Assembly: GCA_054600435.1 (NCBI GenBank)
Contig: BAAIJX010000013.1
Location: 62,001-126,000 of the forward strand
Direction: 5' to 3'
DNA: 64,000 bases
From: Neophaeotheca triangularis
Taxonomy: Eukaryota
Part shown: positions 1-64,000 of the stretch, one piece after another
Layout: each line of letters begins with the position of its first letter
Numbering within the stretch: the first letter of the stretch is position 1
Program-made: the position numbers and the translations under genes
Notes under the pieces: generated by a model
Database searches by the model: none
The model's input: the letters and a program-made list of their open reading frames with translations, nothing else
Told to the model about the DNA's origin: nothing

Positions 1-732
1 TGCAACACGCACATCAGCTACACCCCTCCCCTCCCACCCACCACCACCACCACCACCAAACCTACACAGGGAGATAGACAAGGAACTCACAAACTTAAAC
101 TCCGTCGTAATCTTCCTCAAAATCATGCCCGTTCCCCTCGGCGTCCACAACTCACTCCACTCCCTCGAATGCCCCGGGTCCACAAACCGCGCAATCTTCT
201 GCGCCCACTGCACGCGCCCGGACTCGGCATAGCGGTTGTAAACGACATTGTTGACGTGACCCTTTTACCCGAGAAAAAAAAAGGGAGAGAATTAACACCT
301 CAGAACCTGCGTCTTCTCACCCAGCCTCCCACCCCTGATATCCATCCACCCGTGCGTACTGCGGGAAAGAAGGCTTACCATACTGTCCATCTCGCCCCAC
401 ACGACTTCCTGCCGGAACAGTCCCCGGCGCTTACGGTCTGTGAGGAAGCCCTCGCTCCCCGCTGTCAGTTGGCGCCAGTCGCGGGCCAGTTGTTGCAGGA
501 TCGCGCCGGCTTTTTGCGCTTGCGGGGGGTGTAGGCCGAAGAGGATGCATTTTCCTACTCGTCCTTTGGTTTCGGAGAGCCAGCGGGGGTTTGGCGCGGT
601 TGTGGAGGGGTCGGGAGGTGAGGCCGTTGGGATCGAGAGGGTTCGTCGTTGACGGGTGAGGAGGGTGGATGGTTTGCTGAGCTGTGGGCCAAGGGTGGAG
701 GGGAGGGCGGAGGATGGGCGCGGGGGCGGCAT
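1..732 (-). CDS. Hot-dog fold thioesterase (4HBT-like), probably mitochondrial; 3' end runs off the window
   Basis: Exon 732-379, intron 378-262 (GTAAGC..AAG), exon 261-91 give VVWGEMDSM|GHVNNVVYNRYAESGR, the thioesterase D-x-x-G-H-V-N-N motif. Next intron starts at 90 (GTGAGT). R/S-rich N-terminus. Confidence 0.8.
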
Positions 733-1144
733 GGTGGTGTTGGATATAGTCGCTTGTTGTGTTGTACTTGGATCTGTTTAATCTATTATAAGAGAGAGAT
801 GTTGAGATGTTGTGTGCAAATGAATAAGAGTGGAGGCTTTGATCGATTGTCCTGTAACTGGGCTGAAGCTGAAGCTCGAGTCGTTCCTGACCTCGGATGT
901 CAGAGCTTCGATGATGAAAGACATCCTGTCCATTCGTGTTCATCGTGTTCATCGTATTCATCGTGTTCATCGCGATTAAAGTACATTCCTTCTACCTTTT
1001 CCTTTACAACATAGTCCCACGATCATAAGAACAGACCTAGTCCGATACAATACAATTGAACCGAAACACCCTCTTCCCGCTCGAAAATAACCCTCCGCCA
1101 CAGCAGTCGAGCATTCTCGACAACTATCTAGTCCCAGCATCACC

Positions 1145-1647
1145 ATGGCCGCCTCATCACCCCTCCGCCACGAAGTAATCCGCATATATAAAGGTATCCA
1201 TCTACACGCCATCCAACAACGCAAACATATAAGAATCAGAATGGCAAAACTGAACAGACAACCCATCTCCCAGAGCTCCTCTACATGGGCCGAGAATACC
1301 CTCTAGGCTACGCCTATTTCCGGCCACGCCTCCACAAAGCCTTTGCCGCCAAAGCCAACCTCCAGGACGAGGCGGAAATTAAAAAGGGCATCGAGCAGGC
1401 CGAGTACGTAAAGAAAGGTGAGAGACTAAGCCGTACAGCAGGAAGATTGTCTTTGATGGAATTCGGGAATGCTAATTCGATATCCGCATGTACAGAAATC
1501 GAAGCACTGTAAGACCCACCCTGCTCGCTGCTGATAAAAAAGTGGTATCTTCATTCGCATCCGTCCTTGTTAACGCCAGAACGCCCGCCCAGATACTACC
1601 TCAAACGCTACCGCGCGCTCAAACAGCGCTACTCGGCGCCTTCGTAA
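1145..1647 (+). CDS. LYR-motif protein (LYRM5/ETFRF1-like), 86 aa, 4 exons
   Basis: Exons 1145-1193, 1274-1417, 1496-1508, 1593-1647 splice to [40 protein letters not shown]...[18 protein letters not shown]. All introns GT-AG. Confidence 0.85.
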
Positions 1648-1721
1648 ACCTCTGCGAAAGCCTCCACCAAACCCAAGCCCCCGGCAAACCGCTCAAATGA
1701 CCAAGCTCGAACGACAAGCTC

Positions 1722-3197
1722 TCAATCCTCCGCAATCTTAGTAGCCCACCAAGCACCCACCTCCAAGCACTCGCCGCTTAGCGCCTTCTTTGCTGGGTCC
1801 ATGAGATTTGTCATCATCGTCGCCCACCAGTGACTCCATTCTTCCGAGTTCTTGCCGCAAGCTTCCTTGAGTAGGGGCTCTAGGCTTTCGATCATTTGCA
1901 CTACGGTCAGGAGTGCTGTTTGGCGGAGTGCGGCTTGGTCAGCTGTGAGACCGGTTTCGGTGGACTTGGATTTACTTTTTGCCGGCGCTTGGTCGAGGGC
2001 GTTGTTGTTGCTTTTGGTGCGCGTGTGATGGGGTTGGTTGGGGTTTTGGCTGTTGGGGTTGTTGCCACCCTCGCGTTCCCACCGTAACTCGCCAAGTGGG
2101 ATAGCGACGCGGCGGATTCCCACGTCTGCTAAAGATTCCGGCTCCTGGTACATGACTTGCGCGATTCGAGCGCACGGGGTGGGTGGGAGTCGGCGGCGGT
2201 CGAGCGCCTCCTGGATCCAAGCGTTGGCTTGCCGGAGGTACTTATTCTGCGCCGGGGCAAACGGCGTGCTGGGGGAAATCAAAAACGTGCCCGTCTGCAG
2301 CGCGGTCTCGTGATCGGAGAGGCGTTTTGAAGGCGGGGGCGGCGGGTGCGGCAGCAGCGAGCGCAGCACGTGGTCCGATTCCCAAATCTCCAGCGTGCCG
2401 CCTTCGCGCAGCAGGCGGATGCAGTCGTCGATCATTGTTTGGAATAGCACGCCGAGGGGAATGACGAGGCTGAGGTCTTTGAGCATGATGAGGTCGAATT
2501 CCTCGTCGTCAAAGGGCAGCGGCATGCGCCGCATATCGTGCTGTACAAAAGTCCAGTTCACGCCCTGTTTCTTGAGATTAGGGGCTACGGGCGCGATATC
2601 CAGGCCTGTGAAGGAAACATTGGGATGGCCCAACGAGGTGAAGTATTCATGGCAAAGGGAGGACCAGTAACCGCCACCGCAACCCAGCTCTAGCACCTTC
2701 CGGGGTACGTCTTTTGAGACGCGCGGACTGCAGACGGGCCTGCTGAAGACGGTCGAGCCTAGCAATGTCCGTAGATTTTGTCGCTGCACTTCGGCCAAGT
2801 CCACGGGTAGTGGGTATGGCACGTCTCGTAGGCACCGTCGTCCGTTGCGCAATTCGTAGGGGTTGTTGAGTAGACTGCGTGGCGATTCGCGGCTGTGTGA
2901 CGAAGCGTTGCTGGAGCTCGAGACGGAGCCGGCGGAGATTTTGAGTGAGGGATCCATGGTATTCTTGTTGTTGGCTCTCACGGGTTCGTAACTGCCATGG
3001 CTCGTCGTGCGTTCCAGTTGCGGTCTCGAAGTCACAGCAGCAGCAGCAGCAGCAACAGCAGCACCGTCGCTGCTATGGCTCTGGCTGTGTTTGTGCTGGT
3101 GCAGTTGCTGCCGCTGGCGTTGCAGATTGGCGATGCGGCTTTTGTCGAATTCCCTCTGCGCCAGAGAGGGCGTGGCGTAGTAGATGTAGCCTTCCAT
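1722..3197 (-). CDS. Class I SAM-dependent methyltransferase (fungal LaeA/Methyltransf_23-like) with low-complexity N-terminus
   Basis: Motif I VLELGCGGGYW, FTGLDIAP, YPLPVDLAEVQRQ. First in-frame ATG at 3197; true start uncertain. Confidence 0.8.
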   Translation of the reverse strand: MEGYIYYATPSLAQREFDKSRIANLQRQRQQLHQHKHSQSHSSDGAAVAAAAAAVTSRPQLERTTSHGSYEPVRANNKNTMDPSLKISAGSVSSSSNASSHSRESPRSLLNNPYELRNGRRCLRDVPYPLPVDLAEVQRQNLRTLLGSTVFSRPVCSPRVSKDVPRKVLELGCGGGYWSSLCHEYFTSLGHPNVSFTGLDIAPVAPNLKKQGVNWTFVQHDMRRMPLPFDDEEFDLIMLKDLSLVIPLGVLFQTMIDDCIRLLREGGTLEIWESDHVLRSLLPHPPPPPSKRLSDHETALQTGTFLISPSTPFAPAQNKYLRQANAWIQEALDRRRLPPTPCARIAQVMYQEPESLADVGIRRVAIPLGELRWEREGGNNPNSQNPNQPHHTRTKSNNNALDQAPAKSKSKSTETGLTADQAALRQTALLTVVQMIESLEPLLKEACGKNSEEWSHWWATMMTNLMDPAKKALSGECLEVGAWWATKIAED

Positions 3198-3219
3198 GCC
3201 CGCCTCGAGCCCTCCGGCC

Positions 3220-3251
3220 CTCTCTCTCCCTCTCCCTCTCTCTCTCTCTCT
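3220..3251. repeat. Imperfect (CT)n/(GA)n microsatellite
   Basis: ctctctctccctctccctctctctctctctct. Confidence 0.8.
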
Positions 3252-5183
3252 GACTCCCGTCTCCCTCACCGTTGGTTGGTTGGGTGCTACCGACTAGTTG
3301 CTATTGGGCAATTGCGGTGTGGTTCGTTGCCGGCCGGACCCACTCTTCGGCGACGGGGCGTGGCATACAGTAGTGTCGTTGGTGGAGGTGGAACTGGATC
3401 CCGGGGCAGGGCGGAAAGGCAAGGTTTGGGGCTTTTGATACGTTGATATCCTCCGTTGGTGTGTTCAACTCTAAAGGCTGAGGGGGAGGGGTGTACTACT
3501 TTGTGCGAGACCAGAACAGAACAGTACGGTACACCTGTTGTGAATGCTAAACTGTCATATGATGAGGGGAGAGTCTCTCTTATAGCGAAGGGGAAGAGAG
3601 AGGGGCACCAAGACGGTTTATACTCTAGGTCCCCCTCGTTGTATATTGATATGTAGGGTACAGGCGTGTACATTTATTTGTATATCCCAAGTAGGTACCT
3701 ATAGTACCTTGTTAGGTACGGCAAGATGAGCTCGAAATTACAGGCTCGCTTTGCGACGGGAAAGGCGAGTTTAGGACAGACGAGACACGCATGATTGTTG
3801 GCTGGGAGCTGTGCCGCTTAAGTACCTAGAAGTAAGTGTACCTGAAATAATAATAATAATATCCGGTTTTCTCATTATTATTATTGCCCTACGATTTAAC
3901 GCTACCTAGCAGAGACGAACTAATAGTTGGCTAGAGGAGGATGTTAGTACCTATGTGTGATTTGCTGTGTGTGTCGGTTAGTAAGAGCCTGAGAGAGTCG
4001 CTTGGAAGCCTTTGAGCCCGTGTAGACACCTCACCGCCACAACTCACCCACAGTGAGTACCTGTGTCGAGGCCTAAGGCAGTCATTTTAGGTCATTTGTA
4101 GTCGAGCCATGGAGAGCATAAGGTAAGGTAGGTATGTTCTCGCATGCGGGAGGCATACCTAGTAAGGTACCTAGTATTAGTATCGTTATGTACCCGCGAA
4201 CAACGTCTGTCCTTCTGAACCGGAAATCTCGAGGCGAGGATGATGAAAGAAGATGTAGGTACCTTAGGTACCTATGGTCTTGATGCCCAGCTAGTGGTGA
4301 CGTCCAATGGTCATTACGAAAAGAACGGGCATGGTATCGTGGTGTTGGTCAATCTGATGGTTAAAATGAAACATTCTAGCATGGAATAGTATGACGATGA
4401 GTGGTAAGGAGGTAGATATGGATTGGATGACTGTAGCTACACTGGATGCGATACCCCATCAAGGCAAAGACAAGGCGAGACCTGTCATTACATAGTTACT
4501 ACTGCTAGTACTAGTACCACCTACCTACCTACTAGTACCTTGCTACCTAACCTACTCCCTCACGTGACGTCGAGGAACGGAGATCCACACAGGGAAGCTT
4601 CCGCGACGATAGATCTGGCTGGGCAGCTTGCAATGCCGCGACCTCATGCAGCATCAGCACCAGCACATCCTCCCTCTTCATCCAGCGCCGCAACCGATTC
4701 GCGTCCGTCAACTTTTCCATCATCTCAAGACGCGTCTCTCGTCCACTGCTACTACAGCTACTACCTTTTTTATTCTTTAACCATCGCCCACTCCCCTCCA
4801 GCTGTCCTCGGCCCGCAGACGCTGCTCCGCCGCCTCGTCTGTCGCTTGGTCGAATCCCGCCCACTCCTACGACTACGCGCGCATTCGATACCAGCCAGCA
4901 TCCCACTCGCTCTCCTCTCCTCTCACTCACCGGCAAGCACTTCTCAAGCTTCACCCTCTCCCCGTGAGCGCTGCGGTAAAGGGCTTTTCCGTCCCGCGCT
5001 TGCAAGCGGCGCTTGAGCAACGTCACTTCACCGCCGCTGCATATGAAGAGCTTGCGTGCTCATGAAGAAGAGAAGAGCTCGTGGTCCAACTTTTCATCAG
5101 ATTACCAGACACTTATCCCGCCCTACCTACCGTCCGCGTACACCGGATTGGGTTAGCAGTTTCACATAGCTCGTGGGCCTGTT

Positions 5184-7536
5184 ATGGCCGATGGTTACGC
5201 CCGGTATCCAACCGGCGGCCAGTATCTCTACCAAACCAACCACCACCAACAATCCGTCCCTCCCCGAAACCTCCACCACCGTAACGGCTCACCCATACCG
5301 AACAGTCGCGGTCTCTTCCAACCCCTCACAGACACCCCCTCGCCGAACCGCTCGCCTGGAACACACTCACCAGCGGGCAACCCATACAACATGTACAACC
5401 ATGCCAGCCACCGGCAAAACCATGCCCTCCTCAATGGCGCCGGGCACCAAAACTTCCAGCTGCAGATGAATATGCAAAAGCAATATCAGACCCAGAACCA
5501 CGGTCAGCATGCGCATCACCTGAATCAACACCATCAAGATCAAAGCGGACACGGCAACTTTGGCAGCCACCAACACAACATCTCTGCCAGCACTTTGTCA
5601 AACAACACACCCCAATTCACGCCCGCGCACCTCCAGAACGGCACGCCCAGCAGCGTTGGCGCTCTCTCAAAGCCTACAAACGAACATTGGCAGGAACAAA
5701 TCGAAGAGCAAGGACACTTGAGAGCAGCTGTTCGGGACGGCAAGCCTCACTATTACGCGCGTACTACTCCTAATGTGAGCAGGATGCCCGGCTCGGCACT
5801 TGGTCCGAATGCGGCGAGAACGGATGGCGAAGAGCACGGAGAACGTCGTAAAGTGACGGACGACGCCGAGGAGGACAATGTCTGGCAAGCAATCGACTTT
5901 GGCGGACAAGGTCTCAAGTGCATGGCGTCTCCCATCTTCCGCTACAAGTTCTTGCGCAAGATTTACTTTAACAACAACAAGCTCACATGGCTGCCGAGTG
6001 CCATTGGCGAAATGCGCAACTTGACGATCCTCGACCTGTCGCAGAACGATCTCCGAGAAATCCCAGCGGAAATCGGCATGCTCACCAATCTCAGGCGGCT
6101 GCTGTTGTACGACAACCAGCTAGCCGACCTGCCTTGGGAGATTGGGTACCTTGACAAGTTGCAGATGCTAGGGCTGGCGGGGAATGAAGAGCTGGCGGAT
6201 CATCTCAGGATCAAGATAGAGGAAGAGGGAACGCAGGAACTGGTGCAATACTTGCGCGAATCAGGACCGGGTATGGTTACCAATCGTTGCGGGGATTTAG
6301 GACCGTAATGCTAACATGGTCGCAGGCCCCCAACAACCACATGATCGCGATTTACTCAGCTTCGATGACGTGGAAGCCGGACAAGATACCATTTCCGTGA
6401 TGAGCTGGAACACCCTTTGCGACAGAGCGGCAACACATGCTCAGTACGGCCACGCCGCGCACTCTGTACTCGACTGGGAGAACCGGAAATGGATGATTGT
6501 GGATGAGGTCAGAGGGAGAAAGGCCGACATTTGTTGTCTTCAGGAAGTGGATGTGGAAAATTACCACAACTTTTTCCGGCCTGAACTCGCCAAGGACGAC
6601 TACAAGGGTGTCTTCTTCCCCAAGAACCGAGCGCGGACGATGGGAGAAATCGAGGCGAAGAACGTGGACGGATGCGCTACTTTCTACAATAACACAAAGT
6701 ACATCCTCCTGGACAAGCGCCTGATCCCCTTTAGTGTGGAGGCCATCAACCGACCGGATATGAAGGGATCTCACGACGTTTACAACCGCGTCATGCCCAA
6801 GGATCACATCGCTGTAGTCACATTCTTCGAGAACAGAATGACTGGCTCAAGACTGATCGTGGTCAACACTCACTTGGCGTGGGAAGTCTGGCTCGGTGAC
6901 GTGAAGCTCATCCAAGTGGCCATTCTCATGGAAAAGCTGGGCAAAATGGCCGAAGAATGGTCGAAAATGCCACCGCAAACCGACAAGGGCGTCTTCCGCT
7001 TCGCTAACGAAGACAACGACGACGGCAGCAACGGCGTACCACCCGAACCCCAACCGTCGATGAAGTACGACGACCCGACGCAAATACCGCTCCTCATCTG
7101 CGGCGACTTCAACTCCCTCTACGACTCGGGCGTATACGAACTCATGACGCAAGGCTCTCTCAGCAACTCTCACGCCGACCTGGGCACGCAAAAATACGGC
7201 GATTTCACCCGCAACGGTATCTCCCACCCCTTCTCGCTCAAGTCCGCCTATTCTCAGCGCGAAATCCCCTTTACAAACTACACGGTCGATTTCCAGGGCA
7301 CCATCGACTACATCTGGTTCTCGCAGAATGCCCTCTCCGTGACGGCGCTCTTAGGCCAGGTGGATCCCGCTTACATGCGTCTGGTACCTGGTTTCCCTAA
7401 CCACCACTTTCCTAGCGATCACTTGGCGCTGTATGCCGAGTTCGCCGTCAAGCAGCGTAAGGAGCGCAAAGTGGTGGAAGCGGATTTCGGGCCTTCATCT
7501 TCCAACAGGGGCGGCAAGGAGAATCGGCAGCATTGA
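5184..7536 (+). CDS. CCR4: CCR4 mRNA deadenylase (LRR + EEP nuclease), CCR4-NOT subunit
   Basis: His/Gln-rich N-terminus, LRRs, intron 6271-6325 (GTATGG..GCTAAC..CAG), EEP motifs ADICCLQEVD, ICGDFNS, TIDYIWFS, PSDHLAL. Confidence 0.95.
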
Positions 7537-8684
7537 GGGAGAAGAAGTTTGCGTGGACTGGCAGAGGAAAAGGGGGAATCTGTAAAGGTCATGGGTTGTT
7601 GTTTGATTTCCGGCGTTCTAGGGGCTGTGAGGCAAAGGCAAGGGGGGAGGCGCGGACACGGGGTCGGGTCGGTGGGCTTGTCTCTGATGTAACGAGATGG
7701 AAGTCGGCGAGAATATGCAGTCCTTTTTCTTCTTCTTTTCCTTCTCCTTCTTCCCTGCCTGCGTTGTTTTCTTGTTCTGATCGAGATTTTCTGAAGGATT
7801 GGGTGTTTTAAGCTTGTTGCTTGCTTGCTTTGTATATGGACTCGACTTGAGACTCGCTGGCTCGCGTCTTTTTGTGTATTACTTAGTCCCCGACTACTGA
7901 CTACTAATTGACGTGGTCTATTGCATTACTTTCGTTCCTACGAGGCTGCGCTAAGAAGCAATGGGTCGGTCATTCACTGCGGACAACCTGATGAGCTCCC
8001 AAGACCCTTAGGAAACGTCAACGCGGAGGGGCTGCGGCGGGCCTGCAGCCTCAGCAGTCAGTACTAGTAGTGAACGTGGACGGGGGATACTGCTCTTCAC
8101 ACCAGGGTGTTCAAGACTGTGGCTGAGAAGTCGCGAGGCCATCCCTCGTTCGCTGGAATGTTGTGAGGAATGAATGGTGTAGTGATCTCTACCCAGCTCA
8201 GCTAGCCGGGTTCAACCTCAGTTACAGTTGCCAATCAGTATTTGTCATGTACTGTTGGTACTGTGAGTACTGTGAGTACTGTGTTCACTATCAAATGTCT
8301 CCCTTGCTATTTTATATCTCTACCCAGTATATCAGCGGCCAAGCTCGGAGTGAAAGACTGCCAGTGGTTGTGGTTCGGCCGGGCCGCAGAGTGGGAAGTC
8401 TAACTAAGAGAGCTTCCTTCACCTGGCCATGCAAAACAAACATTGGCGTTCAACTAGGTAGGTACCTTAGTTGCCTTAACCTTACTCAGGCTCAGATTCG
8501 AGCGCGTCGCCAACTGCATAGCTCCCATCATCATCAGTGCAGACAAAATCACCATCCATCCCCTCCATGTCTCCCAATGCAACTCCACCCTCCTACCACC
8601 AACCTTCCCCCATGCGCTTTGACCACCCGGAATCGGAATCCGCGTCCGTAACACGCTAAAAACCGCCCAGCGACGATCGATCCA

Positions 8685-11600
8685 ATGCGGCAACAACAAC
8701 AGCAACAACAACAGCAACTCGCAAAACAACCCCAACGACCCACACAACCACCACCATCAACCCCCCAATCCCCGCAAATCTCGCCCCGCCGGCGCGCACA
8801 CCCTTTCCCCCTCCGTTCCCACTCCAACGCGACGCTCTTCGCCCAAGCGCGTCTCGACAGCCACACGGGCGCGACGGATGAGCTGCCTAGCTCCCCTCCT
8901 CCTGTAGGTGCTGCGACGCGCAGGAATAGCACCGCTAGTGCGGCGTTGAGGCGCATTATGAGTGAGAGTGTGCAGGGCTTTGATGGGATGGCGCAGGGGA
9001 GTGGGAGTGGGAGTGTGCGGAAGAGGCCGAGGAAGTTGAGGATGAGGGGGGATGGGGGAAGTCGGGATGAGGGGGGGAGTGTGGATGAGAGCGGGAATGC
9101 TGAGGGGAGGTCGGGTGGGGTTGGGGGGGTGAGGGAAGAGGAAGCTTCGAGGGAAGAGGGTGAGGGCGGCCAGGCGGAGAGGGAGGCTAGGGAGGAGTTT
9201 GAGCGCGAGGATGAGGATTTGCCCCAGTTACCTGAGGGGGATTATGGGTATTTGGATGAAGGGGATAGTTTCTTTCCGCGTGAGAGGGATGAGCGGGACA
9301 GGGTGCAAGAGGATGTGGAGGGTGATATGAGCGTGGACGAGCGCGAGATGCAGCGGCATTTGCAGGAGCAGGAATCGAGTTTTATCCCGGAGACTGCGGC
9401 GCCGGTGCAGGCTGACCGCTTGGGGGTCGATGATACGTACCTTGAGCTTGGGAAGCCGGGCAGGACGCCCCCGCCGGACGAGATGTTTGCGAGTCTGCAG
9501 GGTCAGGCGAAGGAGCACTTTGTTGAGCGGCATCGCAATGAGAGCAGCGAGATGGAACCGGATACGCCGGCTGATGCTTACAAAACGCCTGGGCCTGGGC
9601 GTCAGGAGGGGGATGATAGTTCTGCTATGGAGAGCCCTTCTTCTCCTGCTGAGGCTGCGGCCAAGCGGGGAAATAATCGCGCTGAGTCTAATGCCAGTGG
9701 TTCGCGGCCGACGAGTAGTAGCAACCGGCCGACTAGCAGCGGCAGGCGGCCGATCCTTGAGCCCAGCGCGTCCGCCATCGAGACTGTCTCGTTTTCTCGG
9801 CTGGGAGACTTTGCTCGCGAACCTCCTAGTCGTTCAAGCATGAGATCTAGTAGATCCGTGTCTGCAGACCCACAAAACGTCCCTTTGCCGCAGTCCGAGG
9901 GCCCTTCGATGCTGAGTGCCCGCGAGTCTCAGTCCTCCGACCGCTCGAGTTTGAGCAAGCGACCTAGCTATCTCAACCAACGCCAAGCGAGCCAACGATC
10001 TTCCACCTCTTCTGCCACCATGACTTCCGAACTGTCGGGTAGCGACAGTACTCTCAACGCTGACTACGCGCAGCTATCAGGTGGCGCAGTGTCTAACAAT
10101 GCTTCGCTGAACCGGTCCAACCGCCCAGGAAATGCGCTTTCGCGACTGCCCAGCTTGGGAAGCGTGGCCTCTTATATGTCGCACGACGAAGACAACCCTC
10201 CTCCCTTCCGCCGCGGTGTCAGTGGCACCTCGATGCTCGCGGGTAAGCTGGACAGACTCACGGAGGAGCGGCCTGACTCATCGCATTCCGGGCCAGAAAC
10301 TCCACGCGCGGCCAGCCCTAGTAAAAACGTCCCCACCGATACCGTGATCGCCCAGCATGTGCAGAGCATCCAAGTGCCCGAAACGATAGCGCGAGACTTC
10401 CGGACTAGGAATCGGTCGTCCTCGCCCGATAGACGGCCAGCTTCTTCCGGCGGTGCGGCTTTTGGCGCTGCCGATCGACCGCGGAAGACCTTGACGCTGA
10501 AGGAGCAGAATGGCAAAATTGACAAACTGACCAAGGAGAACTTTGACCTGAAGCTGAAAATACACTTTTTGGATCAGGCTTTGCAGAGCCGGTCTGATGA
10601 TGGCGTCAAGGAGATGATCGACAAGAGCGTCCAATACCAGACTGATCTTGCCAATGAACGCAAAGAGTCCCAGGGATTGAGGAGAAGGGTGCGAGAACTT
10701 GAGCGGGCTATTAAAGAGCAGCAAGAGGCTATGGCAGAAGGCGAGAGACAGAAGAAGGACGAGCCTGCGGATGACGATGACGATCCGACACTGCAGGCCG
10801 AGATGCACGAGGAAATTCTCTACTTACGCCAGCAGCTTGATTACTCTGAGAACCAGGTCACGAAACTGACGGAAGAGAGCGTCACTCGGGAGTCGGAGAA
10901 ACGCCAGATGGCAGAGCACATGCGAAGCATGGCGCGGTCACGGGGTGCGGATAGCTCTGGCGTCAAGGAGACTATGGAGATGTGGCAAGACTTACTCAAC
11001 GCTGAGACTGGCCGCCGCGAACAAGCCGAAGAGGATTTGCGAAAAACCCGAGAGGAGATTGCCGCGCTCAGGATCGAACGCGCTTCACCTTCTGTCGCTG
11101 CACGGGATGCGAAACCAAACAGCCGCAGGAGTCGCTTGGGCTACGCACGAAGCATCTCCGGCGACTCCGAGTATACGAACGGCATCAACGGCTCCTTGAC
11201 GGATTCAAGCGTTACCATGGTTGAACAGCTGAAGCACGAGAATGCGGAACTCAGGCGTGATCTCGGCGCACAAACTAGTATGCTCACTTCCCGCAACCGC
11301 GAGCGTGAGCGTTTGCAGCAGGAGATTGAGGATCTCAAGTTCCAGCGAAAGAGTGATGGTACGCGCTCCATGGCGGGTGAAAGCATTTTCGAGAGGTCCA
11401 TCTCGCGCGCTCATCAACGTGCGCCGTCCAGGGCGAGCGATCAAAACACTCACGTTACTGAAGCCGAGAGGGATGACTGGGATCGGAAAGAAGGTCAATT
11501 GCGAGATCAGAATGCAGAGCTGCGACTCAAATATCAGGAGCTTGAGCGGACGCACAACACTCATCTTCAATACGTCTCCGCGCTCGAAGGCGATTATCAA

Positions 11601-13796
11601 GAGATGGAGGCCGAGTTGGAAGAGCGCGGCGAAGACCTTCGTGCCCTGCAAACTGAGCGTGACGAAGCATTGCAAGCGTTCGAAGAGAAGGAAGCAGAAC
11701 TTCAGAGGTTGGAGCAAGAGGCACTCGCCGAGATCGACAAGCTCGAGGCTGAGAAGCAGGAACACGAACACCGTTGGCAAGAATTGAATAAGCGGCATCA
11801 GAAAGCACAGAACAAGCTCGAGCGAACTACGGATGACTACAAGGGCTTGCAAGGCGAGATTCGGGAAATCACCAATAGTATGATGAACCTTGAGGACGAC
11901 AAGCAGGCCAACATGAACACCATACGCACGCTTGAGCAGCAGCTTAATGAGACCGAGGATGAACTGCAGAAGTGGGAGCACAAGTGTAAAGAGGTCGATC
12001 AGAAGAACCGGAAGCTTGAGATTGCGCAAGAGAGCTTACACTCGGAGATCTCGTTCCTGCGTGAAGAGCAAGAAGGCGACAAGATCAAGATTGGGGAGCT
12101 CGAGGACGCGCTCAATGCTGCTCAGCAGACGATCCAAGATGAGCAGGAGAAAATGCGGGAACTCGAGGAAGAGATTGTGCAGGAGCGGCAACAGCGTGAC
12201 GTTCTGGAGAATCAATCCAAGGAGGAGGTGCAAAAGGTTTTGGATGGTCTTAATAACGAGACTAGCAAGACCAAGGACGAGGTCCGCCGCCTTCGACGCG
12301 CGCTCTCTGCTAAGGAGGTGGAGGCTAGCTCGTGGAAGCAGAAACTCGAGGAGCTGGAGGAGAGCCTGCGACATGCTATTGGTGATCTCAATGGCTCCAA
12401 GCAGACGATTTTGGGTGATATCGAGAAACTGCAGCGGGATTTGGAGAGGACTTCAAGCGAGTTGGACAGAGCTAAGATGGAGGCCGCCGACAAAGATCGA
12501 CTGTTGCGCCACCGAGACGGCTTGCTTGAGAATTCCAGCCTCGAGAGTAGGAGGCTGTCAGACCTGCTCGACAAGGAGCGTTCGTCCCGCAAACATGATC
12601 TCGAGCAGTTTGAGCGTTCCTCTCGAGGCCAAGCTGGGCACATGCGTACAATCGCTCAACAGGAATCCCGTGTACTTGAGCTTGAGACGGCATACAGTCA
12701 AGACAAGCGCAAGATGGCTGCTTTGGAGCAACAATACCGCGACCAGCTCTCTGAGCGCAACTCCCTGCTCTTTGCAATGTGGAACCGCCTGTCGACGCTC
12801 TGCGGCAACGAATGGGCCCAGAACCACCGCCTGGTGCATGGCGAAGTCCCCTCCACCGACGTGATCGCCCGTCAACTGCCAGCATTCAGCAAGAACATCG
12901 TCTCGGCCGTCAAGACGGTCGAAAGCATCATCGGCAGTTTCAAATCCCGCATCCGCAGCATTGAGAAAGACCTCTCCAAAGACTACCAAACCCTCGAGCA
13001 CAGCCTCGACATGCGCATCAAACGCATGGACAACCTCGAGCGCGCCGTCCACGAGACCCAAACCCGCCTGGCAGCCGAAGAAGCCGCCCAACAACAGCAA
13101 CAGCAACAGCAAACCAGACCCCAAGCCAGCCGCTCGGCGAGCACTAAAAGCGTCAACCCGAAGAGCAGCGAGGAAATCGGCAAGCTGAAAACCGAAGTCA
13201 AGCTGCTCAAAGCCGAGCTCAAGTTCCACCGCCAGCATCCCTCGGCTCTCGCCCAACAGCTCATCCACCAGCAATCGCAAACCACGCAACCGTCCGGTGC
13301 CGGTGTGGGCGAGCGCCGCGTCTCTGCCAGTGCTTCCGCGACCGCCGCCGCCGCTTCCACCAAAACCCCTTCTCCCGCTCGCTCAATCATGAATCAGTTC
13401 CTACAGCGCAGCCACACAAGCAGCGTCGCGGAGCAATTGCAACGCGGGCACGCTGCCGAGCTCGAGGAAAGCCAGGCCGCTGCTGCTGCTCAACAGGCGC
13501 AACAGCAGCAGCAGCAGCAATCGCAACAGCCTGCGCAGGCTTCGGAACAGCGCTGGGTTCATCGCCTCAAGGAGTTGGAACGTCGGCTGAAAGCTGAGAG
13601 GGAGGCGCGGTTGCTGGACCGCAGGGGCGCGAGGCAGAGGTTGGAGGAGGGGAGGGTGGAGAATGAGGAATTGAGGCTTTTGCTTGAGAGGGAGAAAGTC
13701 AGGAGGGAGAGTTGGGATGGCGGTGGCGGTGCGGAAGTAGTGGAGGGGGCAGGTAGTGTCGCTGGTGCTGGTGTTGGGAGAGAGGGGAGGGAGTAG
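8685..13796 (+). CDS. apsB: ApsB/Mto1-like gamma-tubulin complex recruiter (MTOC coiled-coil protein)
   Basis: CM1/Cnn_1N motif TLKEQNGKIDKLTKENFDLKLKIHFL, long coiled coil, C-terminal WVHRLKELERRLKAEREARLLDRRGA. Confidence 0.88.
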   Translation: MRQQQQQQQQQLAKQPQRPTQPPPSTPQSPQISPRRRAHPFPLRSHSNATLFAQARLDSHTGATDELPSSPPPVGAATRRNSTASAALRRIMSESVQGFDGMAQGSGSGSVRKRPRKLRMRGDGGSRDEGGSVDESGNAEGRSGGVGGVREEEASREEGEGGQAEREAREEFEREDEDLPQLPEGDYGYLDEGDSFFPRERDERDRVQEDVEGDMSVDEREMQRHLQEQESSFIPETAAPVQADRLGVDDTYLELGKPGRTPPPDEMFASLQGQAKEHFVERHRNESSEMEPDTPADAYKTPGPGRQEGDDSSAMESPSSPAEAAAKRGNNRAESNASGSRPTSSSNRPTSSGRRPILEPSASAIETVSFSRLGDFAREPPSRSSMRSSRSVSADPQNVPLPQSEGPSMLSARESQSSDRSSLSKRPSYLNQRQASQRSSTSSATMTSELSGSDSTLNADYAQLSGGAVSNNASLNRSNRPGNALSRLPSLGSVASYMSHDEDNPPPFRRGVSGTSMLAGKLDRLTEERPDSSHSGPETPRAASPSKNVPTDTVIAQHVQSIQVPETIARDFRTRNRSSSPDRRPASSGGAAFGAADRPRKTLTLKEQNGKIDKLTKENFDLKLKIHFLDQALQSRSDDGVKEMIDKSVQYQTDLANERKESQGLRRRVRELERAIKEQQEAMAEGERQKKDEPADDDDDPTLQAEMHEEILYLRQQLDYSENQVTKLTEESVTRESEKRQMAEHMRSMARSRGADSSGVKETMEMWQDLLNAETGRREQAEEDLRKTREEIAALRIERASPSVAARDAKPNSRRSRLGYARSISGDSEYTNGINGSLTDSSVTMVEQLKHENAELRRDLGAQTSMLTSRNRERERLQQEIEDLKFQRKSDGTRSMAGESIFERSISRAHQRAPSRASDQNTHVTEAERDDWDRKEGQLRDQNAELRLKYQELERTHNTHLQYVSALEGDYQEMEAELEERGEDLRALQTERDEALQAFEEKEAELQRLEQEALAEIDKLEAEKQEHEHRWQELNKRHQKAQNKLERTTDDYKGLQGEIREITNSMMNLEDDKQANMNTIRTLEQQLNETEDELQKWEHKCKEVDQKNRKLEIAQESLHSEISFLREEQEGDKIKIGELEDALNAAQQTIQDEQEKMRELEEEIVQERQQRDVLENQSKEEVQKVLDGLNNETSKTKDEVRRLRRALSAKEVEASSWKQKLEELEESLRHAIGDLNGSKQTILGDIEKLQRDLERTSSELDRAKMEAADKDRLLRHRDGLLENSSLESRRLSDLLDKERSSRKHDLEQFERSSRGQAGHMRTIAQQESRVLELETAYSQDKRKMAALEQQYRDQLSERNSLLFAMWNRLSTLCGNEWAQNHRLVHGEVPSTDVIARQLPAFSKNIVSAVKTVESIIGSFKSRIRSIEKDLSKDYQTLEHSLDMRIKRMDNLERAVHETQTRLAAEEAAQQQQQQQQTRPQASRSASTKSVNPKSSEEIGKLKTEVKLLKAELKFHRQHPSALAQQLIHQQSQTTQPSGAGVGERRVSASASATAAAASTKTPSPARSIMNQFLQRSHTSSVAEQLQRGHAAELEESQAAAAAQQAQQQQQQQSQQPAQASEQRWVHRLKELERRLKAEREARLLDRRGARQRLEEGRVENEELRLLLEREKVRRESWDGGGGAEVVEGAGSVAGAGVGREGRE

Positions 13797-14309
13797 TGGG
13801 TTACGTGGTGTGTTACTTGGCTTGGTTTTGATCGGGCGGCGGGTATTCTTGGATCGAGAAGCTTTTGAGTGTATTATTCCGAATTTGTCTGCTGTTTATG
13901 ATATCTCATGATGCACTCACTTCCCCTCTCAGTGCCATCGATTGTGCGCTTTCTGCCATACGTCGACTCGAAGATCACGGATAGATCTAGAGACTCCAAG
14001 AAGATCCGCGTTCGAGCTATGGCTACATTCATTGCCTACCCCCGAGTCTTCTCGTCGCAAGATGTAGAGTACCAACGATGAGAGCAAGATCCGTTCTTAC
14101 TGTTGGAGCGGAGCATACGTGATGCTATGGGTTTGACATCTCGTGACAGATTCCCCTCACTGCCAGGCTGTGTTTTGAACTTGCCGTCTTTTGTTGTCAA
14201 ATAGATAGTTCATCTCAGATGTCTTTGGACAATATATTTCCCCAGGTTGCTTCAGAGCTATCTGCACTTAATTAGATGGCATATATATCTATTGACGGTC
14301 GCTCTTTCC

Positions 14310-14428
14310 ACATACGACCACAGCTCAGTGAATCTAAGGCATCCCGTCCGCTCTGCCATATTCAAGCACTGAAGCGGGTGACTAGTACTACGGTGGGTGA
14401 CCACGTGGGAATCCCACCTGTTGTATGT
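14310..14428 (+). rRNA. Dispersed 5S rRNA gene (119 nt)
   Basis: ACATACGACCA...CCCGTCCGCTC...TAGTA...GGTGGGTGACCAC...CTGTTGTATGT; ends pair as helix I; TATA-like ATATATAT about 25-29 nt upstream. Confidence 0.93.
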
Positions 14429-14452
14429 TTTTTTTATTTTTTGGATTTTTTT
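14428..14452 (+). terminator. RNA polymerase III oligo-T terminator of the 5S gene
   Basis: TTTTTTTTATTTTTTGGATTTTTTT immediately after the 5S 3' end. Confidence 0.85.
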
Positions 14453-15115
14453 TCCAAAGTTTCTATCGCTCCCCTCCCATTTGAAATCCTTTACTCTTTA
14501 GTCTTGCTCTCTTGAATCATAAGTCGTGAGGACTAAGGAGGTGGAGAAGGATAGCCTTAAAAGGTATCCAATACCTACAGTACCTTACTCGGTACAGATG
14601 GAGGATACCTTGCATGTATGTGGATAGTTTCTGCGTTTCATCGCACGGATGTGACGTCCCTGGAACGGCCCGGGGGATTATCGGGCAGAAAATGGACGGA
14701 AGATTCGCGTCTGTGAGTTGCAAATAATGCTACCTAACTTGCTTAACCTTAGGGTTAGGCTCGTCTCAAGGCTCACTCCCTCATCCTCATCCTCATCCTC
14801 CTCCTCCTCCCCGTCACGCCTCACGTCTGTCGTCGCCTGGTCTCCTGGTGCAAACAAGTCAAAGCAAAACACCAACAAATAAGGAGGATTTAACTATTCG
14901 TCCTTGGGTCGCCCGCACCAGCCCTTTGTCACCTCACCTTCGCGCCCGCTGGCAATTGTCTTCCCTACAAGCTCACCGAGACAAGGACAACAACACCGCT
15001 ACCCACCCGTCTACCATTCCCTGCCAACCCCCACCCTCCTGCAGCCTAGCTCGTATCTTTACACCCGTCTTCGTTCCTGCAGCGCGCTACACCGGCAAGA
15101 CCGACAACCGCCGCC

Positions 15116-17267
15116 ATGGCTCAACCAACCCAGCTAGCTTGTGCGTAAGGCCCCTGAAGGCAGTGAATGCAGTTTCAGTGGCTAACTTTCAACAGTCCGC
15201 ACCTCCAAGCACGTCGGCGTCTTCAATGCTGCGCCGGCATACACCTCTCTGCCAGGCTTTGAGCGCCCAGAGGGCATGCTTCGTTGTTGTGTCTACTCCC
15301 CAGATGGCCGCTTCTTCGCCTGGGCCTCTACCGAAAACGTCACTGTCATAGATGCCTCAATCGGGCACGTTGTTGCAATTCTCCCGACCCCCAATGTCTT
15401 TGAGCTAGGGTTCTCGCATGCTGGAACCTACATCATCACCTGGCAACAACCCTCCAAGGACGAAGAGGGCAATGCCAAAAAGAACCTCAAGGTATGGCTC
15501 ACGGTAGACGAGGCAGCTGGCAAGGATGGCGATCGCGTAGAGGTGGGCAAGTTTGTACAGAAGAGTCAAAAAGGCTGGAACTTGCAGTATAGCTCCGACG
15601 AGAAATACTGCGCTCGCTGCGTCAACAACGAGGTGCAATTCTACGAGAGCAAGGATTTGGGTACCGTGTGGAACAAGCTGCGCGTCGAGGGTGTGTCTGA
15701 CTTTGCGCTATCTCCGGGCAAGAACCATTCAGTTGCAGTTTTCGTGCCGGAGCGCAAGGGTCAGCCCGCTGCAGTCAAGGTGTTCAACGTGCCTTCGTTC
15801 CAGTCGCCCGTCTCGCAGAAAACTTTCTTCAAAGGAGACAAGGTCACGCTCAAGTGGAACGACGAAGGATCCAGCGTGATAGTGCTTGCGCAGACGGATG
15901 TCGACAAGAGCAACAAAAGCTACTACGGCGAAACAAACATGTACATCCTCAGTGCCAACGGAACATTTGATTCGAGAGTTTCATTGGACAAGGAAGGGCC
16001 AATTCACGATGTTTCCTGGTCGCCTAACTCGAAGGAGTTCGGTGTCGTCTATGGTTTCATGCCTGCAAAGACGACCATCTTCAACCACCGGGCCGTAGCG
16101 CAGCACAACTTTAGCATGGGACCCCGAAACACTATCATATTTTCCCCACACGGACGATTCGTCATTGTGGCCGGCTTTGGAAACTTGGCTGGTCAGATGG
16201 ACATTTATGATTTGGAGAAGAACTACGACAAGGTCTGCACCATTCAAGGCAGCAATACCAGCGTTTGTGAGTGGAGCCCGGACGGCAAACATATCCTGAC
16301 GGCGACTACAAGCCCACGCTTGCGCGTCGACAACGGCATTCGTATTTGGCATGTCGGCGGAGGGCTCATGTACAATGAGGACATGAACGAGCTGTACCAC
16401 GTTACTTGGAGGCCACAATCGACCACTGCGCAGCCCCTGGACAACCCTCTGCACCCGGTCCCGACACCGCACCCCTCTGCGCTTGAGCATCTGGGTAAGG
16501 CCAAGACTCCTTCCAAGCCTGTGGGCGCTTACCGCCCTCCTGGTGCGCGTGGCTCAGCTACTCCACTTTCATTCAAGCGTGAGGACGAAGGTGGCGCTGC
16601 GTTCATCAGAGAAGCAATGTCTGGCCAGAACGAGCAACCAAACGGGTTCGGCGCCTTCAAACCGCGTCGTCGCGAGGTACCGGGCGCGGAGACGACCGAT
16701 GCCAATGGAGCCGCTAAGGTTGCGGCCGGCGCCGACGGAGACGAAAACCTGAGTAAGGCGGCTCTGAAGAACAAGAAGAAGCGAGAGGCGAAGAAGGCGA
16801 AGGAAGCTGAAGAAAAGGCTGCTGGTCTCACCGCTCCGGGCACGAACGGCGATGCTGCAGTCTCCTCGGAGAACAGGGATCGTCCCAGAAGCAGGTCGAA
16901 GTCTGGCTACGAATCACCACGCCCATCCTCTAGAAGGAGAGAGGGCAGCCGCCAGCGTGGGCCGGCAGTCAATACCGCCCCTCCCGCTGCGAACAAGAAG
17001 GTCCAGGGACCACCACCAGGGTTGAAACACCCGGGGTCTGCCGCGGCGCCTGTCGCTCCTGCTCCCGAGCTCACCGTCACCAGCCCTGTTGCAGGCGGTC
17101 CAGAAGACAAGAAGGTCCGCTCGCTGCTGAAGAAGCTCCGTGCTATAGACGATCTGAAGATGCGCCAAGCAGGGGGCGAGAAGCTCGAGGGCACACAAGT
17201 GCTTAAGATAGGAACTGAGGCACAGGTCAAGAAGGAGCTCGATGGCCTTGGTTACACTGGTGATTGA
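15116..17267 (+). CDS. eIF2A: Translation initiation factor eIF2A
   Basis: Exon 15116-15140, intron 15141-15195. Beta-propeller motifs KSYYGETNMY, GFGNLAGQMDIYD, TATTSPRLRVDNG, AYRPPGARG; C-terminal KKVRSLLKKLRAIDDLK. Confidence 0.95.
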
Positions 17268-17415
17268 GTGGTGACGCCCCGTTCGCCCATCCCAAAGCAA
17301 AATTAGAAAAGAAAAAACAGCTACGAAGCCTTCGGGCCAGATAACTTCCAAAGAAACACATGTACCTGATCGCGTCTCTCCATGTTTGCCACGGGCCCAC
17401 CCACTTCCATTCACT

Positions 17416-19338
17416 TCAGGTACCCGCAAGCTGTTCGTCTTCCGCGTCCAACCCTCCGTCTTCCAACCCCTTCCTTGCCCTGATACCAAAAACAGCCTCC
17501 CCATCCGGCACGCAATTATCACTGACCTGTATCCCCTTCGGCCGCTGCTCTCTCGACTGGACTTCGTATCTGGCCAACAAAACGGTAAACAAGATTTTCA
17601 GCACCTGCGCGGCAAAAAACCTCCCTGGACACGCACGCGAACCTAAACCAAAAGACAAGAATTCTGGAGAGATGTGCACGGCATTAGGATGGCCTCTCGA
17701 GGCCTCGTCTGGATCCGAAAACCGCAATGATTCGTACTTGTCGGCGCCCGGGCCGTGCATGGCGACGTCGCGCTGCATGCTGCTCACTGCCGTCGCTACG
17801 TGGACGTGCTGCGGGAGGAAGGTTCCGCTTGGTGTGGTTATGCCGCCTGGTTTAAGTATTTCGCGGTTGAGGCCTCGTCCCGCTACCGGGTTGAGGCGGA
17901 GGCTTTCTCTTAGGGCGGAGTCGAGATTTGGTGTTGCGGGAAAGGGGTGGGACGGGTGCTGTTGGAGGGCTGCGAGGGTTTTGCGGGCTTCGGTGTGTAG
18001 GAGCTGGATGGTTGAGGCGGATGGTGGTGGCTGCGTGGTTGCTGTGAGTACTGCAGTGGGCTCGGGGGCTTGGTTGCTGTCCTGATTGATAGACTGAGGC
18101 AAAAACATGGCCCGGATTGCACTCGTGTAGCCGGTGAGCCATGCGGTGTCAGCTTCGAGCCAACTCTCTTTCTTGGACGCTTCGGCTGCAGCGACAGACT
18201 TCTCTAATGCTAAGTCCGATTGAGGTGAGAAGAGATCGTAGAAGAGTGTGGCAGCCGCCATCGATGAGGTCGGCACGGCTATGTCAACGGTGTCAGCTTG
18301 ATCGGTAGCGGTTGAACCACGAGTCCTAAAAAACTGTCACTTACCAAAAAGATTGTACAAAATCACCTTGCCAGAAATATTCTCGACATCCAGCTCCCTC
18401 TGATCTGACTTTGCGGCGGCCGCTTCGACCAACCACTGTAGCATATCATCGGGCTTCAGGGCATCCTCCTTGTTTAACTCTGCAATCCTCTTCCTCACTA
18501 GGGGATCAATGTAAGCCCGGCACTTTCGCTGATAGTACTTTGCCGGCAGAGCGCACAAAGGTGCCAGCACAGGATGCAAGATTTCTGGGATCAGCGTGCG
18601 GATGGTTGCAGCACCTATCGTGAACGCCATCGCCCATCGATCGATAGCCTCGTGGTAGTCTCTGTTCCTGCACAAGCTCTCGCCTACAAAGACACGGTTG
18701 ACGATGCACTTCACCGCCGTTTCAAGAGCGGCTCCAGGTTTGGCGTCGGTCCAGAACTTGACAACGCCGTCGCCACTTCGGTCGTTGTTGGTACTGCCCT
18801 CATCGACACGCCAAGGGAACTTCTCACCATACGTCGCTTCCGTTTCCTCTAGTATCAACCCAGTCATGCCCCTCATCTTCCTGGTCAAGTCTCTCTTAAT
18901 GATGTTTAGATCATGAACGCTGGCCACGGTGGGTCCGAAGGGTGCTAGGTAGTCAAGACAAAACATGTCGTTTTGCACGGCGTCATCGCTAACCCAAGAC
19001 TCGGGTTGTTTGACTAACCAAGCCACGTCTTCAGGAGGCAGCATTACTTCTGGCCAATGTGGACCGGGAATCACAAAGGGCAGACCTTTCTTCGAGTACC
19101 TTTCGTAACCGGCGTCCAAGGGCGTGCGGCTGGCCGTCCAGTCGAAGAAGCTAGCCCAGAGGCGATCCCACAAGGTGGTTTGGCCCGAGCTACTGGGCGA
19201 GGCCGTCATCCAAGGCAGATCGGCGGGAATGGCAGAGATGCGGGCGTGTTGGGTGCCCAAGATCGTGCAGGAAAGTAGCAGCAGACCTGTTGCTGTAAGG
19301 GTTCCGACCCACCATAGCAGTGTCACGAGGGCTGACAT
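17416..19338 (-). CDS. Cytochrome P450 (fungal, ent-kaurene oxidase/CYP503-CYP512-like by general appearance)
   Basis: N-terminal TM anchor from ATG 19338, intron 18344-18279 (GTAAGT..TAG), ExxR in LRESLRLNP, heme motif FGLGSRACPGRFFA. Confidence 0.88.
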
Positions 19339-20066
19339 TGCTTCCACCCCCTGCTGGTTGCTGGCCTCTGCAGAAGTCGTGCTCTTGTCCAAGCAGAAAG
19401 GCTTTTGGTCGTTCGGTGGCCGAGTGACGCCGCTTGCCAGAGCGTGCTGTTCGGAGTGCTGAGCGTCCTTTCTCAATGGACTGCGCGACTTGAGTGATGG
19501 CAATTCTGGGTGGTTTACTGTCTCGGCCAAACGTCAAAGTTTTCAAGGCAGATATACTTTGGAAAGACAATTGGAAGAAGCGAGAAGAGGTGCCTCGAAA
19601 TACTTATCCGGTAATAGGTATGAATCAGGTGAATCCGAGCGTTCTTGTCCGTACCTAGGAGTCAGCTCGCACTCAAGTAGCCAGCCTTGGGAGTCACAGA
19701 TCCAGCGCTCGATATGCCCAGATAAAGCTGAGGTAGTCCTCGCGAGTGACAGCCACCCGCATGCTCACCTCCACGTGTGTCAGAACGCGAATGCGATCTC
19801 TTCTCGGCACTTTGAACGCATTGTCGCAAAGACGCGACCATAAGAATGATGCCCCGCGCACATTGTTCTTTTGGTCTATATTATTACATCGTCATGATAT
19901 CTCATGAGGTGCTCTGTAGCACCGAGGCGCGCGACGCACCCCATTGTATGCCACGCTTCAAGGCTTAGTACTCTGACCCGCCTAGTATTCGCCCACTTAG
20001 CAAGCCCGATGCGAACGCCACGCTATGCTGCGGACAGCCAAACCATCCATGTGAATGTTACAGTTC

Positions 20067-21287
20067 TTAGGCGGCCCAAACATCCTTTCCAACACCCTCG
20101 ATCCAGTTGCCCAACCTTTCCACTCCACCATCCCACTCTCTGAGCCTCAGCCTCATGCCCTCGATGCCGCCCTTGTCAAGTACCTTTGGCTGCACCCATG
20201 TAATCCTCGCGACCTCGTCGACTTGATCGATGCTCCCCTTGAGCAAGCCCAAGCTAAGCGCCTTCATGATGAGATGCTCAATCTCGTTGTGCTGCACCTT
20301 AGTCTCCTGCGAGATGGTTTGAAACGTCATAGAGCGGTCCTGAGGCGCACGTGAGAACACAAGCTGTGTCAAGGCCGAGAGAGAGATCTTCTGGTAGAGG
20401 AATTGCTGGTGCGATTGTAGAAGCTGGTTGGCTTGGAGATGCTGTTGCAGGATCTCGTACGCCTTGAGGTCGCCCCGGTTGAAAGCAAATAGCAAGTCGC
20501 GCAGCCACGAGTGAGGTGTGTTTGCTAGGCTGTCGAGAATGGGGTGGAGGAGCAGCTCGCCAAAGTTGTAGATGGAGTCGCTGACGAGCGCAGCGATGCT
20601 GAGGTCGTAGGCGATGCGCTGCTTTTGCTGATCTGGGAGATCGGAGAGCTCGATGCAGGCAAGGTAGAGGAGTGTGGTGCGGTAGTACTCTGCGAAGTTG
20701 TTTTGCGACTGGTAGAAGTCTGCGCGTGTGCGATAGAAGCTGGCGTGCACTACGTTCTCCACGCTGTCGAAGGTATCGAGAATGGTCTCGCACTTGTCGA
20801 GGTCTGTCTTTGCTTGCGTGGTCTGTTCAAGACGCAGGCGCATCGAGGCAACGGCTGTGAGGGCAAAGACGTAAGCATCCTGACTGGCAGGCTTATCCAC
20901 GCGCTCCGCGAGGGTTGTGAGAAAGCTAAGACGGGTGTCGTCGCCTGCGCGTTGGTACAAGTTAGTGAAGATTTCTTTTATGCCTGGCTTTCCATTCGAA
21001 ACCATGTGTTGGAGCATACCGTCAGCTTGAGTCGCGGTGCTCAGCCCAATCTTGACCAGCTTGAGCTGATTGATCTTGTCGGCAAAGGTCTTGATGAAGT
21101 TGTTGTAAAGTGGCATGCGCTGCTTAGCGCTCTTGGGGTCATTGTAGAAGTCGACAAGGATGTTGGTGAGTTCGTGCCACAGCTTGCGCTCCCAGTAGTC
21201 TTCGAACGAAAGAAAGTAGTGCTGGACGTCGTCGGGGGCCGCATCTCGCTGCTCCTGCAGGAAGTCGGACATGTGTTCGGCGTCCAT
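20067..21287 (-). CDS. RPN9: 26S proteasome lid subunit RPN9 (PCI domain)
   Basis: FEDYWERKLWHELT, IYNFGELLLHPIL, MKALSLGLLKGSIDQV, WVQPKVL; in-frame intron 21019-20945. Confidence 0.95.
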   Translation of the reverse strand: MDAEHMSDFLQEQRDAAPDDVQHYFLSFEDYWERKLWHELTNILVDFYNDPKSAKQRMPLYNNFIKTFADKINQLKLVKIGLSTATQADGMLQHMVSNGKPGIKEIFTNLYQRAGDDTRLSFLTTLAERVDKPASQDAYVFALTAVASMRLRLEQTTQAKTDLDKCETILDTFDSVENVVHASFYRTRADFYQSQNNFAEYYRTTLLYLACIELSDLPDQQKQRIAYDLSIAALVSDSIYNFGELLLHPILDSLANTPHSWLRDLLFAFNRGDLKAYEILQQHLQANQLLQSHQQFLYQKISLSALTQLVFSRAPQDRSMTFQTISQETKVQHNEIEHLIMKALSLGLLKGSIDQVDEVARITWVQPKVLDKGGIEGMRLRLREWDGGVERLGNWIEGVGKDVWAA

Positions 21288-21704
21288 GGTGGCTGTCTGG
21301 GGCCCTAGGGCGTTCTTCGATGCTTGTCCTCTTTTATTTGGCAGGAGTGAGGGTTGGTCAAGGCAGGGTGCGGGAGGAGTGTCGTTTGGCGGAGGCGGAG
21401 GATGGGATGGACGATGAGGCAAACGAATACCGATGGAGATGTAAGATACAACTGCAGTAGGTGAAGTGTTTCGGTGGAGCTCTGGAGAGGTGAGCTTCGG
21501 CTGGCCTTCCTTGCCCCAGAGGCACTCCCGCCTTCCGACGGACTCTCGAGCTTTGGGGCTTGGCGTGGTAAGCAGCCCTCCATCCATTGGACCAGGAAGG
21601 ACAGTGCAGGACCTCACCTCGCTCGGACGGCGCAATCGAATACAGACGACAACGACACTCCCTACACACCCTCCAACACCGACTCCCTCTCCACTCTGCC
21701 GCCC

Positions 21705-23000
21705 ATGGCGGGCCTACCAACCAGCCCTTTGGCTCTGAGCCGCAACCTCGTCCGAAACGTCAACCCGTCCCTCACCCGCGCCTTTCCCAAGCCCGCAGTA
21801 GCGACGCAGAGGAGGAACTTGCAAGATGTAGCCATTACTCGTACCGGAAAGCCCATCATTCGGATAGCTGGCGGACGAAGCTCTCTCGGTGGACATACGG
21901 CGACTGTTTTCGGTGCGACGGGGTTTCTGGGCCGTTACATCGTGAACCGATTGGCTCGCGCAGGATGTATGACTAGATGATCGAAGACAAAAGCAGGGCA
22001 TGGAAATACTGACTATGCTCATTAGGCACCGTTGTGGTCCCTTTCCGTGAGGAAATGGCCAAGCGCCATCTCAAGGTCTCTGGTGACCTCGGCCGGGTCG
22101 TCTTCATCGAGTACGATCTCCGCAACACCGCTTCGATTGAAGAGTCAGTCAGACACTCCGACATGGTCTTCAACCTCGTAGGACGCGACTACCCAACCAA
22201 GAACTTCGATCTCGAAGATGTCCATGTCGAGGGCACTCAGCGCATCACCGATGCAGTGGCCAAATACGACGTCGACCGCTTCATCCACGTCTCCTCGCAC
22301 AGCGTACACCCCGAATCGCCCTCGGAGTACTACAGAACAAAATACCGCGGTGAGCAGATGGCGCGCAGCATTTTCCCTGAAACAACAATCGTGCGCCCCG
22401 CTCCCATGTTCGGCTTCGAGGACCGACTGCTCCACTCGCTCGCTCGTGCAACCAATGTCTTCACCTCCAACAACATGAACGAGCGCTTCAGGCCTGTCCA
22501 CGTCACCGATGTCGGTCGCGCTTTGGAGAAGATTGGGTACGACGACAGCACCGCTGGTGAGACGTATGAACTGTTCGGCCCCAAGGAGTACGCCATGCGT
22601 GAAATCCACGAGTTTGTCGACCGCGAAATTTTCAAGAACAGACGACACGTGAACGTTCCAGGCGCGATCAGGGGACCGATTATGGAGCTCTTGAACAAGC
22701 TGCTCTGGTGGCCGGTTGGCTGCAAGGACCAGGTGACAAGAGAATTCCTCGACCAGTTCATCGACAAGAACGCGAAGACCTTCAAAGACCTGGACATCGA
22801 GGCCGGAGACATCTCCAAGTTCACTTTCACATACTTGGTAAGTTCTATACAATATTGTACTACACACGATGCACTGGTACTAATGCTGTCCCCTTTTACA
22901 GCAAGGATATCGCTCCTCAGCCTACTACGATCTGCCTCCCATGACGGAGAAGGAGAAGCGCGAGGAGAAGAAGTATCTGCACGTGCTCGATGACCAATAG
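21705..23000 (+). CDS. NDUFA9: NADH:ubiquinone oxidoreductase 40 kDa subunit (NDUFA9/nuo-40)
   Basis: [29 protein letters not shown]; introns 21967-22025 and 22838-22901; ends ...YLHVLDDQ*. Confidence 0.95.
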
Positions 23001-23287
23001 CAATATATTTTCAGTACTGTTGTCGACAATTCCATAAAGTTGCATCTATTCTGTTTCGCGCGTAGTGGAGCTCGATGCGAGGCGGGCTGTATAGGGGCTT
23101 ACAGATTGGTGACACTAAACAGTTGTGTACTTGCAATGTGTACATATGATATGGAGAACAGAGCCTCTGCTGGCGGTTGCTGTGTTTATCCCAGTCATGG
23201 GCCGACGCCGTCGCTAGCAAAGTTCCCGTGGCAAACGCCAATTCTCCGGGTAGCGGTGGGAGCATCAGCCCAGTGCCATCAAGTCCC

Positions 23288-24962
23288 TTACCCAGCGCCA
23301 ATGCTCGACACGATGTAAATGAGCATGTATGCCTCAGCGGCTAAAACCTCCTTCTCCTCAACCAACACCACCATACTGTCATCAAACCGGAACCACTCGT
23401 TCCCCTGCCGCGAATAGTTGATATAGTGGCCATTATCTATTTTGCCCTTATGCACGATGACGCTGGAGAGTGTATACTTCGGCTCCGTGTGATCCAATCC
23501 CACCTGCGAGGCTGAGTCCGCATTCTCGCCCTCGCCCTCCATAGAAAACGGCTCGGCGTCGGAAGAGACGGGGTTCTCGGACGAGGATTTAGAGGCATAA
23601 GGCTCAAGGTCCAGGACAAAGGGGAAGCGCACGCGGGTCTCGACTTTGCTGCTCTGTGATGACTTCTGGCTGTGCGAAAAGCGTTTGAGGTGAATGGGGA
23701 GAACGGGCGGTAGACGGGACAGCGTCAGCCGCTTTTTGGCTTCTTGCGAGCTTTCGCATTTGTGGCAGCGGTAGCTGTCGGCGGATAATGTCTCGGGGGC
23801 TGTGAATCGATCCAGACACTCGGTGAGATCCATCGGCAGGGGAACTTTTTCGGTCGAGATGCTGTTCGTCAGCGGTTGCTTCTTCTTCTTGACCGCAAAA
23901 GCGGTGTTTTTGATGTCGAGTGAGAGGTCCATGAAGGGATCTAGCGTCGAGGTCGTGTTTTCGCACTTGGTGCACGTCACAGTGCTGCTCATCAAGCCGC
24001 CAAAGGTGGAATGGATGATACAACCACAGTCTTTACCAGCATCCTCCCCAGTCTCTTCTGTGTTAGTAATCGCGGCGTGGAGGCCATTCAGGATGAAACC
24101 TAAAAACTCGTGTGCATCGTGCTGATCATAGCCTGCCAAGCTTCCGCCATTCTTCCAGCAGGCTTGCAGCAGATGCACTGCACCGTAGCCCTCGTGCTTC
24201 TCTTGCCCGAAGAAGTCGGTAAAGATGTCGTCAACAGTGCAGGCGATACAAATCTCGCGATCACAGTCTGATGACTTGTGTCCCTCAGTGAGAAAGAAGA
24301 TGCGAATAATCGGGTTGTGAATGATCGACTGCATGATGACGGACATGAAGCATGTCTGGCCCATGTTATAGAATCCTCGCAAGCCTGTGGCCGCACACTG
24401 CGAGGGCGTTGAGTTGGTAGCCAGGAGACGCTTGCTTTCTTTCTCTACACTGCCGGCATCAATGCTCGAGTGCTTTCGCTTCTTGGGCGACATTTCCTCT
24501 GTACGTACAGCTTCGAAAGTAGGATCGTAGACGAGGTCGCGACAATCGTGGCAGTACACATAGCCGTGCATGGATTCGACGGCTGGGCACTGGTTAGCTT
24601 TTTCTTTCCTCTCGCGTAGTGACTCTTGTTGGGATTCACGTACAGAATAGATGCTTTTTGCTGTGCTGTTCCCTGCTACTGCTCACATTTGGACATTGCA
24701 AGCACAAGTATGTGACTGTAGCAGTCGCACTCGTCCCATTGCCATTTTTGTGTATCCGTGTAGCAACCCCACCTTCTTTGATCGTTGTTATGATTTTCGT
24801 ATACCCTTCTAAAGCTGGCTTGCGGGCGCTTCCAAGGAGACTCTTGATATGTGCTGTTGGCCCAGTCAGTAACGCTGCCCATTCAGGCTGAACAACTGAC
24901 TTGGACTTACGGCATCCAAACGTGGTCTGCGAAGCCGGCCCTGGACTTTTGACTTCGCTCAT
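23288..24962 (-). CDS. UBP8: SAGA deubiquitinase UBP8 (zf-UBP + USP domain)
   Basis: zf-UBP Cys/His, Cys box GFYNMGQTCFMS, QHDAHEF, His box HKGKIDNGHY; intron 24643-24583. Confidence 0.9.
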
Positions 24963-25814
24963 GGCTAGAATGATTGCTCTGCACTCGTCTCGGGTTGGCA
25001 GGGTAACAATGAAGGTTTACTGAATGCGAGCGTGTGCGAGGACGAGGGCTTCGGCCAGTCTACATAGCTCGGCGAGTGTTGCTATCAGGTCATAGTCGGG
25101 GCTGGCAGCGCTCGACTAGCTCTGGATGAGACGAGGCGCCGGTCAAGAGGAGAGTTTTAAGCGTGAAGACGAAGGCTGTAGATTGCGGCGCGAACGGGAT
25201 GGAGAGCTACCGTAATATGAACGATCGAGTGAAATGATGTAGCGAGATAAGACGGATAAGGTTGTCTGCCCGTCGGTTCCTGCATGTAGATCGTGGAGAA
25301 GATGTGTCTGCTCGGCCGTTGCCGCCTCGCCGCCTGCCGCAACCCTATGGTGACCGAAGACCGTACATACCTACATTACATCCATGGATATCTTATGCGT
25401 CTCTACCTTCCTAATCAACACCTCGATCACTGCAAACCTTTGCGTTAATGATCACCATTTCACGTTTGTTGTAGATACACCAGCTTCGTGAGCGCACGCG
25501 AATCGGCTAATGATTGCATGGAAAAGTACAGTAGCGACGCAAACAACCTGGTCTTCTTCTACTGCTGCCTCTACTCAGTAAATCCGCTCTTTGCGCCATA
25601 GGGCGAATGCTCGGACTCATTGTCGGGGCTTCCACTCGTGAGTCGAATATCAGGACTCCTACCGCCACATACCAGCTTCACCGCTTGACCTTTCGGTTGC
25701 CGCCGATCGCCTTCTATCGGGCTATCTATCGCCCCGTAGGGCCTGAAACGCAACGATTGATCTGACTGCTCGGACCGCTTGTTAACCCAAGTTGTCGCTG
25801 TGCGCGGTTAGGCT

Positions 25815-27416
25815 ATGTCTTTCTCAGGTCACCGCGCAACAGCGCTGCCAGACAGGCCAATGTCCATCCCAGAGATCGTTGCCAGCGCCCAGGACTTCGA
25901 GTTTGATCAGCGCCGAGACTTACGGTCGTGGCTTCGGTCTTCGAGGATGCTTTTGACAGAGGCTGCCAACTGCGAGCACGATGGTGACTACCAGAAGGCA
26001 TACTTGTACCTCTACAGGCATGCCGAGCTTGTAATCGCACACTTTCCCAAACATCCAGAGTACAAGAACCCCGAACTCAAGGGAGATTTGGCGAAAGCTC
26101 GCCAGGATGTCAACAATAACATCGCTAAGCTGGAGCAGATGAAGCCTCGTATCAATGAGCGTTTGCGAAGATACACAGCTGCAGTGGCACGAAGAGAGGC
26201 AGAAAGGCAGCGCATCGACGAGGAGCGTCGAGGGAGCAATGGCATGGGCCAATCTGATGACGAGCTTCAGCGCGAGTCTTTCGACCGTTATCAAAAAGGC
26301 TACAATGCTTTCGACGACAGTCAGTCGCTGGACGCTCTCGAGCATAGGCAGCTCGCTGTCGATTTGGCGCACAAGGAGCTTCGGCGGAGAGCGGCGAATC
26401 GCATGAGTACGAGTGAGGCTGGCACTTCCCCAGATACCATCAAGCGCAGGAGAGCAGCACGCATAGTTGGACCGGGAGGAGATGATGAGGTGGTCAGAGG
26501 CGGAGACGACCAACGCTTCGACCAAAGTGGCGTGAGAGAGACAGGGAAACTGTTGGACGGAAGGAATCATAGAGGCCGAACGGATGAAACACGAAGGCCG
26601 CTCAAAGGAGGAAGCTCTTTTAACTACCCTAGCGTGCCGGCTAAGGAGGCTGCCATGGACTGGCGATCGCAGCCAATGTCACCAATGCCGTCTAGCACAG
26701 ATCGGTGGAGACCGCCTCCAAGCGTGCCAGCGAAGTCGGCTCTAGATGCGCCCCCATCACGTCCATCGAAGACACCGGACAGACCGCCAAAGGTCTCAAC
26801 TTCGCCCGAACCGCCCCACAAGAAGTTTACCATAGCTACGACGGCGTACGCAGAGTCAGGTACCCCCCTTCGGCCTCTCTATTTGCCTCCAGAGCTCCGC
26901 CGCAAATTTCTCAACTTGGCCCATGACAACACTTCCAGAAATCTGGAGACCTGCGGCATACTCTGCGGTAGTCTCGTCTCCTCGGCCCTTTTCATAACCC
27001 ACCTCATATTACCCGATCAAAATAGCACGAGCGATACCTGCGATACGACGGAAGGGGGCGACAACGCGCTGTTCGACTATTGCGACAAGAACAACCTGAT
27101 AGTTTGCGGCTGGATACACACACATCCCACGCAGACGTGCTTCCTCTCCTCCCGCGACTTGCACACCAGTAGCGGGTACCAGATCATGCTGCCGGAGGCT
27201 ATAGCCGTCGTTTGCGCACCGAGAAGTAATCCTGACTGGGGCTGCTTCCGACTGACGGATCCGCCTGGGCTGCAGACTGTTCTGAAATGTGAGAAAAGGG
27301 GGCTCTTTCATCCGCACGACGATGTTGCTGGTGGGCTTTATACGGATGCGCTGTTGCCGGGGCACGTGGTGGAGGGGCCCGGTTTGAACTTCGACGTGGT
27401 CGATATGAGGTTGTAG
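25815..27416 (+). CDS. AMSH/STAMBP-like JAMM deubiquitinase (Sst2)
   Basis: N-terminal USP8-dimer/MIT-like region; JAMM motifs NLETCGILCG and GWIHTHPTQTCFLSSRDLHT. Confidence 0.92.
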   Translation: MSFSGHRATALPDRPMSIPEIVASAQDFEFDQRRDLRSWLRSSRMLLTEAANCEHDGDYQKAYLYLYRHAELVIAHFPKHPEYKNPELKGDLAKARQDVNNNIAKLEQMKPRINERLRRYTAAVARREAERQRIDEERRGSNGMGQSDDELQRESFDRYQKGYNAFDDSQSLDALEHRQLAVDLAHKELRRRAANRMSTSEAGTSPDTIKRRRAARIVGPGGDDEVVRGGDDQRFDQSGVRETGKLLDGRNHRGRTDETRRPLKGGSSFNYPSVPAKEAAMDWRSQPMSPMPSSTDRWRPPPSVPAKSALDAPPSRPSKTPDRPPKVSTSPEPPHKKFTIATTAYAESGTPLRPLYLPPELRRKFLNLAHDNTSRNLETCGILCGSLVSSALFITHLILPDQNSTSDTCDTTEGGDNALFDYCDKNNLIVCGWIHTHPTQTCFLSSRDLHTSSGYQIMLPEAIAVVCAPRSNPDWGCFRLTDPPGLQTVLKCEKRGLFHPHDDVAGGLYTDALLPGHVVEGPGLNFDVVDMRL

Positions 27417-27598
27417 CAGCGCGGTCGTGTTCAATATCAGCGCTGGCTGAAGGATAAGGCCCTTTTGTGGTGGCTTGTTGCTCTTCTAGTTGACTTGCTG
27501 AATGTTACTATCCTTTCAGCGTGGCTGTGATACCTCTGTCGACCGCAACAACACGCTCGATCATACACATCTTCTCTTGTTCCCTTCAAACTTTCAAC

Positions 27599-28486
27599 TC
27601 AAGGACCCAATCGCTGTGTGCTCCCAGTAGGCCCTGTAGCAACGCCATTTGCTGCGCCCAGTGTACCCCGTCCGGGCCCTACTCTTGGGCCATTCGTGCT
27701 CGGCAGCACACCATACCGTCCATACGTCTTTTGATCAACACTGACATAATGCGGCAACCTCCCGAGCAAATTCAATTTGCCCTCAATCCACCTCAATATC
27801 TTCTCATTCGGCGCCAGAAACCTAATCCAGCCCAGTCCCCACAGATACCCTACCGCACCGCCGCATAGATGACCCAGGAGACTGGTTGCAGGAACTAAGA
27901 AGTGTATTACAAGTATTAGAATCAATGGTGACGTCCAGGTTGGTATCGAATATGTCGAGATGGTGAAGTGTGGGTTTTGGCGGTAGGTTTTGATGGCTTC
28001 GCTGCATAGAAGCAGGAAGACAAATACAGAAGCCCCGTAGACGGCTGTATTGGACTGAAGAATGAAGCGTTCGATGAGGGTGTAGAGCCCTCCTGGCAGC
28101 AGGCCGAATGGGCCTGTGAAAAGAAGGAGCGTGGTGATGGTGCCGTTCTCGGCCTCGAAGCGTTCCAGGAGCGGAATGAGGGCGATGAGGTTCAGAAGGT
28201 AGTGGAAGAAGTTAACATGAAGGAGCGGGTAGGTGTTCATGCGGTAGACTGTGGCATGCTCGTCAGGAGAGGAATCTACGGATCTTTGCGGAAGGGGGAA
28301 ACACATACGGGTTTGTATGTTGATCTCGCTCGGGATCAAACTGCCCCATTGTTCGAGACCAGGTGCGAACAGAGTAGCTATGTAAAAGCCAGTCAATATT
28401 AAGAACAGTAGGCGCGTCGCGAGTGGTAGGCGCAAGATGTAGGATCGTATACGACGAGCGTCGGGAAGGGAGAAAGAGGGTGCCAT
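27599..28486 (-). CDS. RBD2: Rhomboid protease RBD2-like
   Basis: YRMNTYPLLHVNFFH, LERFE, catalytic GAS and GHLCG; in-frame intron 28308-28249. Confidence 0.88.
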   Translation of the reverse strand: MAPSFSLPDARRIRSYILRLPLATRLLFLILTGFYIATLFAPGLEQWGSLIPSEINIQTRMCFPLPQRSVDSSPDEHATVYRMNTYPLLHVNFFHYLLNLIALIPLLERFEAENGTITTLLLFTGPFGLLPGGLYTLIERFILQSNTAVYGASVFVFLLLCSEAIKTYRQNPHFTISTYSIPTWTSPLILILVIHFLVPATSLLGHLCGGAVGYLWGLGWIRFLAPNEKILRWIEGKLNLLGRLPHYVSVDQKTYGRYGVLPSTNGPRVGPGRGTLGAANGVATGPTGSTQRLGP

Positions 28487-28919
28487 GCGTCGTCGAGCTC
28501 GTAGTTTCGACGGTGAATTAGAAAGTACCTAGGTAGTCTCGGCGGAGAGAAGAAAGAAAGAAGAAGAAGGCGAGTGGGAGAAGAGGGGGAAGAGGAGCGA
28601 AGGTGATAGGATGATCTATGTGCGCGGTGCAGTGCTCATGTCATGTAGTACAGTAGTAGTAGTAGGTAAGTGTATCTCTTCTGATGTCGCATGAGCAGCC
28701 TCATCAGCCCTGGCCGAGTCGCGTCGAAGGAAGGTGCAGCGACCAAATCTCGTCTGATTCTCGGCCGCTCAATCGGGCAACGACAGCAAGCTGCCGTCTT
28801 CACATACTACTCAAATACTACATGTACCTCCTCGTTGAAACCATGTAATTCTTCCTTATACTACTACTACGTCCATCTCAGTGTCTGGGAGTTGCCATAA
28901 ACACCCGATCGTCGCAACT

Positions 28920-29610
28920 ATGTCTGCCTTCAAGACGGTGGAACTCTTCGGCGGTGCCATGCACGCACAGCTACCATCCAACTTCACCGATGTCAGGTAA
29001 GCCTCGGGGGAGAGCACACAACTCAAACCCGCGGACGCTCGTTAAACATTCTCTTGCAGCAACTTCCGCCAGGTCCCCGACAATCAAGAAGTTTGGATCG
29101 ACGCCGATGGCTTCACCAGCATCGTCTTCGACATTCTTGAACGGGTCGAACTGCCTACGGACATGGAAGCGCTGAAATACCACCTCCACGATATCGTCGA
29201 GGAAGACGTCGAGCGGACGCAGATTTGGCAGACCAATAATGCCATTTTTGCTAAACTACCGTAAGCCCGACTATTTGTTCGTTGAATTAACACTCTTACT
29301 GACAATAATCAGACAAGGCACCCCAGCGTACACGCTATTCGCCACTGCGCCGCCTTCCGAAAAACAAAAAGGGAGGGACAAGGAGCCTGACTTCACTGCA
29401 ACCTTGATGTGTCTAATCAGGCTGGTCGATCAAAAGACCGATATCGTTGTTGTCATGAACGTGCCGCACATCCCTGGCCAGTACGACAATGCCAGCGTGG
29501 ATCCTTCGATTGGAAAAATGGGAGAACTCCTTCAGAAGGGCATGGACGCTAGGTCCAAGCTGATAGAAACATTCGAGATCAACGACTGGGACCTTTTCGT
29601 TCAAGAGTAA
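28920..29610 (+). CDS. MOG1: Ran guanine-nucleotide release factor Mog1
   Basis: LFGGAMHAQLPSNFTDVS|NFRQVPDNQEVW; introns 28997-29059 and 29261-29312; C-terminal FEINDWDLF. Confidence 0.9.
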
Positions 29611-29785
29611 CGGGTTCTGCGGATCGGGACTAAGCTTAGCAGATACACAGCTGCATTCCCTCGTCTGTATCACATTGCGGTGCTTCGACGAAGGAGGTCG
29701 ACGACTCTCAAGGTCTACCCTTGACGTTCGGCAAATTCCCTTGCAGATTGGGAGCTTGCAGCGCCTGAGTACCAAAGCATGCGAT

Positions 29786-31789
29786 TCAATCATCGTCCAA
29801 TACCACAAATTCCAACTTCCTCGCAACGCTGTCTACGTCGGTTCCCTCGTTGGCTGGATTGGTCGATACATTTGCCTCGTGCCCAACATCTGCAGCCGGC
29901 TTTGTCGCCTCCTTTTGCGCCCGGTACCGCCTACCCAGTGCCTCCATGACTTCCTTCTGCGTTGATCCCGTCGGAAGACCAGCCTTGACATCTTTGTAAT
30001 GTTGCTTCACAAACGCAGCATACCCAGTCGCTTCGCCTTTCGCCTTCCCGCCCCTTGGCAAAGGCTTCACCTGTAGAAGGGTGCCCCTACATTGCCCACA
30101 CCTCTGCTTGGCTGGATCAATGCTTTTAGAGTGTCGCTTGAACTCGGAACCGCAATCTTCGTTCTCGCATTGCCAGATGTATTTGTACTCGATTTGATAG
30201 CTATGCTTGGTCGTGACTTCGACTCCCCGATCCGCAAATGCTTTGGTACACTTCGCTCCCCAGACCTTGAACTGTCGACCGTGCGGTTGATCTTTGATGT
30301 TGGAGATCATGAAGTTCGCTAGATGGCAGAACTCGTGGGCGATGACGTTCAAAAGCCGGTGCTCGTCGTTGATGACTTTCTCCGCGAGCTCAATGGATGC
30401 ATTGTGTTTGTACGTCGTCTCGACTGTGCCGTCTAGCTTGCGCGTCTTTGTAGTGTCACGACGCCAGTTTGCACGACCAGCTGTCGAATTGAGAGTTTTG
30501 CTCCAGATGAAGCGGACGCCGCCCGCGGGGGAAGCGAGCAATCCGATCTGACCGGACGTGATGGTGTGATCAAGTTCCTGGAGGAAATCTTCCGCCACTT
30601 GATGTTTGCGGTCTGCAAACGCCTTCTTGAACGCGATCTCCTCTTTGGTACGCTTTGAGGGACTTTGTGGCTTGCGTGGTGATGCCGGAGGTGAAGTTGA
30701 GTCAGGATTTGGAAGATAACGACTTTTCTTTGGTGATTTGATAACTTTCTTCTCGGGTGAATGTTGGTCGTTCCAATCATTGACGGCAGTGGGGTTCCAG
30801 AAGTTGTCAAGGCTGGATCTCATAGGTGGTGTAGGTATGCGCGGCTTCTTCTTCGAAGGTGATAGCAGTCTCGATTTGCTGGGCGATGCTGGAGGTGGGG
30901 TGGTCGCTCGTCCCGACGAATGGGACTTCTTAGGGCTGTACAGTCTGGGGGGCGAAAATCGTAGAACGGCAGGTTCCTCGAGCTCACGATCTGACGAGCT
31001 TGTAGGCCGGACATCTGGGAAGTTGCGAGATGTTTGCACAGGAGGTTGTTGTTGCGGATCTGAAGCCACTTCCGAGCTCAAGGAAAGTGCTTCGATCCCT
31101 GTTTGCATATCCAGCATGGCGCCAGCCGGCGTTTGCGAAGTTGCGCTTTTCAAAGTCGGATAGACTTGTGGCAGCTTCAAAAGTTTTCTAGGGCTTGGTA
31201 ACTCATCTTCGGAGTCGCTGGATCCTGACCCGGAGCCACACCACACGCTCTCTTCGACACTAGCATCCTCAGAGACTGATTCCTCCGGCATTTGAACGTC
31301 TCGTACTGCATCATCCTCAGAAGTGGCGATCTGTTCTTGTGTACCGTTGTTTTGTTTACAGCGCGACGTTTGTGGCTTCGACGACAATTTGTGCGAAGAC
31401 AAACCCGAAGATAAGGGCTCGGGCAGCTTCGCAGGACTTCTTCTCCTTGGTTTGATATCTTTTGAGAGCTCCGAAGCGGAAAGTGGCGGCAGGGTTCTCG
31501 AGTTATTCAATGGAGCAAGCCGCACGGCTCTGTTCTGGCTGGGTGTAGGAGCCTTGATCTTTGGTTTGAGCGATGGCTGACGTTGAGGCTCTTCATCTGA
31601 ACCAACATCATTGGCATAGCTAGTAACGGAATCTTTCTTCCTGGGTGATAATCTTCTTCGCCGTACTGAGGCTTCGGGTTTTGTCGTCGGCTCATATGGT
31701 TCCAATCGTTGGCCTAGGACTATCGTGTTTGGGGCGCGCTCAGAATCGCTTGGTGCCGATTCTGGACTGGCCGCACGTCTTCGAGCCAT
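29786..31789 (-). CDS. GCNA/ACRC-like SprT metalloprotease (disordered N-terminus, SprT, Zn finger, HMG box)
   Basis: WSKTLNSTAGRA, HEFCH (HExxH), PHGRQFKVW, C-x4-C...C-x2-C, HMG-like YAAFVKQHYKDVK...EVMEALGRRY. Confidence 0.88.
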   Translation of the reverse strand: MARRRAASPESAPSDSERAPNTIVLGQRLEPYEPTTKPEASVRRRRLSPRKKDSVTSYANDVGSDEEPQRQPSLKPKIKAPTPSQNRAVRLAPLNNSRTLPPLSASELSKDIKPRRRSPAKLPEPLSSGLSSHKLSSKPQTSRCKQNNGTQEQIATSEDDAVRDVQMPEESVSEDASVEESVWCGSGSGSSDSEDELPSPRKLLKLPQVYPTLKSATSQTPAGAMLDMQTGIEALSLSSEVASDPQQQPPVQTSRNFPDVRPTSSSDRELEEPAVLRFSPPRLYSPKKSHSSGRATTPPPASPSKSRLLSPSKKKPRIPTPPMRSSLDNFWNPTAVNDWNDQHSPEKKVIKSPKKSRYLPNPDSTSPPASPRKPQSPSKRTKEEIAFKKAFADRKHQVAEDFLQELDHTITSGQIGLLASPAGGVRFIWSKTLNSTAGRANWRRDTTKTRKLDGTVETTYKHNASIELAEKVINDEHRLLNVIAHEFCHLANFMISNIKDQPHGRQFKVWGAKCTKAFADRGVEVTTKHSYQIEYKYIWQCENEDCGSEFKRHSKSIDPAKQRCGQCRGTLLQVKPLPRGGKAKGEATGYAAFVKQHYKDVKAGLPTGSTQKEVMEALGRRYRAQKEATKPAADVGHEANVSTNPANEGTDVDSVARKLEFVVLDDD

Positions 31790-32626
31790 GTCCTTGGATG
31801 CTGCTATTATTATTTTGTAGCCAATATCAATGCACGCACGAATGGATGTAGCGAATGGCAGTGATTTACAGAAGTGGTGGATACCTACCTACTAGTAGTA
31901 GTACCTACCGACAGGGTTCATTGTTTACAGCGTTCATGTGGCGTTGCTATGCAGAGTTCAAGCGAAGCGAGGGGAAACCCCATGCGTGCACTGCTTTAAA
32001 ATCTTCAGCCACGTGTGGTTGCACGTGCTACCTCCTAGCGCTGATCTCCCTCCACCCGCGTTCCGTTCAGGTTGTTGCGACCGTAACGTTACACCTTACC
32101 TTATGGCATCAATATTTGTGAGAGACTACCTACACGCGTGATGATGAACCTTCTCGGCAGCTCCGCTCCTCAGGCTGCGGTTGGCTCTTCTAAGCACGTG
32201 TGCTCTGCAACATCGACTTGAACCTGTACTGGTCCCCCGGGCCGCTCTCGCAAGCGCTTTCGCTTTTGAAGCCTAGGGTAGCTAGCCCATAAGACCAGAA
32301 GATATGCGGCGCCGAGTGTCACGAGACGCGCAAGCGGCTGACAGAGGCACCCGATCCCAACTAGATTTGATCAAATACAGTGACGACTCGTGCGAGGTCC
32401 AGGCATCTCGCTGGAGTTGTGCGATGATCGTTGGAGCTTTATCGTCTCAAACCGCGCTTCCGAAAGCTCGCAGGCCGATTTTCCCGTAAGTTCACATTGC
32501 TGACTTGCGCAGAGCAACATACCATCCTCTTTGTTTCTCCAAAAATTGGCAAATCACCCCTTGCGATTGATGAATGCGCTCCCATTCGCATCACCACACA
32601 GTCCGGGACGCACGTGGACTTCAAAG

Positions 32627-33544
32627 CTACTGGCTTGACTTGCGCCTATGAACTCTCCGGACGTGATCTTTCTGCGCATATGTCAGCTAACATGCCTCTG
32701 CCGTCATTCAACGCCTGCGAGGGATACATACCATATTGTCTACCCGACTGAACAGTCTCGGACAGTCTTTCCATTCGCACAAGACGGTAGGATTATGCTT
32801 TGCTTCGTGTCTTGTCCGGTCTTTCTTGCTCGAGAACCCGCCTTCAGCCGCTTGAGCGCAACTTTCGTACCGGCAAAACAGGACCTTTGTATGGCGCTTG
32901 AAATGTTTTCGAAGGTCACAGCCTCTGGTGAAAACCGAGCGTGAAGAGCAGCCGGGGTAAGCACATCGCCAAGTGTTGTGGTCAATCTTGATTCCCCATT
33001 TCGACATCTCGCTGTCATTGGGACTGGGTGAAGCGCTCCTTGAAGCGATGCTGTTGAACATGGCGCTGTGACGGCCACGTCCCGATGGATATAGTGCATT
33101 CGGTGCTGGAAAGAGCAAGATGTCAGACGAGAGGCAAGAATCTGAGGCTTGAGAGCGATACGTCTGAGGTGCGAAAGGAGGTGTCTCAATTGCGAGGCTG
33201 AAGCTTTCGTTATGTCGCGGGAGCGACTTTGAGTCTGACTTTGGGATATGGCCAACGGATGGAGCTGGCTGCATTCGCCATGGCTGGTACTGTTGTTGGT
33301 ATAAAGACGACTGCCAATCTACAGTGCGACTGTTCGGCTGGAAACTACTCTGAGCCGGCTGTTCTTGCGATAGGCTTTCCAATTCGTAGTGATATGGGGT
33401 TCGCGGGATGGTAGATGTTGCCAACTGGGGAGTGTGCGGAACAACAACATTCTGCGGCTCATCGGTGGGAAATGAGATAGATCTATCGAAGTCGAAGTCG
33501 TAGTCTTCCTGTCGACAGTCGAATGAAAGGCACCAGCCATCCAT
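32627..33544 (-). CDS. C2H2 zinc-finger transcription factor (3 fingers)
   Basis: CAYPGC...DLRKHFKRH, CRYESC...RHEAKH, CEWKDC..FSRVDNM|KDHVRRVH across intron 32731-32672; start uncertain. Confidence 0.82.
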
Positions 33545-34872
33545 AGTGAAGAATGCCGAGGAGTGACAGCCCTATGATGAACCTGCTCAGGGAGAATGGA
33601 CGATGTCGAAGCAGTATCTGGCTCACAACAAGCCCCCAAAAGCAGAGGCGGGCCCAGCTACGGTCGTGGGTATCGCCTTTGAAAACGCAGTAGAGTACTT
33701 GAGTCAGCGATAGCAGAAGAGTGACAAAGTTCGCGCGAAGGGCAGCTCGCCGATGGGTATGGCAAAGATGTGAACTACACCTTTTTAGGGGTATGTCACG
33801 GGGTGAATGGGAGTTTGGTGGGCATGGCTTTTTCCTTGGGAGAGGCGGTCTGATTGAATGGCTGGGACTCGTAAGCTCGTTCTCAGCTGTTGTTCAGCTC
33901 TCGGGCCTTGACGTGAGAAAGCTAGAGCTTGCCAGTGTTGCTCAGCCCTACGGTCCTACTGGTCTTTCTGCTTCTCATTTGATCACCAATCGGCCTCACC
34001 AAGACGGGATTTTTATCATCAAATGAGGGCTTCCTAGCATGCGAGTAGTCCAGGGTCAAGTCAAGATAGGGACATGGAGCGGAAAGAGCAAGACAGACGG
34101 GAATCGAGGGCCCAAGGATCGAGACTAGTCTTGGTCTGGCGGTCCTTTTCAGCTGGAGCATAGGCATGCTGCGGCCAGACACTCCGCATGTCTTCGAGAA
34201 ACTCGGCTTCGGTTTAAGAATGTCCCCCAAAGGCAACCACGGGCACGCCACGTGATCCTGAAACGACAAGCAGCAACCCCATCTAATACCTGGGTAAAGT
34301 GTCCTACATAGAGTCAGCTAAACCCGTAGGATGCCGGATACTCTGTGTTATCGATGATTGGACCGCGCGGAAGGTAGGAAGGATGCGAATCCTTGCTGTC
34401 GCGTTCACTAGGCTCAGGCTGCAGGCTGAGCTGACACGCTTATTAAGGTCTGCTGTGACAGCCCCTGTATAGCGTTAGCCAGCTCGGCTGAGTGGACGCA
34501 GTCACGCGAAAACCGCATCGGGTCATTAACCCAGGCCCTTGTGTCTCTAGGTAGACGATGGCGCACGTCTTCCTGACCTGGATCACGTCCGAGTGATAGC
34601 ATGCAGAAATGTTGAAATGTTGTAACACTTCTTCTTGACATGAATGTCAGCAATGAACATGTGAAGGTGAATTGGTTGATTGATTCAACATCCTCGTATG
34701 GAAAGAAATACAAAGTGACAAGACCATTTGAGGAGTATGTCTAAAACCGGATCCATCCCTTCCCAGTTGCTTGTGTGCAACCAAAGAGGCAAACTCCGCC
34801 TGACCATGTCCATGCAGTCCAGCGCCTTGCTCGTGACGCGTAAAGTAATCACTGTACAACCAACCGTCCAGC

Positions 34873-37341
34873 TCAAGTTCCGTCCTCTGGCTCAGGAACA
34901 TCCTCTACTTCCACGGCGCGACCTTTGCCTTTGCCCTCGTACCTTTGAGTGTTGGTAGTATCTGGGCTATTAGAAGTGGTTGCTTGCTCGGACTGTGAAT
35001 TGGCCGTGTCTAGAAGCTGCTGAGAGGAATCTGTTTCTTTGGCCTGAGCAGCGGAACCATTGGGCTGCTGTCGAAAGTCCCAACCAGGTTCTGATGCTTG
35101 CCACGGAGCTTGATTGTCTGAACGCACATCTTGCTGTGCTTCTATCGGCGCGCTCGTTGTTTGAGAACGACTCACTGTGGATTGAACAGCCGGCCCGTCT
35201 GATGTGGCATGTTCGCTAGGGACGAACAACGGTGAGCCATTGCCATCGGTTGGCACGGTCGCTGGTTCAGTCTGTGAGACTGGTGGCTGACTTGCTGATG
35301 GGGTCCCGTTTGCTTGGGGACCCGGTGCACTATTTTCACTTTGCCCGCCAGCTGGCACCGATAAAGACGCGACATTATTGGTCGAGGGTTCCGCACGTTG
35401 CAGTGGCATGACAGACCAACCTTCTGGAAGGGTCATACCGGTTGGAAGATTTTCGTGTCCGCTCCCGTATTGCTGGCCGGTGCCATTCAAAGTTTGATCA
35501 CCCGAAGGCCTCGAGAATGGGTGAGCAGCGAACGTTTGAGTGCCCGGATAGCTCGAAGGCTGCATGAACTGCATCTGTCGTTGTGCGGCCGTCATCGTAC
35601 CCAGAGGGACTTGACCGGGAACAACGTTCGCCCGCAGCCGTGCAAGTTCCCCCTCCATGGAACGCAATGTAGCAAGCTGTTGCTGCTCAATGCCCAAATT
35701 GTGTGCTTCTGTCATTAACCTCTGCTCAATGTGCATCAAATCCGCTTGGGTTGATGCAGAGCCGGCAGTAGCTTGGCCAGACCTTGGAATACCACCAACA
35801 CCGGGAGCCGTATATGGAACACGAAGTCCCAGATGATTTGGCCCTTGCCCTTGCCCTCCATTTTGGGGAGCTCCGGGTTGGTTTCGCATTTGCTGCACAA
35901 TGTTTTGGATTTGATCTCCTGGTCCATTTAGGAATCCTATTCTTATTGGGCCAAGGTTGAAGATTCGCGCTCGATTTGGCCGATGTGCTCGTCCCTGACC
36001 TGGTTGTCCTGGTTGTTCTTGTTGCCCATGTGCAGCACCGTTCGCCGCGTTCGCAGCCGGCTGTCCCGCTGGATTCGGCGTACTTGATGAGACCACTGGC
36101 CTTCGGCAGGTCGGACAGACTTGTTGGCGTTCGAGCCAAGCCTTCAGGCAACGCAAGTGGAGAATATGGCCGCAAGGCAGTTTCTTCGCCCGCAGTCCCT
36201 CGTCTCTTCTCCTGGCAGTCGCTGCTTGAGGCTGGTCGCCGGCCGGTTGGGGTTGGTCTTGTCCGGTAGAGTCTTGCGCCCAAGCTACCATGGTTTCCCT
36301 ACATACGATACACGCGTCCCCTCTAATCTCCTCGGTAGTGGCATCGGGATAGCGACTGTTCATGTCGCTCGTCGCCTTCCGGTAAGCCATGTAATCGTTG
36401 ACGCGTTTACTGAAGCCGGCGAAGGTCATATAGACATCCCTCATGATGTGCATCGGCAGGCCATTGAAAGTGATGCTGATGGTGAAAAAGACGACGTAGA
36501 TTAGCAGTTTCAAGAAGTCAGTGACGACCTCGAGAATGAATAAGAACCGCCGCTTCTCCTCCCAACCAGGTACGTCAATTTCCTCCTCATCGACATGGAT
36601 TGGCTCCTCGGTCGGTGAGGGAACTGGCGCTGGCGCTGGCGTGCCGTCTGCGGCCTCGTTCCGTCGGGCAGCAGCTCGCTCTGCCCTGATCTCATCCTTT
36701 CTTGCTTCGACTGCTTCGCGCGTCTGCTGCTTTACTATCCTCCCTTCGACCACGGACAAGCCATACCTGCACAAAGTGAAGATGGAAAAGACAGCAAGAA
36801 CAGCGAATTCAAAGGTGAAGATAACCATCATGCCAGGCCGTGGATCCGCCAGAACTGTCTCGACGCAGTAGTTGAACATGTAGAGATCAAACACGACGCT
36901 CAGAATGAGACTCGTCGCCAGTCGAGCGTGAAACAGCTTTGGGTTTGCCGGGGGTTGTTGCTCCAATATGTCCACCCTCCCCTCTCCGATCCAACCCCAG
37001 ACCTTTCCTGCAAGAAGCAGAACGAACATGGCCAGCAACCATCCGCCGACGTCCTCTCGGAAGCTGGGCATAGCCAGCAAAGTATCGAGAACGGCATACC
37101 ACGCCTTCTCACTCAGCTGTTCAATCTCAATGGGTCGTAATGGTCCGTAGAGCAGGCGCTGCAGCGCATACATGAAACTGCCGGCGCAGACGAGGAGCAG
37201 GTTGGTCAGGATAAGCAGGCAGGCGTTGGACTGGGAAAGGTAGACGGTCGCGCTGTAAAAGTTGGGTCGCTGGTGGAAGGCCTTCAGCAGACACACGGCC
37301 GCGGCGAGCGTGCTGCCGCCTGCATAATAGGCGAGGCGCAT
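34873..37341 (-). CDS. HRD1: ERAD E3 ubiquitin ligase HRD1
   Basis: [33 protein letters not shown], multiple TMs, RING-H2 CIVCRE...[28 protein letters not shown]. Confidence 0.95.
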
Positions 37342-38055
37342 CTTCCGTTGAGGATGGGTAATTAGGGGTTGTTGGGGTCCATGGCCTTCATTCAAGAGGT
37401 CAGGTAAAGGTTGTTCGGCATTGAGAAAGGCAAGGAAGGTAAGGTAAGGTATTCAAGTGTGGTGTGTTTGTCACGATCTCACTCATTCCCGATTAAAGGA
37501 CAGCTAGAGGCGTCGGGCGGTACCTAAGGTAGGTGCGGCAGAAGGTAGGCCGAGAGCGTCATGCCTGCGGAGGTACTTCGGGACAATGCAGGTGGAACTC
37601 CATGCGGGGGTGAATTACGTTAGGTACTGTAGGGAGCACGTGAGAGAATAGAGCTGACCTCGGACACTTCAGCACATATACAGTTGGGTAAGGTACCTCT
37701 TATTAGCTTCTAGGTACTACCTACCTACTACCTACTACCTACATATACTACTCCCAACATGGAACTTTGAGTTGCTTCCTTTCTATTCCTTGTACTACCT
37801 ACCTTCTACATCACCACACACCTTCGCCCCTTTGGATTTCTTCACCATCCGGCGGCCAAGGGAAGTCGTTCCTTACTCCCTCTCATCCTTGCACTCGTGT
37901 CTCGGTGCTCGAAATGCTGTACCCATAGAATTAAATCCATTCCTTGACCCCCCCCTGTTCGCCGCATTTCTCTTCCTTTCTTCAGCCTTCTGCCCTACAA
38001 CACTCGCACCTTGTGTCTTGTTCCTTTGGCCCGCTCGTGCCGCTCGAAGCACACA

Positions 38056-40849
38056 ATGCCTACACGCAATGTTCGAAGGGCGCGTGTATTAACAATCTTG
38101 ATCGTCTTTGCTCTGGGCGTCCTATACTACAAATCGCCCTCGTCTCCATCTTTCAGGGAAGCCCAAGAAGGCCTGGCCGGTAGTGGAGCCTTCTTCAAGG
38201 AAAAGACATTCGGGGATTCTCGGGGTCATGGTAGGAGTCCAGCCTAGTCCAGAGGCATTTAATCAGCCGGTCAACTAACCGTGGTTGCGTACAGAACCTG
38301 CCCAAGAGGCTGCGCCCTTGCCAAACGAGCCCGTCGAGGCGGCCGTACCGTTACCCGTAGATGAGATTGCACTCTCGACGCATACCTCCTCGTCCTCTAC
38401 CTCGTCTTCATCTTCGTCCTCCTCAAAACATCGCGCAGCTACAGCTCCTCCTAGGCGTCCGATTTTGTACGAGCCAGACGACGATGTTGCAGCGCCGGGG
38501 TACAGGGGTAGGTATGGGATGGATGCGCTGGTCAGCACCTCAACATCGACAATTCATTGGAGTAAACCCACTGAACACTACCCCCTGTCATCTACCATTT
38601 CGTTGCCCACTGGCACACCGAAGCCTATGCCAAGGGTACAGAACCTCGATGTCATTGGTGGTGCCGATGAAGAACGTCTTGCCGTTATCAAGCAAACAGC
38701 GGAGAAGGCATGGTCCGGGTACAAGCGCATGGCTTGGAAGGCAGATGAGGTTATGCCCATTACTGGGGGTAAAAAGAATCCCTTCATGGGCTGGGGTGCA
38801 ACGCTGGTCGATGCTCTGGATACCCTATGGATTATGGACATGAGGGAAGACTTTGAGGAAGCTGTAAAAGCTGTTGGCGAGATTGACTTTACAACATCGC
38901 AAAGGGGAGACATCCCCCTCTTCGAAACTACGATCCGCTACCTTGGAGGCATGATCGCTGCATACGATCTTTCGGGTGAGAAGTACAGCATTCTGCTGGA
39001 CAAGGCCGTCGAGCTTGCTGAAATCTTGTCCGGCGCCTTTGACACACCCAACCGCATGCCGGTGACCTACCCAAGATGGGCGCCGCAATACACTAGCCAA
39101 CCGCATCGAGCTGGTACTCGGGTCGTACTTGCGGAGATCGGAAGCTTGAGTGTCGAGTTCACGCGCCTGGCGCAATTGACCAAAGAGCCCAAGTACTATG
39201 ATGCTATAGCACGTATTACAGACGAATTCGAAGCGTGGCAGAACAACACACGATTGCCTGGTATGTGGCCTACATACGTAGACGCCAGTGGATGCGACAG
39301 ACCGCCGCCCACAACTTCTTACGGCACAAGCCTTTACCACGATACCTACGACGTAGATGGAAAGGTCGGTATGGCCGGACCGCCAGTGAGAGGCGGCGAG
39401 CCTAAATTGGCCGCTCAGCAGGCTGCAGTGGAGGCACAAAGACAACGACAGAAAGACCTTGACTTCGCCAACGGCAAGAACCGGGACACCATCGACAATC
39501 TGGGTTCTTCAAAGGCAAAGCGCCAGTTGACAGATCTGGAAGATGGTCAGACAGAAGAGCAACATTCACGAAAAAACGAATCATCACACCAGCAAGATCT
39601 GCGTTCTCTGTCTGATCTCTTGACAGACCCCGAGAGGTGCATACCAAAAGGACTCGGTTCTGTGAATGAAAACAGTATGGAGACTTTCACTCTAGGTGGC
39701 ATGGCCGACTCTATCTATGAATACTTCCCTAAAGAACACATGCTGTTGGGAGGTATTACCGACCAGTACAAGAAAATGTATCTCGACAGCGCGGACGCCG
39801 CAATGGACAAGCTTCTCTACCGGCCGATGACTCCTGGGAATCGGGATATACTCTTCTCGGGCGAACTGCGAGTGCGGCCCAATTACACCACAGGAGCGAT
39901 GATTGAGGATCATGTCGCTGACGGTGCGCACCTCACCTGCTTTGCTGGTGGAATGTTCGCCTTGGGTGGTGTTCTATTTGATCGACCTGAGGACGTGAGG
40001 ACGGGAGCCAAGCTTACCGATGGATGCGTGTGGGCGTACAATTCAACAGCGACGGGTATCATGCCGGAGGGCTTCCTTTTACTTGCCTGCCAAGACAAGG
40101 ACGACTGCGAGTGGGACGAAAAAGCATATTGGCACGCCCTGGATCCGTACGAGGAGACCCGCACTGCTGTTCGTCCCCCCTTGCCATATCTTCCCCAGAT
40201 GATGCCCCAGACAACGAGGAAATCCAGGATTGGCGAAGCAGCTAGCACTTCGACACCGTTAGAGGACTTCCGAGCCCGCCCTGAGAAGAGACAGCTAGAC
40301 GAGGCGGGTATCGACGACCCCAAGCCCCCTCAGCCTGCAAATGCGCCAGTCGCAAAGCCTGAGCCTGCGCGAGCCAGCGGCCCACAGCTACCAGGCCCAG
40401 TCTTGCCTGCACCACAAGCTGTGTACACACCTAAACCTCCAATGTCTCACAAGGACTATGTCAAGGAAAAGATTCAGGACGAACGTCTGCCACCCGGTAT
40501 GGTCCGCATAAATTCTCGCAACTATCTCCTGCGACCTGAAGCCATCGAGTCGGTATTCTACCTGTACCGCATAACTGGAGACCAGCATTGGCGCGATGCA
40601 GGATGGGACATGTTCACCGCCATACACGACCATACGCAGGCAATGTACGGTGCCAGTGCAATTGACGATGTCACAAAGGAAGCTCCAGAAGGGAGGGACA
40701 GCGAAGAAAGCTTTTGGCTTGGGGAAACGCTGAAGTACTTTTACTTGTTGTTCGATGATCCCAAGACGTGGAGTCTGGACGAGTGGGTGCTCAATACAGA
40801 AGCGCACTTCCTCAGACGGCCAAAGTATGAGTTCAAGGGGGAGGAATAA
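38056..40849 (+). CDS. Glycoside hydrolase family 47 class I alpha-1,2-mannosidase, type II membrane protein
   Basis: Exon 38056-38230 with signal anchor, intron 38231-38294; GWGATLVDALDTL, FETTIRYLGG, DSIYEY, LRPEAIES, ESFWLGETLKY, NTEAH. Confidence 0.93.
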
Positions 40850-41110
40850 GTTTGAGGAGGCGAGAGCCCGATAGTTTTTGAGTATGATAGCATTGATACC
40901 CAAGGTCTTCCATTGTCAGTACCTAAGTTGGTGAGAGTAGAACTCAAACCCAGACCCTGATGTTGTATGGCGCCAACTATTGCGGGCGAGGTGCGGGCAA
41001 GCCCGGCGCAAGCCCCAGAAACACAGAGCGGGAGGCAGCTGCAGTCATAACATGCTAGTAATAATTTGGAGGTCCACAACCGGAGCTTCGCATTCTGCTC
41101 TCTTCGCTGA

Positions 41111-43504
41111 ATGCTCGTACATCTGACACGCAGAGCGCTGGTGACTCACGCAACCCGACCCTTCTTCACCACCCTCACCCTCACCACCCTCACCACCTTC
41201 ACCAAACCGCAAGTCAGCCACTCCTTCACTTCCAGCGCAATGGCCCCCAAGGACAAAGCAGCCAAGGAGGGCGGGGACGCGAGACCGCTTGAGATGACCC
41301 CGCCGCCCGACTTCTTCGCGACCAGGAACGCCATCTTCGACAAGAGAAAGGCCGAGCGGGACGAGTGGGTAGCGAAGCAGCCGAGGGAGGAAATCACCGT
41401 CGAACTGGGCAATGGCAACTCGAAAAAGGCCACGAGGTGGGAGACCACACCCGCAAACTTGGCGCGTGAGATTAGCAAGAGTCTCTTCGAGCGCACCGTG
41501 ATTGCCAGGATTGATGGGGAGCTGTGGGATCTGGAGCGACCGTTTGAGAAGTCTTGCAAGCTCGAGCTGCTTGATTTTGAGCACCCCGAGGGCAAGAAGG
41601 TCTTCTGGCACTCTTCAGCACACATCCTCGGTGAAGCAGCCGAGCGTCGCTTTGGCTGCTCTCTATGCATCGGCCCTCCCGTCGAGGATGGCTTCTACTA
41701 CGAGATGGCCCTGCCGGACCAGGGTGCTGTCGTGCCCGCCGACTTCAAGCCACTCAAGCAGATTGCAGAGAAGGCCATTAAGGAGAAGCAGCCTTTTGAG
41801 CGCCTCGAGCTGAGCAAGGAGGATTTGCTCGAGATGTTCGCCTACAACAAGTACAAGCAGCACATCATCAAGGACAAGATCCCGGACAACACATCTACCA
41901 CCGTATACAGGTGCGGACCGCTCATCGACTTGTGCAGAGGACCCCACGTTCCCAACACTGGAGCCATCAAAGCCTTTGAGATAATGAAGAACAGTGCAAG
42001 CTACTTTCTGGGCGACGCAAAGAACGACAGCTTGCAGCGCATTTATGGTGTTTCGTTCCCTGACAAGAAGGCGCTTGCAGATCACAAGCACATGCTTGAA
42101 GAGGCAGCCAAGCGCGACCACCGCAAGATTGGCGCCGAACAGGAGCTGTTCTTCTTTCATCAAATGTCTCCCGGATCGTGCTTCTTCCTGCCTCATGGTA
42201 TGGTTATCTTCAACGCCTTGCAGTCGTTCATCCGCGAAGAGTACTGGACGAGAGGTTACCAAGAAGTCAATTCCCCCAATATGTACAATTCCGCTCTCTG
42301 GAAGCAATCGGGACACTGGCAGCACTACAAGGACGACATGTTTACTTTCGAGGTTGAGAAGGATCAGTGGGCTTTGAAGCCGATGAACTGCCCCGGTCAC
42401 TGCTTGCTATTCGGACACCGGGAACGCAGCTACCGCGAGCTACCTATGAGAATCGCAGACTTTGGTATTTTGCACCGCAACGAAGCCTCTGGCGCCTTAA
42501 CCGGTCTCACACGAGTACGTCGTTTCGTACAAGATGACACGCACATTTTTTGCATGCAAGAACAAGTTGGCGAGGAAATTGAAGGCCTCTTTGACTTTCT
42601 CCAAGCCGTCTACGGACTCTTCGGTTTCTCGTTCAAGATGAAGCTATCCACGATGCCCGAGAACCATTTGGGTGATGCCGCTACATGGGAGCGTGCGGAG
42701 GCGCAGCTCTCCACGGCACTTGACAAGTTCAAGGAACAGACTGGTACCGCATGGGAGCTGAACCCAGGAGACGGTGCCTTCTACGGGCCAAAGATCGACA
42801 TTACCATTTCCGACGCCCTTAGGCGAGAGTTTCAATGTGCCACAATCCAGCTCGACTTCCAGCTACCGCAGCAATTCAACCTCGAGTATCGCACGGATGA
42901 AAAAGCCGAACAGCGCCCTGCCGGAACCGCAGAAGATCAACCCAAAGCGGCCGACGGAGAAGCGCCACAGGAAGGCGAAAAGCTCCCTATCCGAAGCGCG
43001 CCTCCCGCCCAGCCAGACTCTTCCGCCGTCAAGAAAGAAGAAGGCCACTACCGCCGCGAGCTGACACCCGGCTGCGCTCGCCCCGTCATGATCCACCGCG
43101 CCATCTACGGCTCCTTTGAGCGCTTCATCGCCATCCTCACGGAACATTTCGCCGGTAAATGGCCCTTCTGGCTGTCTCCTCGGCAAATACTGATCGTGCC
43201 CGTCATGCCGGCCGCCAACGACTACGTGCTGGAACTGCAAAAGACATTCCGCGAGAAAAGAATGCACGTCGACGTCGACATCACCGGCAACACCATGCAA
43301 AAGAAGATCAGGACGGGCCAGCTGGCGCAGTACAATTTCATCTTTGTCGTCGGCGCGCAGGAGAGGGAGAACAGGTCCGTCAACATTCGCAACCGTGATG
43401 ACCCCGCGACGCAGAAGCTTGGGGAATTGGTCCCGGTGGACAAGGCGATAGAGATGTTAACGAGGCTGAGGGATGAGAGGCGGTTGGAGAGCAAGCTGCA
43501 GTAG
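41111..43504 (+). CDS. THS1: Threonyl-tRNA synthetase (cytosolic type; second ATG at 41240)
   Basis: [63 protein letters not shown]. Confidence 0.97.
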
Positions 43505-44533
43505 CCTCAAAGGGTGTGCGGCCTTGTTTCTCTCGGGCGCTCAATATTGGCGCGAAACTAAACCGCTAAAACTAGCTTGACATGAGATATTTGAACCTGC
43601 TTTGTACCAAATGCAATACCTTTCCATTCTTTTGTGTCCATGCCTGACGCGCTATTCGCGGTCAAGTCGAAGGCCAGCGCTCCATAGTAAGACGATCGAC
43701 GTCTTACAACAACGCGGAAGCCGAGTACGTCAATTAAGTAGTCGTAGACTTGTTCGCTACCGGCAAATGACAGGCTTGAGGCATTTCCTTTCTCTCACAT
43801 CTGCTAGAGACACAACATCTTCTGCCGTATACCATGTCTTGAGATTAACGGACGGTCGATGTGCCGCTCACTTTTTGCGTAGTGCAGATTATTGACGGAA
43901 GCCTTGCCTAAAAACATACAGAGAGCACAAGGTCTTTTGAGGTAATATCACAAGGACCGAGAAATCACAATCGAAGTTGAAGCGTCTAGCATCACGGGAA
44001 ACCAGTTTTGTCGTCCAGATGTTAGTTAATGCACAACGCATTAGCTCCCTCAGTACATACTAGATAGAGCACATGCGCTTGGGTCGCAATAGGACTTAAT
44101 GCTTTACTGGAGGCATGTCCATAGTAGGTGATGTCTGTCCGCCGTACTTGTCTAGTCAAGTCTGGAGTTGATCAGAGTGTTCGCGAAATGAAAGCGCGGA
44201 ATTGTCCAGTCATACCAGGACGGAGAACAGAGCAAGGAAGTTGTGAAACTTCAAATTAGCTAGACATAGCAGTCGCTGAGCGCTAGATGGAGCAACCGTT
44301 CTAAGGAGCATTGCATTTTACAGGAAGATGCGGCAATGGGCTTTGCGTCCAAGTGCCCACATACTTGGGAATGGAAAAAGTACAATAGCAGCTTATTTTT
44401 GAGACTATCTACATCACTGCAGTTGTGCAGGCGGCATGAACCAAAAACGCAAACATGCGAAATCTTTTAAGACTCCCTCATTCATCGGGTATCGTGCTGC
44501 TCCTTACGCCCAACGCCAACAAAAGCACCTATT

Positions 44534-46738
44534 TTATTTGCTCCACCAAAACCCGTCCTTCTTGCTCTTGCCGTGCTTCTCTTTTCCGTTAGGAACGTGA
44601 CCATTGCTCGCAACACCACTGGTGTGACTTCCACCCCCCATAGTATCCGTCTGACTCAATAGTTGCCATAGCTCGCTTATACTGACACGCTGCGCCGGGA
44701 GCATCGAGTACTGTAGACTATACAGGCTTTTGCGATGGATGGGCGGGACGAAATGACCGGAGATCAGGCCGAGCAAAACGTGGGGCGAGAGGTAGTGTTT
44801 GCGCAAGCGGTGACCCAGTTGCGCGTACTGGCCGAACGTCTGCGAAAGGGGCAGCGGGACGGACTTTAGCTTAATGTAGGCTGTAGGTGCCGCGACGGTG
44901 CTCTGTAGATGAGCCAGGGGTGGCTGCAGCAATTCAAAGCGAATGCCCCCCGGAAGGCGTCGGGAGTCTTTGAGGCGTAGCATGACGGCGAAAAGGGGGA
45001 AGTGGTTCAAACAGGCAAGCCAGGTATCCAGGGCAGCTTTGAGAGCGATGATCGCTATGCGGGCACTGGCGAAGGTCGCATAAAAGACTGCGACGGTTGG
45101 TAAGAGGAAGAAGAGCAGCGTGAACAGGATGGTACCAAGTAGCAGCTGGTCAAGGTCGTAGTCGCAGCTGTCGATTCGATTGCGCAGAACATTTCTCTTT
45201 TTGCCCCGGAAAAGGTGGAACAACGAGACGATGATGGTCAGCTGCCAGTTGTAGATGCGAGCACTCGCCACATAGAAGCTGTAGATGTGTATAGTGAGCA
45301 AGCTCACAAGATCCGAGAACAGTGAGATGGGCAAGCTAGCTCCCGCGAAGCTGGACACGCCGATGATGCGGATGATATGTGGCAGAGCTGGCCGGAGTCC
45401 CGACATCCATGAATTCCAATAGTTAATAACCCAGAGGAAGAGGTCACCGAGGAAGGCAGCCAGCTCATTGTTCAGCTTGAGTCCGGCAGGATAAATTTTG
45501 AGCCAGGCAATCATGCGTTGAAGCCCTTTGATCGAATAGTCATTGATGATCTCGTCCAGCTTGCCGCCTACTGAATCGGCGTTCTCAATCACGTAGGATC
45601 CCAACGCGATACCTATGATGATGTCGTTCGCCACGAGCCAAAGACTGTTGAAGAAGCGGATGTAGTCTGGGTGCGTGGTGGTGATGCTTTCCCAGTCGTT
45701 ACGTCGATGCCGGAGCTTGATGTATTGAGCAGGCCAGTAGCAGAACTGTTGCAGTCGAATGTCGACTTGTTGAGCGGTAGCAGAGATATCCTTCAGCGTG
45801 GTGGCACCCGGCAGCAGTGGGCGCCAATCCAAAAGAAGAAGCATTCCCTCGGCAGCTAAACGCTGAAACATGAGCGCGAGGATGAAGACCTGCGAAGCGA
45901 AGGGCCAGATGTAGACCAAGAAAGCAGCTCGTGCTTTCTGGAGCAAGTCGTCCCAAAGGTTGGTTGCAGACACAACAACACGCTCACTGACACTCAGGCT
46001 GCGTTTCATGCGAATACCAACCATACCAATGTTCTTCTGCATCAAGGCGTTAATTTCCGCAGCACAATTCATCTGATCAATAATGGTTGGTAGCGCGAGT
46101 TCCTTGTGCGTTCTCGGATGCTTAATGACGGTGTGCAGTTTCAATTTCTCCACTAGCTTCTGCTTCTTGATCTTTTCCAATTCTTCGTCTTTGTCAATAG
46201 TATCAAAATGATCCGAGGTTGCCTGGTTGCGACGCTTGTCCTCGAGGGCCAAGGTTATTGGGGTGAGCGACAGATATTCCATTCTTTTTGGATCGGGTGG
46301 TTCGAAAGTGATGATTTGTACCGTCACGACAGTCTCGGCCGAAACGTCGATACTCGGCGCTTTGCATTTGCGAGTTGTATGCATTGAGAGCATCTGTGCA
46401 TCTGCGATTGCTGCACCCTTGGGCCTGTTCAGTGTGCCAAGCGCTTGCAATGGACGACCGCCGCATCTCTCGAGAATCCGCTCAATCTGATTTGGACTAC
46501 CTCTGAAGAGAGTCTGCATACGTAGCGCATTTTCGACATTGCGCGCCTTGTCATGGTTAGCAAACAGCACGGCGTCGCCTGTAGCATCAGGAAAACCCAC
46601 TTCGACGCCCTGAAGCACACCGACAACGACAATGTCGAGCTCAGAGTTCCGCCATCCCACAATGACTCCAGGGATATCGTCCGTTGGTACGTCTTCAGGC
46701 CAGAAGACGCGCATCAGACCGTGTTTGCGTGTGTTCAT
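44534..46738 (-). CDS. GPI1: GPI-GlcNAc transferase subunit Gpi1 (PIG-Q)
   Basis: Starts MNTRKHGLMRVFWP...GVIVGWRNS; in-frame intron 46600-46547; YIRFFNSLWLVANDI, PAGLKLNNEL, SLFHLFRGKKRNVLRNRIDS, DQLLLGTILF. Confidence 0.93.
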   Translation of the reverse strand: MNTRKHGLMRVFWPEDVPTDDIPGVIVGWRNSELDIVVVGVLQGVEVGFPDATGDAVLFANHDKARNVENALRMQTLFRGSPNQIERILERCGGRPLQALGTLNRPKGAAIADAQMLSMHTTRKCKAPSIDVSAETVVTVQIITFEPPDPKRMEYLSLTPITLALEDKRRNQATSDHFDTIDKDEELEKIKKQKLVEKLKLHTVIKHPRTHKELALPTIIDQMNCAAEINALMQKNIGMVGIRMKRSLSVSERVVVSATNLWDDLLQKARAAFLVYIWPFASQVFILALMFQRLAAEGMLLLLDWRPLLPGATTLKDISATAQQVDIRLQQFCYWPAQYIKLRHRRNDWESITTTHPDYIRFFNSLWLVANDIIIGIALGSYVIENADSVGGKLDEIINDYSIKGLQRMIAWLKIYPAGLKLNNELAAFLGDLFLWVINYWNSWMSGLRPALPHIIRIIGVSSFAGASLPISLFSDLVSLLTIHIYSFYVASARIYNWQLTIIVSLFHLFRGKKRNVLRNRIDSCDYDLDQLLLGTILFTLLFFLLPTVAVFYATFASARIAIIALKAALDTWLACLNHFPLFAVMLRLKDSRRLPGGIRFELLQPPLAHLQSTVAAPTAYIKLKSVPLPLSQTFGQYAQLGHRLRKHYLSPHVLLGLISGHFVPPIHRKSLYSLQYSMLPAQRVSISELWQLLSQTDTMGGGSHTSGVASNGHVPNGKEKHGKSKKDGFWWSK

Positions 46739-46766
46739 CCTCCCATCATGCCCGACAGAGTCCTGC

Positions 46767-47155
46767 CTAGAAGCTTCCCCTTCGCCGCAATTGTTCTCGT
46801 GCCGAGATGCCGGCTTCGGAGGTGCGTGGATGCTGTCCATGGTCAGGCTGGGGGGTCGTGAGTGTCGGGTTAAAGGGACTGATACTGACAAGCTCTGCCT
46901 CGTAAGCAGCGATGCGGTCGATAGGAATTGCGAGGAGGAAGAAGAACAGAGAGAGAATGGCGAATCCCTTTGCCGCTCGTGTCTATGATTGCAGTTAGCT
47001 CCTGTTGAGTAAAGAGAGAACGCGGGAAGGCCTACCACAACACCGTGATCCCAGGCAAATATGGCCAGCTCATACAACCGGGTGACGAGGTCCCAGCGAG
47101 CAGTGATGTATCCAGCTACGAAGATGCCAGCGGTGAGGATGGAAAAGGGGTGCAT
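46767..47155 (-). CDS. Uncharacterised 92-aa small membrane protein (3 exons) immediately upstream of GPI1
   Basis: Exons 47155-47036, 46982-46890, 46832-46767. Introns GTAGGC..GCTAAC..TAG (53 nt) and GTCAGT..CCTGAC..CAG (57 nt), both phase 0. Product MHPFSILTAGIFVAGYITARWDLVTRLYELAIFAWDHGVV-TRAAKGFAILSLFFFLLAIPIDRIAAYEAEL-HPRTSEAGISAREQLRRRGSF*. Confidence 0.8.
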
Positions 47156-47847
47156 CGAGCGTTGGAATCAAACGCTCAAGTCAAAGGTACTGTGGCGGTG
47201 GGGCATTGGGACTGGTATCGTAGGCGTGTCCCAGTGGCTTTGTCGAAGCGAGGGCGGCAATCTTGGGCGAGGCAGGGAGGAGGTCTCAAAATTATTAAAG
47301 GAGCGACGGCCGCTTGAATGGAAGTTCGCAGGACAGGCACGGCGTAGATTCTGGGAGAGAGTGAGTTGCTGGGTAGGTTGGTACCTAGGTAGAGAGTAAC
47401 CTTGTAAGTCAGCCCGGCTTGAAAGAGCGCCGACGTCGAGAGCTGACATTTGATTGGCGCGCATCTTGACTGCCGCGCCTCAGGCTGCGATGAACCTAGA
47501 CACTACTGTACTGGTACTACCTAACCGTACGTGCATACCTTATCGATAAGCCACCCTTATTGACCGAAGTCTTGAGACCGCGTTCCGTTCAAAACTATGT
47601 ACTGTCAGTGTACCTAACCTCCTACCAACTACCTACACCTGCTAGTACTACTATATGTACCCTACCTGGAGAACTGTACTTGTACCTTGTCGTCTACTTG
47701 CTCTATCTTCGCTTGGAACTGTAGATTCGGACTGACCTCTTTCAACAAGATATTGAATTGAATCGACGCGTCCCTCCAACTAGACGAGTTACCGCAACGA
47801 GTATTACCCTTGCCATGATGACCCCTGCTTAGCACGTAGGTTCGAAT

Positions 47848-50143
47848 ATGGCTAGGGGAGGTTATCGCGGTGGCGGAGGTGGCGGAGGCGACCGGGTTTG
47901 CTCTTTCTTCCAGCAAGGTCGATGTAAATTCGGAGGTATGATATCGTTACAGCCCTGGAATCGTCCCTCGCTTCCTGTCACTCTCATCCCGCTGACTCTA
48001 ACCACAGCAAACTGCCGCTTCGACCATCCTGGATTCGAAGATGCCCAGAGCTTGCAGCACAACGACCGACGCGGAGCTGTAGATAGCTGTAAGTCTAATC
48101 CAACTGAAGGCCCTTCACTTGCGCAACTCGTGAAATGCTTGGCATTGCTGCTCAAGGGCCTTCTCCAAACCTCACTTCACACTTCGCTTTATCCAGAGAC
48201 ACAACTTCTAAAGACACGACCGGACCCCCTACTGCTCAGATACCAAACCAAACATGATCACTAACTGGCAGCAAGATCGACCGGGTCAACCAAGCAGTAG
48301 CCGGTCACTACCGTCAGCCATCTCCCTCCAACAAAACATGGAGCCAATGCTAATGAGCCACTGCAGATACGGCCTTGACCGAGATGTGCTGAAAGACGAC
48401 CTCACAAACAACAAACCAAGCTGGCCCCTTTCCTGCTACAGCCCCGCAAAAGAGGGCCCACGCCACCTATTCGAAGGCGAGATAGAGGTTAGCCCTGAGG
48501 AGGCACGCCTGAAATTCTACCTAGCGCGTGCCCAAGGAAACGAGCAACGTGCCATTCAGGAAGAACAGCAAGCGGTGAATCAAGTCACTAGTCAAATCCA
48601 GACGGCTCTCAACAACCTGGATGGCGCGATAGACTACGTGATTCAAGGCAAAGACATTCATCCCAACAGATTCGACATCTGCGAAGAGGGATCCAAAGCC
48701 TCCAAACAAGGAGCATCTGCCCCAGGTATGAATGGAGGAGGGGCAAGCGCATTCGGGCAACCTTCAGCACCCTCCGCATTTGGCCAACCTGCTAGCACGA
48801 GTGGCACCTTCGGAAAACCATCAAACCAGGGCAGCGCCTTTGGTCAACCCTCTCAGCCAGCCTTTGGTCAACCTTCCAACTCGGGCGGCGCCTTCGGTAA
48901 ACCGTCCTTTGGACAGCCATCGCAACCCTCGGCCTTAGGACAATCTCCACAACCCTCGGCCTTGGGACAATCTTCACAACCATCCGCCTTTGGGCAACCA
49001 TCACAGCCTTCGACCTTTGGGCAACCCGCTCAAGCCTCAGCTTTCGGCAAAGCCTCACAATCTTCAGCATTCGGTCAACCGTCACAGCCCTCAGCTTTTG
49101 GTCAGCCATCGCAGCCTTCAGCTTTCGGGCAATCATCGCAGCCATCTGCGTTTGGTCAGCCGTCAAAACCTGCGGCTTCACAATCGACCTTTGGTCAGCC
49201 GTCAAATCCTAGCTCTACATTCGGCCAGCCATCAAACCCGACATCTGCGTTTGGCCAACCTTCGAAGCCTGGTGTGAGCCCGTTTGCTGCCGCGGATCAA
49301 AGGCAAGGCTCCCCCTTCGGTCAAGCGGCGCAAAACCCCTCGCCCTTTGCGCAAACCTCTCAAAACCAACAGCAGCCGGCCCAACCTGCCTTCGGCCAGC
49401 CATCTCAACCATCAGCTTTCGGTCAACCGTCGAACCCTGCGGCGATACCATCCCCATTCGGAGCACCATCGCAGCCATCAGCGTTTGGCCAGCCATCGAA
49501 CCCCGCGGCCAAGCCCTCACCGTTCGCAGCAGCAGGTCAGCAATCAAACTCCCCCTTCGGAGCGCCCACTGGTTCCAAAGCTGCTTCGCCATTCTCCCAG
49601 TCCAGCGCCTTTGGCCAGCCTTCGCAGCAGTCGGCATTCGGTCAGCCCTCTCAGCCACAGCAAGCCACGAGCACTTTTGGTCAGCCCAGTCAGCCTGCAT
49701 CGCAACCCAACGGCTTTGGTCAACCTCCATTCAATACTCAGCCAACCGACAGCACTGTGGGACCAGCAAACTCAAGCGAGAACATCGCTACACCACCAGT
49801 CTCCTCCTACGCCCAACACGGAGCAAACAAGCAGTTAACAAGGTGGAAAGGGCAATCCGTCCGCTACGTCCCGGAAAGCCGCACAAAAGAAAACGCGGCA
49901 GTCATTCCAGTCTTCAACGACCCCGCCAGCGACGGCAGGGAGATTCGAATCTGGAACCCCGACGGTCCGCCGGAACAAATTTCCAAGGATGTGGAAGCAA
50001 AGGATGCCAGCGTGTACGAGCTTGGGGATCTGGCGGCTGTGCTGAAGGATGTGTACTCGCATATGAATGCTACGGCAGAGTTCAAGGACGGGTTGATGCC
50101 GGAGATTCCGCCAAAGAGCGAGTGGATCGGGTGGGATGTCTAG
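47848..50143 (+). CDS. AMO1: CCCH zinc-finger FG-repeat nucleoporin (Amo1/Nup42/NUPL2-like)
   Basis: CSFFQQGRCKFGANCRFDH after splicing; inferred introns 47936-48007, 48089-48275, 48313-48366; WPLSCY..EVSPEEARL; many SAFGQPSQP repeats; C-terminal GLMPEIPP. Confidence 0.82.
48745..49725 (+). repeat. Coding degenerate tandem repeat (SAFGQPSQP, about 27-nt unit) of the FG nucleoporin
   Basis: Many FGQP/FGKP units in the translation. Confidence 0.85.
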
Positions 50144-50532
50144 ATGATGCGTGTGTTCAAGAACGGGGTTTGAAAGTACAGTCTCGGCATGTTGCCTGGC
50201 TCTGGTTGTGAACTCACAAGAGGTCTTTCGCGCATATGGTTACCTGTAAACCAGCGCCAGGGCCGTCGTGGAAACACCGCGTTGTTTCTAGCAAAGTCTA
50301 GTCCGTGATGCGAGCTTCTTACTTCCGTATATCTGCGGGCCGCGACAAGTTCTGTCACTGTGCAAAGACGAATTCGAAACCTTACCAAACTGATCTACAA
50401 GAAAACCTGCTGCGAATCGTGAAGAAATGTGCCAGTCACTCCTTGCAGGAGTGAAACAGGCCGCTTGCTTTGACGTGATATTTGCCCAGTGGTTCCCTCC
50501 ATTAACACCGTCCCATTCCACGTGCCATACGT

Positions 50533-51733
50533 CTAGACCGCAGTCTCCGGACGTTCGTTCTCAGCGACAACCGCAGTCCCAAGTCCCCTGTCTGGCGAAC
50601 TTCTCACGAGCGCCTCCTGCCGTCTTGCCCTCAAGAAGTCCGACACTGCTCGAATCAAGATAAACCATCCCACAATCATCAAAACATAAGAAATCCAATC
50701 TGACGTGCTGAGCCCTGAATGACTGCCCTCACCCTCTCCACCCATGTCGGTCGGATCAAAGTCGTGTGCATTCGGATCGTCTGGTACGCCTTCTGTCGGT
50801 GCTCCTGGTGCTGGATCACCGGATGAGCGTGATGAAGAATGATACTTCATTTGGAAACCGTATTGGACGAGTGTGACTCCAAGACCAGCTCGCGAGCCGT
50901 GTTTGGCAGCGTGTGTAGTGTGTAGGAGATAAGTGAGCAGGAAGCCGATGAGTTGAAAAGACATTGATATCAGTGCGTTCCAGACAAAAGAGAAGAAGGA
51001 GCCGACCAGGAGGCCGTCCACGAAGACATCGTTGGGGTCGCCAGTATGCGCGTATGGGGAAAGCACTGTGGTTTCCCAGTAAGGGGGCGTGGCGTCTGCA
51101 GCTGCTTGTTCATAGGTCTGTCACACCTTTAAGTCAGCCCATGACTGTTGCACAAGAAAATGGTGTCATGGCGAAACGTACCGGAGGCTTCTCTTCCAAA
51201 TCTTCGCCGGCGCGCGGCTTGGCAGTAATGTTTGCGAAGACGCCATCATGTACTGAGTTCCCACCACCGTACGTCCTCCCGCTAGCTGATGTAGGAGCAA
51301 ACACTGGTATTTCTGTGACTGTCCGTTGTGGTGCGCGCGGTCTGGCGGCCGTCTCGTCCTCGCTATTCACCCGCTGGTCGCCGGAGGATAGGGATGGCGA
51401 ACGCTCGCCCTGTATCAGTCGTCTTCGGTCGCGGGTATCGGCGTCTGCATCCTCATCATCCGAAGGCGCATCAAAGGCATCGTTCATGTCATCGCTCCGG
51501 CGTGCCTCCTCACGGGAGTGGCGGCGAGAGCTGCTTCGGGACCGAAAGGATGGCGGTGGCGAGCTGGGTATCGGTACAGGTTGCTGTGAGTGCGAAGAGT
51601 CATCTTGATCCTCTGCTGCTACCTGGAAGATGGGGACGTTAGATCTGTGGTGGCCATGCGAATCCTCACATGGATATTGTCCATGGAGGGAGTTTAGGCA
51701 GGCGCTTACCCGTTCATACCGCTGGGAGCTCAT
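50533..51733 (-). CDS. BSD2: Bsd2/NDFIP-like Rsp5 adaptor (metal homeostasis)
   Basis: Introns 51709-51623 and 51181-51118 give DGVFANITAKP...EKPP|TYEQAAADATPPYWETT (PY motifs); three C-terminal TMs, THAAKHGSRAGLG. Confidence 0.9.
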
Positions 51734-52326
51734 GGCTCGGTCGGGGCTGTTGTTCTTTTCAGGCGGCAGGAGTCGTATTCGCTGATGAGGTAGGTGTGGA
51801 CTCGTCTACGATATCGAGATGTTTGATGTGAGATGTGGCCTTAGGGGAAGAGAGGGGGTGATGTGGTGATGGAAGCGTAGGTAGGTACTTAGTAAGGTGC
51901 ATGGCATGCATAGAGTACAGTACAGTACAGTACAGAAGGCGGGTGGACTGCCGCGACCGGCTGGCGGTGGCGCGGTCTCCGACGCTTACTGCATTAGTAC
52001 TTAGTCGGCTGTCGACATATGGTGCTAACACTGGCAGGGCTTAGATCCCGTCAGGGTCCACAGGAGTCTAGATGAATTAGGCAGTACATAAAGCAGTTGG
52101 ATATATAAGAGGTACATTTATCACCTTGCTCGCTCGCTTGCCTCAACGAATTCCTGAGGTTTGATGATACTAAACAACCTTGAATTCCGGTCTATAGACA
52201 GCCAGCCTTTTGAAACCTCGAAACCCGTCACCACGTGAGGTCGAAGTTCACGCGCGCACAAACCGAACCCCCCATGTCGGCGCGGCTTGCTCGTCTTGTC
52301 TCACTCGACAAGAAACTACATCTACC

Positions 52327-53229
52327 ATGAACGACTACGATTTCCAAGGAGCCTTTGAGAGCCTGTGAGCACTGCGAGATCAGCAGGGTTTTATTCCGCA
52401 TTCACTTACACTACAAATCAAGGCAACTACCCGCCGACACTCTTGCCGCTCTACAAGAGTTCCGACTCGACCAAGATGCCCGAGCAAAGCAGTTCGAGGA
52501 TTTGAAACTGCAGGCCGACAACAAGCAGAGCATCGAAAAGCTGAGCATGGCCGCCTTTACCGAAGACTGGAACGCGAGCCAGTTCTGGTACACCGACGAC
52601 ACGGCCTACCAGCTCGCGCAAGAAATCCTCCGAACCGCCGACATCGACAGTTGCATAGCTTGCGTCTCCGCCCCGAGCGTCTACATCCAGATCCGCAACA
52701 TTCTCGTATGTTGCAATCCCGAGCCTTGACTTGCTTGTCACCAGTAGCTGACAGCTTTCCAGAGCGAAGAGAAGTCCATTGTGACCCCAAAGGTGTTCCT
52801 CCTAGAGTACGACAAGCGCTTCGAGGTCTTCAAGGAGGACTTTGTGCCGTACGATTTCCAGCAGCCGTTGAAGTTACCACGTGAGCAGATGTCTTTCAGA
52901 CCGTAGCCTATAGGGACCGTCTACTAACTTAACATCCCTTAGCCGAGCTAAAGGGCAAATGCACCCACGTCATTCTGGACCCCCCCTTTCTCTCAGACGA
53001 TTGCCAAACCAAAGCGGCCCTCACGATTCGCTACCTGGCGAGTGACTGGTCGCCGAGCTTCAGATTCGTCACCTGCACTGGCGAGCGTATGGGTTCGCGC
53101 ATCGCCAAATTATATAGCAAGCTCGGTGTACGAACCACTACGTTCGAGGTGAAGCACGGAGAAGGGTTGAGTAATGAGTTTCGATGTTACGCTAATTCCG
53201 AGGGCGGAATATGGAAGTGGGCGGTATAG
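52327..53229 (+). CDS. EFM5: eEF1A lysine N-methyltransferase EFM5 (EEF1AKMT1/N6AMT2)
   Basis: Introns 52365-52422, 52706-52762, 52881-52942; FTEDWNASQFWY, IACVSAPSV, LLEYDKRF, ILDPPFLS, TCTGERM, LSNEFRCYAN. Confidence 0.9.
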
Positions 53230-53344
53230 CGAGACAGGGGATGAGAACTGGACGCGTCCCAAACCTGCGAGCAGCTTAAAGTGGGTACTAGATCGCCGGA
53301 ATCGTGCTGGGAGAGCATCAGAAGTGTGCCGCGAGTTCGTAGTG

Positions 53345-53374
53345 AAGAAGAAGAAGAAGAAGAAGAAGAAGAAG
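53345..53374. repeat. (GAA)n microsatellite between the convergent EFM5 and EMG1 genes
   Basis: About 10 consecutive GAA units. Confidence 0.85.
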
Positions 53375-53746
53375 CAAGCCTTGATGCCAATCGTTTCGTG
53401 TTCATAACTAGTTTTTGATACGCCTTCCAAGCACTCCCTTGATAGCCCTTTCGTATCCAACCCACCAACTGTTGGCCAAAAAAAAAGGTTAGTAAACTCG
53501 CGTGTCTCCTGGAACAAGTAGTCTGCCAGAGGTCCTGTTGAAGCTTCGAATGATGTTGCGCTCAGACAAAAAGCTTCCACAGTTCCCACGGCCGGGAGGG
53601 AAACCAGCACAGTGAAGAGCGTAGATGTTGCGATCGTGCTAGCTCACTTGTTTCATTCCACTGTGCCGGTCTTCCATACCCGCCTTCCTTATCCCTTGAA
53701 CCAACCGATAAACCGATATACCAACCAGACAATCATGTGTCAAGGC

Positions 53747-55087
53747 CTAGATCACATCCCAAGCATCTTCGGCGGCATGGCAGAATTTGCTGCAAGCAAC
53801 ACTGGCAGACAAGCTGAAGTTGCTGATGGAGATGGCGTCGTCTTTGAACTGATCTGCGAAAGTATCAGTGCCCTTTGCCATGGCACCTACGAAGACGCAG
53901 ATGCTCTCCTTGGAATCCAAGTTTTCGATGTAGTCGCGGCATTTCACAATAGGCGCGTCGAAGGACAGTGTTACCTTGCGGCAGTTGGGCGGCAGGTGGT
54001 CCGTAATGGGATTCTTAATGACTTTGAGCAGTTTCTCTTGCGAGGTCGTGGAACGGATAGAGAGTTTGTGGAGGAGCTGGACCATCAGACCAGCGAAGCG
54101 CTTGAAGGTACGAGGAATGCGAACTGTGGGCGAAACTTCGATGAGGACGCCTTTGGCGGTGTGAATGTAGATTTGGAGCTTGCCGGCTTTGTTGATGGGA
54201 GAATCGAGCAAGGTGAGGAGGCACTGGTTTTGGCATTAGCTTGTTTGTGTGCTCAGCGAAGTGGGCACGAATCGTCGCACCTGATGCGTAATATCCGGTC
54301 TCGCGTCACTAATGTCGCGGTTCATCTTCCTCATGACGCCAATGTGTTCATCGCTATTCAGCAGGCTGTACTTCTCGTCCTTCATGCCATTGCGGCCGCC
54401 GTAGGCAGCCTTGTATGTCTCGAGGCTTGCATTTGACAAGACAACGATGAGGCGTTTGGAGTCTTTGTCGCTGGCGGGGATGGGAACGTGCTGTTCTGCG
54501 ACGAGCGCAGGCAGCGAGGGTGGTGGGAGCGATTGTGTCTGTGTCCCTGCGGTAAAGGAAAAGGGCTGGTCAGCCATTTTTGCGCGGAACCTTGTTGAAA
54601 GGTGCTAAGCGGAGGAGTTGAAGAAGGGGTGGGTTTGCGAGCTTGGTGTCTGAAGCCGAGTCCAAGGTGCTGGAGGTGGAGTGGGAAGGGGAACGAGGGT
54701 GTATGATGTGTGCAAGGAAGGAAAGGTGCAGGGTCTGATGCGACAACAATGATAATGTAGGACGGCAAGCCGCGTCGGATTCGGTGGTTCCAAGCTTGTT
54801 CTGGAGGGAAGGGAGGGGCAATGCGGAAAAGCTGAAAAGCATGAATTTGGTAGAGCGACGGGGCAACGATGGGGGGATTTTGCACTCGACAAGACGACAA
54901 GACCCAGCGCGCCGGGAGGGGAGAGGGTGACGAGGCGAAATGGGGTCAACTAACTGATTCTCTTCGTATCTCTGCCCGAAGACGACGGTCTGCGGCCAAT
55001 GTACTCGGCGGATGCGTCAAGGAGACCCTGTTCGAGTTCTTGAGACTTTTGGAGCTTCTGCTCAAGTTCTTCTGGAGACGACGACAT
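53747..55087 (-). CDS. EMG1: 18S rRNA pseudouridine N1-methyltransferase EMG1/NEP1
   Basis: Exon 1 55087-54955 (MSSSPEEL...RDTKRI), intron 54954-54547 (GTTAGT..GCTGAC..CAG), intron 54280-54224; [46 protein letters not shown]. Confidence 0.93.
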
Positions 55088-56105
55088 GATGATGTGATGC
55101 TTTTGTTGCTTTTGGGCCGTGGTTTGTTGCTTGTGGGCTGGCTTTCACAGACGGGAGACAGTCAATAATAGGTAGGTGGGTGTGGTGCGATGGATGGTAC
55201 TGCGAGAGGATGATGTCGCGGCTGTTGCGAGCTAGGTAGGTAAGTTTGCGAATTCGGATCGAGTCTTGCTGCTGGGGGAGGCTGTCGGCAAGCTTATATA
55301 CCTATTATATAAGGTATGAATCGGGAATTTGCAGGTGGTGACTTGCTGTGCGTGAGGGGTAACGTCAAATAACCTATAGTCCTTGCTAGGTACTGGACTA
55401 AAAGATAATGTTATTTATTGTTCCAAGCGAGGCGTGCGAGGTTCGTAGCAAAAAAGCAAAAAAGTTGCAGGAAAGATGCCAAGTTAAATTACGTTACTGT
55501 AGGTCGAAACGAGTGATGAATGTTATTGGCACGAAACAGCTCCCTCGGCGTGTGCTCGAAGAGGATAGCCACGGATAGCGTGAGTAGCGCCGACTGGAAA
55601 GCGACAGAGCGACCTCTAGCCTGCTCTCGGCGTACATGTCCTGACCCGCATCTGTACGCTTTCCCACCTCTTTCTTTGGCACTTCTAACTTCTGCACACT
55701 ACTATCATGACAGCTGCCGCCGGCCCAGTTTTTGATCCTACTCAATCGCTAATAAGCTGATTCTCCGTCGCTCGAGCGTGTGACGTTGGAATGTGCCGCT
55801 TAAGCCGGGAGCGCACAAGACGAGCCCGCTCTTCAAAGAAAGAGCGCTCCACTCCCCCTTCTACCGACCCGTTATATTACATTATATGGCGACGATTCTC
55901 CCCTATCCTATCTCCGGAGGTGGCTCCAATCGTGCCTTACAGGCAAATTCAGTAGTGTACTGCATCCCTCGGCCCTTTGTACTGCTGCTCCTTAGAAGAT
56001 CGTTATTAGGCTACTTTCTCTTGAACCGCCCCCATAGAATCTGCCATCTCCCTTGACACGGCACCCAGCCAACAAGTGAGTTTGCCATCGAATTTGCTGG
56101 TGCCT

Positions 56106-56939
56106 TCATAGTTTCGCCCGCTCCTTCAATAGCTCGTCCTCTACCACAACAGCTGTTCCTTCTCCACTCCCGCTCGGCTCAAGCTCAACCTCTTGCGTGT
56201 CTTCCAGCGATACCCCATTGACAAACTGGGTGACCACAAAATCCACTGGCTTCTCCCCCAACACTACCATAGGCGCATGCCATGTTCCGGGCCCATAAGT
56301 TACGGCTTGATCACCCCTAACAATAAACGCCCGCAGCCTCTGCAAGTCCGGCAGCCCAGGACCCTTGACTTGAACACCCAGCGGTGTATTAGCTGAAGCA
56401 TGTGGAGGCGTCGTCACACTCGAGTGGTCGTTGGTGAATGGATTCGGTCTAGCACCAAGTAATCGCTCCTTGAGGCTCCTCTTTCGTCGAAGCTCCGGGA
56501 GTGGGTACGGTGCTTGGCCGCCGTCTTTGCTGCGTGAGGCGCTAGAGAGTGTTGGTGCCACTAGGACCAGGTACTTTGTACTTCCCTGAGCTTCAAGACC
56601 CAACGGCGCAAAGGTCTGTGGCGTGAACGGATGCCTTTCGAGGATCTTGACTGGGAAAAGCTGCTTCCCATTCTGGCGGGACAGCTCTCTCGGTTTGCAG
56701 CTAAACATGTTCATGGAGACGCTAGCGGGTCGACGAGAGGGTGCTAGGTTGTAATGGTTAGACATTTGCGTCACGTCGAGATATTTAGTCGCGCTGCCTT
56801 GGTTGGCAGAGACGTGTGGGATGGCATTGTTGCCACTACGCTGAGGGTTTTCAATAACCTCGCCGAAGGGAGCAAAGCAATCGTGTGTGAGCGGTTCCGT
56901 CTCGATTAGACGGTCCGGTGCTGTCATTTTGGGAGGCAT
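56106..56939 (-). CDS. DAL3: Ureidoglycolate lyase
   Basis: EPLTHDCFAPFGEVI, ANQGSA, ILERHPFTPQTFAPL, VTYGPGTWHAPM. Confidence 0.9.
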   Translation of the reverse strand: MPPKMTAPDRLIETEPLTHDCFAPFGEVIENPQRSGNNAIPHVSANQGSATKYLDVTQMSNHYNLAPSRRPASVSMNMFSCKPRELSRQNGKQLFPVKILERHPFTPQTFAPLGLEAQGSTKYLVLVAPTLSSASRSKDGGQAPYPLPELRRKRSLKERLLGARPNPFTNDHSSVTTPPHASANTPLGVQVKGPGLPDLQRLRAFIVRGDQAVTYGPGTWHAPMVVLGEKPVDFVVTQFVNGVSLEDTQEVELEPSGSGEGTAVVVEDELLKERAKL

Positions 56940-57141
56940 CTCAATGTCGCTTGGCTGTAAAAGAGGTCTGGAGAGCTCAGTTCAGAGATCCCAAGGCGTA
57001 GGTCTTTCTTTATGACAAGTAAGGTAGGTAAGAAACCGTGAGGCCAGGTACAACCGAAGTAGGTGGGTGCAGGGAAGAGCTCTCTTGATGACTTGCATGT
57101 GAAAGGTGGGGTTTCGAGGGGAAGGCAGCTCCGAACTTGGG

Positions 57142-57157
57142 ACGCGCCTCGACGCGT
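57142..57157 (+). promoter_or_regulatory. Tandem MCB-like elements (ACGCG and ACGCGT) about 100 nt upstream of ECO1
   Basis: gACGCGcctcgACGCGTt; ECO1 is a G1/S gene in yeasts. Confidence 0.5.
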
Positions 57158-57257
57158 TCACTTCACTTCAATTTACAGCAACATACCTTACTAGTACCTC
57201 AACCTACTTACCTCGGGTACTGTCCTTCACATATGTCATATAATAACCAGCGATAGC

Positions 57258-58448
57258 ATGGCAGCATTACCACAGTCATCGTCGACCATACGCTCCAGTC
57301 CGCCCTTGGAAGAACAAGCCATATTCTCAGACGAACCAATACCCCCATCGAGCCCTCCATCATCACCGCCAGGCTTTCCTTGGGAGGCCAAAACCACAGC
57401 CAAAACCGTTACACAGCAAGCACACAGCACCAAGAACGCCTTCTCACTGCTAGGAAAAAGACCAGCTCTCAGTCCTGCCGACGACAATGGCCGTCCCATC
57501 AAAAAACAAGCAGCAACCCCCAAAGCCGCAGCAAAAGGCAAGCGATTGTCGCAAATGCAAATAAGCCTAGGCCAAAGGACACAACTCAAATGTCAAACAT
57601 GCGGCATGGAATATGTCGCCTCCTCCGAAGAAGACCGCAAACTCCACGACAAATACCACAAGCAGAATACCGAGGGTTTCGACGTTGGGAAGGACTTTCT
57701 TAAATACAGGCCGCAACGCTCTTTCTTCAAGAATTTCATCCCCAATAACCTTAGCGACACCGAGTCCATCACTACAGTAGACCGGTCCGATGGGATTGCT
57801 CGGAAGCGACGAGCCCGTGGTGTTCTGGACGTGGTGCAGCGGGAGTTGGGCGCTGTGGAGATAGCGGACGAGGACCTTTGGGCTGCGGGGGAGACGGAGT
57901 TTCTTTCCAAACACACATGCTACCTCTATATACGAGGCACGCGCTGCGTTGGCTTCCTGCTGGGGGAGCGTGTAAGCCACGCACGGCTTGTTGTCCCGCC
58001 TGAGGGGCGGAAGAGCGAGGAGCCTGGTCGAGGAGTGGAGGCGAGTCAAGGCACAGCACTAGACCGTTTGAGAGCTCGAAAAAGACTGCTTGCGGAGCCA
58101 GCACCTACATTTCCCATACAACTCGGCGAGGAGTGCTCGCCGGCGGTTCTTGGCATCTCGCGTATCTGGGTTTCTCCTCGACATCGACATCAAAACATCG
58201 GCATGCGGCTGCTGGATGCTGCGGTAGAGCATCACGACCATATCGTGGCAGATACCAGTGATGGGGAGTCGGGGGCGGGTCAGGGATACGGTCCGAGCCA
58301 ATCGGCGTCCGAGTGCAAATCAGCGACTTCAAGCAAAAGGCTAGAGGGTAAAGAGATGGTGGCCTTTTCACAGCCCACGGAGATGGGAGCCGCGCTGGCT
58401 AGGAAGTGGTTCGGACGGAACTTTGGTTGGAATGTGTATTTGAACTGA
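57258..58448 (+). CDS. ECO1: Cohesion-establishment acetyltransferase Eco1
   Basis: PIP-like QMQISLG, C2H2 CQTCGMEY...EDRKLHDKYH, GISRIWVSPRHRHQNIG, AFSQPTEMG. Confidence 0.92.
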   Translation: MAALPQSSSTIRSSPPLEEQAIFSDEPIPPSSPPSSPPGFPWEAKTTAKTVTQQAHSTKNAFSLLGKRPALSPADDNGRPIKKQAATPKAAAKGKRLSQMQISLGQRTQLKCQTCGMEYVASSEEDRKLHDKYHKQNTEGFDVGKDFLKYRPQRSFFKNFIPNNLSDTESITTVDRSDGIARKRRARGVLDVVQRELGAVEIADEDLWAAGETEFLSKHTCYLYIRGTRCVGFLLGERVSHARLVVPPEGRKSEEPGRGVEASQGTALDRLRARKRLLAEPAPTFPIQLGEECSPAVLGISRIWVSPRHRHQNIGMRLLDAAVEHHDHIVADTSDGESGAGQGYGPSQSASECKSATSSKRLEGKEMVAFSQPTEMGAALARKWFGRNFGWNVYLN

Positions 58449-58598
58449 GATTGATGTCCAGTAGATCGCTCTATACCCATGGAACAGCTACTGTAATCCT
58501 GCGCTGTGAATCAAGCATAATGCTTTGTGTATCAAAATATTTCCACGTGCCGGGACGCCTCGCTATATAATCACAATTTCCCAGGTTAAGATACCTCT

Positions 58599-61024
58599 TC
58601 ACATAACAACGCAGTCGTTCTCCTTCGGGGCGGCAGCTACACCCATTTCTTCAAACGTGGATGGTCCCTTGCCTGGTGGCTTGCTCTCGGAGGCCGTGCT
58701 CGCAGGCTTAGCGGCGTCCTTTGCAGGTGGCTTGGGCGCATTCGAGCCAGCGGTTCCAGGCCTCGAATTTGGTGTCCTGTTCTCTGCTCTGGAAGGCGTA
58801 CTAGAAGGCGGCAGATTCGGCATACTGTTTGCGCTTTGCATGAGCGGAGGGGTCTGGCCCTGTTGCGGTGGGACTTGGGGTAAGTGACTGCGCTTCGGGT
58901 GCTGCTCGTAGCGCGCGGCGTGGTATCGTTGATTTGAACGATCTTGTAGCGGTGCTTCGAAGCCGAAGTTGGCCTGGGGCTGAGGTGAGGGCGCTGGTTG
59001 TTGCGGTTGAGGGGTTGGAGGGTTCATGCGAAGAGGCGCCTGAGCTGGGTGTGGACTACCGCGGGGTGGATAGTTTTGGCTTTGCGTTTGTGCGGCGGGT
59101 GGTCCGGATGCCACACGTTGTCCGGCTCCTAGACGAACTCGTGGATCTGCTGGGTGCGGAGGCAGAGTTGAGGAGGATCGAGGTGGAAGACCGCCTTGCG
59201 AATGAGGCATCTGAGGCACAGTCTGGGAGGAGGCTGACCGGAGATCAGGGTTCACTTGGAACGCTGAGTTTGGGTGAGAGCTTGCGTCGAGCGTGGTCAC
59301 TGGTCGCGGCGGCTGCGGCTGGGCGTTGAAAAAACCGCCAACGGGGCCTGGACCTGGCCGAGGCGAGGGCCGTGGTCCGTCGTTTAAGGGGTAAGGGACT
59401 ACAGACCCGGCTCGAGGATTTGCCGGTAGTTGTGGCGGTTTGTCGTCGAGGGGGTAGGGTGCTGCGGAACCTGATCGCGGAGGTGGCTGACTGTTCCCTT
59501 CGTTGACTGGGGTCATTTGCCCCAGTCGTGATGGCGCTTGTTGCCGGAAACGTTCAGGCCTTGCGCCTCTTTGCGAGCCATACTGCGATTTAATTCTAGA
59601 GATGGCGACATTCTCGTGATCCTTTTTGGACAGAAACTGTTTCCGCTGCATGCCATCGACCCTGCCCTTTGCATCCTGGTTGCCATGGTCTGAAGCTTTC
59701 TGGTACCACTCCAAAGCTTTCTTGGTGTCCGATGTCACGAACATCCCAATCTCGTAGAAGTAACCCATTGCGAACTCAGCCGTGGGGAGGCCGCTCGTGG
59801 CTGCACGCTCCGCATAGTCAAAAGCCAGCTTCTCGTTCTTCGGCAGCACGCCTTCGGAGCCGACCAGAAACCATTTGCTCAGTGCCATGTCTGCCTCTGC
59901 TTCTCCTTGCTTGGCAGCCAGAGCGTTGTAGTGAACCGAAAGCGCCGGATTGAACTCACATCCAAGGGAGCCCAACTCATACGCAGATCCCATTTTGAGC
60001 TGTGCCTTTGCGAACTTGAGATAAGCCGCTTTCTCGATATTGACACGTGCCTGACGTTCGTCGTATGGTAGGATGCTGTCGGGAACGTCGATCTGCGGCA
60101 ATTGCTTTGCGAGCAACATGCCATAAACGTATGCCCCCTGAGCAGCGTTCTCGTCCGCTTTTTGCGCACTCCTTCTTATCAGATCCACGCCTCTCACAAA
60201 ATCCTGGGGTTGGCCATGCTGGCCCCTCAGTGTCATCATGCCCAAGCGGTAGCAGCTTGCTGCATCTTCAGCATCCACACCTCTGTGATAGTGACGCAGC
60301 GCTTTGCTGGGGTCGTTGTAAGATTCGTAAAGCATGCCAATGCGATATTCAGCCCGGGCGAAACCCCTGTCTGCGGCTCTTGAATAACAGCGAAAGGCCT
60401 CCTTTTTGTCCTCGCGCTGCCCGTATCTGCCCCACTCCAGCCACATGCCACGCAGAAACTCCGCTTTTGGGTGGTGCTGGTCGGCCAGGAAAGTGACGAT
60501 ATTCATAGCGTCGACCTTGAGCTGGTGCTCTGCCGCTGGTGTGGAAGGCCTAGCTGCGTATGGTCTTGCGGCTGCAATGCGCTCCTCATTATCCATGCAC
60601 GTTCCTACGTGTGTGAGTGTGTCTTGAGCCCAAGCAAGTTGCATCTCGGGGTCATTGGAGTTGAGAACAGGTTCTCGAGCGTTCATGAGAGTGACCTCTA
60701 ATTCGTCGTCCGAAGGCGGTACGTTTGGCGGAGGATTCACGAGCTTGGGGAAGGGGGACTGTGCTGCTGTCGACGTGGTAGAGCGGGTTGATTGCCTGTG
60801 GTTCAGGTCCATATTGGCAATTCCATGGGCGATTTGGTCTGGTAACTCGGCTCGCATCCTGCATGTATACTTGGAGTCAGCGTTTGCGCTGTCTCACAGT
60901 CGCATTCAGAGACATGCTGTCCCTACCTCTGCGGTTCTGGCGCAACGAGCTCCGGGGCTTGAGGCGGCATGTAATAATCATCGTAGCCGTTGGGCACGAA
61001 AGTCGCACTGCTGCTGTAGGCCAT
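58599..61024 (-). CDS. CHS4: Chitin synthase activator Chs4/Skt5-like (SEL1 repeats, CAAX)
   Basis: Exon 1 61024-60927 (MAYSSSATFVPNGYDDYYMP), intron 60926-60859; SEL1 repeats (AEYRIGMLYE, AQLKMGSAYE, AEFAMGYFYE); C-terminal CVVM. Confidence 0.88.
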
Positions 61025-61485
61025 GTCGGAAGCGCGATCCAAGGGACCTTTGTGTAGTTGGGGAAGTCGTTGCTGTTGCTGTTTCTTTGAAAAGGGTCAA
61101 CCACTGTCTAGAAGAGGCGGCTTCCTCGAGGAACAAGGCCAGCGGATTGAGCGGCGAGGATTCAGCTGAAGCATCTGTCCGGGTAATAGACGGCGCAATA
61201 GCGAGCGGCACAACCCGTCAAGTCATGGTATAGGTATAGGTGTAGGTGTAGGTGTAGGGAGTCGGGAGAAAAGGTAAGGTAAGGTATGAATGGCAAACAT
61301 TCGTGGATGCTGCAGGTGCTGCTGCTGCTGCTGTATGCGGTGACGACGTACCTCTACGAACCTTGGCAGCCGGAGAGGATCATGGAATCGCAGCTCGAGC
61401 TCCCCGGGCACTCACTGGGCTGGTGACTGCTTGCTTTTGACGTCGTCTTGTCCTTCAAAAAACACACCTACAAAAATAATTCCCA

Positions 61486-61515
61486 ATAATAATAGTAATA
61501 ATAATAATAATAATA
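61486..61515. repeat. (AAT)n microsatellite
   Basis: aataataatagtaataataataataataat. Confidence 0.8.
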
Positions 61516-62918
61516 TCAGCATGTACAGGGTACGTGCAGCAGCCGTTTACCTACTTAAGGATGTGTCTTGAATCGTCGCTACACAGCCACCACTGCCGCC
61601 ATCTAACAAGGCTGGCTTGCAAGATGAGCTCGAGATCGAACAGTACCTTAATATGGAAACCCGAGACAATCCGAAGAGAGCGAAGTGAGCCCGCCTCATC
61701 ACTATTCCAGGTCATTCTATTGTCCGAATCGATGGCCCGATGAGGTATGACGACTACTATCATGGCCTTGTACAAGTGGACTGCCTAGTAGGCATCGTAT
61801 CTGGCTACATTTTCACCTTTTGTTGGAAATGGAAGTCACATGACTTGGAAGAATCTTGCTGTCAACTCTCCTGGAGACCTACTCTGGCGCTCCGTGTACA
61901 CGCTGGTCAACGACCGTCCGTCCTGAGGCCCACCCACATCGTCACGCTGCTACCCTTCCCCATATCCCCCCAGTTGAGGACGCACTGAGTCCGCTCATGA
62001 GAGACCGACTGGCAAGGAGCACGAGTTATCGTTTCCAACTCGCAAGACAAGCTCGATGGAGACATGGAAGGGCGAGCCGCTGGGTGGCACACGACGAGAG
62101 AACCTACATGTCCGAAGCGAGTAGGATAGAATGCCTCTTGAGCTCAGGTTCTAGCAACGTACCTCCCGATGAGCTTGTAATTGGGATGAGTCCGGCGGAG
62201 ACCGTGAACCGGCCTTGAATGCTTGCTCTTTGGTCCAAGGGTCCCAGCTCGGCTCCGATGCCAAGATTATGGATGTGATTGCGCCTCGATCGCTTTACAA
62301 CCCATTGAACATGAAGGTTCTTCTTCTTCCGAGGCGATGCCAAGGCGAGCCCCCTTTTCTGACATGTAGGTGAATCAAACTCAATGCTTTGTCAAGGCAT
62401 TCCTCAACTGCTCTGTCGTACAGAAGCACACGTCGCAAGCCGAGGATGCAGGAGCGTGTGTAATACGGTTTGGATCCTTCGAGAGAGCGCGTACGATTGC
62501 CGCATCGATTCAACCCTAGGCATGTGAGAGTCTGTTTGACAATGAGTGAAGATGACGCTACTCGACCAAGCCATATGCAAGCTACCTAATCGCTTTCGAA
62601 GTGTTAGGTAGCAAGAGCTTCACAGGAGCGAAGGGCGTATCAGACAGACCTTACTTGCGCATTCACCTCTCACTCACTCTGAGACTCACTTAGCCCATAC
62701 ACTCACTTTCTCACACGCAGAAGAGAAGCACGCACTGGCCAAGTCTGGAAGCTTTGTGAACCCCAAGTGAACTTTCCGGAAGGTGATAATACCTAAGGCA
62801 TCTATAATGGAAAGCTCACGCAGCACGATTGGAAGTACTTCTACGCCTCACAGCAGAGCCCAGCGACACCTCTACCGACGTGTCATCGCAGTACAGTGTT
62901 GCAGCGAGTGCCGGTACG

Positions 62919-63821
62919 ATGAATGATTACGCCGCCAACGGACTTATCGCTAACCCTTACTTTCATGAAGACCTGACCAGCAAGATGGAAGGCAGTGCTG
63001 AGGCAGAAGCTCGCGACTTGCTCCGTAGAGGCATACCGCACGATGCACCAGCTTGCGCCTACCACCAGAGACTCCGTTCCTTTCCTTCACTTGAGCTCTC
63101 GATCAAGACCACCGTCATCAAAGAGGGCGCCTTCTTTCCGCTCTGCTACGACTGCCAAACCAGATCTACCACGAAAGCCGAGCTCGACATCCTTTTTCAG
63201 CGACCCATGCTGCCCGACCTCTGCCTCTGCGCCTCTACCACGGTAAACTCAGACTGCTGGTACTGTTCGCTCACGTTCTGGGAGCTGGACAAACAAGTTG
63301 CGGTGCTCGAACGCAGCAAACACAAGCTGCGCGAAGATGGAAGCGCTACAGATTGCCTCATGATGACCTGCGGCTGCGGCAAGGTGGCCCAGGAGCCGTA
63401 CCAGATCACCAAGTGCGTCACTTGCAACGGAACCGCCACCACGTTCAACCGCGCAGGCCTCGCTCCCGGTGAAATCCACCAACATTTGAAAGCTCAGTCG
63501 GCGTCAAATGCAGCCTTGTTTGGAGGAGCAGGTGCTCCTACCAGAAACTCAGGAGGGAAACAAGCGGACGCTGGGTTCAAGGCGGATATGTCAAGCGAGA
63601 CGAATGCGGGTGTGATAATGACCGCTTTGGGAGCCCATGCTCAGGGGTTGGATGGCGCAATTGACCCTGCTACCCAGCAAGATGCACTTTCTGCGCTTGA
63701 GGGGCCCATGTCATCTGGAGATCAGCAGATTCCGGCTGAGCAGATGAGCGCTATTATTGCGGCGTTGGGTATTGAGCGTGTTCGCCCAAAGCTGTCTCTG
63801 AAGACGCATTTCGAGCACTGA
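62919..63821 (+). CDS. Hypothetical cysteine-rich protein
   Basis: About 300-codon ORF with clustered CxxC/CxC motifs; first in-frame ATG 62919, 5' end uncertain. Confidence 0.6.
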   Translation: MNDYAANGLIANPYFHEDLTSKMEGSAEAEARDLLRRGIPHDAPACAYHQRLRSFPSLELSIKTTVIKEGAFFPLCYDCQTRSTTKAELDILFQRPMLPDLCLCASTTVNSDCWYCSLTFWELDKQVAVLERSKHKLREDGSATDCLMMTCGCGKVAQEPYQITKCVTCNGTATTFNRAGLAPGEIHQHLKAQSASNAALFGGAGAPTRNSGGKQADAGFKADMSSETNAGVIMTALGAHAQGLDGAIDPATQQDALSALEGPMSSGDQQIPAEQMSAIIAALGIERVRPKLSLKTHFEH

Positions 63822-64000
63822 GTTCGCCTCTCCGCGTACACACAAGGCGCACAAGAGACAAGTCTTACTACAGAGCTTCATTGATGAGTTGTTGGCAAAG
63901 GGGGCCCCTTGCAATTCCTCCTTTTGGCATTGATGTGGCGCGGTCAACTTTGCAGAAGACAATAGCGACGAGGCAATGTATTCATGAAATACCTTAATCA

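What the first reader, a model, noticed from the sequence alone, without database searches (positions are those of the whole stretch)
46730..47155. Spliced 92-aa membrane microprotein gene ending 28 nt before GPI1: candidate dicistronic locus for a new GPI-pathway component
Seen in sequence: three exons with canonical phase-0 introns encode a 92-aa protein with two hydrophobic segments and a C-terminal RRRGSF (RRxS PKA-type site; also Arg-rich like ER-retention signals). Its TAG (46769-46767) lies 28 nt upstream of the GPI1 ATG (46738), too little room for a poly(A) site plus a separate intergenic promoter. The ORF track wrongly fuses both into one 873-aa ORF. Established: the GPI-GlcNAc transferase has tiny two-TM accessory subunits (Eri1/PIG-Y, DPM2), and human PIGY is encoded on a bicistronic mRNA with PYURF. 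Inference: one mRNA co-produces Gpi1 and a small partner or regulator, or a functional uORF controls Gpi1 dose. I do not recognise the peptide as a named family.
Basis: partly seen in the sequence, partly recalled or inferred. Interest (0 to 1): 0.85.

Follow-up and report, generated by a model that had tools for sequence, protein, structure and literature searches.

The report
Conserved two-protein gene: microprotein plus GPI1
A strongly conserved 92-residue membrane protein is encoded a few dozen bases in front of the GPI-anchor gene GPI1 throughout filamentous ascomycetes, apparently on the same messenger RNA, which is a rare arrangement in fungi and leaves the small protein's job open.

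Summary
On the minus strand a three-exon gene (ATG 47155, TAG 46769-46767) encodes a 92-aa protein, and its stop lies 28 nt before the GPI1 ATG (46738). The window matches Neophaeotheca triangularis.

The protein has no Pfam family. It is about 80% identical across at least six classes of Pezizomycotina, with median dN/dS near 0.10, and it models as a helical hairpin.

All 72 related metagenome loci with enough downstream DNA carry GPI1 directly behind it on the same strand. The spacer is 6-63 nt, median 20. Of the 120 longer database proteins listed, 107 are gene models that wrongly fuse the two.

Two contigs are spliced copies of genomic contigs and span both reading frames, so RNA covering both genes exists in relatives.

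The small gene's ATG has a pyrimidine at -3 in 46 of 47 contexts. The GPI1 ATG has a purine there in 40 of 44. ATGs are scarce inside the small gene.

The best reading is a conserved dicistronic mRNA in which GPI1 is reached by leaky scanning.

No evidence found here for a role of the small protein in GPI synthesis. No RNA data were listed for this species, and single-molecule proof is lacking.

The parts
47036..47155 (-). Small gene, exon 1 (codons 1-40). The start ATG is 47155-47153, with T at -3 (47158) and C at +4. It contains the first hydrophobic helix.
   Evidence: The start context is conserved: -3 is T in 38, C in 8 and G in 1 of 47 unique contexts.
46983..47035 (-). Intron 1, 53 nt, phase 0, GTAGGC...GCTAAC...TAG.
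   Evidence: An intron sits at the same place (after codon 40) in 26 of 52 related loci.
46890..46982 (-). Small gene, exon 2 (codons 41-71), containing the second hydrophobic helix.
46833..46889 (-). Intron 2, 57 nt, phase 0, in frame and without a stop. The 3' site is set by homology.
   Evidence: An intron sits at the same place (after codon 71) in 31 of 52 related loci. Its removal is seen directly in the spliced contigs L047 and L048.
46767..46832 (-). Small gene, exon 3 (codons 72-92 plus TAG 46769-46767). It encodes the near-invariant tail ISAREQLRRRGSF.
   Evidence: Synonymous sites of the tail vary freely, so the conservation is at the protein level.
46739..46766 (-). 28-nt spacer between the two reading frames. 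It holds ATGs at 46749-46747 and 46746-46744, which open a 4-codon mini-ORF. The mini-ORF's TGA (46737-46735) overlaps the GPI1 ATG.
   Evidence: Spacers are 6-63 nt, median 20, in 48 unique loci. An ATG 8 nt before the GPI1 ATG occurs in 27 of 47 unique spacers.
44534..46738 (-). GPI1 (PIG-Q homologue), an intronless ORF of 734 aa. The ATG is 46738-46736 with A at -3.
   Evidence: PF05024, E 2e-111. The -3 base is a purine in 40 of 44 unique contexts.

Best explanation
The locus is a conserved dicistronic unit of Pezizomycotina. One promoter drives one spliced, mature mRNA that carries first a 92-aa helical-hairpin membrane protein and then, 28 nt later, GPI1, a subunit of the enzyme that starts GPI-anchor synthesis.

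The small reading frame starts at an ATG kept in a weak context (pyrimidine at -3, C at +4). Part of the scanning 40S subunits therefore pass it. The frame is almost free of further ATGs, and those that exist are all in weak context. The leaked subunits start at the GPI1 ATG, which has a purine at -3. The strength of the first ATG would thus set the ratio of the two proteins.

The small protein is a protein in its own right, not only a regulatory uORF.

Shown here:
- The gene structure and the conservation of the protein.
- Universal tight linkage to GPI1.
- RNA-derived contigs with both frames in two relatives.
- The start-context and ATG patterns.

Inferred:
- A single RNA molecule carries both frames.
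- GPI1 is reached by leaky scanning.
- The same holds in this species.

Open: what the small protein does. A role beside Gpi1 in the ER is a guess.
For: Conservation of the protein:
- One search found 126 relatives, mostly of 92 aa.
- Mean column identity is 80% over 30 sequences.
- Median dN/dS is 0.097, with dS about 1.8, over 507 pairs of 48 unique coding sequences. The invariant tail uses up to 6 synonymous codons per residue.
- AlphaFold2 with 40 sequences gives two long helices (3-36, 39-71), mean pLDDT 89.

Linkage to GPI1:
- 72 of 80 metagenome loci have GPI1 directly downstream on the same strand. The other 8 end within 83 nt of the small gene.
- Spacers are 6-63 nt, median 20, in 48 unique loci including the window.
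- 107 of the 120 listed longer database proteins are models that fuse the small protein to a PF05024 protein. Their junctions differ from genome to genome.

RNA evidence in relatives:
- L047 is at least 99.4% identical to genomic L061 and L064, minus one intron of the small gene and two of GPI1.
- L048 equals L029-L032 minus four introns.
- Both contigs keep the stop and the spacer and hold both frames.

Translation signals:
- The -3 base of the small ATG is T in 38, C in 8, G in 1 and A in 0 of 47 contexts, while positions -12 to -4 vary. The GPI1 ATG has G in 30 and A in 10 of 44.
- All 45 internal ATGs have a pyrimidine at -3.
- His37, which precedes Gly, is CAC in 38 of 38 sequences, against CAT in 26 of 47 at His72 (Fisher p 5e-9). 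A CAT there would create a strong-context ATG.
- ATG density is 0.30 per 100 nt in the small coding sequence against 2.95 in GPI1 codons 2-45.

Literature:
- Passages of PMC7049704 report functionally important Kozak context and extensive leaky scanning in Neurospora.
- The abstract of PMC11892635 shows the same two signatures for algal bicistronic loci.
Against: - There is no RNA evidence from this species.
- The two spliced contigs are short-read assemblies. Two overlapping transcripts would assemble into one contig, and L048 has a chimeric 5' end.
- 46 of 48 loci have at least one ATG between the two starts.
- An ATG 8 nt before the GPI1 ATG occurs in 27 of 47 spacers, and at the position that is -3 to it a purine stands in 36 of all 44 contexts. 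Simple leaky scanning does not predict this.
- Against synonymous resampling the ATG shortage is modest: 45 observed against 59.3 +/- 6.3, with 3 of 300 resamplings at or below the observed value.
- ATG scarcity would also fit a GPI1 5' UTR that lies inside the small gene.
- The sequences are related, so the counts are not independent.
- Passages of PMC4503453 report 0 polycistronic units in deep PacBio data of Neurospora crassa. I did not see how that pipeline treats fused gene models.
- The in-window control for start context is crude: the first ATG of 24 long ORFs has a purine at -3 in 16 and T in 5, one of which is this gene.
Confidence: 0.6

Rival explanations
1. Two overlapping monocistronic transcripts. 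GPI1 has its own start site inside the small gene, so the 3' part of the small gene serves as the GPI1 5' UTR. The small gene's mRNA ends somewhere in or beyond the start of GPI1. The tight spacing is then a compact overlap, not co-translation.
For: Short-read assemblies merge overlapping transcripts, so cannot exclude this. ATGs are nearly absent from nt 102-279 of the small coding sequence (1 among 51 sequences), as expected of a 5' UTR. PMC4503453 found no polycistronic units in N. crassa (passages).
Against: It gives no reason for the conserved pyrimidine at -3 of the small ATG (46 of 47), nor for all 45 internal ATGs of the small coding sequence, which lie mostly in its 5' part, being in weak context. 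A promoter and a poly(A) site would both have to sit inside coding sequence in every lineage, although synonymous sites vary freely.
Confidence: 0.25
2. Dicistronic mRNA, but GPI1 is reached mainly by reinitiation after translation of the small frame or of the mini-ORF in the spacer, not by leaky scanning.
For: Spacers are very short, median 20 nt. The spacer ATG opens a mini-ORF of 3-10 codons in 22 of the 27 spacers that have it. In the window its TGA overlaps the GPI1 ATG.
Against: By established knowledge (recalled), reinitiation after a 92-codon frame is inefficient in eukaryotes, and short spacers disfavour ordinary reinitiation. 20 of 47 spacers lack the extra ATG. The weak context of the first ATG is not needed in this model.
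Confidence: 0.08
3. The small frame is only a regulatory uORF of GPI1, and the peptide has no function of its own.
For: It lies upstream of GPI1 on the same RNA and must take a share of the scanning ribosomes.
Against: It has 92 codons. dN/dS is 0.097 with saturated synonymous sites, 23 columns are invariant across 40 sequences, and the hairpin model is confident.
Confidence: 0.04
4. The small frame is the true N-terminus of Gpi1, joined by splicing or read-through, as many database models have it.
For: 107 of the 120 listed longer proteins are such fusions. In the window the unspliced frame is open through both.
Against: A stop ends the small frame in every one of the 48 unique loci. The relative frame of the two ATGs varies among loci. 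The fusion junctions differ from model to model. The spliced contigs keep the stop and the spacer. 0 of 48 other loci have an open unspliced fusion.
Confidence: 0.03

Closest known systems
Bicistronic nuclear loci of green algae (PMC7896298, search listing; PMC11892635, abstract read)
   Same: Two conserved protein-coding frames lie on one mature mRNA. The first frame has a weak Kozak-like context, and start codons before the second frame are scarce. Leaky scanning sets the ratio of the two products.
   Different: The lineage is different. Here the evidence is comparative only. Many spacers carry an extra ATG just before the second start. The first gene has introns in many lineages.
Human PYURF-PIGY bicistronic transcript (passage in PMC13303939)
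   Same: A subunit of the GPI-GlcNAc transferase is the downstream frame of an mRNA that encodes two proteins.
   Different: The subunit is different (PIG-Y there, Gpi1/PIG-Q here). There is no sequence relation between the upstream proteins. By recall, the human upstream protein is mitochondrial and has no role in GPI synthesis, which warns against inferring function from co-encoding.
Small two-helix subunits of GPI-GlcNAc transferase: Eri1/PIG-Y and DPM2/Yil102c-A (passages in PMC3184424 and PMC11294708)
   Same: Size under 100 aa, two hydrophobic helices, and a genomic tie to the same enzyme.
   Different: None of 30 members matches any of these Pfam families at E <= 10. A C. graminicola ERI1 candidate (GLRG_01976) is not next to GPI1 (GLRG_02030) (supplement of PMC8949851). 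Binding to the enzyme has not been shown.
Polycistronic transcripts of mushroom-forming fungi (PMC4503453, passages)
   Same: Fungal transcripts that carry more than one protein-coding frame.
   Different: In those fungi the genes are also transcribed on their own, and the configuration fades outside Agaricomycetes. The authors found none in the ascomycete N. crassa. Here the pair is fixed across classes of Pezizomycotina with a spacer of about 20 nt.
Conserved-peptide uORFs such as the fungal arginine attenuator peptide (recalled, not checked here)
   Same: An upstream frame whose peptide sequence is conserved.
   Different: Those are about 24-aa stalling peptides. This is a 92-aa membrane hairpin with a conserved cytosolic-type tail.

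Membership tests
Eukaryotic dicistronic (two-protein) mRNA read by leaky scanning | Two non-overlapping conserved protein-coding frames on the same strand with a short spacer | tested here: met
   Window. 72 of 72 loci with more than 83 nt of downstream DNA show the pair. Spacers are 6-63 nt.
Eukaryotic dicistronic (two-protein) mRNA read by leaky scanning | One mature mRNA molecule carries both frames | tested here: inconclusive
   Two spliced RNA-derived contigs span both frames in relatives. They are short-read assemblies, one has a chimeric end, and there is nothing for this species.
Eukaryotic dicistronic (two-protein) mRNA read by leaky scanning | Both frames are under purifying selection as proteins | tested here: met
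   Small protein dN/dS is 0.097. GPI1 matches PF05024 at E 2e-111 and has 56% mean column identity over 60 sequences.
Eukaryotic dicistronic (two-protein) mRNA read by leaky scanning | Weak start context at the first frame and a stronger one at the second | tested here: met
   The -3 base is a pyrimidine in 46 of 47 contexts at the first ATG and a purine in 40 of 44 at the second.
Eukaryotic dicistronic (two-protein) mRNA read by leaky scanning | Depletion of start codons between the two starts | tested here: inconclusive
   The coding sequence is poor in ATG (0.30 against 2.95 per 100 nt; 45 against 59 by resampling) and all its ATGs are in weak context. However, 46 of 48 loci have at least one ATG, and the spacer is ATG-rich.
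Eukaryotic dicistronic (two-protein) mRNA read by leaky scanning | Both proteins are made from that mRNA, with the second depending on the first start's strength | not testable with these tools
   This needs ribosome profiling and start-context mutants.
Small subunits of GPI-GlcNAc transferase (Eri1/PIG-Y, DPM2, PIG-P, PIG-H) | Sequence match to the family profile | tested here: not met
   hmmscan of 30 members at E <= 10 gave only scattered DUF matches in 1-2 members. There were no PDB relatives.
Small subunits of GPI-GlcNAc transferase (Eri1/PIG-Y, DPM2, PIG-P, PIG-H) | Small protein with two membrane helices | tested here: met
   The AlphaFold2 hairpin has helices 3-36 and 39-71, with hydrophobic stretches near residues 5-20 and 46-62. 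This is a generic feature.
Small subunits of GPI-GlcNAc transferase (Eri1/PIG-Y, DPM2, PIG-P, PIG-H) | Physical association with the enzyme and an effect on its activity | not testable with these tools
   This needs co-purification and GlcNAc-PI synthesis assays.
Gpi1/PIG-Q (as many database names of the 92-aa protein claim) | Presence of the Gpi1 domain PF05024 | tested here: not met
   Neither the exon translations nor 30 full-length members match. The names 'PIG-Q' and 'MDM35' are borrowed from neighbouring genes through fused models.
Peptide-independent regulatory uORF | Short frame whose peptide sequence is free to vary | tested here: not met
   The frame has 92 codons, dN/dS is 0.097, and 23 columns are invariant.

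The most novel reading that the evidence does not exclude
The 92-aa hairpin is a so far unrecognised, Pezizomycotina-specific partner of the GPI-GlcNAc transferase. A dicistronic mRNA that has been kept since the radiation of the crown classes fixes its dose relative to Gpi1. Its invariant C-terminal LRRRGSF would be a kinase-operated switch: an RRxS site at the very end of the chain, reminiscent (by recall) of Arg-based ER retrieval combined with phospho-dependent 14-3-3 binding. [quoted passage not shown]
Probability: 0.15. Interest if true: 0.85.

Novelty: new member of a known kind. Interest (0 to 1): 0.62.

Why it matters
Two-protein mRNAs are regarded as rare in fungi. The one long-read survey I read in passages (PMC4503453) reported none in an ascomycete mould. 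A pair kept with a spacer of about 20 nt across at least six classes, together with a conserved weak first start codon, would be a clean natural case of leaky-scanning dicistrony. It could be tested directly in Neurospora or Aspergillus.

It also explains a widespread annotation error. Many genomes fuse the two genes, or name the small protein 'PIG-Q' or 'MDM35' after its neighbours.

GPI-anchor synthesis is essential for the fungal cell wall and is an antifungal target area. An unknown, highly conserved, fungus-specific membrane protein tied to its first enzyme therefore deserves a look. Co-encoding alone does not prove a shared function.

Tried and rejected
- Whole genome of the window: none is held.
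- RNA runs for window 46300-47500: no RNA holder was listed.
- Complex prediction of Gpi1 with the small protein (from L001): the verdict was 'no answer', with scores of 0.00. The alignments were not used and the partner's fold was uncertain, so this is neither for nor against binding.
- Pfam on the exon translations and on 30 full-length members: nothing relevant.
- ESM Atlas: it returned only the family's own clusters and one bacterial row at 0.83, which is below the level to trust. The search restricted to named clusters gave no usable hit.
- PDB by sequence, for Gpi1 and for the small-protein profile: 0 matches. Foldseek of the hairpin model against the PDB: 0 matches. No solved GPI-GlcNAc transferase was therefore available for comparison.
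- Earlier findings of this scan: nothing by sequence, place or words.
- Literature: seven searches found no paper that describes this small protein or a two-frame GPI1 mRNA in fungi. PMC1266422, the original PIG-Y paper, is not held.
- MDM35 as a third cistron: rejected. It lies about 600-800 nt upstream in Leotiomycete- and Sordariomycete-type loci and is not found in the window.
- Comparison with a PIG-Y/Eri1 alignment by profile-profile search was not done, because no tool gave me such sequences.
- The weakest 128 of the 278 hits of the exhaustive profile search are not listed. Whether the family reaches beyond Pezizomycotina therefore stays open.
Full report
**What is in the window.**
On the minus strand an ATG at 47155 opens a 40-codon exon. 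It is followed by a 53-nt intron with a GTAGGC donor, a GCTAAC branch site and a TAG acceptor, and then a 31-codon exon. Next comes an in-frame, stop-free stretch that begins GTCAGT, and a last exon that ends in TAG at 46769-46767. Homologues of 92 aa place the end of the second intron at 46833. Joining the exons in a script gives 92 aa. The deposited model of this gene (P0004, Neophaeotheca triangularis, 111 aa, 100% identical) reads through that second intron. Twenty-eight bases after the TAG an ATG at 46738 opens a 734-aa intronless frame that matches Pfam Gpi1 at E 2e-111. The 873-aa ORF in the mechanical list is the unspliced frame running through both genes. No other locus has such an open fusion (0 of 48).

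**The small protein is real and tightly constrained.**
- A word-indexed search found 126 relatives at E <= 0.01, most of them 92 aa.
- An exhaustive profile search found 278 at E <= 0.001, many of them gene-caller fragments of exon 1.
- Thirty full-length sequences share 80% mean column identity, with 29 invariant columns.
- Over 48 unique 92-codon sequences the median dN is 0.185, dS is 1.78 and dN/dS is 0.097. These values come from 507 pairs with dS under 3.
- The invariant tail is written with up to six different codons per residue, so the constraint is on the protein and not on the RNA.
- AlphaFold2 with 40 sequences gives a hairpin of two long helices and a short third one, mean pLDDT 89.
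- No Pfam family matches. There is no PDB relative by sequence or fold and no named Atlas cluster.
- The source names that exist ('phosphatidylinositol glycan class Q', 'MDM35', 'N-acetylglucosaminyl transferase component') belong to the neighbouring genes.

**Linkage to GPI1 is universal in the data I could reach.**
- A search for longer proteins returned 233 hits. Of the 120 listed, 107 carry the Gpi1 domain behind the small protein.
- These come from Dothideo-, Sordario-, Leotio-, Eurotio-, Lecanoro- and Xylonomycetes, among others.
- The joints differ from model to model, as expected of gene predictors forced to bridge a stop.
- A scan of metagenome contigs gave 254 relatives, of which 80 were kept.
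- GPI1 follows on the same strand in 72 of them. The remaining 8 end within 83 nt of the small gene.
- The stop-to-ATG distance is 6-63 nt, median 20, in 48 unique loci including the window.
- The relative frame of the two ATGs varies.
- Intron positions after codons 40 and 71 are shared. Of 52 loci, 25 have both introns, 6 only the second, 1 only the first, and 20 none.

**RNA evidence comes from relatives only.**
- Contig L047 (2,669 nt) is at least 99.4% identical to genomic L061 and L064. It lacks exactly one 54-nt intron of the small gene and two GPI1 introns.
- L048 likewise equals L029-L032 minus four introns.
- Both contigs hold the complete small frame or most of it, then the stop, the spacer and a full GPI1 frame.
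- L001, L018 and L023 look the same but have no genomic partner in my set.
- These are short-read assemblies, and the first 114 nt of L048 are a chimeric join to a psbA-like message. They show spliced RNA running across the junction, not a single molecule.
- No RNA run was listed for the window itself.

**How GPI1 could be translated.**
- The base at -3 of the small ATG is T in 38, C in 8, G in 1 and never A in 47 unique contexts, while positions -12 to -4 vary. The +4 base is C in 46 of 47.
- The GPI1 ATG has G or A at -3 in 40 of 44 contexts.
- Inside the small coding sequence there are only 0-2 further ATGs. The total is 45 in 51 sequences, against 59.3 +/- 6.3 after synonymous resampling.
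- All 45 have a pyrimidine at -3.
- His37 before Gly is always CAC (38 of 38), although His72 is CAT in 26 of 47. A CAT at codon 37 would make an ATG with A at -3 and G at +4.
- ATG density is tenfold lower than in the first 44 codons of GPI1.
- These are the signatures reported for algal bicistronic loci (abstract of PMC11892635).
- Passages of PMC7049704 describe strong Kozak dependence and leaky scanning in Neurospora.

**Points against a simple picture.**
- Most loci keep one weak ATG at nt 83-85 of the coding sequence (32 of 51).
- 27 of 47 spacers hold an ATG 8 nt before the GPI1 ATG. It opens a mini-ORF of 3-10 codons in 22 of those 27.
- ATG scarcity alone would also fit a GPI1 5' UTR inside the small gene.
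- A long-read survey found no polycistronic units in N. crassa (passages of PMC4503453). However, Neurospora gene models fuse the pair (P0166), which could hide it.

**Function of the small protein.**
Nothing here ties it to GPI synthesis except its position. It does not match PIG-Y/Eri1, DPM2, PIG-P or PIG-H profiles. A paper assigns C. graminicola ERI1 to a gene 54 locus tags away from GPI1 (supplement of PMC8949851). The human parallel, PYURF-PIGY (passage in PMC13303939), pairs a GPI subunit with a protein of unrelated function by my recall. The invariant tail ends in an RRxS-type site. Cross-talk between the first GPI enzyme and cAMP-PKA signalling is known in yeasts (PMC11294708, passages). 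This is a lead only.

**Verdict.**
The dicistronic reading is well supported by comparison and by RNA-derived contigs in relatives, but it is not proven at the single-molecule level or in this species. The claim of a GPI-pathway component is unsupported. It is a new member of a known kind (a conserved two-protein mRNA read by leaky scanning), with an uncharacterised and widely mis-annotated protein family.

Noticed in passing
window 46749-46735 (minus strand); spacers of L001-L079: An ATG 8 nt before the GPI1 ATG is present in 27 of 47 unique spacers. At the position that is -3 to it, a purine stands in 36 of all 44 contexts. It opens a mini-ORF of 3-10 codons in 22 of those 27. In the window the mini-ORF's TGA overlaps the GPI1 ATG. 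Its role is unexplained; it may gate GPI1 initiation.
   Followed up: partly
window 47047-47045 (codon 37 of the small gene) and the same codon in 47 other sequences: His37, which is followed by Gly, is CAC in 38 of 38 sequences. His72 is CAT in 26 of 47 (Fisher p 5e-9). A CAT at codon 37 would create an out-of-frame ATG in an optimal context.
   Followed up: yes
window 44534-47155 (minus strand): The unspliced frame is open for 873 aa through both genes only in this genome. 0 of 48 other unique loci show this, so it is a chance feature and not a conserved fusion isoform.
   Followed up: yes
L057:2966-3376, L068:2652-3034, L049:2861-3291 and others: An MDM35/TRIAP1-like gene (PF05254) lies about 600-800 nt upstream on the same strand in Leotiomycete- and Sordariomycete-type loci. 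Some database models fuse it to the small protein. It is not found in the window.
   Followed up: partly
database records P0069, P0085, P0392, P0397, P0406: The 92-aa family circulates under names borrowed from its neighbours ('phosphatidylinositol glycan class Q', 'MDM35', 'N-acetylglucosaminyl transferase component'). This is an annotation error spread from fused gene models.
   Followed up: partly
L048:1-114: The 5' end of this spliced contig is a chimeric join to the start of a psbA-like message. Assembly errors therefore occur in these RNA-derived contigs.
   Followed up: yes
L029:3488-3544 versus L048:286: The second intron ends in a tandem TAG-CAG acceptor. The RNA-derived contig uses the upstream AG (54 nt removed), which gives 93 aa rather than the 92 aa that my homology-based splice choice predicted.
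   Followed up: partly
window 47168-47464 (minus strand): A 98-codon ORF ends 12 nt before the small gene's ATG. I did not test it for conservation. It may simply be open leader or promoter sequence.
   Followed up: no
window 41111-43504 (+) and 48254-50143 (+): The flanking long ORFs look like a threonyl-tRNA synthetase and an FG-repeat (SAFGQPS-rich) nucleoporin-like protein, judged by eye from the translations.
   Followed up: no

Follow-up and report, generated by a model that had tools for sequence, protein, structure and literature searches.

The window (the whole 64,000-nt stretch analysed here) carries on its minus strand an EMG1/NEP1 gene, the single match in the 25.4-Mb assembly, with both exons above the cut-off for Pfam PF03587. 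Exon 3 aligns with yeast Nep1 residues 95–252, the equivalents of Arg129, Arg132 and Arg136 being identical, and counting back from residue 95 places the R-P-D of exon 2 at 88–90, which supplies the equivalents of Arg88 and Asp90. The gene thus combines the PF03587 domain with these RNA-binding residues. Judged by the nearest named proteins and a tree, the host lies near Zymoseptoria, Cercospora and Cryoendolithus (~90% identity to the nearest named protein), and from the class labels of these genera we take it to be a Dothideomycete. The features of the locus are listed in Table 1. We also noted a dispersed 5S rRNA gene at 14310–14429 (+) and a (UUC)n run at about 53342–53375 (−), ~370 nt past the EMG1 stop.

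Table 1. Features of the EMG1/NEP1 locus, in transcript order
Feature	Position	Strand	Remarks
Exon 1, coding part	54955..55087	-	44 codons and first base of the split Arg codon, ends K-R-I-|R; spliced junction in RNA contig
Intron 1	54547..54954	-	408 nt, phase 1, 66% pyrimidine, GT...CAG; position conserved in orthologs
TAG met in exon-1 frame on intron retention	54950..54952	-	45-residue product
Upstream UUCAAC	54617..54622	-	no local stem
Branch-point-proximal hairpin	54589..54603	-	candidate Nep1 site; stem of 5 bp with U-A closing a UCAAC loop, or 7-nt loop UUCAACA
UUCAAC within this hairpin	54599-54594	-	
Intronic AUG in exon-2 frame	54575..54577	-	A at -3, G at +4; predicted 257-aa form without junction K-R-x-R
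Predicted branch site GCUGAC	54569..54574	-	branch A at 54570, by consensus
Exon 2	54281..54546	-	Arg88 and Asp90 equivalents of yeast Nep1
Intron 2	54224..54280	-	57 nt, no YCAAC in this genome; skipped in RNA runs X2 and X4
Exon 3 to stop codon	53747..54223	-	Arg129, Arg132 and Arg136 equivalents
3' site 1	53621..53638	-	GAU-CGCAAC-AUC hairpin at tip of long stem; counterpart of the first hairpin of the 3' element
3' site 2	53551..53564	-	second GCAAC loop, 72 nt after site 1 (full-element orthologs ~64-75)
3' site 3	53534..53544	-	UUCAACA, 90 nt after site 1 (orthologs ~83-97)

The preliminary description had singled out the long first intron, and on re-reading the sequence its coordinates for the 408-nt intron, both UUCAAC motifs, the hairpin, GCUGAC and the retained ATC AGT TAG were all correct. 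The long intron is real. RNA evidence consisted of contigs from four of the five listed runs (shares 0.11–0.24), which carry no levels, strand or start sites and whose uncovered parts have no evidential weight. In run X1 one contig, of depth 2, is missing exactly these 408 nt, though only 29 letters lie on its shorter side, which makes it weak alone, and the intron-less ortholog L008 joins its exons at the same codon as in its intron-bearing cluster. A second, unspliced X1 contig runs from 54601 through the acceptor without differences; its 30 exon-side letters fall one below our bridging rule and it may be DNA.

The two motifs had been thought remarkable at an expected hexamer count of about 0.1 per 408 nt. 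This estimate was too low: in 5000 dinucleotide shuffles of the C/U-rich intron, UUCAAC occurred 0.36 times and (C/U)UCAAC 0.70 times per intron. Because at least two occurrences arose in 4.7% (UUCAAC) and 15% ((C/U)UCAAC) of these shuffles, the mere presence of two motifs carries no significance. No local stem forms at the upstream motif, which is largely single-stranded in two of the three folding windows. The hairpin (54603–54589) reaches pair probabilities of 0.81–0.99 in all three windows, with an energy of only −2.4 kcal/mol by itself, and the whole intron folds no better than shuffles (z +0.66). A C/A-rich intron could have yielded a motif and a weak hairpin without function, an explanation that draws on the probability of 0.05–0.15 for the two motifs in this intron, the low hairpin energy and the shuffle-like fold. 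The significance of the hairpin rests on conservation, not on the single sequence of the window.

Orthologs were collected by a metagenome scan that listed at least 590 candidates, 159 relatives among them, of which the best 80 were kept; the sample is skewed to close kin and few classes. Two loci beginning inside exon 2 were dropped, and the remainder formed 52 clusters plus the window. Leaving out L001 (no intron 1) and L057 (too short) gave 50 intron-1 representatives drawn from the best 80 of the 159 relatives. Across all orthologs among these 80, intron 1 interrupts the same split Arg codon. L001 is a close relative that has intron 2 and keeps the 3' CAAC sites, and its missing intron 1 reflects either intron loss or a partly spliced cDNA.

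The preliminary description had proposed that orthologous introns be aligned to see whether a YUCAAC hairpin is conserved near the branch point and whether its stem covaries, and the outcome was strongly positive. With branch points assigned by consensus, a YCAAC-loop hairpin of at least 3 stem pairs lies 15–40 nt before the predicted branch A, an interval chosen after the data were seen, in 25 of 50 introns against a mean of 0.32 and a maximum of 3 in 200 shuffles; at the same position, stems of at least 5 pairs occur in 18/50 against 0.05 in shuffles. Without recourse to the interval, 26 of 34 UYCAACA heptamers (window included) sit 21–29 nt from the branch A. The standard deviation of the hairpin spacing is 1.8 nt to the branch A versus 10.7 nt to an intronic AUG described below (26 rows), and this fixation to the branch A rather than to the AUG argues for a role in splicing. 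All 13 intron-bearing rows of the window's clade have the hairpin. A Sordariomycete/Leotiomycete-like clade of 9 rows has it in 8, the remaining row keeping the loop with one mismatch. Further carriers are L068, the L061 group and L028, which lies near Fonsecaea; the short-intron lichen-type clade and Penicillium-like rows lack it. Altogether it is missing in 25/50 sampled introns, including 10 of 32 long ones, which we count against a feedback function.

The stem covaries. Twenty-seven rows were selected by loop letters only and 24 distinct rows were scored. Pairing at the two innermost variable positions is kept in 24/24 and 23/24 of them and involves four pair types at each; at the two positions further out it is kept in 19/24 and 18/24. 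The covariation score over these four pairs is 0.946, compared with 0.270 for shuffled and at most 0.280 for slid controls, and RNAalifold recovers the same stem. As the rows are related, these counts overstate independent events, and about six distinct stem types are represented. The loop-closing U-A pair is invariant and therefore gives no evidence of pairing, so the loop may be a 7-nt UYCAACA. Positional conservation, compensatory changes and the gene specificity documented below already largely refute an origin by chance, to which we give very little credence.

The preliminary description had treated the two UUCAAC motifs as one unit. This does not hold in this genome, where the upstream motif is stemless, and only the hairpin motif is well supported; it does find an echo in nine ortholog representatives with a structured second CAAC hairpin (6–8-nt loop) 30–100 nt further upstream. 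The window's upstream UUCAAC is possibly a degenerate remnant of this upstream 6-nt-loop hairpin.

A second set of sites lies beyond the stop codon. Among the 44 stop-reaching representatives, 23 align over a ~165-nt element with four CAAC-type sites, and a model built from those 23 finds 7 more at E <0.001, giving 30/44 representatives from the best 80 of the 159 relatives, L075:3446-3611 and L061:3475-3646 among them. In most single folds three of the four sites fall in terminal loops and one is mostly paired. RNAalifold recovered the last hairpin only, and the other helices were set by hand; 86% of cells conform to the resulting structure of 24 pairs, against 37–48% in slid controls, and 9 pairs show changes on both sides. 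No such change occurs in helix 3, and the core of helix 1 is invariant. The element is complete in most sampled classes; it was not detected in Aureobasidium-like loci, and the window's lineage retains two or three of its sites. The window's 3' region folds better than shuffles (z −2.2). In 20 kb of the window, the covariance model gave the EMG1 remnant 8.6 bits (E 0.28), with the best match elsewhere (E 0.077); since this score is not significant, homology of the remnant is argued from motif and spacing only. The L045 sequence takes in the 3' element and is the sole sign of the element in mRNA. A 3'-UTR intron around the element was considered and rejected, as 28 loci offered no consistent donors or branch sites. 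Strong donor-like sites 8 nt past the stop in the lichen-type loci L026, L027, L029 and L034 suggest a short 3'-UTR intron upstream of the element.

To what could these loops bind? Nep1 recognises the consensus C/UUCAAC, best in hairpin loops, and is a dimer with two RNA sites (PMC2853112, PMC3064781). In the crystal, O2 is contacted at U5 and C7, U6 is flipped, and A8, A9 and C10 are read specifically; the crystallised loop is a 6-nt UUCAAC with a C-G closing pair (PMC3064781). Yeast Nep1 binds its target oligonucleotide at 6.3 uM (PMC3045603), and the archaeal enzyme binds the bare hexamer weakly (12.3 uM), a 3' GC extension being needed (PMC2853112 Table 1). The organism's own 18S rRNA reads CUCAACA at 1189 (the target loop) and CUUCAACG near 1567, and the intron hairpin loop matches this target context. 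Both window motifs fit the consensus, as do 21 of 27 aligned rows, the other 6 reading UCCAAC. Three properties count against Nep1 feedback here: the C at the flipped-U place in those 6/27 rows, off the published consensus; a predicted loop of 5 nt when an invariant A pairs with the first U, or of 7 nt when this pair is open, versus 6 nt in the crystal; and the absence of the 3' GC extension from the intron hairpin.

The composition of natural loops follows the crystal contacts. For AAC-containing loops on stems of at least 5 pairs, a pyrimidine occupies the U5 position in 35/42 intron-1 and 64/78 3'-region hairpins versus 83/165 in flanks, and C occupies the C7 position in 33/42 and 60/78 versus 48/165, the U6 position being free. 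Hairpin density is 3.28 per kb in intron 1 sense versus 0.20 antisense and 0.15–0.21 in flanks. An unbiased scan returned CAAC as the top loop 4-mer (16/106 intron-1 and 49/256 3'-region hairpins versus 18/2376 in flanks). A general splicing element was rejected, the loop motif preceding branch-like signals 60 times genome-wide against 55 in a permuted control. Among 30 fetched of these 60 matches, EMG1 alone has a contiguous 5-nt-loop stem of at least 4 bp, and one perfect-looking hairpin (L104) appears coding. On inspection, five other exact genome copies of the 13-nt hairpin had no obvious branch-plus-acceptor context. A snoRNA or other Rfam family in the intron or 3' region was likewise rejected: only the 5S rRNA reached the gathering score in the window, 12 ortholog loci gave nothing at E up to 1, and the conserved loops are sense to rRNA, not antisense, which speaks against snoRNA anatomy.

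This strand-confined enrichment bears on the idea that some other protein, such as a branch-point-type or other stem-loop binder, recognises the CAAC loops and that the match to the Nep1 target is incidental. Such a binder would accommodate the finding that only YAAC is near-invariant and that many 3' loops read ACCAAC, CACAAC, UACAAC or CAUAAC, off C/UUCAAC; some 3' CAAC-type loops presumably resemble branch-point sequences, which we counted on the same side. It is harder to reconcile with enrichment confined to the EMG1 transcript strand and with tolerated changes that sit where the crystal shows no base-specific contacts or only pyrimidine-O2 contacts, and we consider it improbable.

CAAC hairpins also occur at other splice signals of the gene. 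Intron 2, 46–149 nt long among 44 EMG1 representatives, contains 6 of them in 2.7 kb and none antisense. In L060 and L028 (last 20 nt of intron 2), and in intron 2 of L080 and L050, UUCAAC hairpins pair the branch point with the acceptor or cover the branch point or the donor; three of these four lack the intron-1 hairpin. Two short-intron loci carry a CAAC hairpin in the 5' leader, ~49 nt upstream of the donor in L058, where the stem takes in the first AUG, and ~85 nt upstream in L064. These positions help to weigh whether Nep1 bound at its sites, instead of exerting negative feedback, might favour splicing or export, or whether the sites might act as a reservoir or tether on which Nep1 is chaperoned or its dimer assembled co-translationally on its own mRNA. 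Several sites along one transcript would match the two RNA sites of the dimer; human EMG1 has to be chaperoned lest it precipitate on RNA (PMC5418833); and METTL16 promotes splicing via a similar hairpin (PMC8139829). The intron-2 hairpins of these four loci, however, would sequester branch point, acceptor or donor, which fits inhibition better, and a positive or tethering role seems to us rather unlikely.

The hairpin of the window is followed after 11 nt by an AUG in the exon-2 frame. Such an in-frame intronic AUG occurs in 32 of 32 complete introns longer than 105 nt versus 2 of 12 shorter ones (window included; best 80 of 159 relatives), at offsets from −7 to −67. Over the last 70 nt of 51 introns, AUGs are distributed 52:3:8 among the frames, and a purine stands at −3 of the intronic AUG in 30/32 cases versus 20/50 for upstream intronic AUGs; an open in-frame AUG is found in only 1/44 of the second introns. 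In this genome the branch site and the AUG are together predicted to form a small hairpin of their own (54556–54581, −). Splicing completes K[KR]x[KR] across the junction in 43/44 spliced forms (by script; L017 was mis-sliced at its contig start), and none of the short, AUG-initiated N-termini has it. We read the junction K-R-x-R motif as a putative nuclear localization signal. Import of human EMG1 is importin-dependent, in passages that do not use the term NLS (PMC5418833). From sequence comparison, translation from the conserved intronic AUG is predicted to give another form of Nep1 that lacks the junction K-R-x-R. Of 120 homologous proteins, 42 begin with the exon-1-type end and 67 with the intronic-type end, 11 being unclassified; these are predictions, and some of the 67 are read-through models.

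The preliminary description held that retention would give an immediate TAG and so probably nonsense-mediated decay. The TAG at intron nt 3 stands for the window, and the exon-1 frame meets an early stop on retention in 42/44 complete introns. A stop at nt 3 is found in only 3 of the 44, however, two introns read through in frame, and an in-frame downstream AUG follows in 34/44; conservation of this AUG in long introns suggests that decay need not be the sole outcome of retention. In L019, identical over exons 2–3 to the protein of Aureobasidium pullulans, and in L026, intron 1 is a multiple of three without a stop, so that retention would insert residues, not truncate the protein.

The intronic AUG is also present in 15 of 24 introns without the hairpin motif and thus tracks intron length, not the hairpin, and 22/32 long introns have further upstream AUGs; these two observations speak for an internal promoter more than for ribosomes that scan a retained intron. 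In the ortholog L045, 118 nt of intron 1 (its 3' part) are kept and intron 2 is missing, unlike in those of its nearest relatives whose sequence is long enough; L045 is either a cDNA of an intron-initiated form or a case of intron loss. Three origins suit L045 and the X1 contig with its end at 54601 equally well: an internal start, retention or DNA. Nep1 might bind the hairpin in the 5' leader of a short mRNA initiated within intron 1, with its main effect on translation or stability via the intronic AUG. The AUG distribution and its purine at −3, upstream AUGs that are not clearly depleted beyond ~70 nt, the retained 3' part of intron 1 together with the missing intron 2 in L045, the hairpin over the first start codon of L058 and the precedent of APE2 (PMC7491326) are all in keeping with this. 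It sits poorly with a hairpin spacing set by the branch A, with the L028 hairpin, which precedes no intronic AUG, and with intron-2 hairpins that have no AUG to control. We rate control of an intron-initiated mRNA as unlikely, if the most serious of the alternatives.

We favour, by a little, feedback by Nep1 through mimics of its rRNA target that act on intron-1 splicing, with the 3' cluster as a second tier. The intron-1 hairpin would be a decoy of the 18S rRNA target in the enzyme's own pre-mRNA. Nep1 dimers exceeding the supply of pre-ribosomes would bind it, alone or together with the second upstream CAAC hairpin, an arrangement that fits a dimer with two RNA sites. Bound Nep1 would hinder recognition of the branch point, and the long form, whose import-like K-R-x-R is completed only by splicing, would then fall. 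Unspliced or intron-initiated RNA would be decayed after an early stop or would yield short, K-R-x-R-less Nep1 from the intronic AUG. The cluster of CAAC hairpins past the stop may provide the second tier, through stability or translation. A fuller version of this feedback, which we put forward tentatively and would not expect to hold in all its parts, is a two-tier circuit in filamentous ascomycetes in which the hairpin at the branch point would divert expression from the long, nuclear-targeted form towards decay or a short form devoid of the import motif, and the four-site 3' element would tune stability. Free Nep1, and possibly SAM state, would report the 90S pre-ribosome load, and the short form may act in the cytoplasm.

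Feedback via rRNA mimics is known for ribosomal proteins. In yeast genes of the RPL7B and L32/RPL30 type, repression of splicing through a conserved structure that lies in the gene's own intron and binds the protein has been proposed or demonstrated (PMC12311795, PMC5640933). EMG1 resembles them as the gene of an rRNA-binding protein with a conserved, covarying structure in its own pre-mRNA near a splice signal. It differs in that the host encodes a modification enzyme and assembly factor, that the structure is a minimal hairpin fixed to the branch point, as a candidate binding site, and that an alternative start codon adjoins it. The conserved Pezizomycotina intron and UTR structures of Gao et al. 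2021 (PMC8216456) and Li and Breaker 2017 (PMC5640933), in the lysyl-tRNA synthetase intron, RPL12 and rpl7, are comparable as fungal elements with proposed autoregulation.

The METTL16/MAT2A system likewise has two hairpin tiers, one acting on an intron and a downstream cluster acting on stability (PMC10578476). The likeness lies in target-like hairpins of an RNA methyltransferase arranged in intronic and downstream tiers. METTL16/MAT2A is characterised by methylated substrates in a SAM-synthetase mRNA, which does not apply to EMG1: METTL16 methylates hairpins in the message of another protein, MAT2A, whereas the EMG1 host is the methyltransferase itself. Since archaeal Nep1 does not methylate U-containing oligonucleotides (PMC2853112 Table 1), the EMG1 hairpins would be dead-end decoys unless pseudouridylated.

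Two further systems share single aspects. P5SM imitates its model as a large structure, and the protein that binds it is not the product of its own host gene. It is a plant 5S rRNA mimic within the TFIIIA pre-mRNA and regulates alternative splicing (PMC12218528). EMG1 shares with it an rRNA mimic within a pre-mRNA, unlike it in being a 15-nt loop mimic in the gene of its presumed binder. In APE2 of budding yeasts, a conserved start codon late in intron 1 produces a form without the exon-1 targeting sequence, and an internal transcription start has been seen (PMC7491326). EMG1 has the same conserved in-frame AUG near the intron end, in all 32 long introns, dropping an exon-1 motif. The lost signal is mitochondrial in APE2 and NLS-like in EMG1, a conserved hairpin precedes the EMG1 AUG, and the internal start, seen in APE2, is hypothetical for EMG1.

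EMG1/NEP1 is unnamed in the main text of PMC8216456, in whose supplement the 3' element may equal a motif, and in the main text and three small supplementary files of PMC5640933. Titles and abstract openings in the literature searched, which took in few subscription papers, contained no report of EMG1/NEP1 autoregulation, intronic structure or isoforms. We conclude that the hairpin system is real and conserved, and apparently unreported. It would extend such feedback beyond the ribosomal-protein cases to Nep1/Emg1, an essential assembly factor and modification enzyme. EMG1 level has been proposed as the basis of Bowen-Conradi syndrome (PMC5418833), and a circuit controlling EMG1 dosage, here from fungal data only, would be of wider interest in this light. 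The natural hairpins resemble an evolutionary selection of Nep1 ligands, with a binding code Y-N-C-A-A-C in the loop that can be compared with the crystal structure. The second start codon predicts two Nep1 forms differing in their N-terminus, and public gene models are already divided between both ends.
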